Below are positions 1-64,000 of a stretch of 64,000 bases of DNA, in pieces. The stretch lies in assembly GCA_029953675.1 (NCBI GenBank), contig JAMWBK010000004.1:2108001-2172000 (forward strand), given 5' to 3'. The notes beneath the pieces are model-generated. The model was not told the origin of the DNA and made no database searches. It was given only the letters and a program-made list of their open reading frames with translations. Origin of the DNA: Rhodosorus marinus CCMP1338 (taxonomy: Eukaryota > Plantae > Rhodophyta). The first letter of the stretch is position 1. The number at the start of each line of letters is the position of its first letter. The position numbers and the translations under genes were made by a program.

Positions 1-790
1 ATAAGGGAGATCATGCTGATTCCCACACGAGACTCCATTTTCATTGATTCGTCGTTGAGTGATGAGGGACTGACTCAAGTTGCTGAGCTGCGGAAGTTTG
101 TTTCATCTCCGAATGCGCCAGTCTTTTTGAGAGAACCCAATGTAAGTGATATTCTGCACGAATATGTTAGAAGAGTAGCTCTCGGACATTATCTTGTTGT
201 ACTGATAGATTTCGCCCTTTCTCTATACATATGCACAGAGCTCAACTTTGGTAACCTCCAATCTTCGACGAGCTATTGAGACTGGAAGTATAGCATTCCA
301 GAACCGCATAGGCAAATCTGATGAGCAGATGCGGCTCTTTTCGAGCCTTCAGGAGATGAGCCGTAACGTTGACGCGAGCGCTCTTGCTGAGGCTGGAAAG
401 ATCCCGGACTTGACTGTCGTCTTGGCAAACATAGATTCGAAAGCATTCGACCCAGTGAAGGTATACGATGCTACAGGCAACCACGGGAACAAATCCCTTA
501 AAAGCAACGGGTTGATCCGGATGAGGGAATTCTGTGATTGGAGTCTGCACAAGCAAACGGACAACATCATTGTCGTTGCTGGTGGCCATTCTCTGTGGTT
601 CAGAAATTTCTTCCGCGCGTACTTACCAGAGAGAATAGATTATATCGGAAAGAACAAGAAGATCGTCAACTGTGGAGTGGTCTCATTTGACTTGGTAGAA
701 GATGAAAGCGGTTGTGTAATGATAGACCCGAACTCTCTCAATGAACTGTACGGGGGTTATTCTGGTGTGCAGACCAAGAAGGGGGCTTAG
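1..790 (+). CDS. Histidine phosphatase / phosphoglycerate mutase-like protein, 3' part (5' end before the window)
   Basis: Spliced ORFs 13..279 and 248..790; C-terminal VVAGGHSLWFRNFF...KKIVNCGVVSFDL resembles the second catalytic-His region of the PGM superfamily. The RHG motif is not in the window. Confidence 0.5.
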
Positions 791-1213
791 CCATTTCAAT
801 TATTGATTGTCCTAGGACTGTTTCTAGTTCAAGGCCGGGAACTGAATCGTTAAATATGATCCGCGCTTCGATTTCGATACTGGTTTTCCTATCAGTTCAA
901 GTAGCTCCAGCACACCAAATGAGCATACACGAGTTGGAGATTTTGCGAACGGTTTCCTGCCAAGATCTCGCTTCACAGTGCTAAATCAAGCTTGTTTCAC
1001 AGTAAGAGTCCACTGAGCCGTATCGCGGGGTAAGCGACTGGCAAGCCGTCTGCGGTAACTGTCAACTTGCGGCAACGCTTGAGGATGCTTTCATAGTACC
1101 TCACGATTCAGCGATAGTTTGTATTTCCTTGGCAAGCCCCGGTAGTTGACATTTTGGTTTACTCTGGCCATTGGAGTTGAAACTATTCACATCTGCAAGC
1201 GGGAGAAAACCTT

Positions 1214-2659
1214 TTACAATTTCGCTACAGATCGTCCTGTGTAGTTCAGGTCCTTCGCGTTTATCAGAGAAGGCCCGGCTGGAGGGACGTCTTCAACACT
1301 TTCGCCAACAAAAGACAGAACGTTTGGTGATCCCCATGGCGGGAGGTCATTGATTACAGCCGCAACATTCATGGCCGCGAGCGCGCTCATTCCCCTTCTC
1401 GTCCAGACCGTAGCTGATGCAATATGAGGAACAACGACAACGTTTGGTAGATCTTTCAATCCTGGCTTCATGAGCGGTTCGTCCTCAAACACCTAATCGA
1501 ACCAGCACGCGCGAGTTAGCGTAGTGCTTCCAATGTATTTTCTAGGAGCTGACACCACGCTGAGACTTCACAGAGCACACTTACGTCCAATCCAGCGTAA
1601 AACTGTGGGTTTTCCCTGCAGTGTTCAACGAGCGCGACTTCGTCAACAACGGGTCCTCTCGCACAGTTAATCAACATGGCATCCTTCTTCATCATCTGCA
1701 GTCGCTCTGAATTCATGAGATGGAAAGTTGTCTTGTCCAAGTTGGGGTGCAGCGACAATACATCGGAGTCCCTGGAAAACGTGAGTACGCAAACTCATTT
1801 CAGAATGTGGGCCGAGGAAGAACAGGACTCGCCATGTAAAAGATCTCCTGCCTGAAGGCACCTTATGACTTCCTCCATGCTATCCGCGCGCCGCCATTCG
1901 ATAGTGGATTCTCCGGTATGGGATAGATATTCTCTATACGCCTCGAGTTTGGCTTCAAACTGCTTGTTCTGGTACTTGTCATAGTAAATGAGATTCATTT
2001 TGTTACCTCTTGCCAGCATCAACCCGACAGTAGAACCAATACGACCAGCGCCAATGATCCCCACGGTTTTGCCCGTAAGCAATTTGCCGAGGAAAAGATC
2101 TGGAAGCCAGATCTTGTACAAACCAGCCCTCATGAACTGGTCAGCCTCTACGACACGTCGAGCAGCTGCATACACTAATGAAACAGCCATTTCTGCTGTT
2201 GCTTCAGTGAGCACGCCCGGCGTATTTCCCACCACAATACCGTTCTTCGTTGCTGCAGGGACGTCGACGTTGTCATACCCAACAGCGACGTTTGAGAACA
2301 CCTTACCCTGAAAAATGCAACCAAGACGGTTCAGAACCCCTATGAAACGGTCAGAACAAATCTAAAGCTAGTCGTAGAATACCTACCCCTGCTCTCTTCA
2401 GCACGTTAAACAAGGAGTCGTCCCATTTCTCAGTCAGCTGCCCGAGGACTCCATCGCATTTGCTTCCGATTGCTCCCACGATCTCTTCATTCGACAACAC
2501 CCCTCGATCAGTACATACCTCAACCCTGCACTCATACTTCTGCAAAATCTCAAGCCATAGATTGCCCACGAGGTTCTTCGTCGATATCACACGATACTTG
2601 CCCTGAGGGTTATGAATCACCCATCGTTCATCTGAGTTCCGGACCATCTCAACTGACAT
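1214..2659 (-). CDS. HPR: Peroxisomal hydroxypyruvate reductase (glycerate dehydrogenase), multi-exon
   Basis: Exons match plant HPR1: NPQGKYRVISTK, CDGVLGQLTE, GNTPGVLTEATAE, GAGRIG, SLHPNLDKTTFHL, NCARGPVVDE, PHIASA. Ends in the PTS1 tripeptide AKL. Confidence 0.95.
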
Positions 2660-3789
2660 TGTCAAACACAAAATAAAACACCAGCTCCTAGATTTCACCT
2701 CCTACAGAAATTTCATACATAACACCAGATGCTCTAACTATTCCACAGACACTCAACCCTCGTCCAGCTCCCCACTCTGACTCGCGACCACAAGACGCTA
2801 TATCCTCTCTCCATAAACCGAACAGCCACCACGGCTCTCAATCCCTCCAAAAGAACCTCAAAACTGCTTAACATAATTTACCTATTAAATAATTTACTAG
2901 ATTCATATATTTCCTCTCAACCAATGCAGTGCTCTATTGCAATGGAGAACGATCATGAAAATTAGAAACTAATTAAAAATATCTCCTGTTCATCCCGTTT
3001 TTTGAATTGTTTGGATGGATGCTGACTATTCAATTAAGTTTTATCCAAATTTTATCGAGCTTGATCATCTTGTTTTCATTCTCTTCCAGCCCCTACAGAA
3101 ATAAAAAAAAAGAAATAGGTTCGAAATATTGATATTTCTTAATTTTGGAGACTATTAAAGGAACTGTCATACAGGGGGGTAAGGGGCGGCGTAAAATTTC
3201 TCGTGATGGAGGAGAGATGTTCGGAACAGGCTGTCCTGGAAAAGTTGATTGAACCCTAGCCTTGTCGATTTTGGCTGATGGGGTTTTGGGTGGGGTTACG
3301 TTAGTCTGGGGAGGCTTTCGGGTCCGGAGGGTGAACTTTTGAATTGTTGCTGGTGATCGCTTTCTGGCGATGATCTAACATTTTTTCGTTCTCACATGGC
3401 TATCAGAAGAGAAAATGATCGTGGTGGGAAAGAGACTATCTACTATACGCGTCATCCAACTAAGAGTTATGCTTCTATGCCTTCGGCGGGATCTTGAGCA
3501 CCGCATCTTTTCTTGGATGGTGTTTTGACCTTGTCGGCGACATATCCACTAGAAGTTTATGAAAACTATACTGAAATCAACGTAGACACCATGCTGCGAC
3601 CCACGCGCTGGTAAAGTCTGCCCGCGTTCTGCTCCAGCGAGGGGCACGCGCTGTTGAACACCCTTCCCTTCCCTTTGGTGTGACATGAAAAAATGGCGGG
3701 AATTGGAAGATGCATTGAAGGGTCGGATATGGGGACTCATTGGTGGGTTGTTCTTGTCGTGGTAGACGAGTTTCCTGAGAACGGACAAA

Positions 3790-4425
3790 ATGAGCTCATC
3801 GATCTGGACTGCGTTGGTGGAACCTTCACCTGATGGAAGTATTGTAAGGTGTCGACAGGCGGGATCTCCCCCTGTCGCCTTCAGCATTGCCGGTGAGATA
3901 CTGAACAAGAATCACATCGTCTAGCGAACGCTCGCGGCGCACCAACTCAGGCCCTTTCTCATTCGATATCTCTTCGCAGAGTCACCAGAGACCCAGAGCG
4001 AGGAGATCGTTGCACACGCAGAGAAAAGCGTAGTGAGGGTCATTGGTGAGCAGCTCACGGTTGGCAGTTTGCTGGGCTTCGCAACTGGCTTCAGTATCAA
4101 GAAGATCGGGAAAATGCTCCTTTTTGTTTTGGGATCCGAAGTAAGTTTGCGGAGAGCTTGTTTTATCCGCTTTTGAATGACTACGTTGCTGCGTTTGTTC
4201 AGTTCTAAGAGTGGCAACCCCCTCACTTAATAGGTCATATTTCTCCAGTACTGCTCGTACCGGAACTGGGTGGACGTTCACTGGCAGAAGATCGCAGACG
4301 ATGTTTCCCCCGCTCTGGAGCGGAAGCGCCTAGTAGGCTTGCTAAATGCTCTGGCCTCAAGGATGCCCTTCGCGACTTCGTTTACAGCAGGTGTTTATGC
4401 TGGCATTAAATACACCGGCAGCTGA
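3790..4425 (+). CDS. FUN14-domain membrane protein (start codon uncertain)
   Basis: Hand-spliced exons give QLTVGSLLGFATGFSIKKIGKMLLFVLG / FLQYCSYRNWVDVHW / FATSFTAGVYAG, the FUN14 pattern. GT-AG introns at about 3892-3979 and 4141-4231. Missed by the ORF track. Confidence 0.8.
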
Positions 4426-4766
4426 GTCTGACCGTCGGATCTCAAAATTGTGTTACTAAAATACCGAAGACCAAGGTCTGCCCCCGTTTTGCTTCCCTCT
4501 TGCACCTCCAAAATGAACATTCGCCGCTCTACTTGGCCAAGAAAAAGTTTTCGCGAAACAGAAAGCCTGTGGCACAAGCTCTGTGCTTTGAAGACGTCGT
4601 CTTCTCGGAACGCCTGTAAAAGCTCGTCTCCAATCTTGGCCTTGCTTGGGAGAGGAATCTTGTTTGCTATGAAGTCGCCCAGCTCTTGGAACTGTTCTGA
4701 AACAGTAGTAGTGCCGTCATGACTTTGTGAATAGTTGTCTCGGTTTTCTTTGATGTTTTCAACACC

Positions 4767-6162
4767 ATGAACAAGTACGAGCTGACAAAGATTCTTGGCA
4801 AGGGTTCCTACGGGAGAGTTTGGGAGGCGACGAACGTTCAGGATGGGACAAAAGTACAAGGAACTTAGTTGTGGCTGTTTCGGTCTTTTCCGCTTAAGAA
4901 TTGCTCAGAAACCTCTCGATTGTTCACTCGTCGCTTCGAGGTTGCAATCAAGGAACTTCATGACCAAGTTAGCTCATGGGAGGAGTCCCTTAAGCTACCA
5001 GAGGTTCAAGTGAGTTTCTCGCCGCTCACGATCGGCTGTAGACGGTAGCTTCTAAGCTTCTTTCCCGGAAAGCTCCTGAGAAAGCTAGATCCGCACCCGA
5101 ACGTGCTCTCGATGCTCGACTTGGTTTGGGAAAAAGGCAAGGTTTTCATGGTCTTCGAGTACATGGAAAGCACTCTTTGTGACCTTCTCCAACAAAAGGC
5201 TAAACTAGAAGAGGCCCAAGTCAAGCATGTAGCCTCTCATATCTTGGCTGGGCTTCACCACATCCACAAGCACGGCTACGTGCATCGAGACTTGAAACCG
5301 GAAAACATTCTCGTTCGAGGACACGAAATCAAGCTCGGCGACTTCGGATTGGCTCGCAATATACACCGCTCGGAGCAATGGACAAACTATGTCTCCACGC
5401 GCTGGTACCGGTCGCCCGAATTGATTTTGCGGTTTCCTCGTTATGGGCAGGCAGTCGATATATGGGCAGCCGCTGCTGTTTTCGCAGAACTCGCGGAAGG
5501 CCTCCCACTATTTCCTGGTAGGCGGATCTCAGAAATGCGCGTCATAGCGGGAGAGGATTCTGACAAGTACCGCTGGTTCAGGTGAGAACGAGATTGATCA
5601 GCTGCGGCGGGAGGTCTCGGTATGCGGCTACCCATCTCGAACACTATGGCCAGAGGGACACGAATGCATGAATAAGCTAGGCTTCCGATTCATGAACAAG
5701 GACAGACAACCTCTAGGCTCGTTGCTGCCAAGCTGCAGTCGGGATCTGAGGAACCTTATAGCAAGCATGCTCGCAATCGATCCATCGAAGCGTCCATCTG
5801 TCGCAGAAGCTATGAGTCATGAGTTCTTCCGATTAGAGCGGACTACTCCTGCACCGCCGAAGTATCCAATGAGAAATTCACATGATGATCGAGGCGAACG
5901 GCATGAGAACACGAGACTATTTCGAGAAGGTCCCGAAAAATCAAGCTTTACCTACATAACTGGTGGAATCCTCCAGGGTCACGAAGGACTAGTAGGGTAC
6001 AGAAGAAGCCATCGCCATCCCGCGAAGAGAGGCCAACAGATTTCAGCTACCACAAGCTTGTACCACAGGGCTTCTGATCGATCAGGAACACCTCTATTGC
6101 GACAATCTCGTGCGGGAGGCAGCCCAATTGCACGGGTATGCGCTCCAAGGCCCGGCGTGTAA
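4767..6162 (+). CDS. CMGC Ser/Thr kinase, MAK/ICK/MOK (RCK) family
   Basis: GKGSYG, VAIK, HRDLKPEN, DFG and TNYVSTRWYRSPE across spliced exons. The 3' end is taken from ORF 5668..6162. Confidence 0.9.
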
Positions 6163-6711
6163 CTATTCACAGAGTATTTGAAGCCCGTCTGAAGCCATGT
6201 GACACCCTTTCCGTAATAAGGTTCGACATAATAACCCAGATAGTACGACAATGGACAGCTTTGGATTGCTCGGAATCAGAATCGGTGCTGGAGTTTCTCG
6301 AGGCCCAAGGGAGCCACCTGCTGGTTACTTTGACCTCTCCTAGTGGAAGAGCGTAGAGCCTGCTCCTAAACTGAGGACTATGCTTCTTGGTGCACCAACC
6401 ACAGCCGAGGAATACCTACCCTGCGCTGAGATTCGTTTCAAAACGGACGAATGGGAGATGAACAATCTCATATCCGATTACAGCCGAGATGGGGCTGGCC
6501 CGGCTTGTTGAAGAGGAGATTCAAACGCGGTCTCTCCTGACCTTGACCATGCGAAGAGCGTGCCTGTTCGAAGTCGTTTGTTCTGATTGCTAACTTCCGT
6601 TGGTACTATTCTCCTGATCACCAGTCTTTTGGATCTGACAAGGCCAAACATCTCAGTCGTCAACGTCTCCAACCCTAAAATCAACGAACCCTTAATACCC
6701 TTTCCCGCCAT
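5979..6711 (-). other. Possible orphan minus-strand gene overlapping the kinase 3' end
   Basis: ATG ORF 6478..6711 starts right after a C/A-rich promoter-type flank; Tyr/Gly/Trp-rich ORF 5979..6251. No family recognised and splicing is unresolved. Confidence 0.2.
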
Positions 6712-7663
6712 TTATCCAACCAATCGAAACTTCATATCCAAATCTAGATAGTATCACCTTAAATTAAACCCCACATGCAATAAAAAATTTCCAGTCCAGC
6801 AAAACTATCCGTAAATAATTTCATATAAACAAAAATAAGGTCCAAGGCCACACAAGCACACGACCAAACATTGACCATAATCAGCATGATTTTTCCCACA
6901 AATAGGACAGACTGTCACCAACCCTTCGTTAATTTTTTAGTTCTTTTTTCGATATAAGATTGTTCAGGACTTGATTGTATATTTGGTTCTAATATTTATC
7001 CTCCACGGTAGAAGCACCATATAAGAGGGGGGGGAGAATGGATTTCAGTATATACTACTTTGACGTGAAATGGTCATAAGTTTATTGTTACATATTGACT
7101 TCTAAAATATTTGGAGAAAGTATAAGAGGGGATATTGGGTTGCTGAAAATTGTAATTGTTGATGGAGAGATGAGAGGAGTCGTGTTGGAAGCTTTCAGCC
7201 CGTGGGGGGGAGGGGGTGGGATGGGTAAAGGATTACTTAGGTGTGAGAGGTTTTGATAATCTGAAGCTTTCTAGGTGGCTTTGCTTATGCTAAGAAGGGC
7301 GTACTGCTTCCTCTCATTTGATTGTTAATTTTCACATCTGGGGATTCGTTAGGAAGCGAACATTTTGTGTGTTCGTTTGGAAATCTGGGGGCTGGTGGGG
7401 TTGAAAAGTTGTTTTCTCTGGAATTGGGAATGGTGATCGTTGGGCTTGATGCGGATTGATCTCCGCAGATGTGTTAGTGCTGTTCGTTTTTGTCGTAGAG
7501 GGGAAGCGGCTTGGTGAGAATTTTGATTGCTTGGTTGTGGCTTGCGAGCTTTGTGGCGAATTGACTGGGAGCGTAAGCCGTGCTGCACATGCTTTTGGAG
7601 TGGCGATTGATGCTCCAGGTTTTCGGTCTTAAGAGGTAGTCCAGGACCCCGTTGTAAATTGAG

Positions 7664-10600
7664 ATGGCAGCAACAACGAAGAGAAAAGTCTCCTACTACT
7701 ATGATGGTGAGAAAGGTCGCATGGCGCGCAAAACAACTCCTCGTGCCGCTACACCAAGTTTTTAATCTCGCTGGCTTTTTGATCTGTCCGTGAGCGTCTA
7801 CCCATTGAGTGCGATGTCATCCTTTTTGCGTTTTGAAACACAGGGGAGGTCGGCAACTTCTACTACGCACAAGGACATCCGATGAAACCTCATCGAGTCC
7901 GAATGACCCATGAACTTATTGTTGCGTACGGAATGTTTAACCGGATGGAAGTACTGGTCAGTTCGCTACTTGAACATTGGCAGATAACTCGTTGATGGCA
8001 TTCTCGGGATAGGGCATGTTCTCAATCCTTGTTCTGTGTGTTTTCACCCTTCAAAGACTCCACCCCGAGCTGTTGAACGAGAGCTAACAAGGTTTCACGC
8101 AGACGAGTATATTAACTTTCTCAAAACGATAACTCCCGAAACAGCGCGTGAGAATCAGAACACCTTGCAAAGATGTAAGGCAGATCATCGCCCCCGCAAA
8201 GTTCTCTGTCAGGCGATCGCGAAATCGTCTCCGCTCAACGCTTCTTCCTTCCGATTCCCTGTTCATTGCAGTTAATGTGGTTGAGGACTGCCCAGTTTTC
8301 GATGGCTTATGGGACTTTTGCCAGATTGCTGGAGGTGGATCGCTAGCTGGTGCATCACGTCTGAATTCGGGGTTCGCTGATATTGCGGTCAACTGGGCAG
8401 GTACGCCGATTTGACAAGATCCTATCATGGGCGCCAACAATTTCTCAAACGCAACTATCAATTCAACCGTCTCCATAGGGGGACTTCATCACGCGAAAAA
8501 AGCGGAGGCCTCCGGTTTCTGCTACATCAATGATTGTGTTCTGGGCATTCTGGAGCTTCTGAAAGTTCATGCTAGAGTCCTGTGAGTTGTTGCCGGAAGC
8601 TCCTTTCAAAATCCCAGCAACTGCTGATTCTTCCACGTTTCTCGCGTCGTTCTTTTAAGATACGTGGACATTGACATTCATCACGGAGATGGCGTTGAGG
8701 AGGCCTTCTACACCACAGACAGAGTGATGACGGTCTCTTTCCACAAGTTTGGAGACTATTTCCCGGGAACTGGCGACGTCGGAGACTTCGGAAACGGTCA
8801 GGGGTTGCATTACTCAGTTAACTTCCCGCTTCAAGACGGGATTGACGATGAAAGCTACAGAGAAGTGTTCGAACCGATCATGACGAAAGTGATGGTAGGG
8901 CAACTGCTCTCCCGCTTCTCGGGGAAGGAGCCCTACTTGTTCCAGTGAGCACGAGTAGCGCGAACGAGAGTCTGAGCTCTGAAGAATAGCATGGTTTCAC
9001 AATCAATAGGAATGGTATCGACCTGGTGCAGTAGTTCTCCAATGTGGCGCGGATTCGCTCAGTGGAGATCGGCTTGGGTCTTTTAATTTATCACTTCGAG
9101 GTCACTCCCAGTGTGTTGACTTTTTCAAGCGATACGATGTTCCACTTCTTCTCCTTGGTGGAGGAGGATATACGATTCGGAACGTCGCCCGCTGCTGGGC
9201 TTTTGAAACGTCGAGGGCAATTAACATGGAACTGTCCGACGACCTCCCGTATAACAAATATGTTGAGTTTTATGGCCCTGAGTTTCGACTTCATTTGACT
9301 CCGTCCAACATGGAGAATCTGAACTCACGGGAGTACTTGGAGAACGTCAAAGCCAAAGTGCTTGAGGTATGAGTGCCCCAAACGCTATGGTGAGATGATC
9401 GCTCTCGCCTGATGACTGGCAATGCATGTGTATAGAGCCTTCGCCATCTTCCTGCAGCTCCGAGTGTACAATTTCATAACGCGCCAAACCCGATGAACGT
9501 AGTTGACCCTGACTCGGTAAGGAGTAATGGGCAAAACTGCTGATCTCGAGTGGTTTGCGGTTTTCGCTGCGTACGATTGCTCCTGGAAGCTAATGGACGT
9601 TTTGTCGCTGCAGGCTAAGGGAGTGGAAGTGAACGCCACCCCTAAATCGAAAGACCCGTACTTTGATTCCGACGCTGAGGACGATGAAGACGAGGAGTAT
9701 TCGAATGCGTTATCACATGCCAAGTACGACAAGGCCTCCTCAATTCGGATTTGATTGCGACCACTGCTCACCTGGATTTTTTTGCCTTGTCCACGTAGGC
9801 GACGGAGCTTGCTCACGCGTGATGTGCCAAGCTCTCCTCCGAACGGGAAGGCACCGCCCCCCCCTCCTGAAATAAGACCACCCCCACAACCAGAGGAGGT
9901 AACGTAGCATGGCATGATTTAGGCACTAACTTTCTCCTTCTGACATTGCCATCAATTTCAATCTACTTTCAACATGGAATCCCAAGCGCCCTGTGGAAAC
10001 CGCTGCGATGGAGACTGGACCGGATGCGTTATCGGGTGTTTCCAACGGAATATCTTCGGCTGCTACTCCAGCGCCAGCATCAGAAACGAAAGCTGATGGT
10101 CTGGAGGAGGAGCAACCCGCACAAGAGAAGGTGAGCTTCGGTCCTATCGATGCGTGTTGGTTGTCGGAAAAACTGAGAGGATGCGGTTGGAACAGGTGCC
10201 TATGGAAATGGACGAAGCGCCTGTAGAGGAGCCAGCAGCTCCTCCAGTAGCTCCTCCGGCAGCTCCGAATGTGCAAGCAAAGGAAGACGAAGACATGGTG
10301 GCGACAGCTGAACCAGGAATTTCGGAAGATGACAACGGAAAAGGAGGCGAAAATGAAAATCAGAAAGTGGCACAGGATGAATCGAAGACGGTAGGCAGTG
10401 AGATTAAAGCCGATGAACCATCTCCGTTGATTCTCAAGAAGGAATCGGAAGCGGTTGAAGAATCGACAGCGAAGGAGCCTGACGGAGAACCAGCGGACGC
10501 AATGGATGTTGAGCCATCAGTGAAGAACGAACTAGTTGAGCAGCCAGAGCGCATACCCACCAGCACATCGGACCTGCCCGAGAGCCCTGTCCCTCCAGTG

Positions 10601-11554
10601 AAATCGACAGAAGTTCCTGTAAAAACTGAAGATAATGCGGTCACGGAACCAGTGGCCATGGATACAGAGCCTCAGAGCAAGGGAGAGGAAGCCCCTGCAA
10701 GTACTGACCTTGATACAGTAGAAACCGACGGATCCCGGACCGGTACAGCCAAGGAAAGTAGCCAGGAAGTTCCCCCTCCAGAAGTGCCGCCTCCATCGGA
10801 GACGCCTCAGCCGTCCGAGGAGCCAGCTGAGATGGATATCAAGGAGGAGAGCGCTGCTGAAAGTGCGTCGAACGGAGGCGTTCCCGAGGATGCTTTTGAA
10901 GCGGCAGTTGAACGGGCGGAACCAAGCGGCTCTGCCTCTAGTGGAGCTGAGGAGGTAGAGCCTAAGGCCACCGAAGCAGTTGCAACCCAGGACGGTTACT
11001 TTGGGCCATCAATTTCGGTACCCGAGGCCGCGGAAGCCAAGAAAGAACCAGATACAGAGAACGCTGCAGGTGCACCGGACCCGCCAAGCGCACCAATGGA
11101 TGTTGATTCAAACGAAAGGCCGGACGAGGCTGCCGAGGGGAAGGAAACTGAAGACGTCGCAGAGGCTCTTTCGGCGATGGACAGCAAGGATCACGAACCA
11201 GAGGTTGAAGAGAAAGCTGAGAAAGAGGAGGTCGCGGATGTGAAGCCAATGGAAGCAAGTCCACCAGCGGCAGAATCAACAGAATCTCTGAAGAAAGCTG
11301 AGCCTCTAGGCGAGGCAGCGGATGTACCGAAAGCCGATGAAGGAAAGTCGGAAATTCAAAAGCGCGAGGATGCCAAGGATAACAATGATCCTAAGCACGA
11401 GAAATCGGTTGGAGGCAGTGGGGAGGACCCATTAAAGTCTTCATCCGACGGTTCTGTTGAGGCTGAACGCAAACCAGACGACGGCCTACAAACACACGAC
11501 ACTAAAGCGCCTGACCCGGTTGCTTCGGAGGTACCAGAGCAGAAAGACGGATAG
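7664..11554 (+). CDS. RPD3: Class I histone deacetylase (RPD3/HDAC1-like) with >500-aa acidic disordered tail
   Basis: Motifs [57 protein letters not shown] and [14 protein letters not shown]. Downstream exons splice in frame into ORF 10154..11554 (last exon from 10196). Confidence 0.93.
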
Positions 11555-13213
11555 GTCGAGCACCGCGATGGGGTGTACTGTATCTTTGTATTTCTATGGA
11601 GAAGATGATCTCTTCATTTTTGACTCTGGCGGCACTTTTTGCTCACCCTCATTGGAGGACAGTTCAACCCCCAATCCAGTTTGAAGACGATGAACACTTC
11701 AGACCCGTATCTGAATGTTCCATTTAAGTATGTACACGTGTCTATAAACTCAATTCTACCGAATAACACGCACAAACTTCACTATTGTTCAAGATCAACT
11801 ACCCTTTCTCCATCCATCTGAGAAGAAAACACCCATTACACGGTGTGTGAACAAGACAACATCCTTAACCTTCAGAATATGTGTTCCCAGTGCGGACACA
11901 CGATCAACGTGATTTAGTGGAAAAGGCTCCTTCCCTTAGTGAGACGTTCATTGGATATCAACAACCGAGAATAAACGTCAATTTATAAACCCTAGTTAAA
12001 AGCTGTGGATGACACTTGTTCAAGAATTTCAAGTTTTTGTAATTTTATGGCTACTATAAAGTTCCGCCCTTTTTTTAACTTAATCTAAAAACCTAGGGAA
12101 CTTCGTTGACGAGGGGAAACCGTTTATTTTTCTTTCTTATTTCAGGAAAGGAGAAAAGAGCACAGAAACACTCTCTTTAAAACGTCCGTTATACTAAACT
12201 AAAATAGAGTGATTGAGGTTGGGGTTAGAAAACTCTTCTATAGATTCGGAAAGGACGAAAAAATATATATGCAAACGATGAAAACTAATCTTTCTGCTAT
12301 CAAATGTGGATCTGAAATGAAATCTGGAAATGCAATCGAAATCCGTTTCCCCCCGTATTTTTTAAAACGAATACTTCTACCAGATTGAATTAAATTTGAA
12401 AAAAGGGATTTAATTTTGTTTGCTTGTGGAGGGCTGGAGAGGGGGGGAGGGGGGAGAGTGGGTTAGTGGGTTAGATTGGTAATCTATTTTTTTTTGTGGT
12501 CGTACGGCCATCTTGGAGTGGTTTCATTTTGTGTTTGGATGCAATCTATTTGGTATAAGTTCCTTAGCTATGGACCAATCAATGAGCTAATTGCACTCCT
12601 GAAAGTGTTTGTTTTAGCTTTGACGTAGCGGTGGATGTCGTATTGTTTTCTAATATATGGTTCTTGTATTCTTGGGTGTGTCCAAATTATGGGGATAGAA
12701 CGTGAAATAGGGAAATTGAATCATGATTCGAGCAGGCAGGCCACAGGCAGTAAGACCCATACAGGGGGTATCTAGTTCTGGACATGATGACGGTGCCGAG
12801 GGATTGAGTCCGGAACTTGCGCACTATATGGAAAAAAGAGAACCAGCTTGGTTATCTCCACCCCTGGAACCGGTGATGATAGTTTTCAGCTCAGACATCT
12901 TGTGGGGGATGCTACGCAGAAGAGACAACAATCATATAACTCAGAGACAACAGAAGCATTAATGCTTGCGTCAGAATAATCGACTTCTCTAAAGCGCGTA
13001 TCCTGCCGCAACAAGTTTATGACTGGGCAAAGAACTGCCTACTCATCGATTCCGGTTCTGCACACACCAATGGTCCACCCCCTAGAGGGAACAAAAATCC
13101 TGTGCGGATAGGTGCTACGGAGAGAAGGAAAAGAATCATGCACAAACGGCCAATAACGGCGTCCTTACTCAGGAGGCACCTTAAGCTTGGAGAACTGAGC
13201 CACCACATACTGC

Positions 13214-13345
13214 GGAGGCTGTTCTTTGCAAGGCGCGAGCTCTTAGGTGCGGTACAGGTACTGCCCCGTGGTCGACATAGGGAGGCTGTTCTCTAAGGCG
13301 CGAGCTCTTAGGTGTGGTACGGGTACTGCCCCGTGGTCGACATAG
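13214..13345. repeat. Two-copy tandem duplication, units of about 67 and 65 bp
   Basis: ggaggctgttct...gcgcgagctcttaggtg(c/t)ggtac(a/g)ggtactgccccgtggtcgacatag occurs at 13214-13280 and 13281-13345. Confidence 0.95.
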
Positions 13346-14481
13346 AGAGTCTGCCGCGAAAAACACTGCATGGTGTGCTCACTCACCCATCCATAGTGGC
13401 TCGATCGCTTCGGACAAGAAGAGTGTTCATTGTGACGCACCTTCGCGTTATCAAACGCTGTATCACTACCCCAAGTTCTTATTGGCTCAAACAATGACGT
13501 CCCAAGGAGCCAAGCAATCCGCGTCTCAAACAGACCATATTCTAGACTAATTCATAACGAACTTTTGCGTCTAGTATCTACCAAACACCATAATCTAGAT
13601 CTTCAGGGTTATCCAAAAACCTCCACCCATCTCGCAAGATCACGTCAAAACTCTACTAAAAAACAACAAACACCTTAAGAATCCTCGATTTGCATGGATT
13701 ATTGGCCAATCTCTAATTTTGTAGTGGGCCAATCATATCAAACTATAATCTCATATTTTACTTTTCCGGAGGGTAAAAAAGTAAATTGGTGCGAAAATCC
13801 GCCCCCAGACCCTGCCAAACCCTTTTGAAGACCACTTATTTTTTTCGAGTGGATGTGGAGTCATACTACTTGATGTGATACTCCTCCTGAAAAAAAGAAA
13901 AGTTTCTCTGTTTTGGTTTCTTTTTATTAAGAGCATGGTCAAAAAATATGAATATTATATGATATTTTGAGATTAAAGAAAGGGGGGGGGGTTGTTAGAA
14001 AAAGAGCTGTTTTCATTGTGGTTTAGAGAGGAGCGGTCTCTGACTAGTTTTGATGGTCAAGGGGATGAAGAGGAGAGGGGATGGAGTGCGGTGGGGAGGG
14101 AGGGAGGGAGTGAGGGGATTGCGGGGAGGGGCGGTGGTGGTGATGGTTTGAGAGAGAGTGTGAACTGGGAGAAGCTGACGACGAGTTTTTAGGGAGGTTT
14201 TAGGGGTTTAATTTTTTATAGTAGAAGGGGGGGGGTCTGTGGAAAGAGGTGTTTACTTGTCTGATTGTCTGTCTCTGGGTTTAGGTGTCTTTCTCTGCTT
14301 TGTTCGCTGTCTGGGCTCTATTTGATTTTGTTGTGGGACGGCGGCGAATGGCGTACTGTAGAGTCGGGGGCTATTTATGATTGTAAGTGGTTTGTTGTCA
14401 ACAGGTTTAGGAGAGTCGGGAGGGTTTTAGTGGTTTATCTAGAGAGGTTTTGAGTGTTGTCGATTTGGAGGGCGCGGTAGG

Positions 14482-16542
14482 ATGAAGGCACCAGCGGGAG
14501 ATTGGAAGCAATCGTCCGGAAGCGATTGGAAGAAGTCATCTGGAAATGACTGGAAAAAAGCCCCTGCTAAAGAGTGGAATAAGCCAACGCGGGAACGAAG
14601 TGCACCCAATCAGGCGCCCAAACCGAAGCAGGCGCCCAAACCGAAGCAGGCACCCCAACCGAAACAGGCCCCCAAACCGAAACAGGCCCCCAAACCGAAA
14701 CAGGCCCCCAAACCGAAACAGGCCCCCAAACCGAAACAGGCCCCCAAACCGAAGCAGACACCCAAACCGGCGCAGAAAAAGAGAGACGTAGTACAAGCAG
14801 GTCAGAGTGGAGATTCTTGGCTTTTGGGATTTCTAGGAAACGCTATACAGCGGTTCGCGGTTCCAGTCCTGGTGGGAGTTGGGATCTATGAGATTGGTAG
14901 GAGGTTTATTCTTAATCAGGACGACGGATGGCATTCCTTTGACAAGGATGTACAGAAGCAGCTGTACTTGGCCAGCTCCAGAGCAATTGAAAGTAGAAGG
15001 ATGGATAGGCTCTTCTACGATCCGATAGCGGCAGTTATTACCTCGAGGAAGGCTCTCAAAATTGCAGAGAAGGAAAACTCCCTGGCACAGACTGAATACT
15101 GCCTCAGAGAACGGTTTATCGATGATTTTGTCCGATCTACTCTGAAGAAGTCCGAAGAAATCAAACAGGTTATCTCTATCGGATGTGCGCTTAATACGCG
15201 ACTTTTCCGAATAGCGATTAGCAGGGATGATATTAAATTCTTCGAGGTGGACAAACCCAACGTGAGTACACGGGAACTGCATTCCTTCATTGGTCGCATG
15301 AACGACTAGCGGAGGAGGGAGGGAGGGAGGGAGAGTGGGAGGGTGGAGGGTCCTTTTGTTAACAATGCATTCTTCCTTCGCCACGCAGGTTGTTGAATAC
15401 AGAAAGAAGATATTGAACAAGGTGTCCGGAGCATTGGAAACAAAGATGAAATCAACTGAACTTGTGGGAGCCGATGTTGGCGTTGTGGGATGGGATAGTG
15501 AACTGATTGTCCAAGGACTAGACTGGAATCAGAAATCTCTTTGGATTGTTGATGATCCCACCGAACTGTCCGAGTCAAGGTTTGAAGTCCTGTTTCGTAC
15601 GATTGGATTACTCTCGACCCAGGACTCTATCATGGTTCTGGGTCTCTCAAATTGTACGGAGGAGAATTTTTCAAGCAAAGTCAACCTCGTTGCAAAGTGC
15701 GGCTATCAAGTCCACGGATCAACATTTGTTGGAGAAGGAAAGTCGGGTTATGGCAGATGGGTGGGAGACCCCTCAAACTCATGTGTTTTGAAGATCTCCC
15801 AGGTTTCCAAAAGACCTGCTACAGTATTGTCAGAAGGGTGAGTGAGAAACATTTAAGCCTACTGGAGACCATGCCCGACTAGGAGTCCAGGGAACCTAAA
15901 ATGTGGCCCTTATCCTGTGCTCTGAAGAAGATTCAGTGTTTTTTCGGAACATAGCGATCCTGAAGATGAGCCGAAATTCTCCGCCTTGGAGTTCTCTGCC
16001 GTTGGGGACACAGGTGAAGAACCTCAGGACTTTGGAGGCGCCGAGCAAAGCGTTGTACGGCTTGAGTTGCAGGTATTGTATCCATCAGACTAGTCAGAGC
16101 GTGCATGGTCGCTCGACCAGTGCAGAGTTTCCAGCGCGAAGCTTGGTCGTTAACTGAACCTTCAAAATGCGTTCACTTGTGCTACAGGTCGCTGAGCCAC
16201 CCAGCAAGTCAGGTAATATCTGTATCGTAGGCGACCACGAGCACTTGGGAGAGTGGGATCCTGAGAACGCTTTTCCTATTGGCCTTGCAGCCAGCGAGGG
16301 CACATTTATTGCCGAACTCTCCTTCCCTCTGAGTGTCCAATCCATTGAGTACAAGGTGAGGTTATCGCGCACGCCAGGTCCCCGAAGCTACTCACCCCAC
16401 GGCGAGCTTAACAAGCCTCCTCTTTCCATATCAGTTTGTGGCTGTTGATGGTGAAGACACTGTGTGGGAGAACGGACCCAATCGAACTTTGAATCTCAAC
16501 CGCGGCAGTCTGCTCGTCGTTCGAAACCGATGGTTTGATTGA
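14482..16542 (+). CDS. Repeat-rich N-terminus + hydrophobic segment + LCM/TIGR00027-type SAM methyltransferase + C-terminal CBM20 (about 540 aa, 5 exons)
   Basis: Exons 14482-15261, 15389-15837, 15955-16072, 16188-16355 and 16435-16542 join in frame via GT-AG introns. MTase motifs: SRAIESRRMDRLFYDPIA, RERFIDD, QVISIGCALNTR, FFEVDKPNVV. CBM20 motifs: ICIVGDHEHLGEWDPENA, IEYKFV, VWENGPNR. Confidence 0.8.
14611..14772 (+). repeat. Coding minisatellite, 9 x 18 bp (QAPKPK)
   Basis: caggc(c/g)cccaaaccgaa(a/g) repeated nine times in frame. Confidence 0.98.
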
Positions 16543-18108
16543 TAGAAGCTAAGCGAAAGCAAAGCGCTCAGGCGTCTCAAACGCCAATCTTTTGACATGG
16601 TATAATTCGTTCAGGCACTCTGTTTTAAATAAGTCACATTATTGTTCAGATCATAGTTATGCGAGGTCCATGAACTCGCTTACTGGTTACCAATGTAGGG
16701 GTAATGCACCCCGGCTCTTGTCTAGCTAAAATAGGATGTGGAGTGACAACAGCACTGGCGGCGACAACACCAGCCAACCCACATTTACTACTCCAGGAAA
16801 TTGTCCCAACTACAGTGCGCCCCTCTGCTCTGCCATGCGATTTACGAACCCATAACCTCCTCGAGCAATGCACTTCCTCTATTTTGAAGCAGACAGTAAC
16901 CATCACGCCCAACCTCAAGCACAGACTGTCTCCGAAAGTAGGACATGCTAGAACGAGAGGCTAAGATCTGAATCGTCGCACGGTAACCGCTCCTCATTCC
17001 CCTTAGTACAAAAATTGAATTGTACAAGTACAAGCAAGACCATCACTCATGAATCATTGACAAAAAGTAATCTAAATTTTATCAAATTCAAAAACAGGAA
17101 TAGTCCAATGATACCAAGTACTTCGAAATTTATCCAATTAAGTTTTACTAACTACCTATTACCTTCCTCATTAAACCGAGTATCAATAGTAATATAAATG
17201 AAATACATATATTCTGTCCCATATGGTACCTATGTCCAATAAATAAACATTATTCATTAATATTATATTCATTAAATACTTATTTAGACGCTAACGTCCA
17301 CATTATGCTGGATGAAAGGGTAAACCAAGTGAAGTGAGCAGTAAACAACATATAATAAAATTATTATGATTAATTTTATTAATATTATGGTATTGTGCTT
17401 GCGCGGGGGACGCGCGGCGTGGAATACAAATAAGCTGCTAGGGGAGGTGGGCAGGTTGCGGGGGGTCTTCTTCCCTTTCCCTTTTCCTTGTCTTTTTTCT
17501 AACCTAAAACTGCATTAATTTTAGTAGAAGCTACACTCTATGATGCCTTGACCTGTTAACGAGCTGACTTGAGAGACTGTTGAAGCTCTATGGCGTGAAA
17601 TGATGTACTGTCTGTGTTGATCCGTGAAGGGACTGTTGCTTTGAGCGTCATGCTCAGCGCTTTTCCGCGTGACTATTTTTTTTCATCCTGGGTTTTGCCT
17701 GGGAGAGGAGAAAATTTTCGCTCACTGTGATCCGTAGTCGTCGTCGGAGTAACGTCGTGGATTTGCTGAGACGTCGCTTTCGTTTCTGAGAAACGAGGGA
17801 TTCTGGATTTTCGGAAAGATAGCTGAGAGTGTGCGCTGCATGATTTAGCGCAAGTAATCGGGTTAGGAAAAGATACTCCTTTTTCAGCGCTGGCTGACGA
17901 GCATAAAGCGCGAGTGTGCTGAGATTCCAACTCAGTTCCTCCTGTTGACAATTCTGGATTCCCGGGGGAACGTTGCAGCTATGCTATCACCTACTCACCG
18001 CACACGTGAGGCAGCACACGAGTGCTTCCACGGCAAAAGTTTGTTTTACACAGTGTACAGTTTATTAATAAAATCCTAAACAGTCGGGTTTTGCCCGGAA
18101 AGGTTGTC

Positions 18109-20572
18109 CTATGATCGTCGCTTGGTGAACTTGCGTTTGGCGAACGCGTCAAACGCGCTGCTTCTCGGACTTCTCGGATTGGAGTTCTCTCGCTTGTTCT
18201 TTTGCTTCTTCTGCTTTCCACGATCATAATCGGCATCGTATTCGTCCCCGTGCCGTTCGCGTTTCTGGAACCTCGTTGAGACACGGTTCGATTCAAGAAT
18301 CGATCGAGATTCTTTGACATCCTCCTCTTTCAAGTCCTCCCATGTACGGGCTTCCGGAAACACCACGCCCTGACCTCCCTCGGTGGGGTTGGATTGCGTC
18401 CGTGTTGGGCTCGATGGGCCGTTTGCTGATACTTCCAAAGGCGCTTGTGCTGTCTCCCCTGTTTCGAGGCTCCCGGTGGATTCCTCATTCTCATCCACGT
18501 TGCGCTTCTTCAATTCCAAAGCTGGTTTCCGCTCAGTACGATTTCGAAGGCGCGCCGCGTACGCGGCTATTTGAAGCCGGAGGTAGGAACGGTTGGAAAG
18601 GCTCATCATCGAAAGAAGAGAGTTTGACACCGTTTTTCGGAAAGCCCTATGCCCGGTTTCCAAACTGCTTCGCTTGCCCATCTTCGACCCCTTCCGTTCG
18701 CCATCGCTCGACCGCTTGCTGCCATCGTCTTGCTGCTCAGAGAAACCTTTCCATTCAAGAACATCAGGTGAAGAAAAACAAGCTTCAGAGCTCAATATCT
18801 TCGACCTCTCAAAGTGCTTCTCGGCCTCACCATTGGATAGATTCTCCTGGGCAAGCCCGCTCGTCCCCGGATCACTGTCATCCGAAGACTTTGCCTTTGT
18901 CGGAAGGGCTTCTGCTCCTCGAGAATTCCTCATCCCAGTGTTGCTATTTGATGAAGTATGGCCTTTCACTAGCTCAGAGCTGCTGGTGCTTTTGCAGGAA
19001 GACGAGTCATCGGTGCCCTCCGAGTGATCGAGATCATCACCCTTGTCACCAGATTCATACGGAGGCGTCAACGAGTGATCGGAAAAGCTCTTCTCGGAAT
19101 AGAAGCTCTCCGACGACGGTGAGCTGTTTTCAGACGTTGGGCTGAATCCAAGCTTCTCTTGGGTCTGCGGTGGTAGGTCCGTTCTCCCACCCTGTTTGCC
19201 TGGACGCTGTTCCTTTTGGTTCGGTTCATTTCGAGTTTCGCGAACGTAGAATAGTAAATACGCGTTCTGCTTCAGCACAGAGGAAGCGCCAACCTAGTTC
19301 GGAAAAACAATGGACGAGGAGTTCAGAAACGGTCTAGTGCTGGAGAAACCACATGCTACTATCCAGATGCTATGAGAGTCACGTACATGAGAACTTGACT
19401 CATCATCTTTCAGCGACCACGTTCCGTTTGCGTTTCGGACGTAGGAATAGTAGTGTCCGACATGCATGGATGAACCCTCGTGGATTAGAACACCGATAAG
19501 ACGATACCTCGCGGAGGTCTTCGCTGGGCAGCCAATCATGTATTCCTCCAAGTTCAACTTTTCACCGTAGGCGACATGCTTTGAGTTCTTTCGGAGGTGA
19601 TCGAATCTGGTGTGGGCGATGCAGAAAAGTAGTAGCACCAGTCAGCACCTTTGATCTTTCTTGGGGTTGTGAGGTCTCTTTTGTGAGTGGTGCCTCTTCG
19701 AACCTTTTCAAATGGAGCGTGAGAACGTTTGGAGCTCGGCGAATGGTCATGCGCTTAAGCGCGGATACATACGATTTGCACTTGTCACAACGGTACTTGT
19801 TGGTGCCGTCCAGCCTTTCCACGGCGGTGAATTTTTCTAGTGCACTAGCCACCGTGTTCGAGTTGTAGATATCGAGCGATAGGTCTAGGAAGGGCTCGCT
19901 TACAACGCTCACCGCTTTGCAATTCGTGCAAGTCACCGAATTCTGGAGACACCCGCCAAACATGCTGTGCACGATAGACCTCATCTCGTCCATATGATTA
20001 TGCGTTCGGTCCATGCCTTTTCGGCCGCTGGGCTTCAAACTGGACTTCACCATTCCATCCAAAACATGCCTTACAAACTCGTGAGCGTCTTCTTGTCTGC
20101 CAGGTCTGAATGTCCGGCAAATCACTCTCTGGTTTTGAACAAATGATGTCGGCGTTACAACGCGTTTGTCCCTGCTCGAGTTGTGCACTTGCGGGTATAG
20201 CTCCTCAAAAGCGCAGAAGCTGCAGAAACCACCCACGCCCTTATGATGCTTGGAGAGGTGGCGGGAGTGCATTTTCTGAGCCAAAACTCTTGCCAATGGA
20301 GGTGTATGGAGGAGGCACTGCAGCGATGCGTTCATGAAACAGGTGTTTCCCATATTTCGAAAACCAGGACCCGAGGGGAGCATTTCCTTCCATTCCAGGT
20401 TCATGCCGTTAGCGACTGGAGTAACCCACTTGCCCCCAAACCCAGTTTGGGAATCATCCGTCTGCTGATTCCGATCACCCTTTCTCCGTTCTTCCGTCAG
20501 ATCATCTCCAACCCAATTAGAAAACTCCTTGCTCCTTCCCGGAACAAAACTGATTCGACTGAGAGCGCCCAT
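18109..20572 (-). CDS. Ubiquitin-specific protease, USP36/USP42 (UBP23-like)
   Basis: Cys box GFRNMGNTCFMNASLQCL, QEDAHEF, His box HEGSSMHVGHYYSYVR, NAYLLFY, and C-terminal DYDRGKQKKQK. Two introns. Confidence 0.9.
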
Positions 20573-21277
20573 GGCCTAGCCTCAACCCCCTCCAGTACAA
20601 AGCCCCCACTCAAATACCTCGGAAACCCCGTACAGTTCAACATCGACTCCTCTAAAAGCTTCTCGTTTTCAAACAAAACCAAAAGACAAAAAAGCAAGCA
20701 CTGCGTCCTCAATACAAAAAACTAGCCAGTCCTCACCCTTCACCCAAAAAACTCTAAAACTCCAGTTCCAAAAAAAGGGCTCAGCTACTTCTCCTCAACC
20801 GACTTCATCCAAATTCCAAAAATGCCAGTACAGACAAACTTTTTTATCCAAACAGATACTCTTCACCTACCACAAAACCAACATGTCCCCAAAAACCCCC
20901 ATCACCCCAGCATCCTCCCTCCTCACTATGCCACAAGAGTGACACCGAGAACAAACAAAATATCCATTGTGTCAATGTCGAATACATCATCATCATCCTC
21001 ACGAAATCATTTTTCCACATTATTAATCAATCTCCTTTACCGACGACAAACACGGTTTAGTAAGAGCCATTCCAATTTATCAAAAATATGAATATTTGGT
21101 ATGTGGATTGGGTTGACGGCGATGGAGGGAAAGGAGTCAGTTTATTAGTACATTTTACTAATAGTTTTTAATGGGGTTTGGGATTGCGTGTTTGGTCGGG
21201 GAGGTAGGTTGGTTGCCAGCGATATGCTTTTGAGTTTTGTTTAGAGGAGGGAATAGCGTAGGATCCGGAATAGAATA

Positions 21278-21787
21278 CTGAGTTTAGTTTGATGGTGCTG
21301 GCCTACCCCCAGACTCGTTCGTTTGGTTGCATACGTTACCCAAAAAGGTGGTACGGAATGGACTTGAGGTGTTCAGACACGTGGAGAGTTTGAAGGGCAC
21401 GGATAGTATGCTCAGTTTGGTTTGGAAAGGTGCCCGGCATAGGATAGAGTGTTCGGTCGCATCGTGTTCGATCGCGGTCGCCAATCCCAGAGTCCTTCGT
21501 TAGCATGCCATGCCAAAAACCCAGTTACGCAGTGGACGGTTGCTGGGGCGGTAGAAGAGCTCAACGGGACGAGGAGAAAGGGGCAATGCGCTCAGTTTGT
21601 CTTGGAGAGGCACAGGATACAGAAAAGAGTTCCCAGTCCAATTGTGCTCAGTGGTTATCTACGTTGCCCCGCGGTAAACAATAAATACGGCGGGCACTTT
21701 GATAGGGTATTTGCCATCGAGTGTGAGCAGACTGCCTATGCCCAGATGACAAGGGCAACCTGGGTGGTTTCCACCACGTTGTTGTAA
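21278..21787 (+). pseudogene. Decayed coding-like segment with three degenerate internal repeats
   Basis: Units at 21278, 21411 and 21591 translate as LSLV*..., LSLVWKGARHRIECSVASCSIAVANP and LSLSWRGTGYRKEFPVQLCSVVIYVAP, interrupted by stops and a frameshift. Confidence 0.3.
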
Positions 21788-22270
21788 AACATCCAAACGG
21801 CGGTCATAAAGCGGACCAGCTCTATACATCTAAGTTTGGCACGATTCCAGAGTGGAGGAAGCAGAAGCGCTTTCTTCAGCCACACGCTTGAATGATATCC
21901 GCATGTTCCACACAAAAACTGAAGTCTGCCCCTTAGATAGTCAACGAATAGTGTTCCGCTGCAATATGTTGCTGTCCAGTAAAGGCTACAGCTACACTAG
22001 TCTCTGGGCGTAGGCGATTACTATCCTAAGCGTGGTGGCGAAACAAACACGGAAAATATCAATCAATATAATACAATGACTAACTTATATCAAATATATT
22101 TGAAATAAATTAGAGCCACCAACCGCTTATTTTGATTGAACTTATATGGCAAGGAGATTGATTCGGTCGTTCAGGGTTGGTTTGTAGGAAACTCTGCCGG
22201 CTTTCAAGCCCCTTCCAGGGTCAGTGAGCTCGTCATAGGACCTCAGTCGCCCACTTTGTTTGGTTATTTT

Positions 22271-22334
22271 CACTTGTACAAGTGCAGAATTTAAAAAGGG
22301 TCAGTTTGAGGTCGACAAACTGACGAACTAGTTC
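22271..22334. other. Cluster of three palindromes / inverted repeats
   Basis: cacttgtacaagtg (22271-22284), gtcagtttg-N7-caaactgac (22300-22324) and gaactagttc (22325-22334). Confidence 0.85.
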
Positions 22335-22740
22335 TCAGCATCACAAGAACCCCGCCTCGAGAGAAAATGTTTTTGCTAACTGCTCTCCCACGCGCCGGAG
22401 GTTGAATGGCTTCAGTGAGGACGCGAAAGTACGTTTATGGGTTTTTTGTTTTTTTTTGAGAAAGGGCAGCTCAAGGTACGAACAAAGCAAACAAGTCCGA
22501 GTCTCTGTTAAAACCACGATGAAACCGGTTTGAATATTCCTTCGGGAGAATTTTCCCCTTCACCAAAGCTGTTGTCGGAGTACCTTTGGTGACGAAGGAG
22601 AAAGGTAAGAAGAAGCTTTTCAATGGCGAGGTCGCGGGAGAATGAGGAGACTTTTATCTTCTCCTGAGGTCTCTTGGTTTGATATGGTTTGTGCATTTTA
22701 GAAGTTACAACTGGAGTTAAAAGGGTTACGTGGTTAAACA

Positions 22741-22844
22741 CAAGAAGCGGCTTTGCTCCCTTTTTAGTGGCTTAGTGAACGTTTTCTCTTGGACAAGAAG
22801 CGGCTTTGTTCCCTTTTTAGTGGCTTAGTGAACGTTTTCTCTTG
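22741..22844. repeat. Two-copy 53-bp tandem duplication upstream of XRN2
   Basis: caagaagcggctttg(c/t)tccctttttagtggcttagtgaacgttttctcttg at 22741 and 22794, with one mismatch. Confidence 0.97.
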
Positions 22845-23045
22845 TTGGCCCTTTTTGGGGGTTCCGTGCGGAGTGACGAAAGGCTGAAAGCTAGAAAGGT
22901 TTTCGAATGCTTTTCTAGCTTTAGTGGTTATCTGGTGGTGAGTTGGGGATGATTTTCAAGGCGCTCGATTAAGGAACGCCTGCTGTTCGTGTTTGTTTGT
23001 GTATGCGCGTACGTGCTTGTGTATTGGTTTGCTTTTGCTGGAATC

Positions 23046-26000
23046 ATGGGTGTTCCAGCGTTTTTCAGATGGTTGTCGATGAGATATCCACTGATTGTTG
23101 CGAACTGTGTGGAGGAGGTGGCATGGTTGCATTCTGGCGAAGAAGCTAAAATAGATGCGACGCAGCCGAATCCAAACGGGTTCGAGATTGATAACTTGTA
23201 CCTGGATATGAATGGTATCATTCATCCATGTACGCATCCAGAGGATCGACCCGCACCTACAACGGTATGCACCAACCCCTCCAACTGTGATTGATTCAAT
23301 GGATTGGAAGCCCTTCCTCGTAGTCGTGGAAAGGCAATTGCTCAGGGTTGGTTTGCTTTGTTGCTTTTAAAGGAGGAGGAGATGTTCCAGGAAGTGTTTC
23401 GGTATTGTGATAGAATCTTCGATCTTGTGAGGCCGAGGAAGCTCATCTACATGGCCATAGATGGTGTCGCTCCGCGGGCTAAGATTAATCAGCAGCGGTC
23501 CCGACGCTTTCGGTCGGCACGAGAAGCGGGCGAGAAGGAGCAAGAAGATGCAAAGTATGAGCTTCTGTTTTAGTCTTGGATTAGTTACGAGCTCATTTCT
23601 GTATGAAAATACAACACCCCTGATCGAGTTACTTTCTCTGTTATGTACTCAGGATGAGAGCAGAATGGAGAGCGGCTGGTATGGACGTTCCAGAGGTTAA
23701 ACCAGGAGCAGCCTTTGACTCCAACGTGATCACTCCGGGAACACCATTCATGTATCGACTTGCTCAAGCGCTCAAGCGATATGTAGCGGAACGATATGAG
23801 ATGAATCCAGCATGGGCGGATGTAAAGGTGACTGCTCTATCCCGTCCTAATGATTCCCTCAGAGAACAAAATCAGGTTTGATTGTTACGAGGAATGTAAC
23901 TTTAACTAATACAAGTTTACGGAACATGAATATTTTTCAAGGTTGTATTCTCTGACGCTTCCGTACCTGGTGAGGGAGAACATAAGATCGCCGAGTTTAT
24001 TCGCCAGTCTAGGGCACAACCCGGATACAATCCGAACACTAGCCATGTCCTGTACGGTGAGTTTTTCTTTGCTAGAAACCTAAACGTCGCCGAAAAACCA
24101 CAACTGAGAATCATCATCTTTAGGTCTCGATGCTGACTTAATCATGCTCGCACTTGCAACACACGAGCTTCATTTTATGATTCTGAGAGAGATGGTAATG
24201 ACCCCGGGAGGAAGGTTTCAGGTGGAACCTCCAACTCTTCCTCAGGACAAAATAGACGGCCTACTTCCTGGAACGGAACTTCGAGGATACCTGTCCGAAA
24301 TGGGTGGGAAAAAGCCCTTCCAATTCCTAAACATACATGTCCTCCGCGAATATTTGGACTTCGAATTTCGTGAGGCGTTGGAGGAAGGCTTCAGGTGAGC
24401 CTTGAATTTGTCCCCGGAGAAGTTTTTAGTCAATGCACGCAGTTACTCATCGCTTCAAACGCTTGGGCACCTTGCGTGTTGCGTATCCTCCAGTCGAATA
24501 GCCAAGGAGTCTAGGACAGCGCCTGTGCGATACGATTTTGAGAGGGTCATCGACGACTTTGTGTTTACCTGCTTCTTCGTTGGTAACGACTTTCTTCCTC
24601 ACCTGCCTTCACTGGATATTCGAGAAGGGGCGCTTGACTACCTGATGGAACTCTACAAAACCAACGTGCCGGAAATGGGCTACTTGAGTGATGGATACGG
24701 GAAAGTAGACTTTAAGAAGGTTCGGCGGCTATTAGAGGAGGTACGGAGTATTCCTTGCAGCGCTCTTCACGTTGACTCTGCAATTGGCTGCGAGAACCTC
24801 CGCCCTGTATAAGGACGCGTAGATGACGCGGGGCGGTTGAAAATCTACAAAAGAACAAAGAACTAGATTTCTTAGAGTCCGGTCACGTGTTTGATTGTTG
24901 TCGTGTGGAACAGGTCGGAAGAACGGAGGATGATGTATTCAGGCGGCGTGTGGAGGAAGAGCAAAGACAGGCTGGGAGAGATCGCGACCAGCGTGGGAAG
25001 CGGAGAAGATCGGATAACGCAAGGCAGGTAAGAAATGTTCGCTTTCTCGAGCAGAGAAGGGGGTCTCGATTTTGGTGGAACATCTGAAAACACTTTTTCA
25101 AAAGGCCTAAACGCGTAGTTGCCATTCTTTCCTTGACTTTTGACGTAGGGGGACAAGTCCAAATCGCAATTCGCCAAGGGGGAAGAATTTGGAATGGCGG
25201 CTCTTGGACAGCGGGGATTCAACGCGTATACCCCTGGAAACAAGAGACTCAAGACGGATGGGAGTAGCGGAAACCCAAAGGAGGATGAGGGTGGGATGAC
25301 GAACATGCAGATAGCGGACTCTCTCCGAGCAAAGTTCCGCAATGGTGCAGCCCCGCCCCCAGCTGCTGAGCCTGTTGAAAAGAACGACACGTCGAGGAAA
25401 CGAAAGTCAGAGGAATTCGAGGACGAGCTTAAGTCCCGAATGAAGGAGAAGAGCACACTGGAGCCCTTTGATAATATACGACTAGGTACTGAACGCAGGC
25501 GACTATCGCTCCACTGCCTGGCTTGCACTGACAATGCGCGAGTGCGAAAGGCTGACGAAGCCATCGTGGGGCTTCAAAAGCTTTGCATGCTGACGACAGG
25601 CTTCTCTGTACTTTTTCTTTAGGCGAGCTTGGTTGGAAAGAACGCTACTACAACAACAAGTTTAAGTGGGATATTCGATCGGAAAGCGGTAGGAAGGACA
25701 AGGACGAGCTGAGCAAGTCGTATATTGAGGGATTGCTGTGGGTGATGAGTTACTACTACCAAGGCTGTGTCAGTTGGAGCTGGTAAGTTGGAAACATCAA
25801 TGCCTTGCACTAAAGTCGCAACTGCACAATGTTTTGTAGACATGGTTCACGGTATTGAACATTGGCGTTCATCTCTGCTCATGTCCGCCTTAGGTACTTC
25901 CCTTATCACTACGCTCCGTTTGCTAGTGACCTGGCTGAACTGGACCTCAACGCGGAAAGGTATAGACTGTGCTCAAGATAGCTGCTTGTTGGACCCGCCA

Positions 26001-27642
26001 CTGACTGCCATGAGAACCATTCTTTCATTTGTCGCCGTTCTTTTCAATCAGTATCACGTTCGACCTAAGCGCTCCATATTCGCCTCTCGAACAGCTGATG
26101 AGTGTTCTACCTGCTGTTAGCGCCAAGGGAGTTTTACCTGATCCTTTCTATGAGCTGATGGTTAGAAAGGACTCCTCAATCGTTCACTACTACCCCAAGG
26201 ATTTTGAACTGGACTTGAACGGAAAAAAGTAAGCAACGGACATTGGAAACTGTGTTCGGTACATGCTTTGTCTTCGCCCCCGTGGCCCTGACGTGGATTT
26301 GTTTTCTTCCGCGAAAACCGAAGGTTTGCATGGCAAGGCATTGCTCTGCTTCCGTTCGTAGATGAAAAGCTTTTGATGACCGCATTGGAACCGGCGAGGC
26401 CGAACCTCTCCGAGCATGAACGGAAACTGAACGAGACCGGGAGGCCCTTCGTGTATGTCCATCCATCCTCAAAGCTTGGTTTGTACTTGAAAGACGCCTT
26501 CGCCAATGCGAAGGACGGTGGATCCAATGCAGATGTAGCGGGGAAGGACCTGAGCGGGGGGGTCCTTTTCTTCACGGCAGAACAAGATTCCTCCCTGTCA
26601 GCGTCGGAGTGGGCGCTGGGTGTTTACATGGAATTGCCTCTACCTCCAAAAGTGCACAATCCTCGACCAAACCCTGGCAGCGAGCCACCTGTGCCAACTG
26701 TAACCGACGCCGAGTTCTCCGAAGTTCGAGGGGGAGGGACGGGTTGGAAGGTGTGTAGGTTTGGGGCATTGGGAATGGCTGCAAGGCAACTGCGAGATTC
26801 ACGTCGTGTGTTCGGAGCGAGCCACGGAGGAAGGCCAAATCAACACTCCTATCAGCGCGGAAGGCCTAGGGGACATGATCACCGAAGGAACCAACCGGCT
26901 TCTCATGATAGGTACGTCTTGGATTCAATTTCGCCGAACTCGTCTCGAAGGAAAAGAAAATCCTGGCTTTTTTTTAGCTGGGCGCACATGAGACTAATCG
27001 TCCATGCTTGCCATGTTCCTGTCTAGGTACGCCCAACAAGGCATGGGAATGTATGGCGGACCTCCACAAATGCCGTCCGTGTTTCCACCTCCCCAAGTAG
27101 GCTACCCTTCTTCCGGCCAACCTGCTGCACCTGTAACCGCTGCTCCACCTGCCCCACCCAGTTATCCTCAAAGGCCGCAGGGTGGAGGCCTTGCCGGTCC
27201 AACTGCCGCGCTTCTTCGACGACAGGTTAGAGGGCCTGACAACGCTGGGCGCGGTGCATACGGGCAGCATGGTGCAGGTCAAATTGGGCAGAGCTATGGC
27301 GGGGAATCTCGAAACTCGTACGGAGCGCAGCATCAGGGACTGTTCAGTTCGCCGCCAGCATATGAAAGACCCCAACGGAGAGGCCCTTCCTGGTCAGCTC
27401 CGCAGGGACGTCAACGTGGACAGCAGTCTGGGCCTGCAGAAGGGGGCTACGGAGCTTCTGCTTCCTACCAGAATTCGAACCAGTTCAATTCTCAACAATC
27501 GACCTACTCTAATGGAGGAAACCAGTACATGCATCCTGCGGCTGCCCCAGCGCCTGGTCGGAACTCTGGCGGTGGGGGATATGGTAACCAGAGGCGATCA
27601 GGGAGCCATCGTGGTCGAGGAGGCTATCAAGGTAACAGATGA
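23046..27642 (+). CDS. XRN2: 5'-3' exoribonuclease 2 (XRN2/Rat1/XRN3-like), many exons, Gly/Gln/Tyr/RGG-rich C-terminus
   Basis: [113 protein letters not shown]. Confidence 0.95.
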
Positions 27643-28178
27643 GATGGACTACTTGCTGACCTGACCCCCGCGGAGCAAAGGGAGGAGGTTCCGCTTTTCA
27701 CCGACATGCGGACACCCTAACGTCGCGCATCACCGAAACGGACTCACGTTTTCTTCGTCTTAGATATGGACTAGAAGCAACGCAAACGCGTATGCATATC
27801 AACGCGATAACATGATATCGTGTAACGGTTTTCTCTGGTTTCCAGTGAGACGTGTATTAATAAAGTTAATTGCTAATGTCAACAAGAAACAAAACAAAAG
27901 TAATCGTTGCCTTCTCCTCAAGGTAACAACGGCAAAGCTCCACGTCGGGACGGGCGGTCACTCCATCTAATTTCAGCATCGAATTGGCATGGAAACCCGC
28001 CGCCCGTAAAATATGAAACACTTCCCCCTCCGTTTCTCGTAAGCTCCTATCGAGTAGAAAAGCCAGCAAGCAAACGCCTATTCCTCTAGCCCGTTCTGTC
28101 CGGAAAGCTCAAGCCAACCTGACGGAAAGATGCGCCCTTATCGCAATATATACAACTACACAGGCAGCATGGGCCTCG

Positions 28179-30463
28179 TTACTCTGTACGACGTGTTCGC
28201 GCTGCTGTAAGCCATCGTTCGGCTCTCTTCCATCTCCCGCAGCGGCGTCTCTTGCCTCCGTTCGAACAAAAGCTAACCACAGCAGACACGTAAGGGGTTT
28301 TTAAAAAATTTCGGTAACGGAATCCGGTAGCTTTTTGCCCTGACTTCCAAGAGCCCTCACCTGGCCAACGTTCTTCGCAATATCGTACGACGCACCCGGG
28401 CGCCCTAGATCTTTGGCCCTTTTTGACATGGCAGCCATCTCGTCCGGATCTCCTAGCAAGGAACAAACAAGATCCGCAATCTCTCGGGCTCCTTTCCCGT
28501 AGTTCCCGACGCCATTCTCCTGGACAAACTTGACGTTGCCATATTCTTGCCCTGTTTCGTACATGTCCAGAGTCACGTTAAAGCCCAAGCTTGATACCTC
28601 CAATACGAAATCTTCGGTCTATCCCGTACCTGGAAGATAACCGGATAAAACAATGGGCAGACCGCGAACAAGCGACTCAGCAATGGTTCCCGGCCCAGCT
28701 TTCGTAATGATGCAGTTGGCAGCTGCCATGTACTCGCTCATGTTCGAAACAAAACCTGTTCATCGCACCCAGATCCGAATACGTTCAGTTGCCTGCACAA
28801 CAAAATCAAACGAAGCGAGAAGCGGACATTTTCTCGGCCGGGTTGCATGGGGTACCTGTGACCTTGACCGGGATTGGCCACTCCTCGAATAGAAGTTTCT
28901 CTCTCAGTTTTTCGTTCTTCCCACATACGACCACGATTTGCGCACCATATGGACCTTCTTCTTGCTCTATTCGCCTCGCCACTGTAACTGCAACCTTGTG
29001 CAACGACCCAACTCCTGCACCGCCGCCAACTACAAGCACTACTGGTACGTTCAATTTCAGGCCCAGCCTGCGCCGTAGAAGAGTTGAGTCTGGAGCGTCC
29101 GACCAGAACATTCTCCGAATCGGCAGTCCGTACTGGCGCAGTTGATGGTCCTTCATTTTGTACCTCTTCGCGTAGTCCCAGAGATGTTGTGTTGGAACAT
29201 AGCACCGGTCAACGCCAGAGTGAAACCAAGTTGGGTTGGCGCCACCCAGATCCGTGACTACTGTTACGAACGTCTGAATTCGGACGACAAACGAACACCA
29301 GTAATGAGCTGGGTGGTAATCGCATAGTGCAACAGGGTACTTTCATAGTACATGGAGTCGAAGATTAGCTGGAAGCATCTTACCACGCGATCTCTGATTC
29401 CAAGGCGATTCAAAACTCCCAACGGAGGTCCTTGACAAAGCGGATGCACGGAAACAATCATATCCGGTTCGAAACTCAGGAAAGCTTCCTTCAGTCTACA
29501 GTAGAAACAACCATGACGTCAGCCCACCTCATCCGGAAAGAACTAGCGCGCTGCTATCTCCCCGCTGCGAATCTACTTGACAGATTCGATCCTCTACACC
29601 GAGCACAGGTTCCTGTGGTCCAAAAAGGGTTGGAACTTCTTGCTCACCTATTGAAGTTCATGAACATGTACGTCCTTTGAGCCAATTGGCGTGTCGGCCA
29701 AAATTGCCCTCCCCTATATCCAAAGGAAAGACAACATAACTTGCTGAGATTCACAACCGAGATACCAATTTCGTCGGTCAAGGCCGGGCACGTACGCATA
29801 GGTAACGCGCCACAATGTTGGGTGCTTCATCAAAAAATTGTACTGCTCTGGAATGCTCCTGAAGAAAGGGCCCGAAAGCTCAGCAAACACGTCAACGATT
29901 TGTACATCAACCTTATCCGGGTACAGTTCATCCAAAGCAGCTTTTAAGGCTTGTGCGCTTGCTCGGTGTCCTGTGTGAAGGGAAAAGACAAACTCATCCT
30001 ACGGTCAGGCGATGAAAAACCCATACCACAGAATCCGCGTCCCAGTGGTTGACCCACCTCCTCCGGTGTCTGACATCAACATGAGAATCCTCTTCCTCCT
30101 CGGCATACTCAGTTGCTGCCCTGCTTGCACATCCTTGACGATCCCGACACCCCCACCATCGTCTCCACCGCGTCCTCCAGAGAATCCATTTCCACCAGTG
30201 ATGAAGTTCCCTCCTCCAGCGAACAGTCCAGGTGTCGTCCCAGATCTAGAGCGAACTGAACGTCCTCGGTCGCCTCCAATCTCATACCTTCTATTTGCAT
30301 GCCCATCCGTCCGTCTGCCCACATCACTTGCGAAAAGACTGGATCCAACAAACGACGCCAAGTTTAGAACACAATCCTGGTTCAGCAAATCGTTCATCTT
30401 AACCCCAGAACAAACAAACAAACAAACCCCAAACTCACACAAATACCCACCCCCCTCAACCAA
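28179..30463 (-). CDS. MGD1: Monogalactosyldiacylglycerol synthase (GT28), multi-exon; start 30463 or slightly downstream
   Basis: [39 protein letters not shown], spliced KAGPGTIAE and [16 protein letters not shown]. Confidence 0.92.
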
Positions 30464-30540
30464 AGACCCGAAAACTATTCAAAATAACTCATCGACCTTA
30501 AACACCATCCTCATCAACTCCTACTCATAAGCAAAATCAC

Positions 30541-30673
30541 CCACCCCCAACCCCATCCTCCCCCAACCCCATCCCCATTCCCATCTCCATCCCCATCCCC
30601 ATCCCACCCCATCCCACCCCACCCACCCCACCCCACCCCACCCCACCCCACCCCACCCCACCCCACCCCACCC
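30541..30673. repeat. (CCCCA)n pentamer tract with degenerate ATCCCC/CCCAT flank; G-quadruplex potential on the minus strand
   Basis: About 9 perfect CCCCA units at 30626-30670, preceded by degenerate C-run units, just upstream of the MGD start. Confidence 0.9.
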
Positions 30674-31499
30674 TCACAATCACGAAACCCTGTCACCCTC
30701 TCTCCTCCATCTCAAGACCCAAAAGATAGTGCCTTATCCCCATCCAAATTGCCCAACCCTAAACAGCAATTAGCTCTCAATTTCAACTCCCATTATTTTT
30801 AATTCGTTTTTCCTGTTCATATTCTAATGCCCAATGTTCCAGGTCAAAACCTCGGCCCGTTGGAAAATACGAACAGAAATCTGCTTCCTCTTTAAATCTT
30901 CTCGGATAGACCCTGACCAATGTTTTCACGCCTCCAGAGCCGAGCCTTGGCCCGGTGAGTCAAGAAACAATAAATCACAACCACCCGGTATATTCGCTAG
31001 ATCAACAACAATTGCTCTAATGTAAATTATAATTAAGTCATATACGACCAAAAGGGAACAAGAATCCCCCCCCTTCTAGCTTTCGTCTAAGGAGTAAGTA
31101 TTGTTTTTATTTAAATATTATCCGTATGGTTTTAAACGCATTTCAAATACTCGGCTGTCTAGAATCGATGTAAAACTTTCATCACAGGAGCCCCTGTCCA
31201 CTGATTCCAACCATTTTAGTTTTTGCGATATTTTCAATGGATTTCCTCCTGTCCACCGAAGAAAATCCATCCGATTTCATATTTATGCAATTTTGTAGAT
31301 CACACGTCATTTTTTCATGAGAAAGAAGATTCTTTTTGTGGCCGAATTGACCCACCGCTTTTGCCCAGGTGAACGCTTCGAGAGGGTTGATGGCAAATAC
31401 ACGAAGGGTGGGTTTAGATCGAAGATCTTCAGATGAGCCCATTTCTTCAGGCCTTGGGGTTGTTGATTAAAATTTGAAATATTCCATTATTTTACCAGT

Positions 31500-33000
31500 A
31501 GATGATTTATTGATTTTTCAGTCGGACCCGTGGAGATCATATACAACTAGTTGACGATATCGAAAGGGGTAGAGACCGGGGATACTCGGCTCAAATCAAT
31601 TTCACAACGTGCAACCTTACCCCGTCGGGTTTGTGTTTCTTGCAAACGAATGTACGGATCGTGCTTTAGTGCAGCTGAACAGCTGCATCCAGGAGCTCAT
31701 GGAATGGTAATAACTCCCGAATAGCTTCTGCATCAGCCATTGCTATGCTTTTACGGGAAGCAGAGACAGGCTTCCCGGCGCCCATTTCAAGAGGTGCGAG
31801 ATGTTGCGTGCAAGAACACTACTTGCAAAAATAGCGAACTACATAGCAACCCTCCGGACTAGCTCGATGTCAGTTCTACCGGTATGTACTCTGCATTAGT
31901 TTGAACTCGGAACCTTCGGACCTACCGCACATAAGGACATATTGTTGCACCCTGCCAAAGCAATTCATTCTGAGCTAGCCGTTGCTGCTTGCACAGAAGC
32001 CAAAGAGGTTCAAGTTTGAGTCCAGCCTGAAGAAGCCGTATTGGTCCCATCGTACTAATGAAGATTGGAGGCTGTTCGGTGCCTGCAAAATTTCGGAACT
32101 ACTACTTCATCGGTGTGCAACTAGTTTACCGTGTTCAGCAGCGGCGGCTAGTCTGCTTTTATGGAAATAGAGATAGATCATGCGCTATCAATTCAAGAGG
32201 TTTTGAAGGTGTTTTCCTCCTCAAAAAGTCGGGACTGTTTGTCAACAGAGCACTGGTAGCTTGCCGACCTGAAGTTGGACATTCGTTCATCAGTCCTAGT
32301 CTGGTCGTAGTACGGGTGCGCTTTAGCGAAGCACATGCTCAAATCAGCCTTTGGCCAGTGGTTTTTGGATGTATCTCCTCGATGTCCAGGTTTGCTCTGG
32401 ACAGCGAGGTGGTTATCCACGATTGTGACGTTGTTAGGCACTCGGAATCTACGCCTTTGGTAAACTGCATAGTATCTTCGTTCGATCCGAAACCGACAGT
32501 GGGACAAGTTTTCCAGCACGCGCAAACACCACTGAACGAAGAGCGAACTGTACCTTGCACAACTAGACTGGGGTTAGCCCTTCCGAACCAAGTGACAATA
32601 TGAAAGCTAGAACCCAGCCATCAATCGAACAACGGACTCTCCAATCCTCCTCCACATCATGTACTGAGGCCGAGAGCGCCCGGACACCATCGGCATGCAC
32701 TGCTCTAATAAGGGGAGGGACAAACCGCTTTTCTGAAGATGTTTCAACCGTTCCCGAAAGTCTTGACAACCTCAATGAGCGACCCAGCCCTCATTATCAA
32801 TAGCGCGCAACACGGAACTGGGCTCTCAAGGGAGGGAAGAACGTGGTCTTCTTCAGTTGAGACCTTTGCCTTGAGCATATGCGCTTACTCTATCCCAATA
32901 TCCAAGCCTTATTCTTCGATTCGAACTCTCACCTGTGTCATCCTTTACATCTTTGAGAAAACAAACGGTAGAGAAAACCTGCTACCGGGCAATCGAATGT
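31500..33000 (-). pseudogene. Possible decayed gene (coding-like but stop-riddled), head-to-head with RPC9
   Basis: Protein-like stretches such as VLRAIDNEGWVAH*GCQDFRERLKHLQ and SIAMADAEAIRELLPFHELLDAAVQLH*. No family recognised; boundaries approximate. Confidence 0.22.
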
Positions 33001-33073
33001 CATTGATAAGTCGCAACGATGTCGAGGACGCTAGGCCATCAACCGGAGATGGGATTACAAAAATAAGAGACTC

Positions 33074-33877
33074 ATGAAGATAACTGTGGATCCAGAGGAA
33101 GTTCTTATGAACTTTGAGGTGCTCGAGGTTCTTCGGGATCATCGGAAGAAGCGGAAGTCTCAACTACGAGTCCGTCAACATCGAATGGCGGGAATGACAC
33201 ACACGGAGGAGGCCGAGAATGTGAAGATTGTGTCCAATCAAGTGATTTCATATTTGGAGCGAACCCCAGCGAATAGTCAAACCTCAGAACACTACCAGAA
33301 AATCAAGGAGCAGCTGGACGACTATGATCTTGCACCGGCTGAATACGAAATGGTCGTAAACTTGAGACCGTCGAAGCCGGCTCAATTGATGCCCATCGTG
33401 GAGGACGGTTTGGAAAGGTTTTCAGAAAAAGATCTTGAGGTGAGATTGTCTGATTAAGACTCCTATAATGGACCCACGATAATACAAGCTGGCCAAGACG
33501 TTGATGTGCTCGCTACGCCGGAAAAAATGGGGCTAATGATCATTGATCTCGTTCCAATAGCTGCTGGTAAACGCAGCTCTTGCTTCCGAGCGAAAGGAGT
33601 AGACTCAGGGTTATGTAAACTAATAGTTTGCTGGGTTTGAAAACAGGCTATTGCGGAGCACGTAGAACAGTGCCTTCCCCCCGCACCAGAACTACAGGTG
33701 CTGGGAGCTGATGGTGATCCTGAGGAAAACAACCTCGAAGACTATCACTTGGCAGTGGAGGACGGACGTGCGGAAGCAGGTGATTCTTCAAAACAGCAAG
33801 ACAAGACGGAGTTAGAAAACCTCGATGCTGGGAAAGTCAACTTTGATTCTGAGGACGATGACGATAACAGTAGATGA
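33074..33877 (+). CDS. RPC9: RNA polymerase III subunit RPC9/C17 (Rpb4 family) with acidic C-terminal exon
   Basis: LMNFEVLEVL...SYLERTP...LAPAEYEMVVNLRP...IVEDGLERFSEKDLE fits the Rpb4/RPC9 HRDC fold pattern. Intron about 33440-33646. Confidence 0.75.
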
Positions 33878-34127
33878 ATCCATCGAGCAGGTGCTCAAAT
33901 CGTCATCAAGGGTCGCTAGTTTGTGTTCGCGTTCTGGGCAGAGAAATGCATGGCCTTGGACAAGGTGATCGATTCTGTTACAGGGGGCAGCGAAGGAGAA
34001 GAAGGCTCCTTTCTGCTAGCAGGTCGACCTGCTACTAGGACTAATGCTAAGTTTGAGCTTTCGCTCCTCGCTGAACTGAGAACAGGCTGCTTTCTACCAG
34101 TTCTCTAGAAAAATGGTCCTCGTTTAG

Positions 34128-35426
34128 TTAACGCATCCAGTCGAGCGTGATGGCTCTCGACGGCAATATCAAGCCAGTGAGCGCGTTGCCATGGTAATTG
34201 AGGTTCTTTTTCGCTTGTATGCAAGGAGGTATGAAAACGAAAAAGCGTCCCTCTGTGTGAGCAAGCCCGGCTCTGTTTCGTTCGGAGGATAATAGAACGC
34301 ACAACGAGACAAGAACGTGTTACGCCAAGACACAAGTTTTTCGAAAAAGAAGATGAAGAGTAAGCATATTTCGCCAATGCCGTTGGCCCTTATCTTCCGC
34401 AAAGGCCGAAGTCCAACGATCCTCACGGGTTTTTCTTGAGAGCCCTTACCGTTTTCTATCAGTCAAGTATTTTACAAAATTATTATAGCCGACGTCATTT
34501 TCCGACTCCGGCTCAAAGTACAACGTGCAAGTCTCTGGTTTGCAGAACTTGTCCAAATAACACTGATCAAACCTCCTCTTCACCAGTAGGGAGGAAGGCA
34601 AGGACTCCTGAAACGACAAGACGGGACTGTTCAGGCAAATGGATTCTGTTCCTATCCGAGCTGTTTTGGCGACAAACGTACTTCTTCAACCACCCAGTTC
34701 CTGACACATATCGCTTTTAGGGTAGACACAAACTTGCCTGGTTTGTGCAAAGAAAATGTCCACGGTGGAGATTTAACCAGGCAAGGATACAGAGATCGCC
34801 ACCGGTTGTCCGTCAATGAGGATCGATTGAGCATCACCCAAAGGGCGCTGTCGTTTCGAAGTGACCTGCATCGTCGTAGACATAAATCCTTCCATACCTG
34901 TGGATCTTCGCAGCGCTTGTGCCAGGTCCTGAAAAGGAACAAGACCACAGAGTCAGCAGTCACAGAGCATGTCTGTCTATACTCGAAACGGGTACGCCCT
35001 CAAGACTTACTTTGAAGTCAAAGACAGCGTTACCAGGTCTTTCCCATCCAGATGCCTGAGAATTCTCCCCCATACTGTCTCCGGAAAACTATCTAGACCC
35101 TCTGTGCATTGCTCCAAAGCCCCGGCTTCTAAATCACAACGCGCCAAATTTGTGCTTCGTGCCAGAACCGTTCTCAAATGATCTCGCATAAAGCTCGCCG
35201 ACCATCTACGTTGATCCTTAATACCAGACACAACGTCGAGCAGCCGCCTAACATCAGCCTCCAGAAGTGCCACGGAGTCACCCCCAACCTCCTCAGCATC
35301 ATCCGCCCCACAAGCAATATCGCACAAAATTGGACCAAAAGCCTTCGGTCCCAGTTCGTCAAGAACGTCACTACTCCCATCTAATCCACAGTCCTCTGCC
35401 ATGGAAAGCGGAAAACGATTGTCCAT
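34128..35426 (-). CDS. F-box + C-terminal SPOC domain protein (4 exons)
   Basis: Exons 35426-35011, 34928-34682, 34607-34450 and 34272-34128. F-box: LDSFPETVWGRILRHLDGKDLVTLSLTSKTWHKRCEDPQVWKDLC. SPOC-like: WTFSLHK...LPSSLLVKRRFD...FVKYLTDRKRAG...FVFIPPC. Confidence 0.78.
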
Positions 35427-36014
35427 CCCCTAAACTCATTCCCAAAACCAACCTCCCGCTTTCACTCAAAACAGGCCCAGGCAAACCAAACCACTCAAAC
35501 ACAACACCTTAAAAACTAGTTCAAAAAAAACAACAAGCAGCTCATCCTTCACATAGTCCTTTTCAAGATACCAAATAACCCTTTCGAAGTCCCCCACGAA
35601 AAAAAAAACTTGTTTTCATTCAATGATATTTTTTTCCGCATTTTCATCATTTAACTGGAACAATGGTTTTACAATAGGTATTCTACCTTGGCCCGGAAAA
35701 AAGGATGTTTGGAGAGTCTTCACCCTTCGCAGATTCTCTCTCTGGAAATATGACTTTGCGAGGGTACCATCAGCTATCTCAATTTGGCCATATGAAAATA
35801 TCCAAAAAAAAGAACGACACCAGCTTAGGTTTGAATTGAAATGAAGAGCTGACTGATGATTTGGAACGGACGGGGGGAGGGAGGGTTCTTAGTGAGGACG
35901 AATCCACAATTTTGCCTGGGTTCTAAGCGAGAGCACCTATATATTCTATTAGTCTCATTTAAGATGAGAGCATTAAAGAGAACGTAGGACTTCAATTGGA
36001 CTCCAGAACTCGTT

Positions 36015-37717
36015 ATGGAGGCTGAGCCCGAGGTTGTCCAGAAGGCCTCGGAGCAGGCGGTCGCCGGTTTTGCTGATCAGGCGGTCAGCTTCTTCGCCAA
36101 GGTTTCCCAGCTCTACGATGAGGTTGGTATTCATACAAGCCTGGCTTGCATGGCAGTTTAAAGGTATCAGGGAAACTGACTTGAGTCGCCTCGATTCGGT
36201 GCTGAACAGAAATCTGGCCTTTTGCGAGATGCCGTGCAGGCGACAGGTCTGGCCTTTGTCGCGTGGTGGAGGCTAGTCGGGCCCTTTCTGATCCTTTTGT
36301 TCTCGCTTTTGAAGGGTGGTGCGCTTCTGCTGCTAAGGGCTTTAGCACCAAGTTGGCCCTATGTAGTGAAAGGCTTTCACAAAACGCGTACCACCAGTGC
36401 ATCCATGGCCGCAATGGCTTGGCCTCATATTAAGGAGTCCCTGAGAAGTATGCTGTTTTCCTTTACTGTCATTTAAAACAGTTTTAACCCTTCAGCTCTG
36501 CCTGGATCACAAACCAGCTAACGAGCGACTTTCGTTTGACACGCAACAGAGATGGCCAGAGGAGTCGCTGCCGCAGACCCCAGAACGATCATCACAGTGC
36601 TTTTGGCCGTATCCGTTCTCTTAGCGGGTGGATATGCTTTGATCAGACTCTCAACGATGCGACGGAAATCGCGCAAGAGAATGTCGACGGGGTTACGAAA
36701 GAGTGGCGCACTCGTAGTCGCCTACCTATCTCTCTTGGTCATTTTCTTCCTTCCCGACCAAGTGCTTGTTGACGACGTGCTTCCCACGTCTACGCTCATT
36801 CACATTCCTCTCTACATGAACCTGAGGCTCCTATCGGTAAGTTAAAGCGGGGTACTACAAGCTTCCCGCAACCACTTTTGCTGACCGGTTTTCTTTTTGG
36901 ACGAGAGCAGAAGAAAGCGGACGCTAGCACTGCGGAATCCTTCGACCATTGGTTGTGTTATTGGGCAGTTCACGCAGTCCTTGATCTCATATGGAGATTC
37001 CCAAGAGTCGGAATCCGAGCTCGCGGGATATTTGTTTTCGGCAAGGTTCGGATGCTTCTAGGGGTCTGGCTAGGGTTTCCAATATTTGGCGGAGCAGAGC
37101 TGATAATAGACGCATTGGCGCCGCTCATAGATAAGAACTTCAAACGGATGCCAAAGAACAATCTCAACAAAGCGACGAGCTGGATTTTGAGCATGTTGCA
37201 ATTCGGAAACGTCGTAACGCCTGAGAAAGCTAGTGAGATCAAACTAGCCCTCTCAGACCCAGGGTTCGTGGTAGCCTTCGCGGCTGTATTCCTTATTACG
37301 CCCGAAATTATCACCCGTGGGGCGTGCCTTTTTGTCGAACTTGTGTCACCTATTTATGCGTCAATGTACTCGTACATCAACGAGGATATTTCCCTGAAGA
37401 CGAAATGGTTGCAGTTTTGGGTAGTCTCCAGACTGATGCTTCTCATTCTGGACCAGGTGCGAGACTTGACAAGCTACATCCCACTGTGGACACGTCTTGA
37501 GTTGTTGGTTTCAATCTGGCTACAAATACCTTATTTCAATGGTGCGTCGAGGGTATACAAAGAACTTGATACACTTTTCGCGAAGGGCCGGGAGCTTGCG
37601 AATCGAATTGGCATCCTCAAGAAGGCGAAGACCGTAGATAACGAAAATAACAAAGCGACCGAAGTTAATGATGCAGACGAGGTGGCTCAAGTATCAGATG
37701 AGCGAAAAAATCAATAA
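36015..37717 (+). CDS. Multi-pass membrane protein with two TB2/DP1/HVA22 (REEP/Yop1) domains
   Basis: DHWLCYWAV...LGVWLGFPIFGGAELII and PIYASM...TKWLQFWVV...LLVSIWLQIPYFNGASRVY, plus hydrophobic upstream exons. Confidence 0.78.
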
Positions 37718-37938
37718 GCTGTCAACTAATGGATTTGGGCGAGGGGCACGTGATCTCCCGTAGACGTTCATTGGCGGATGCGCCCAGACGAGAACCTAGA
37801 GAGCCATGTCATCGATCCTGGGACTGCGTCCAAATGACCTGAATCGGTCAAGCTGTTCATTTTCTCAGGGAAATTTTGTGCCCCCCTCCTTGTTACATTT
37901 TGCAGAGGAGATTTCCGCATCTCAGCTTATGCCATGTT

Positions 37939-38825
37939 TCATGCTTCTATGTAGCTTCCATCCATTTGTTTTGTTCTCAGTTGTGGATGTACATTGTCAA
38001 TATTGCTTAGGTTGCTTCTCGCGTACTCTAGAGCCCAAGTAACCTGAAAAATTTTAGATTTGCCGCAATCAATCAAATCTGCTCAGTTACGCCGAACCGA
38101 TGTTTCAAGGAAACCTGGAGAAAAGTCTCACTGTCGCGAAAGCTAAGGAATCCCAGGGTACTTCATCCCACGCAAAGAGCCGCGCTTCCGAAGTCTCTGA
38201 GCCTGCTTCGACGTGCTCGTCCAGGAGGTAGGCCAGGTACATTATCTGTACCTGCGCGGCGGCCAGTATATTGTAGACAGCTATGACCGAAGTAATCGTA
38301 ACATCCGCATTAGCCTCCTCTTTGGTCTCCCGAATCGCTCCGTCGCTGCTGTTTTCCCCGATCTCCATGAATCCTGCGGGAATTGTCCACTTGCCTACGG
38401 GAGGAATCGATCTCTTAACTAGTAGCACTCGCGATCGATCTGCAGTCATAGTCAGTGCAGCAGAAACTATCTATTTTTTGTTCCAGAACCGAATTTCCCT
38501 CCAGTCAGCAAAGTACCCTGTCCAGTTTTTAACCGTCGTTGAGACTGCGTCTCTGGTTCACCTGCTGGCCGCTTAGGTTTACCTTTGGATTGAAGTACAT
38601 GATATTCCCACAGCCATTACAAACCAGTCGAGATCTTCCATCTCCATCTGGAACTCTCTCCGTAAGCTTTCCCTCCCCACAAGATGGACAAAATCGATAC
38701 TCCTTTGCATAATTTGGTACCCCACTGCTCATTCTTGGGGACGGTTTGGCAGACGCTCTCCCTCGGCCTACATAATTCGGCTTACGTACGGGTATACAGA
38801 ATGCACTAGGAAAGTTCTTGTTCAT
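37939..38825 (-). CDS. Nudix hydrolase with N-terminal zinc ribbon (NUDX23 / FAD diphosphatase-like)
   Basis: FCPSCG...LVCNGCGNIMYFNPK; Nudix box GFMEIGENSSDGAIRETKEEA; LFAWDEVPWDSLAF; last exon TWAL. Confidence 0.87.
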
Positions 38826-39119
38826 TTTGCTTCCTACTTACATAGCACCCCTTCGATCCAGTCAAGATGACATGCCCCGGCATGCGCTCCGCACATCATG
38901 CTCATCGACGTGCTCAATCTAAAGTGCGAAAGACGCTAAAAAGTGTACAGTTGAGACACACTCGTCACTGTCAGAAACCAGATATTTTCCTCGACTTCTT
39001 GAGAAATCTGTGCAAAAGAATAGGTCGTCTACATCGATGTGGACTGATGTATACTGGATTGCTCAGAGTCAAAGAGCTTCAGTTTGAGTCTCTCACTACG
39101 ATTTTATGTACACGAATGC

Positions 39120-41786
39120 CTAGGGACCGCCGACTGGTAGAAGGCCACAGAGTTTGGAAGCCGTATCTATTGCTTTGCTGACATCTCTCGAGTCTAAATG
39201 GAGGTGTCTCTGCCTAGCGATCCTGATCAGGTCTACCACGCTTTCCGCATCCCTGTCATTTCCAGCCGCTTCGATTAAGTAGGAGAGCGTCTTCGGGGTG
39301 GTTGGAACCTGCCTCCGTCTCATGACCTTGAACATCCTCTGCGCTCTTCTTAGCTGACCTGCTTTCGCAAGACCACCGAGAAGCTCCTCGTACATCTGAG
39401 CGAGCCTAGCCCCGTCGCTCTTGAAGTTAAAGCATTTTCGAATTGTTTCGATAGCCCTCGAGAATTGCTTCTCTCGCGTGTATGCTCTGGTCACTGCGAG
39501 CCATGCGTTGTCTTGGGCCATCAATCTCGGAGATGATCTCAGTACGTCCTTAACCCAATCTCCCGAAACAAGTTCAGATAAATATAGCAGCGCCTCGCTG
39601 TATGCGCTTGCGTCGTCAATTCGCATTTTCTTCCAAGTATTCACAGCTGAATCAATATTACCTTCGTCCGCGTACTTCTTCACGACCGCTGCTAACATGC
39701 TTTCGTTCCGAAATCCAGACGTGAATGCCTCCTCCAGGCTGATCTCAGCACTTCTAGTTGTGGGAGAAGCCAGCACGAGCTCCAAGAAACTTTCCCGATC
39801 CCGTTCTTTTACAGAATAGAACGTTTTCTTAGCAAGATCGTCCCTGCCTACTCTCCGCAAGGCTCTCATCAGATGCGGAAGGGTTTCCTCGTCGACGATC
39901 ATAGGTTCCATTGATTCAATGGTCTGAACCACCGCAGACGCTTCCTGTTGTGATCCGCTCACTGGAAGAACGTCGAGAAGGGCTACCAATAGACTAGGCG
40001 TTAGAGATAGATCGCGAGCTACCATTTCCTCCAACAGGAAGCAAATTTCCTCAACATCTCCAAAGGTACACTGAATCATCAACTTGAAGGTCGCGTTATC
40101 GACTTCCAGACCTTTTTCAAGCATCTCGGACAGGATGGCACGAACTTGTCCACGCTGGCCAATTCGGTGGGTTGCCTTGAGCAGCAGCCGAAACAGAGCC
40201 GGCCGAGCCTCCAAGCTTCGGTGTCGGAAGTCTCTGTAAGTTCTAATCGCGGAAACACTATCTCCCGCGTGGAGTTTAGCCAGCATCAAAGCCTCAAAGG
40301 TTTCAGAAGTGGGCTGAAGTTTCAAAAGAGAAAACTTTGCGAACAAGGCATCGACGTGCTCGACGCAGCCTCTCGAAGCATAGGCCTTGAGCAGAAAGTT
40401 GGCTGTTTTGATTCCCGGTCGCCAACCTGCTGTGATTAGCCTGGAGGAAATCGATTGCACTTTTCCGAGTTCATCATTTCGCACGTAGGCAGCGATGAGT
40501 GACAGGAGCATTGACTCGGTAGGCTCCGGAAAGTGCTGACGCGCGCGTCGATACAATCTTGCAACTCCAGCTTTGTCTCCAGCAATGTAAAGGCCTCTCA
40601 TGGCACTCTCGTACGCATTCGTGTCACACCGTATCCTCTTAGTGCTCATCTCCTCCAGGACAGACTCAACTCCATGAGAATGTGCGAGCGCCGCATAGAT
40701 GCTCAGAGCGACTTCGTACGAGGAAGAATCCATCTCCAGCCTTCTTTGCCGCATGCTGTCGAGGGTCATCAGCGCCTTTCGAGGTTGGGAAGCGGCAATC
40801 CAGCCTTGCGCTACTCTGATAAAATCACTTTCGCAGGGCGATTCTATTTTCTCAAAGTGTTCCATTGCTTTCGGCATGTCCGAGTTGAGAACATGAGCAG
40901 TCAGTCGCGCCCTGTTTGCCTCAGTCCTCATTGCGGGAGAGGCATTCCTCCTCTCTAGAGTTCGATAGAATTGATCAATCCTTTCAATCGCTGCGCACCG
41001 CCCGAACGCACTCATGGCTTCCTTCGCGAGCTTGTCGTTTAGATCAACTCCTTTGGCCTTCATCGCCTTTAGGATGCCGTTCACCTTTGGACCATTCCCA
41101 ATTTGTGCCCGTTTTCGGAGTAGGAGAGCGAATGTATCTTCCCCGGCAGCCGCGTTCGAGCTAGCAACCTCGATGACGATTCTGTCCACGACATCTGCGT
41201 CCTTGGCGACTTCAACGCAAGCCCTAATCAGCGCATCAGACAGACAGCCAGCACAAGCTCTGGAGTTCGCAGACAGTTTTTCGAAGCTCGCAAGACCGAC
41301 AGATCCCTCGGAGCGAATCGCTTGAACGATCAGGCCATCGGTGCCCGCATTTCTGAAAAGTCCGGGGTGTCGACTAAGAACATTTAAGATCTTCTCGAGA
41401 TCACCAGCGTTCGATGCCGTTGTGAAGGTCTGCTCGACCCCATCCGGTGGCCGTGTCTCCTTCCTCGCCTCGACTGCCTCTTCAGACACAAGAGCCTTCA
41501 AGTCGATCCCAAGCTGCGCTGTTCGAAACACAAAAGCTTAGAGGGCAGTTCCCGAGGGTTTCATCCTCGTATATCAGAGATTGGATCTTCACCTCACCTT
41601 CGGAGCTAGTGAGAGCAGCTCATTCGCCACGACCTTTCCGAACTGACTCTCAACACCACCAAGAAAGGCACCCAAAGCCCTTCCATCAGATCCAACCTCT
41701 CGAAACTGCTGTAGAAGGAGAGAGATCCTTCCCCGAGATTTCTTGAGGTGTTCCACGACGCCTTGCAAAAATGTTGCTACGGTCAC
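39120..41786 (-). CDS. Pentatricopeptide repeat (PPR) protein; additional 5' exons probably lie upstream, start unresolved
   Basis: 803-aa ORF with repeated 35-aa helical units, e.g. TANFLLKAYASRG..., YEELLGGLAKAGQLRRAQRMFKVMRRRQVPTTPKTLSYLI. Confidence 0.88.
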
Positions 41787-43370
41787 TCTGGCAGATCCTC
41801 TTACAGCTGTTCTACATCACCAGATGAATCAGTCGTCCAATGTGCTGCTCACCGCTTGTGAACATTGACAAAAGTACTCTCTTCTCTCAACACTCACGCC
41901 TCATCTCTGGGCCATCCATCCAGCTTCCTAGCTCGGAGCCAACCCCTTCAAAGGTCGAAAGAGTTTCTGCCGAGAGAACATGATTGAGTTTCAGATTGAT
42001 CGATGATGGTTCCGTTCCAATCTTTAAGCAGCTCCTTCCCGTCACCAGGAGACCAGAGCAACAGAATAGTTCTGTGGACCCTTCCCATCTCCCCCAACCG
42101 GCTCTTTGTGGCAATGGGCGTAGATGTCACCATGACGGACCTCTGACAGCTGATCTTTCAGTGCTGCTATCTTGGCGCTTAACTGCTTCTTCATCCTTTG
42201 GAGCGGAGGAGCGATTCATCCTCGATGGTCGAGTGCTACTAGTGTTCTGAGGAGTGGGCGATCTGAATCGGATTCACTACAACCCGAGCCAACCTATTCT
42301 GAGAAGAGAGTGCGAAACTAGCAAGTAGGTGAACACACAGCGCATGACCTCATTGGGGAGCTCCCGTTGGTAGAGCTCCAGCACGTTTGGAAATTCTCAT
42401 TGGGACTTTGTCCTTCGACAATAGCCTTTCATTTTGTTGTCGTGCTCGAGCCGCGCCCAAGTCGCGCTGGTAAAACGGCCTTCGAGTTTCGCACCCACGG
42501 AAAAGGAAGAGCGATTCTTCCCAGATGATCAAGTACTAGATTCGCAAGAGTGCGGTCTCACCGTTGAGACGCTCATTGGGACGCTTCAGTTCTACTTGTA
42601 TTTCGATATTAGCCTTTAGCTCCTCTTCTACAAGCAAATCCCGTGTTGGAGTCCTCAAGCCTGGTTAGTTTAATACCTCCATCACGTGGTTGAGAGCATG
42701 ACTTTGTACCTCAACATCCTTTGAAGGGAAGTCCGGTTCGTCCTCGGTGCCCACCATGTCTTTTGAGAGTAAACTCTAGCTCCTCTTCTACTACTCAGAT
42801 CTGTCGTGGAGTTCTTAGTCCGCGTCCGTAGAAAACACGACTACGTCGTTGAGAGTAGGAAGGCTTGAAGCTGCTTGACCCTTAGCAGGATGAGATCGAA
42901 GGTGAAATAGTTGTTGTGTGTGGCAGTGGTGACCCGCGGGTGGGGAGAATGTGGGGGGGGGTAAGGTCTCGTTGGAGGGAGATTGGTTGTTGGAAAAGTA
43001 GATTCGAGGGGTAGGGTTTGAGCTTGGGACTGGATCGATTGAAATTCGCTTTTGAAAGGTTATGGTGGGGGAAGGTTGAACGGAGCTCGTTCTTGTTCGA
43101 TCTGGTGATGAAAAAGTTGCCTCCCGGGGGGGGTTGGGGGTTAGTCGATAAGGGTGTGTGATTCTTACTTTGAGTTTGGTTGGGTTGCACGCTTCCGGAA
43201 TTTGATCGGGAGCTGCTCCGCGGGTTTCCCTTTTGTTTTTTTTTGTGGTTGGATTCTATCTTGTTTTTGTGTTTTGGACGCAGGGGTTGGACCTGTGTCC
43301 TTGTGATCATCACATTGGCTTGGAGGGCTCTGTCTCAGCCCGAAAGGTCCTTCCATATTTTGGGGCGGGG

Positions 43371-44272
43371 ATGAGGATGATTAGCCTGTTTCAATCGGCC
43401 TTTCGACAGGCGATTCGTCCCATGCCGGTCAGCGTACCGACCAGGTCCCTTAGTGGGTTCCGGGTGGTAAGTTCACTATCCATCACGGGCTTTACTGTTC
43501 TAGCTAGTAATGAAAACTGGTTGCATTTTGCTTAGAGCCTTGTTGGTGGCTTGCGCACAACGAACATGAGCGGTTGCTTCTCGGATCCTGTGGGTGCGAA
43601 GAGGAACCACCGGTACAAGAAAAGCAAGTGGGGCCCTCACGGACCGGGGCCGTACCTAAGACGCAATCGTCCTAGTATTCATCAACTGGCGAAACCTATG
43701 CCAAAGCCCTATCGAAACAAGTGGCGGAGAGGAAAGATTTGGCTGTCGGGTGCCTTTAAGGGTGCCCCTCATAAGAAAGGTGTTGTGACGAAGGTGTATA
43801 TCAAGAACCCGAAGAAGCCGAACTCGGCCAACAGAAAGGTATGCAGCGATAGAGCTACCCCACCCCTCCCGGGCGCCCATCCGTTCGTTTTGACATGGTC
43901 TTCGATTGGTTGACCTACTTCTTTGCTTTTGGGGCGTCACAATTTCAGGTGTGCAATGTAACGTTATCGAACAAGGAGAAGATCAGATGCGTCATTCCCG
44001 GGATTGGACATAATCTCTTCGAGCATTCTTCAGTGCTCATCCGGGGAGGACGATGCAGAGATCTTATCGGTTTCCAGTAAGTGGGGGTCAAGCGGAAAGA
44101 GTGTGCTTACAGACTGTGTATCTGATACGTTTTACCTTTTTCTCGTTCCCTTTTGTTTTCATTGCGACTTGCTTGTCCCAGTTACAAGGTTGTGCGTGGC
44201 AAGTACGATTGCAAGCCAGTTATAGGTAGAAAATCAAGTCGTTCCAAGTATGGAGTTAAGAAGCCGAAGTAG
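43371..44272 (+). CDS. rps12: Nuclear-encoded organellar (probably mitochondrial) ribosomal protein uS12 with presequence, 4 exons
   Basis: [25 protein letters not shown] / VCNVTLSN...[28 protein letters not shown] / [10 protein letters not shown]...[11 protein letters not shown]. Arg/Ser-rich N-terminus with few acidic residues. Confidence 0.95.
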
Positions 44273-45492
44273 GATAAAGAGAATTGAGGAGCAACGCGGG
44301 TTTGATGTTATTGAGGGCAATTTGGAGGACACCCCTTAGTAGTAAGGACTTAGTTTGCTAAAAGTGGAGAACAGTGGCCCGCGTTCATCCGAACCGGGTA
44401 GTTACTTCCTGATACTGGAGGAAACAGCTGCTAGTGCGCAACTCAAAAGCGTGGACCTTTTCTAGTATCGAGGTTGTTACGGGACCCGTACGGAAGCGGA
44501 ATGCGGGATGGTCGGCCAAATCTTGCAAACAGATGTGTTTCTTGCAATTTGTGTAAACGGGACCTTTGCCGACCCTTCAATGCCATATTGAAATCACAAG
44601 CCAATCAAAAGGCAGGCTGTATGGGAGACTCTGGGCTGATTCTATAATGGTGTCCTCCTCGCCTCGAGAGACGCTCTGTCCTTCGACTGACTAAGATGTA
44701 CCTGAGCCCCAAGATGAGGCTACAGGAAGTATGTACGGTCGATTTTCCCCTCAGCTCTCTAATTTTTGTTTCAACGTCGATCGTACCGCAATTTCTATTC
44801 AAAGCTGTCTCTCACGTCAAGCCATCTCAAGCTTGATGTGCCTCAACTAAAAAAGGGTTTTACCGAATTCAACATTAGACGCGTCCTCCATGATACTGTT
44901 TCCGTAAGCCCCCACCCAAAAATAGTGATTGTAACACACTTGCACCAGCCAGCATACCAGCCACCTGTTGTGGATTCTAATGCCTTGATTCATCGATCTG
45001 AACCGAGCCTGAAGCTACTGCCAAGGTAAAGACGGCTTTCGAACCATCATAACACAAATAGAAACCTTGGATGCCGTTACCCCTAAAAACTGGGCGACCA
45101 GTTTCTCATCCATTTCTATTGTTCGCTGCCACCAGCCTTCCATACATGGCAGATCGTGACGGATCCATTTGTTTGTATGGTCTGTTCGTTGTACTATGTA
45201 AATATTCCTGGGTATTACGACCTTCGCTTCCGACCGAGCGGTGATTGGTTGCGAGTTTGAGCAGAGAGGGAAGAAGGGGGGCTACCAATTAGTTGGGAAG
45301 GCTCGGCGGCTCAGTAAGTCGGAACGAAAATGAGATGCCGGTCTCAACTCACTGGACGTCCGGAATCGCGGGCAGTGCGGGGGGAGGGGAGGGGGGGGGT
45401 GCGACTGAAGAGAGTTGACGGAAAATACTGTTTTGATGACGTGGTCTTGAATGAATGAATGGGGACTTGAAGGGTCGATTTGTCCTTCACCG

Positions 45493-45835
45493 CTAGTGCA
45501 CTGAAAGCTCGCCGTCAGGCCACTTTTGCTCCTCTCCATTGAAGTGCGTAAAAACATCGCAGGCTACCAAGTCAGCGTACAAGCGGAGGTTGACCAGCGT
45601 CTCAGCCGCCTCTCTCTCTGATATGCATGCAGCACAAGCCCCTGTCTCGCCATGGGTGAGCACCAAAAAAGTCGAGACCATCCTTTCTACTCGATCCACC
45701 CACCTGGGCGTTCCTTGACTGTATGCGACGAACATGTCCAGGAGGAGCTTGAGCCGCTCCCCGGGCTTCGCCCACAACCGCCACTCGAACTAGGCACTTA
45801 TGGACTTCATAACCCATAAATAGCTTTCGGCACAA
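45493..45835 (-). other. Orphan coding-like fragment inside a 4-kb gene-free spacer
   Basis: Overlapping ORFs 45493..45777 and 45602..45835 read like natural protein, but no family is recognised. Confidence 0.2.
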
Positions 45836-48635
45836 GAATAAAATAAACGTTTCGAATAAATTATTTGAATATATGTCCTAATTATTTCTTCAAAACGCAT
45901 CCCCCAGTGCCAATATTTCTATCTTAAAAGGGACCGGAGGAAAACCAACTGTTCTGCACGATTTAGTTTCTAAAATTGGTGTTGGGTATGAAAACCCTGA
46001 AAAAACGGCTTAGCTACCGTCCACAAGAAGGCGCAAACAAATAATTTCGAAAGCATTTCGAAAGCATTTCAAAAGCGAAGTTGATAGGCCCTTCAAATCA
46101 GAGTCAATAAATGAATCTCCCGCCGTCTATCGAATCAAACTTTGATCCGTTAAATATTAACAACCCTTTAAGTTTAGTGAGACACGTGGTAATACAAAAC
46201 TGGACATATCTAAAATACCTCCCATTTCAATAAATAACATCAATGTGCATTGCTTTCGCTGATTTTGGGGAAAACTTCTTCGACTTCGGACGAAGAACAG
46301 CTCGTTGTCAGCTCGTGGAAGGAACGGACAATGGGCTTAACTTGAATAAACAAAAATTGAATGTAGATAAATAGTTCTATTTCCAATAACACTTGCAACC
46401 CAGCATTGAAAAAATCGAGCACCCCATCAGAATCAGGCCCCGGAGTTCATCTTTCTGAAAGGACCCCCCCCCCCGCGCCTCTTTTTTCCCCCCGTGGATA
46501 GCGCAAGCAACCATGCTACAGATTCTCCTCAACTAGGCGTGGAGGTCACAGAGTTACGATATTCAGGTCCGATATTCCTTGATTCAAACTTTGTCTTTCA
46601 ATAATATTTTGTATAACGCAATATTAAGGAATCCTCCAGATTTGGATATAATATAACGTACTCTAGGATTCCAGATCGACGACGCTTTCCAAGGCAGGCA
46701 TGGACACAAGAAAGATTTTTGTTTTCTGTCAGATAACCGTCGGTTAGATTGATCCTCCACGCTCATGTTCATCGCCATCATCCTCAAAACATTCAGAATT
46801 TCAACTAGAAAATATGGCGCAACCTATTGAGTACACGGAAAGGAGAAAATGACGACATCGACCACTGCGAATTCACTGGGCGGTTGGGGAGGGGAGCGGG
46901 AAACTTGCACATCACTACGCTCTCCACAAGGGACCCCAAAGCATACATGTCAAAGAGTCAATCAAGAATCAATCGATTTAATATTCCAGGATACTCGGTG
47001 TGCACACCAGCTACAAAGGTCATGTGGTGATGTTGACTAGCCATCAGGAGGTTTCACAACGGCGACAACTTTGGCATTTTCCTGCTTACCCTCCTTTTCT
47101 TCTGTCACAATAATCGAACCAAATCTAATCCTGGGGTAACGATTGCACCCCCCCCCCTCTGAGTCCGGGGTTCCCATATAAAATTTACGAATTCAATATC
47201 ATCTGATTCTCTATCAGATTCCTCACATAGGCAAGCTCTTGCTTCTGGGGAAACTTTGCAAATGGATCAAAATCCTCTTGATTTTTGTTTTTAATGGCGG
47301 ATTATTCCCCCCCCCAAAAAATCCCATGCGCGGGATTTGAAAGCACTTTCCTAGTAGTGTGAGATGAAGCATCAGCCGTATCCCCCCTCCCCCCCCCGCA
47401 AACTGGAAAGATAAGAAAGCCGTGGACAAGCCAATGAAAAGCCTGGCCGGCTTTCTTCTTTCGTATTTTAAACCAAATATGTATTCCATAAATTACGATG
47501 GATAGTATAGAAATATTTACGAAAACATAGAAAAACCGAACACCAACAGATTTCGTTCTATTATCTCCTGATATCTAACCCCCTTCTATTTTTGGTTTCT
47601 CCTGTATTGATATGACAATGAATGCTTGCTTTCACGGAAAAAAAGCGCTCACAAAATAGAGAGTTTCCCTCTAAGGGGGGGAGATGGGGCGCCAAGAGAG
47701 ATAGCAAACCCTTTTCTACTGACGTCGGGGTAGTACGGCTATCAATTGATTAGAGGCAAAAACGGGAGTAACAACTGCAGCAAGTCTTTCCATTGGTAGC
47801 CCGATAAATCATTATATGAAACCCTTAAATATACCTATTTAGAAATACTTTTATCAATGAATAGGTTTAGAATGATTCCAATTAAATACTACCCACTAAC
47901 GGAAAACACACTTCATCGAAGAAAATAGGATGTATACCTAAAAATAAATTTTATACATTTAATTAAAAACACAATACCGAGTAAGATTTTAGTAATACAT
48001 GATATCTTGTTTCCGAACAGCAAAGAAATAATAAAATACAGTATAATATATTCTATTGCATGTACTCAAAATGTATTTTAAGATAAAACTACTAGATACT
48101 CAAAAATAGTAAATGTTATGATAACAATAAAAAGAAATTATGAAGATTCTTTGAAAAAGATTAAAAGCTTCTCTACCGCATCAAAATTATTTGGTTGTAC
48201 CCTTTGCTCCCCCGGAGTATAAATTGGCCAGTTTTCTATATTTTCTAATTGAATTTGTTTCTTTTTTTTTGTTCCTTTTCCCCCGTTCGACTGAGGATGC
48301 AGTTCTTAGATGCCAATCTTGAATGGATGCATATATAGACGATTTAGAGATGGAGGATGAGCATAGTGAGCTGATGGTGGGCGGAGGAGGGGGGGATGAG
48401 GAAAGGGGAGCAGAGAATAACCTATGTGGGAAGGGATTTGGGTTGATGACTAGGAAGATAGGGAAGGAGGAGGAAAGGGTGTGTGATATAACTCTAGGGC
48501 GCTATTGGTTTTGAGGCAGGTTGAGGCCGGCTGTTTTTCATTTTTTTGGTAGGTGGGGTTGGGAGGGGGAGGGAAACGCGTTGTAAAGGTTTAGAGTTCA
48601 AGATGTCGATGCTTGTGGAAGCGACGAGTGGGGTT

Positions 48636-49190
48636 ATGTTGATGATGAATGAGTGTGCGCTTAGGTGAGTCGTCCCCGTTGCACTTTTGGGTCGTGTGAA
48701 CGAGGTTTCCTAACATGAGCATATTTATCCTTTTTCCGTTAATCTTAGGCTGAGGAAGGCCATGACGTTCGAAGAATCTCCGGATTTGGACGGCGGGGAC
48801 ACTTCGGGGGAGGCTTCTGAAGGAAGCCATCGAAGTCCTAGGGAAACCCCTCCGCAAAGCCCTAGGAACAGAACCCAGGATGTTGTGGTAGAGGAGGCAC
48901 CGGTACACGTACGTACTAGCGGTAGACGTGGTCACAAGAAATGCAAGTATTCGAAACAGGAGGTGAGAGACATTGTCTCACTGACGAAGGTTGAACCGAG
49001 CACGATCCCAGAGGACTTTGAATGCGCGATTTGTATGGATGACGAAGAGAAGCGGTTCTGCACAATGGTCTGCGGACACACTTACCACTACATGTGCATT
49101 AAGATTTGGCTTAGAAGAGGCGGGGACAAATGTCCGCTCTGTGCACACACTATTGCGTTGAAGGAATGCTTGGCAGCGAAGCAGAAGTAA
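48636..49190 (+). CDS. RING-H2 (C3H2C3) E3 ubiquitin ligase; 5' exon structure uncertain
   Basis: CAICMDDEEKRFCTMVCGHTYHYMCIKIWLRRGGDKCPLC. Intron gtgagt at about 48665 to ttag at about 48750. Confidence 0.85.
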
Positions 49191-49570
49191 GAGTATGGAG
49201 AAGCTGCTAATATTTGGCTCTCTATTTGAATAGCATTCACCCGCGAGATGGCAAGAGATGAATCCTTCGAATTACATATTGTAGATACAGAAGTTTTGTT
49301 TTGTAATTATTATGGTAGTTGTCGTCAGCGGATTGTCCAAACCGATAAAGTTCAACGGAAAAGACGATTGAAAAGAATTGTAGTTATGGGTCCTCGTGAC
49401 CTCGACACGCAAGCTATCTTCCCTAGTGCAAGAAGGCTGCGCACGTAGATTGGGCGATAGTCCCAGTTCTAAGATCGATTTCTGTTCGTTCCAAGGTCGG
49501 CTTTTCTGCGCTGGTGAAAAAAAAAGTCCACAAAGATTAAGAAGCTGATTTTAATAATATGGGGCACAAG

Positions 49571-50694
49571 TTAGTTGCTGCTGTTCGATGAGTTATCTGT
49601 GTAGCTGTCCGAGGAGCCGGAGGATCCATCCCCGGAACTGCTACCGCTGGCTCCGCTCGACGAATTAGATGAGGACGCGTTGTCTTTCGCAGAAGTCAGT
49701 TTCCTATTAGTCGGCTTGCTTCCAGTGCGTCTTCCTCCGCTGACTAGTATCCTCGGGACGTTTCCGCTCGTGGGTATGCTCTTTTCGGCAATCTGGCCGG
49801 TCTCCTGGCGACTGGACTCAGCTTCCTCCTCGCTCCAATTTACTTCTGCCCTTCGCTCATCCGTACGCGGTGCTAATCCCTTTCCGGCCAAAACTCCGCC
49901 CGTGTTCTCTTCCTCTTCAACTTCCAGAGTTTCCCACTCGTCTGGTGAGGAGTCGCTTTCGGCAGCCGATTCCTTTGCCGGAATGGGAGATGGTTTGGGA
50001 GGTGACTCCGACCTCGCCGGCGAAGTCTCCGGTTTCTCCGGTGATGACGGTGTGGCTACACTCGGCGATTTCCCAGCTGGGGAAAATGGCTTTGGCGGGG
50101 CCGTGTTCCGAGAAAAGTAGTCGTGGTTTATGTATCGCGGCTCCTCGGTCTTGAGTCTTGATTGATCTTTCGCAGGTTTCTGCACGTCGACAAGAGGAGA
50201 GTAGATGTTCATGATCAGTACAAGCCAAGAAGAAATATACGTGGGTTGCGCTTCATACCGCTATGCCCTGTTGTCCACTAGCGCTGTCTTGCTTCACATT
50301 GAACATGTGACTGGAGGCCTTTTCCAGTCTAAATTGATCGCCTTCGAAAACCAGGATATACTCGCGGTTAGGTGGTTGTATATTCCCGCTCAGCTTGACC
50401 GAGTTTCCCTCCGCAGATTGGTATTCGAGACTTCCTCTAGAAGCGCTGAAACTGACTTCCCCAGTCGTCGACTCATCAATACCAGGTGGCTTCTTGTCGT
50501 CTACGGCGGAAAGAAGTGAAGCAGAATCACGTTCAGCAGTAGTCACTAACAATAATTGCGAAGGCACGATCCATACATTTGACAGTGAAGAACTTTTTCT
50601 GTTCATCGCCTCGTGAATTGACGCTATTGCCAATCCGAACCTTGTACCTCTTACTCTGGGGTAATCGGTCCTCTGGAGGCCGATCCACGCTCAT
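49571..50694 (-). CDS. EAF: ELL-associated factor (EAF1/2-like) with Ser-rich disordered tail
   Basis: Spliced YKVRIGNSV...FFTVK|YDKKPPGID...LSGNIQPPNREYILVFEGDQFRLEK matches the EAF N-terminal domain. The C-terminal exon is S/P/E-rich. Confidence 0.78.
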
Positions 50695-50699
50695 CGTTC

Positions 50700-52230
50700 T
50701 CCAGGAATCTTGAGCGGCCCGCAAGAACGCTCACCCACAAGTCCCCACCAAAACAAGACAAAAATCAAAACACCATCCAAAAAGAACCGGATTGGAAAGA
50801 ATCCACTTCAAACCGCGAGGAAAAAACACATCCAACCCGGTCACCCCGTTTTGAGAAACAACAGCCCAAAAACACCTTTGAGAGAAAACACGAAACGAAC
50901 AAAAAAAACCAGGCCCTCTTCAAGTTTTCCCTCTCCCCGTCGTCCTAAAAAAAAGAATCAACGCGCCCGTTGCCAAAAGAAACCTAGTCCCATCACCCAC
51001 CTCCCTCCCCAAACTGGCTCCAACCCTAATCCTCTTTCCAACAAGCCGAACACACACGATCACTCGTACAATCAGCGCCTTTTTTTCTCCCAGTCCACAT
51101 CCACTAAAGCCAGACCCTCTTTCGAGAAAACTACCCCTCAAACTCCCTTCCCTCAATCCAACCCCTTCCTCCCCCGTACCCCCGCCCCGCAAAACCTCCG
51201 CTCTCACACAACACATGAACTTTCTACATATACTCAAATCTCCAATACGCTCTTCCTCCCTCCACCGAAAAGAGGTTTTCTCATCATCAGAGATTTTCCT
51301 TTCTTCTTAATGCTAAAAATGTCCCCCCTTGTTTTTCTGCTTGTTTACTTCCCTTTCACCCAAAATTGAAAAATTCACCCTCTTCAATACGTAAATGACT
51401 ACTAAACCAACCCGTGTCCTACCTCAAGACCGACATTGCCCCCCTGAAAACCCAGCACACTCAAATCTTTTTTTAATTTTTTTTTCAAATCGACCAAACT
51501 CAATAACCAAGATCATTCATTGGATGATTGTCTCGCTATAAAGAATTACTACAAGATATTTGGTATTGAATAAATCTAATTTAAAGAGCATAATTATCAT
51601 TAATTTCGATTATTTAGTATGTAATAGATGTTTAAACGTCATATCTCAATCAATATAAGATAGTTATTATGAAACTTTAGGCGTTAAGTATTGGTGGATT
51701 TGGTTTATTTTGAATGAAAAGTGGTGGTGACGGATAAATGGAAGAAAAATTAATTTTGATATACTTGAAAATGGGATTTGGTGGGTTTTGGGGGGTTCGC
51801 TTTGTTATGGAGGGCCTCGATGGACTTGGGGGGCCCGGAGTCCAATGGCTTTGGAGCGGCTTTGTGTCGGGTTCGGCAGCTTGGAAGTGAGGTTGCTGAA
51901 ACTTATGACGTCTCTCAGAGACGATTTCATTGTATGTTAAAAAACAACCGCTCTCATTCTCACATAGCCCCGTCCGGACTGGTGGTGCTTCCATTGGTTG
52001 CGTTGAGTTCTTGGACGATTTGGTCGAGGGATTTTGTATATCTTGGGGAGCATTTCGGGGAGCGGGTGGTGTGACGCGTAGCCTTCGTTTTGGTTGTAGT
52101 GGAAGTTCTAGATTGTAGCTTTGGATAGAGGTAGATATAGCCTGAGACCTTTGTTCGTAATTGCGTCGGTTTGGATTGGACCTTTGAAGGGGTAGATCCG
52201 AGGAAACAAGCGACAAGGTGTGGTATCTTG
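50700..52230. promoter_or_regulatory. Divergent promoter region (C/A-rich, AT-rich core, G/T-rich); clearest example of a recurring pattern
   Basis: Composition switches visibly at about 51450 and 51700 between the EAF (-) and aminopeptidase (+) starts. Confidence 0.6.
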
Positions 52231-52233
52231 AGA

Positions 52234-54185
52234 ATGGCGTCAGTAGAGTTTACAACAGATCTGGAACAAATCAGATCGGCTTCCAACGTCGTTTTGGTTG
52301 GATCGAAGATTGGGCTGCTCAGCAAAAATGCTATGGATCTTCTACCGAGTGGAGTCTCGCACGATTTGTGGCGGGTTCTGATAGAGCAGGCGAATCCGTC
52401 TACAACAGGTAAAGTGTCCAAAACGCTTTGCGGATGTAGGCATTGCGATGATTTTGCTCACAAGTGGATTGTTACACTCGGTTGTTCGCAGCTGTGAGGG
52501 TGCCCCTGAACTTTTTGGAGGAAGGAAAGCTGGTATCTGTTTCAGGGATGGTAACACCGGCCCGAGCCTCAACATCGAGGCATAATCATGCGTACTCACC
52601 ACACAGCATCGCGGTAGGTTTCCACTGCTCTTATAGTGACTTCATTGGTCCGGGTTTCCTTACCGTTTCTGCGGTCTTAGGCATTGCTTCCCTCAGTGGG
52701 CTGGAGCTGCAATACACTTACGATCGCCGTTGTCGTAGAAGAAACAGCGGACGCTTTTGGCGCAGGATGTGCAGTATCAAGAGCGTTCCCGCTTTTCAAT
52801 GAGAAAACTAGGGGAGCGGACATGTCCGAGAACAATGTTGTCGTCGCATTGGTCCATGCGGGTGATGGGAGTGCTGAATTGGTGAAGATTACGCAGACTC
52901 TGTCTGTCACCTCCGAGTGCATCCGTCACACTCAGAGATTGGTGGATTCGCCTCCGAACAAGTTGACTGCTGATACCTACGTGAAGTAAGACATCCGTTC
53001 GCATCCGCTCGACACAGGGGATTCACACGTGATCGCGGGCTCAATAGGAATTTGTTGACGCCGCTGACAATGGTCGCCTTCGGGTTTGAACAGGGAATGC
53101 CTTGAAGTCGCAGCTGAGCTGAAGGGAAATGGAGTAGAGTCTAAAGTCTTCCGAATGAAGGAGCTCCAGGAGAACGGCATGGGTTGTCTAGAGGGAGTCG
53201 GTCGAGCATCCATAGAACACAGTGGAGAACCCGCCATGGTAATTTTGAGCAGAAGAGCACCAAATTCTTCAAGCACGGAAGCAGCGAGAACAGTCACTTT
53301 TGTCGGAAAAGGAATCGTCTTCGATACTGGCGGCCTATCGTTGAAGCCAAAAGAGGGAATGTGTGAGATGAAGGTAAGTTCATCGACCGGTGACCGAGCA
53401 CCTGTGAGAGGCCAGTTTTTCACACGTTCTCTGTTCTTTTGTCAGATGGATATGGGTGGCTCAGCCGCTTGCTTGTATGCGTTTCGCGCAGCGGTGCTGT
53501 TGAATTATCCCGGGAACATCAATGTAGTCATGTGCATAGCGGAAAATGGAATCGGACCTACGGCGCTAAAACCGGACGACATCATCACGTCGTACTCGGG
53601 GAAGACAATTGAGATCAACAACCCAGATGCGGAAGGTAGGGCGCATCTGCCATCTGTTGCTGTTCTTGCGTCGTTTGAAACGGGCGAAGTTTGAAAGAAC
53701 CCTCAAGCGCAAGGCTTTTTTTCCCCATCCCGTGATCCGAAGGACGTTTGGTTTTAGCGGACGGTGTGTCTTACGCGGCACGGGACCTGAAATCCGGAGT
53801 CATCGTTGACATGGCAACGCTGACCGGCGCCCAGATGGTTGCAACTGGACAACGCCATGGGGCAGTGATTAGCAACGACCGGGAAACTGAAAACAAGCTT
53901 TTTACTGCCGGCTTGCAGTCCGGGGACCTTACTTGGCCTTTGCCATACTGTCCAGAATTTTTCCGTGCAGAGTTCGTTTCGAGAGTGGCAGATATGAAAA
54001 ACAGCGTCGCCAATCGCGCTAATGCACAGCCTAGCTGTGCAGCTCAGTTCATCGCAGACCACCTGCCTGCAGACTATCAAGGCTCGTGGGCTCATATTGA
54101 TATGGCGGGGGCGGCGATGAAAGATGGGAGATCTACAGGTTATGGCGTAGCGCTCCTTGTACAGTATTTAAGCCTCGGCGTATGA
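52234..54185 (+). CDS. M17 leucyl aminopeptidase, NPEPL1-like
   Basis: FVGKGIVFDTGGLSLK, MK|MDMGGSAA, EINNPDAEG|RMVLADG, DMATLTGAQ, MKNSVANRANAQPSCAAQFI, HIDMAG, RSTGYGVALL. Confidence 0.93.
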
Positions 54186-56602
54186 AATCAAATACGCAGA
54201 TGTGGCTTAAGCAAACTGTGTATTGACCGTGGTCCGCGGAGCCGACCAGCGAAACTGAGCCACAAGTCGATGAAGCCGTTAAACAGAGGAAAGCTGTTGT
54301 CAACTCACTCAAAACTCCGCAATCCGTCAGAACGTCTCGTCCAGGGCCTAGGAAGATTATTCTTTATCATTGCGTTTCCAGACTTTTTGCGTTGAAGTGA
54401 CCGATGCGCCGACCGCAGTTTTACTCAATCGTAATCGTCAAAACTCTGGAACAAGAATGTTTGTCCTCGAACAACATCAGCTGCTCTGGTGGATCGTAGC
54501 TTCTGATCGGCGTTTAGCAGCATCCCTCGAGACAATGAGACGCTGAATCAACAGTTGGTACATCAGTCCTTTCGATAACCGAATTCTTAATGAACAGTCT
54601 GGACCTCTCCGTCGTTGACACGAATCACTAACATCCTATTGCTTTGATCCACTGTGCTGGATCCCAAACCCCAACCCCATTCGAACCAGCCCCGTGAGCA
54701 GAAAGGACCCGTGCATTTTCGATCTGCGCTCGAATCCCGAAAACCCACTGTACAAACCTGAGCTAAACGAACCTTAATCAATTACAGTCTAGACTAATTT
54801 AAGAAGCCTTTCTAGATATTCTCTAGAAGAACAAATTTATTTCAAAATAGTATACGGTGCACCCAAAATAGACTTGGTATGATTCAGATAAAGAACACGT
54901 CCCATGGAATAAAAAACCTGTCCTAATTAAGATAGTTTTCAAAAGGAAATAGTATTGAATAACTCTCTTTCCAGGTATTTTAGTTTATGATTCTATGATG
55001 GTACTATAAAATAGAACCCCAAAAACCTGTTGATAGAACTCTAACTGGAATCTCACGCTGTAAGATATGGTAACCGGCATCATTTGAACTAATGTTCAAG
55101 CCCCAAGTCAAAGTCAAAGAATCTGATCAAAAACCTCAGCCCCTATACGTGTTGTTACACGGACAATTATTACCATAAGGTAGAAGTTTAATCGACGTAT
55201 TGTGAAAAAAATAAAATGAAGTACCCCTTAACGGCGCGAACGATGCTCAAAGGGGGTTGGGGGGCTAGAATATAAGACTGGTAAATAACGCTTTAAACTG
55301 AAATAAATATTAGTTCACAGATGGGTGGGTCTAAGTTCCTAGAAAAACAAATATGTACTTCAGAAAGGAGATTTTGTTCATATTTAAGAAGGAAGGGGGG
55401 GGAAGGAGGAAAGCAGGTATGGGAAAAGAAAAGGGACTACCAGCATTTATTTTTCATCAAGGGACAGAGCCAATTTTTTTTCTGGAAAGAGAAAAAGTTA
55501 AATATATTTTTGAAGGTGGCTTTAAAAAACAACATTTTGCGGCCAAAAGTTTTGGCGAATATTATATATGAAGTTTAGTCGACCAAATTTATTCTTCCCT
55601 GATTTTATACTTTTTTTTGTTCTTCTTTTTGTGGATTTCTGAAGGTGACAGGCAGGGTTTTTGGGAAGGTGAAGGAGCTTTGGGTGGAGGAGGGAAGAAT
55701 TGAGAGGGACGACTTAGTAAACAAGTCGTTCACAGCGTTCGTGTATGAGAGAGAGAGACCCGGGTTCGGATGGGGGTAGGGGGGTGGGGGGAGGGGGAAG
55801 GGGGAAATTGTTTAAATGGCCGTCCCGCCAGTATTTACAACAGGAATGAAAGTATGGAAAAAAGACAGTGGGAAGTAGTAGTGGATTAACGAAGCAAAGT
55901 GTGAAGGGTTGTGTTTGAGTTGTCAGTTGGGAGTCTGGTTGCTGGAGGGATGGGTTTTGACTTGTGGCAAGTGCTCGGGTGTATCTGTATGACAACAGGG
56001 TTTGCTTGGTTGTTTTCTGGGTAAGAGCTGGACGGAGGGGGCGGGCTAGAAAAAGGCGACTTCCAGAGCGTTTGTGCAGGTTTTAAATTTGTTTCTCGAG
56101 AAGCAGGAGTGGGGAGGGTGGACTGGGTGGTTTCGCCTGTTTTCGCTTTTATGTCTGTGAAGACTAGGCGACAAGTGCTTTTGGGCTTGGTTCGAGTATG
56201 AATGTAGATGATATATGGGGAAGCACTTCCTCAGTAGCATCGGGTGCGGGTGAGTCCCTGCCCACCAAGTGCGTGTGTTGGCATGTATGTTCTTGTGCTC
56301 AGTTGAACGCAATAGATTTGATTTGTTTTTGTAGAAAATACACATCACGCTTACGAAAAATCCGCTTGCCAGTCATTTGCACTGACTACCAAGGAAGTGG
56401 CTTCAGTGCGTTTCCATTTTTGTTTGGCTTGCCATTCGCAGAAAAAATACTGCTTTTCGGATTCATATACAAGAAAGCTTGATTTTACTTTGTTTTCCCG
56501 TACCTTGTCTCTCCAGAATCGTTGTGTCGGCTTACGACTGGGATGAAATGAAGAATCCGGCCTGACCTTTTTCCGTATCTTCCATCACTTTTTGCAGGAT
56601 CT

Positions 56603-58665
56603 ATGCCGTGGGTGGCCACACGCGCAAAGACGTCCAGATTCTTTGCTCAGCGTGATTCTGCTGAAGCTGCCGGGGGCTCGCAAGGGCGTGAACAGATTAA
56701 GCCTGAGGAAGCTATTCAGTCGGAACAAAACAAGCTTTCCCTACTGGGAAGGGAAATAGAAGGGACGAGCAGCAATGTTTGGAGTTCGGTTTTCGGTGAC
56801 GGGCAAAAAGGTACGGGAACCTCGGATCCATTCGGAAATCCACTGCCTGAGGATGAATCCCTGGCGTGGAAGACAAGTGGTATGAGTCTGTGGACCTCAC
56901 CTTTTGAGTCCAAGAGTGCTGAAGAAAGTGACGATGATGCGCGACACAGCAACACTGCGCCTCAAGGGCTAAACGTTGCTGCGACGGAGGGCAAGACTGC
57001 AACGACACCTCCAAAGAAAGCTGATTCAGGGCTTACTCAGTTCAGGATGACAACCAAGAACTTCTACTCTGAACAAAGCAAGGCTGTGCCGTTCACTCCC
57101 CAAAAGGAGAAACCGACGTTGATTGTTATGGAACGGGAGGTCGTATTTGCGCAAGAGGAAGCCTTCGACCCTGGACCTTTGGCTGAAGACGAGCCTGAGG
57201 TAGATGAGGACGTAGAGCCAGCAATTGAGCCGGATGCGTATATGAACGGCTTTAAGACCAACGTTCCCTGTAAATTTTTCTTGGAAGGTTTTTGCGCTAA
57301 TAGTGATTCTTGCAGATATCTGCACCATACGGATGAATCAGTTCAAGGTAGGCGTGAACTGCTCGTAGAGTGATCAAACTGCTTTGCTTGCAAACGTACA
57401 GAGCTAGGTCTTTTTTGAGTTTGCTGATCGAGGTTTGAGGAAACCAGGACTTCCCCCTACGGCAGTGTGGTTGAGCTTACCATTGACCTGTCGCAATTAG
57501 CTGCAAAAACTCCACTGGGAGCCTAAACGTGTTCCCTTGTGAACTGTGCAGGTTACACTCATCCTGTAGAGTACGACATCAATATTGCACATGTAAATGA
57601 GAGTGGAATCCTGCAACCCGATCCGGCTATGGAAGCTAGAAATGTTCTGCAACCTCTTTACCCCTCTGGGGTCAGTTCGTGGGATCCATCGGGGGAGCTT
57701 TGTTCTTTTCATGTGACAAATGATTGCAGATATGGCTCTACTTGCAGGTATATGATCAATCGCTATGATCTCTCAATTGTGTTCATAGCTGAATGTTGAA
57801 CCTCGTTTCCTAGGTACCTCCATGGCAACCAATGTTCGTACTGCCTGTCCAACGTGCTACATCCTGTGGACGAAGATAGAGCGGACGAGCATGTCCAAAA
57901 CTGTGCAGCTATGATGGGTATATCGCAAACCACGTCGACGGAGGCCCAGGAAAGCATCACTTGTGGTGAGTGTGACCTGTAATCAAATGGTCCAATGCTG
58001 AAACTCCGCCACTGAACAGGTGCTGCTGTGCGTCACGACTCCCAGGAATATGCATGAACCAGACGCGCGGTTTGGGTAGAAAGTTTGGCATGCTAATGAA
58101 CTGCACACATGCTTTTTGCCTTGAATGTATTCGTAAGTTTTGCCAAACGCGGCGTGCAAGGTAGACAGGAATGGAAAGCAATACTGAACCATAGCATTTT
58201 GCCTACAGGGGAGTATCGGGGGAACGACTTCAGTGGGAGAACCATACGAGCTTGTCCAATCTGTTACGTGGAGTCCGACCTTGTGCTACCCAGGTAATTC
58301 TTTTTAGGTCTCATCATCATACTGTTTCTTTTCTGGCTCGAAGACGCAAACTGAGGGCATATTGGTTTTGTCGCTCGTGCAGTTTTACATTCGTTCTGGA
58401 CCCACAGAAAAGGAAGGAGTTGTTTGCAGGACACACGGGTCGCTTATCGGAAATTCCATGTAAGCACTTCAGTTACGGAGAAGGAAACTGTCCTCTAGGT
58501 GCAGGTAAGCTCAAAGCGACCGACCAGATGCAATCCTAACCACTGCATTCTAACAAGAAGAATCTTTCTTTTTACGAATCGTCCGCCTATTCGGAAGATT
58601 GCTACTTTGCCCACGTTGACGCCAGGAAATTGAGAACTACACTAGTCTCTAGCGCGAAGAGATAG
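56603..58665 (+). CDS. MKRN: Makorin-type CCCH/RING E3 ubiquitin ligase
   Basis: CCCH fingers CKFFLEGFCANSDSCRYLH and CSFHVTNDCRYGSTCR; makorin Cys-His motif CSYC...EHVQNC; RING with KFGMLMNCTHAFCLECIR...CPIC; C-terminal PCKHFSYGEGNCPLGA|DCYFAH. Confidence 0.9.
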
Positions 58666-60549
58666 CGAATTTGTATGAACGCTTGCTCATATTCAACACG
58701 AAAACTACAAGGTTCGCTATTTGGGTACCCTATTAACCCTATTGTAAAACGATTATGACAAAATTGCTAGCCCAGCCGTAACCATGTTGTGGCCCCGAGG
58801 ACTCTCAGTGCACCACGAATAGAAGGCCCGCGAAGGTATCATCGCATGATCATCTTAAGTTGCTGCCTACAGACTTTGTATTACAATGCTCGTCGACAGG
58901 CCCAGTTTCACAGTTTGCCAAGAAACCCCGAAGCCGAATTCCTTCTACGGTTATCCGCGTCCACTATCCACATTCGTAATAACGTACAAAACTTCTGAAC
59001 ACGAAGTTTGCGAGTCTCAAATACAGGGTAGAAACCGCGGCAGAAGAAGCGTGGGTTTCGAGCAAGGGAGTTATCGACAAAGCAAAATTGTCGAGAAGAA
59101 TGGTGGTGCTCACTGTGGTGTCTTCTTTCCAAAGTTTCCCATGGTCTGCCCGAATTTTGAGCGTACCGGCAAACTATCTGGAATGGAGGGCTGTGGGTGT
59201 GGATGGGCTGTTCCAGGCGAATCTACTCAAGGCAATATTTGTGAAACCAAGAGTTCCAACTAGTGAGGGTTTCGATGAAACAGAATATCTGTTCTTGAGG
59301 TTTATGATACGAAAACGCGATGCACTGTTATCAAAACAAATGGCCCTCTCGTCCTTAGAACCATGTCCTAAACCCAACTACCCTAACCCACATCTTACTC
59401 CACCCCGGATCGATTACCTCATCTACGCATAGTGACACCGAACCGAAAACAATCATTCAGAATTGTTTTGAAATGACATTTCGAGCCAGGCCGAAAGTTG
59501 GAATTTTGCGGTTTTCACGAATGACGCGATTCGTGCTAGCTCAAGGCGTAATCTGAGCAAGTGCAAAGCATGCTGAGGCGGTGAGGCCACATCAGTTGTC
59601 ATCCTTCCTAATAGGACATGCGATTCCTTAACAACAGAAAAGAGGTCCCTCTGCGAATGGCAACGACAATTCGCCAAGGAGACTGATGCCCCAATGGTGC
59701 AACGCAGGTGGCGGACTTTGGCGCGACTGATCTGAGTGCTCGTCGAAGTGTGACTACATCGATCTTTCTATTGCTTGTTCACAGGTGACCAGGTTCGTTC
59801 GCTGCGTCCGTGGAGCTACCGCTCGGTCAACGCGGCAATTGAAAGAATCCCAGTTACGCTGAGGCGGCGCTAAAACGACTACCGCTTCGAGACTCTGCAT
59901 TGTCCTACCAGTTTCGTTTGCTCGGAGGATAGTGAAGGTTCTCGTTGGCTTCTTGCTCTCTTTCGAAGCGATCCAGGGCGCCTTGATAGCCTCCTCACTT
60001 AGCTGCCTTTTTTTACTCTCTGTCGTTCAAACGCTTTTGCTGTGGCACGCGTCCTGTTTCTTCGCTTCCAACAGTAGCTCCGCTCCGAATAAACAGAGGA
60101 TGAATGGACCAATTTCGTTCTACAAAATGAAAAGACAGCTGTCAACGTGGACTGGGAGCGTTGGTGGAGATGTAGATGGTCTCATTCGATAGTGTATACA
60201 TACAGCGCGCGTGAGTAGGTCTGGGGTTACGGGGAGAGAGGGGATGGAGGGAGAGGTAGGTGTGTGGTAGGAAAGGGAATGTGGAAGCGTGTGTTTTAAT
60301 TCTTATCCCTTGTTTTTGTTTGGATGAAAGTAAGGAAGTTTTAGTGAAATTTCTCTTAGCAGGTTTCTTTTTTTCGTTTTTCCCGGGTGGGAGAGGGGGT
60401 GGAGGGGGGGCGGTGTTTGCCGGTTTTCGAAGGAGCGAGCTTTTTTGCGGATAAGTCTTGTCGGAGGGTTTTCTGATGAGGATTTGGGACTGGTTTTTAG
60501 TTCGTAGCCTGACTATTTGGGACGAGCGAGGCGTGAGTTTACTATAGGT

Positions 60550-61839
60550 ATGGCCTTCGTAGGGTTAGGAGGGGGTTATAGCCCTGGAAGACGCGGGGTC
60601 AGGCACGTGATATGCGGTTCGGAGGCTGCTGATAACAATTTGGTTGAATTTCGGCAAAGCTTTGAGGGATTTAAGAGAATACCGGTAGATACAGATACGC
60701 TTAGGTTGATTCGGGAAGAAGTCTCAAAGATTCGCGATGAGGTCAAGGTTATTGTAGAAGTCCGGGACCCAAGAGTGCCGATGAGCTCCTACAGCACCAT
60801 GTTCAAGCAGTGGAGAAAGGAGCTGAAGACGGAGAGCATGGTTATTTACACGAAAGCGGAAATCGTACCAGAGGATCAGAAGGAACGTATTCGCGCTTTT
60901 ACGATGGATCAGATGGATATCCCGTACGAGCAAGTAAGTTCGCAGCTGGAAAGCTTCAGTCGTCGGCAATGTTTACTGACTGTGGAGTGCCTCACGTTAT
61001 TATAACTCCAGGTTTTTTTTGAGGATCTCAGACAGGTGCGCAAGCTTCGCACCCCAGACCGCCAGGAAATGGTTTCGAAAATGAAGCGGCTGGCGTTGCT
61101 GCAAGGGAAACCTACAATGAAGAGGGAGAGCTATAAAGTGATGGTAACCGGCGTGCCAAACTCTGGGAAGAGCAGTGTCGTTTACGTGAGTACTCGAACA
61201 TTGACAAAGAACCGAAAAAGACGCGGCTTGTACTCTCTCCCACCAGTGGGATTTCAGGTTGGAACGACCAAGGTCATTGGGCAGAACTGGTTAACGCTCA
61301 ACCCGGATGTGGTGCTCCTCGATACCCCGGGTGTCATCAGCAAGTCTCATACCGGAGCCGAGGACCCGGAGACGCCGTACAAACTCGCTGTTTGTCAGTG
61401 TATTAGTCTGACCAAGCTAAGCGAACAGACAGGCATTACATCAAAGGAGGTCGCCGATTATTTACTGTTCAAGCTAAATCAAGCTCAGGAACTCACGTAT
61501 ACTCGAATATATGATCTGATTCTTCCGACCGATGACATAGACGAAGTTCTCCAACGAGTGCCAGGCGCTACGGATGAACTGAAGGCGCTCAGGTTTTTGA
61601 GGGACTTCCAGCGAAACAAACTGGGATTTCTGGTCTTAGACGACATTCCTGAACTCGAAACAGACAGACCGGACAAAGAGGAAGTGGATGATTTCGTGGA
61701 CGAAGTAGAGAGGAAGTTCCAAGAGGTCAAACGAAGAACTCGACTTGAGAGGATGCGACAAAAGAGGCTCATGATGTGGAAGGATGAGCCGGAGGAGACC
61801 TCAATTGGGAGAAACCCACCATCCGACTTCAATTTCTAA
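60550..61839 (+). CDS. Circularly permuted ribosome-biogenesis GTPase (RbgA/YlqF/MTG1 family), probably plastid-targeted
   Basis: VIVEVRDPRVP, G1 GVPNSGKSS, G3 LLDTPGV, one intron, and an MAFVG N-terminus typical of red-algal transit peptides. Confidence 0.85.
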
Positions 61840-62022
61840 CTCTAGGCATGCAGAGGTGGTGAACTCGAAAAAAAGGGTCAAAATCTATGCTTTAACGAGT
61901 CTAATAAGATCTTGCGAGCTTTCAAATCATTAATTTTACTAGTGCGCCTGCAAGGCCCACTCCCCCAACTTTTAGGATAGGAAAGAAAATTAAATTACAT
62001 ACAGTGTCATTCGTGGAACGCC

Positions 62023-62060
62023 ACAGACAAAGTGCGGAGCTTAATCCGCACTTTGTCTGT
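62023..62060. other. Perfect 16-bp stem / 6-nt loop inverted repeat between convergent genes
   Basis: acagacaaagtgcgga-gcttaa-tccgcactttgtctgt. Confidence 0.97.
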
Positions 62061-62306
62061 CATTCAACGCTGTCCGGCACCTAGCCAGCAGTCCGGTTTA
62101 CGCGGATATGATACCAGCAAGCCGGAAGGTGCCAGAAGGCCCAGCGACCGCGAACGCAGCGCCCAGAGCGTAAACCTCTGCACGCAAAAACAGTCATAAG
62201 TGGCTACGTATTGTCGACATGTACCGTTCGTCTCTTCTCAGGGCGATGTTCTCTGGCGTCCTCGAGCAACGACCTTCGCGAGCACCTTATATTTAAACAA
62301 ATTCAT

Positions 62307-64000
62307 TCATATAAAATCGTCGTCAAGTTTCGTATCAACCTTTTTGGGCTTCGTCTTCACTGCCTCCTCATCTTCGGCGGCCATAGAGAAAAGCCAATCA
62401 AGTGATACCTCCTCCTTCGATTCTTCCTCGTCCTTAGCGGCCGTGTTCTCGATTGGCACTTTCGTGTCCTTCGCATGCCCTGAACCGGTCCCCTTCGCTG
62501 GAGGACGAGTACGATCGTCTTCGGATACCATGGAGAACAGCAAATCGAGTGGCACATCTTCATCTTCTAATGCTGCTTTAGCATCTGCTTCATCTATATC
62601 GTCTTCCAAATCGAGGTCGTCCAGGCCTTCGAGCTCACTAAGCTCATCGCCGTCGTCATCTACCTCGAATTCCTCGGCCAGCGTCCCGTCCTCGTTGAAC
62701 AAGTCTGCGATCTCTGTGTCGAGACGAAGATTCAAATCGTCCTCTTCGTCCTCTAACTCAGACTCATTATCCACCTCATCCTCATCCTCTAAGACGTCTT
62801 CAAGGTCCAAGAACCCATCCTCGCCTTCATCGTCAAAGCCCAGCAACTCTGTTCGGGAATCACCCTCCTCCGCCAAGCCGGCTTTGAGGAAGTTGATGTC
62901 GTCATCCTCTTCCTCGTTTTCGTCTGCTGCTGCTTGAGGTGCGAGCGGATCATCGAGCTCGTCCTCATCCTCATCTTCGATGATCAAGTCTTCTTCAAAG
63001 CCCTGATGGTCGGACGGAAGATCTTCAAGTTCGTCACTGTCCATTAAGGGTGCAAGACCCAATGAGTCAAGATCATTGGCCGGGACTGGAGCCTTCTTGA
63101 ACCAGGTTTTCGAATCCGTCACCTTTGTCCTCGAACGCCGATCCTGGAAGTCCGACTCGCCAGGATCTTCGTCCGGAATAGACTGGTCGATTCTCTGCAA
63201 AAATTCCTCATCACTGACATCATCATCCTCTTCTGTACTCGGGTGTTCGGTGAAGTCCTTCAGAACTGACAGCAACTGCTTGTCTTCACTTCCCTCGAGT
63301 TTGGCTGAAGCTGCATCAACGCGGGATACGTCTTCCCCTTCTTCAAAACCATCATCATCCGTTTCTGATCCAACGAAGTCTTCCGACTTGTCTTCTGTGA
63401 GCAGATTGCCCTCGTCATCTTCGTTCTCAAGCCGGACAACATCATAGGGCAAGTTCTGCTTCAAAGTTCTGTTGAACATCTTCAAAGCCACAGTCACCTG
63501 GCGACCAGAGAACGTATCAGCCAAATTGGAAAAGGAAAAAACCAATTGTAGCCACTCGGAACATTCTTACCTTGCCTTGACGGGGAAGAGTCTGCTTCAC
63601 CACTCCAGTGCACCCGCCATACGGCCCAGACTTCACAACTATAACATCACCCTTCTTGAAGTCTCTATTACGACGACGCAGTTTCTTCATGTTTACGTTG
63701 GACAAACCTTCCACTTGGCCCAGAATCTCATCCAACTGAGAGAAAGCAGGTTGGAAGAAAAAGAACGCAGTTGCTATCAGCACAGGAAGCTCGAGCAGGC
63801 AGATCTCCCCTTCCCCCCCCCCCCACCCCCCACCAAAGGTCAAGTCCATCTTTTTCATCCCTACCTCATCCGTTCCATCCTCGGGACTCCGCTCCTTGAC
63901 TTCCATTTGATCAAAACTGACCTCCTCTTCTGTTATTCGATTTAGCACAAAGACTTTCACAGTAGCCTAGATCATGAGGGCAACTCGCTTAGCCACGGTG
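62307..64000 (-). CDS. NusG-like protein with at least two KOW/CTD modules and a long acidic tail (5' end beyond the window)
   Basis: KGDVIVVKSGPYGGCTGVVKQ...GK|VTVALKMFNRT is a NusG CTD; the upstream exon ATVKVFVLNRITEEEVSFDQME resembles another CTD end; roughly 380 aa D/E-rich tail. Confidence 0.72.

Follow-up and report, generated by a model that had tools for sequence, protein, structure and literature searches.

One spliced gene joins an LCM/TIGR00027-fold methyltransferase-like domain to a CBM20 module in the red alga Rhodosorus marinus

The 64-kb stretch of Rhodosorus marinus DNA analyzed here (the window) contains, on its forward strand, an open reading frame for a methyltransferase-like protein that ends at a TGA (15839–15841) upstream of sequence coding for a CBM20 module. 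This arrangement raises the question of whether the two belong to one spliced gene and, if so, what such a protein might do. The first-pass annotation had proposed a hidden fusion and had read it as a starch-targeted SAM methyltransferase acting on glucan or granule proteins. Comparison with transcripts, related genomes, and structural models confirms that an LCM-like domain and a CBM20 are fused in one gene, and it places the functional reading on a different footing.

The gene occupies 14482–16542 in five exons, all on the forward strand, and encodes ~548 residues in the order Lys/Pro-rich repeat, hydrophobic helix, LCM/TIGR00027-fold domain, acidic linker, and C-terminal CBM20. Translation would start at ATG 14482, the earliest start codon past an in-frame stop (ORF analysis). 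The R. marinus cDNA L001 aligns from window position 14281 (cDNA nt 47–249, ~82% identity) and reaches position 16654 (86–92% identity), which gives minimum extents of 14281–14481 for the 5′ UTR and 16543–16654 for the 3′ UTR. Exon 1 (14482–15261; aa 1–260) carries the low-complexity N-terminus, the hydrophobic helix, and the N-terminal half of the LCM-like domain. It is followed by intron 1 (15262–15388; 127 nt, GTGAGT...CAG, phase 0), whose cDNA junction matches at 47 of 50 nt and which has a counterpart at the same position in the related genomic contig L008. Exon 2 (15389–15837; aa 261–410, with the first two bases of codon 410) is 95.8% identical to the cDNA at the nucleotide level, with its junctions confirmed, and intron 2 (15838–15930; 93 nt, GTGAGT donor) is removed at a 15837/15931 junction matching at 48 of 50 nt, again with an L008 intron at the same place. 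Exon 3 (15931–16072; aa 410–457) encodes the acidic linker and strand β1 of the CBM20, as judged from the cDNA junctions and the AlphaFold2 model. Intron 3 (16073–16187; 115 nt, GTATTG...CAG; junction 44/50) is also removed in P0006, a transcript-derived product. Exon 4 (16188–16355; aa 458–513) holds the CBM20 core with W480 and K513; intron 4 (16356–16434; 79 nt, GTGAGG...CAG; junction 46/50) is shared in position with L008; and exon 5 (16435–16542; aa 514–548 and TGA) completes the CBM20 with W524, E525, and N529. An antisense ORF of 195 aa (14833–15420), which runs across intron 1 and faces conserved coding exons, was discounted as a gene.

The stop codon that ends the methyltransferase ORF lies, as originally noted, inside a GTGAGT donor (15838–15843), and this donor is used in the R. 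marinus cDNA. The donor of intron 2 in L008 likewise contains a stop codon (TAA). Removal of 15838–15954 and 16073–16187, the two segments first proposed as introns, does keep the frame when recomputed from the sequence, and the full coding sequence requires two more introns, 15262–15388 and 16356–16434. The removal of intron 2 stands, but the acceptor assigned to it at 15953–15954 does not: the cDNA uses the AG at 15929–15930, and a 15837/15955 junction aligns on one side only. Further in-frame acceptor AGs are present at 15935–15936 and 15953–15954. Splicing to 15929–15930 rather than to 15953–15954 retains eight extra residues (FSVFSEHS). Because exon 3 of the cDNA begins at the equivalent of window position 15931, the predicted product is likely to be 548 aa, reading SEG followed by FSVFSEHSDPEDEPK, rather than the 540 aa put forward before.

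The closest transcript to the window gene is that of Rhodosorus marinus (L001; 1900 nt, MMETSP0315). It is collinear with five window blocks at 92–96% nucleotide identity and matches 44–48 of 50 nt at each of the four exon junctions; the agreement over blocks and junctions is far beyond chance. This collinearity, together with the intron positions of L008, bears out the proposal of a methyltransferase fold and a CBM20 in one spliced gene. The competing account would have two separate genes, a methyltransferase ending at TGA 15841 and a CBM20 gene of its own, with the fused transcript an assembly chimera. The genomic ORF does end at 15841, and databases hold split fragments produced by ORF-based callers (P0157, P0007, P0012, and P0006). 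However, one and the same fusion of 501 aa is encoded by two independent contigs from R. marinus, the UniProt fragment A0A7S0BKZ1 carries it likewise, and L007, a transcript of a second species, runs continuously from the methyltransferase domain through the linker into the CBM20. Contig L008, at 46% amino acid identity, keeps the same four intron positions with their phases, and the homologues P0109 and P0151 are intronless single ORFs that hold both parts in the same domain order. Moreover, a CBM20 without exon 3 would miss its first strand. The two-gene account is very unlikely, to the point of being barely credible. Relative to the R. marinus sequence (dS ~0.2), dN/dS is 0.071 for the methyltransferase domain, 0.054 for the CBM20, and 0.28 for the linker, values that point to strong purifying selection on both domains. 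As to the split fragments, P0157 comes from a third Rhodosorus strain, and P0007 and P0012 come from L008, a more distant relative. Prokaryote-style ORF calling breaks the gene into pieces in public protein sets, and surveys of red-algal domain architectures can therefore be expected to under-count it.

Coding tandem repeats identified by TRF span 14500–14769 and comprise a 24-nt unit present 2.5 times (DWKK-type, 14500–14559) and an 18-nt unit present 8.8 times (KQAPKP, 14611–14769). The R. marinus orthologue nearly lacks the KQAPKP array, with a gap of 48 aa. Residues 112–144 (14815–14913) are modeled by AlphaFold2 as one long helix, with a Kyte–Doolittle 19-residue maximum of 1.49 at aa 117–135, which is borderline for a transmembrane segment. 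Hydrophobic segments occur at the same relative position in P0083 and P0029 (Kyte–Doolittle 1.9–2.0), and similar ones are seen by eye in the translations of L007 and L008. The helix is a possible membrane anchor.

The CBM20 (aa 449–548; 16046–16539) is split by introns 3 and 4. Its identity, already proposed from the sequence, is borne out by a Pfam CBM_20 (PF00686) score of 49.6 bits against a cutoff of 23.3 (E = 3e-13), by an AlphaFold2 model with an eight-stranded β-sandwich (mean pLDDT 86.8), and by conserved site residues. The first strand, QSVVRLELQ (aa 449–457; 16046–16072), lies wholly in exon 3, as had been surmised, and is modeled with a pLDDT of ~92. Foldseek matches include the CGTase E-domains (TMq 0.75, rmsd 2.2–2.4) and the CBM20 of STBD1 (TMt 0.81, rmsd 2.0 Å, 28% identity). 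W480, K513, W524, E525, and N529 align with the CGTase motifs LGNW, FKF, and WEGGANR, in which W616, K651, W662, E663, and N667 form what we take to be binding site 1. Across 34 CBM20 segments, in an alignment made without L008, the Trp and Lys are invariant and the second Trp and the Glu nearly so; in laforin, W32, K87, and W99 are the named CBM20 marker residues (PMC8703398). The predicted binding site 1 is intact.

The LCM/TIGR00027-fold domain (aa ~150–405; 14929–15823) is split by intron 1 and contains motif I, IGCALNTR (15178–15201), and motif IV, WIVDDPTE (15542–15565). It scores 77.1 bits against Pfam LCM (PF04072; cutoff 22.3), compared with 127–158 bits for canonical relatives, and a marginal 96.9 bits against NCBIfam TIGR00027 (cutoff 93.55). 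AlphaFold2 predicts a class I Rossmann fold with the N-terminal helical lid of the family, at pLDDT >90 over the domain, and the best Foldseek matches are ML2640c, Rv0731c, LCMT-1, and PPM1. Its residues were compared with 28 canonical sequences in the numbering of M. leprae ML2640c, for which the SAM contacts (R28, R90, A/G113, S114, G115, D135, D164, L165, E189, and G190) and the carboxylate-clamp landmarks Thr20 and Tyr/Phe194 are taken from PMC10193983. Seven of the ten SAM-contact positions are compatible in the window protein, and three are changed: G115 to Ala, E189 to Asp, and G190 to Asp. Among the canonical sequences, position 115 is Gly in all 28 and positions 189–190 are Glu-Gly in 25. 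At the clamp landmarks the window protein has K159 and E319. These changes are conserved within the Rhodosorus clade, which keeps the equivalents of R28, R90, and D135 and, in three of four members, D164 (Tyr in L008). The segment ESRRMDRLFYDPI, a part of the lid three residues past the R28 equivalent, is identical in all four members, and G[CS]AL[ND]TR and WI[VI]DD are conserved across the clade despite ~46% overall identity. The designation as a SAM methyltransferase therefore holds for family and fold and fails for the canonical SAM and clamp residues. SAM binding is putative, because G115 is replaced by Ala and three of the ten contact positions differ. Likewise, a glucan-acting methyltransferase could not be upheld as something that follows from the family: because the motif-I glycine, E189–G190, and T20/Y194 are changed, it becomes a hypothesis in its own right, and the characterized enzymes of the LCM family that PMC10193983 names all methylate carboxyl groups, with a sugar hydroxyl the acceptor of none.

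The architecture had also been thought not to represent a described family. No publication describing it was found in the literature search; it is not unique, as other eukaryotic LCM + CBM20 proteins exist, all of those found being uncharacterized. With the full-length protein as query, the KQAPKP repeat saturated the word filter and left only one homologue matched. Omission of the repeat gave four matches, as did a 10-sequence profile, and exhaustive phmmer searches revealed the other LCM + CBM20 proteins. The Porphyridium purpureum protein (KAA8495271.1/A0A5J4YUU4, 739 aa) and P0029 (806 aa) lie above both Pfam thresholds; P0109 and P0151 pass for CBM_20, and their LCM-like domain, below Pfam listing, was matched by local phmmer only. 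In the Porphyridium-type P0083 and P0029, the SAM-contact positions and Y194 are canonical, and T20 is replaced by Ser, which many canonical members also have. R28, G115, and E189 are lost from both P0151 and P0109, and D164 from P0151 alone; both proteins keep the CBM20 site-1 residues. They cluster with the window clade in 88 of 100 neighbor-joining (NJ) bootstraps and are probable sister lineages of it, although this grouping may reflect long-branch attraction. The loss of most SAM residues alongside a retained CBM20 suggests that the architecture can work without catalysis. A single origin of all CBM20-linked LCM proteins was not supported (0 of 100 NJ bootstraps), on a tree too weak to prove independent fusions.

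The α-glucan of red algae is floridean starch, which is cytosolic. Based on the sequence and models, the most likely reading is a granule-docked, putatively SAM-binding domain with changed acceptor chemistry. The CBM20 would dock the protein onto this cytosolic starch, the hydrophobic helix may keep it at a membrane, and the LCM-fold domain would be the working pocket, still binding SAM through the counterparts of R28, R90, D135, and D164. Its acceptor side appears remodeled, with the T20/Y194 clamp gone and E189–G190 replaced by a clade-conserved Asp-Asp pair. Because the SAM-side counterparts are kept while the clamp is lost and the Asp pair gained, the domain is read as having shifted acceptor; the new acceptor group might be a hydroxyl or an amine, carried by the glucan, by a metabolite, or by a protein of the granule. 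An acidic residue gained at position 190 agrees with such a change, because the canonical enzyme is unable to methylate an alcohol (PMC10193983). Conservation of the lid segment and the active-site loops in the clade makes the ligand pocket look alive. That the protein is in full a granule-localized methyltransferase shifted from carboxyl-ester chemistry to another acceptor is held tentatively, at somewhat less than an even chance. Observations that weigh against it are the Ala at G115, the three changed SAM-contact positions, the Tyr at D164 in L008, the state of P0151 and P0109, in which the CBM20 persists although most SAM residues are gone, and a helix that is only borderline (1.49). Neither methylated floridean starch nor a methylated granule protein was found in the literature search.

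A serious rival to this reading is a pseudo-methyltransferase that acts as tether or adaptor. Its LCM fold would serve, without catalysis, as a scaffold or to sense SAM/SAH, and the protein would link starch granules, bound by the CBM20, to a membrane or to partner proteins, reached by the helix and the LCM-fold surface. Such a protein would be the red-algal counterpart, in function, of STBD1, which spans the ER membrane and bears its CBM20 at the C-terminus (PMC5358331). The substitution of G115, E189–G190, T20, and Y194 fits a tether, as do the grouping with P0151 and P0109, the hydrophobic segment ahead of the domain in P0083, P0029, and, by eye, L007 and L008, and the place of the STBD1 CBM20 among the best structural matches (TMt 0.81). 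However, conservation within the Rhodosorus clade is highest in the lid and the altered active-site loops, which would be surprising if the domain were just a scaffold; contacts to adenosine and ribose are kept; and the grouping may be a long-branch artifact. The tether and the STBD1 analogy are plausible but less likely than not.

Two catalytic alternatives fare less well. The protein might be a canonical OPCMT/LCM carboxyl methyltransferase positioned at starch, where it would esterify the carboxylate of a small acid or of a protein C-terminus on the surface of the granule, as the granule-protein option of the first-pass annotation implies. This would be in keeping with the carboxyl methyltransferase activity of characterized family members (PMC10193983), the canonical SAM positions and Y194 of P0083 and P0029 (with Ser at T20), and a TIGR00027 score just over the cutoff. 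Both clamp landmarks are gone, however (T20 to Lys, Y194 to Glu), E189–G190 is Asp-Asp, and ML2640c carrying both T20V and Y194F has no activity (PMC10193983), all of which make this reading unlikely. A floridean-starch O-methyltransferase would instead methylate glucose hydroxyls of the glucan itself, the first option of the first-pass annotation. The domain carries in cis a CBM20 whose site 1 is intact, the new Asp pair lies where hydroxyl methylation would need a general base or metal ligand, and mycobacteria have cytoplasmic polymethylated α-glucans (MGLP; PMC2674218). Against it, methylated floridean starch was not found in the literature search, sugar methylation is not known from any member of the family (PMC10193983), and SAM binding itself is uncertain. 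Methylation of starch hydroxyls is decidedly improbable, and a true α-glucan O-methyltransferase in this clade, with an Asp-Asp pair in place of the clamp as base or metal site and with its CBM20 holding it on the granule, would be a long shot.

The surroundings of the gene give no functional hint: its neighbors (UCH, PPR, M17 peptidase, HVA22, and CCCH) are ordinary housekeeping genes, and an Rfam scan of the 64-kb window returned no matches. CBM20-tagged laforin, SEX4-type phosphatases, and glucan dikinases define the covalent editing of storage glucans. A methyltransferase fold on a CBM20 points either to a so far unrecognized step of modification or regulation at starch granules in the cytosol or to a new instance of an enzyme fold turned into a tether between granule and membrane; if glucan methylation were true, storage glucans would have, besides phosphorylation and dephosphorylation, a third system of covalent modification. 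The fusion is conserved but unstudied, and its two natural versions, a Porphyridium type with a canonical active site and a remodeled Rhodosorus type, offer a ready-made comparison.

Among known systems, the best sequence and structure matches are the OPCMT-like/TIGR00027 enzymes ML2640c, Rv0731c (M. tuberculosis), and MnMT4 (M. neoaurum), with PDB phmmer E values of 2e-3 to 6e-3 and Foldseek TMt of 0.67–0.74. The window protein shares their N-terminal helical lid, Rossmann core, and R28, R90, D135, and D164 counterparts; it departs from them at G115 (Ala), E189–G190 (Asp-Asp), T20 (Lys), and Y194 (Glu), and in being eukaryotic and intron-containing, with a repeat and a helix at its N-terminus and a CBM20 at its C-terminus. 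LCMT-1 and PPM1, the PP2A leucine carboxyl methyltransferases that founded Pfam LCM, belong to the same family and fold, but identity is 12–14% by structural alignment, the ECxxxY-type motif IV is absent from the window protein, and the comparison gave no sign of a PP2A-tail binding lid. Closer in design are P0029 and KAA8495271.1/A0A5J4YUU4 (predicted as "SAM-dependent methyltransferase MAV-4444"), with an N-terminal hydrophobic segment, LCM, and a C-terminal CBM20; the host of the latter, P. purpureum, is another unicellular red alga. Unlike the window protein, the Porphyridium type has canonical SAM and catalytic positions and a linker of ~400 aa rather than ~45 aa, and it never joins the window clade (NJ, 0/100 bootstraps), which fits independent fusion and deep divergence alike.

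A cytoplasmic O-methylated α-glucan is made by mycobacterial MGLP methylation (PMC2674218). Unlike the window protein, the MGLP system is bacterial. To our knowledge, it is the sole precedent for such a glucan, and we know of no part played in it by a CBM20. STBD1 (genethonin-1) resembles the window protein in its hydrophobic N-terminal segment and C-terminal CBM20; in STBD1 no enzyme-fold domain separates the anchor from the CBM20, and the window helix is only borderline hydrophobic. Laforin (CBM20 with DSP), the red-algal SEX4-like phosphatases, and PWD/GWD3 (CBM20 with dikinase) likewise carry a CBM20 in cis with an enzyme fold, a design of organisms with cytosolic insoluble glucan (PMC2064834, PMC8703398), and the laforin CBM20 is a Foldseek structural match to that of the window protein. 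The likeness is one of architecture only, the partner of the CBM20 here being a methyltransferase fold in place of a phosphatase or a dikinase.

The red-algal gene at 14482-16542 (+) is real, conserved, and so far unstudied. Its genomic open reading frame with methyltransferase homology ends at a TGA (15839-41) that lies inside a GTGAGT (15838-43), which the first-pass annotation had taken for a splice donor. That donor is used: a 50-nt probe across the 15837|15931 junction is identical at 48 positions to the cDNA of the closest relative, from Rhodosorus marinus, and probes over the first, third, and fourth spliced junctions are identical at 47, 44, and 46. The assembled model comprises exons at 14482-15261, 15389-15837, 15955-16072 (exon 3 as originally proposed), 16188-16355, and 16435-16542, all on the + strand. 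It yields an open 540-aa frame in which all introns are GT...AG, and retention of any single one of the four introduces in-frame stops. A fused R. marinus transcript is collinear with the window in six blocks of 82-96% identity, with gaps that correspond exactly to the four proposed introns.

Removal of 15838-15954 and 16073-16187, as first suggested, keeps the frame and places intron 3 correctly, but the acceptor of intron 2 was wrong; the cDNA uses the AG at 15929-30. Intron 2 at 15838-15930, with a predicted 548-aa product reading SEG|FSVFSEHSDPEDEPK, is the better model because exon 3 of the cDNA starts at the equivalent of 15931 and the 15837|15955 junction matches the cDNA on one side only. 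The UniProt fragment A0A7S0BKZ1 has a junction identical to the cDNA-based one. Between 15929 and 15954, three in-frame acceptor AGs occur (15929-30, 15935-36, and 15953-54), and a switch among them would change linker length by 2 or by 8 residues. R. marinus transcripts show the first alone; minor isoforms may arise through the other two, since these are likewise in frame. The structural observation was right except for this one acceptor site.

The only close database relative, P0001 (501 aa), is uninterrupted on two JGI contigs of ~1.9 kb each. Its 90% cluster includes EukProt EP00189_Rhodosorus_marinus_P009381 (MMETSP0315) and A0A7S0BKZ1, and the two contigs are therefore R. marinus transcripts. 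L008, a genomic contig of a more distant relative (~46% aa identity), has GT...AG introns that interrupt the same four codons as in the window, and its donor following ...SEG likewise contains a stop (TAA). L007, a transcript from another sample, runs continuously from the end of the methyltransferase (MT)-like domain via the linker into the CBM20. At 800-850 its frame changes and, compared with L008, the stretch linking the MT-like domain to the YGRWVG segment is shorter by ~30 residues, which could reflect alternative splicing or an assembly error. In P0006, a Rhodosorus-type product of 113 aa on a JGI contig, intron 3 is out and intron 4 is retained and read into, which is evidence that splicing of the transcript was incomplete in a third strain. 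ORF-style gene calling left single-exon fragments (P0157 in a third Rhodosorus strain, P0007 and P0012 in L008), which shows how the fusion stays hidden.

Relative to R. marinus (dS ~0.2), dN/dS is 0.071 in the MT-like domain, 0.054 in the CBM20, and 0.28 in the linker; the low values in the two domains indicate that both halves are maintained by selection. The N-terminal low-complexity tail carries an 18-nt coding tandem repeat (KQAPKP, 8.8 copies; 14611-14769), just downstream of a 24-nt DWKK-type repeat (14500-14559). The KQAPKP array is nearly gone from the R. marinus orthologue (48-aa gap) and is a strain or species length polymorphism. On the + strand, GGGAGGGA-type G-rich tracts occur upstream of the gene (14060-14130) and within intron 1 (15311-15350), and the GC skew over 14001-16000 (+0.24) is the top positive value in the window. 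An antisense ORF of 195 aa (14833-15420, -), which faces exons 1 and 2 and the intron between them, is probably spurious, and an Rfam scan of the window gave no matches. Neighboring ORFs at 18109-20572 (-), 36878-37717 (+), 39120-41531 (-), 53086-53694 (+), 56603-57373 (+), and 61036-61839 (+) carry UCH (a protease), TB2/DP1/HVA22, PPR, Peptidase_M17 (an aminopeptidase), CCCH zinc-finger, and MMR_HSR1 GTPase domains. These are unremarkable nuclear genes, and introns can be seen to divide several of them.

The MT-like half matches Pfam LCM (aa 163-314, E = 2e-21) and NCBIfam TIGR00027 (96.9 bits; cutoff 93.55). Modeled with AlphaFold2 from a 127-sequence alignment, the domain has pLDDT > 90 with one long helix ahead of it, and its top Foldseek matches are ML2640c (2uyo, 2uyq), Rv0731c, LCMT-1, and PPM1. 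ML2640c of M. leprae and its relatives are carboxyl methyltransferases; ML2640c contacts SAM through R28, R90, A113, S114, G115, D135, D164, L165, E189, and G190, and T20 and Y194 are its two landmark carboxylate-fixing residues (PMC10193983). Mutating both of these, as T20V/Y194F, abolishes activity, and an alcohol analogue is not methylated (PMC10193983). These positions were mapped onto 28 canonical homologues, both fusions of the Porphyridium type, and the window clade (the window protein, R. marinus, L007, and L008). Glycine occupies G115 in 28/28 canonical homologues, nearly all of which have S/T at T20, E-G at 189-190, and Y/F/H at 194. Both Porphyridium-type fusions follow this canonical pattern throughout; the window clade does not. 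All four clade members carry alanine at G115 and D-D at E189-G190, with K/E/S at T20 and E/Y/T at Y194. R28, R90, and D135 are retained throughout, and D164 in all but L008. The derived residues fall within the clade's most conserved stretches, ESRRMDRLFYDPI, G[CS]AL[ND]TR, and WI[VI]DD. Judged by sequence, the MT-like half is not a canonical family member.

The C-terminal half matches Pfam CBM_20 (E = 3e-13). Modeled separately (aa 438-548, mean pLDDT 86.8), it has QSVVRLELQ (aa 449-457) as strand 1, coded entirely by exon 3, in agreement with the earlier proposal that this exon supplies the first beta-strand. W480, K513, W524, E525, and N529 line up with CGTase site-1 residues and are invariant or nearly so in 34 CBM20 segments.

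An exhaustive phmmer survey of 1.84 billion representatives, followed by local domain mapping and Pfam, revealed the LCM-CBM20 combination in KAA8495271.1/A0A5J4YUU4 of Porphyridium purpureum (739 aa) and in the Porphyridium-type P0029 (806 aa). An MT-like domain plus CBM20 occurs in two eukaryotic relatives encoded by intronless single ORFs, P0109 (678 aa; L005 5001-7037, on a eukaryotic contig where an EB1 gene adjoins) and P0151 (458 aa; L003 5001-6377). Both have lost most SAM-binding residues and retain CBM20 site 1. The architecture, which the first-pass annotation did not recognize as a described family, is described in no publication found by full-text literature searches, but it is not new in sequence space, as KAA8495271.1 and P0029 illustrate. 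In neighbor-joining trees the window clade was recovered in 100/100 replicates and was joined with P0151 and P0109 in 88/100; monophyly of all CBM20-linked proteins appeared in no replicate. One ancient fusion or repeated fusions would both be possible.

Starch in the host organism is cytosolic, and a straightforward reading of the CBM20 half would be a site-1-competent targeting module. The suggested starch-granule-targeted methyltransferase agrees with the intact site 1, but the functional label is too strong, the MT-like half being non-canonical at G115 and E189-G190. Because the altered loops have been conserved and are not decaying, we tentatively favor, at somewhat less than even odds, a pocket that still functions but whose acceptor chemistry has changed. 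The main rival, which we consider a lesser though serious possibility, is that the protein would perform no catalysis and, as an analogue of STBD1, act as a tether or sensor. Pointing that way, P0151 and P0109 are much more degenerate than the window clade at the mapped active-site positions, and a hydrophobic helix lies ahead of the MT-like domain in red-algal members. Relative to either the altered pocket or the tether, a canonical carboxyl-methyltransferase role is unlikely, and direct methylation of glucan more improbable still.

In Foldseek comparisons, the aa 438-548 model resembles CGTase E-domains, the STBD1 CBM20, laforin, and the glucoamylase starch-binding domain, and also 2z0b, the CBM20 of a human putative glycerophosphodiester phosphodiesterase. 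The gene varies an established design, "CBM20 plus enzyme fold."
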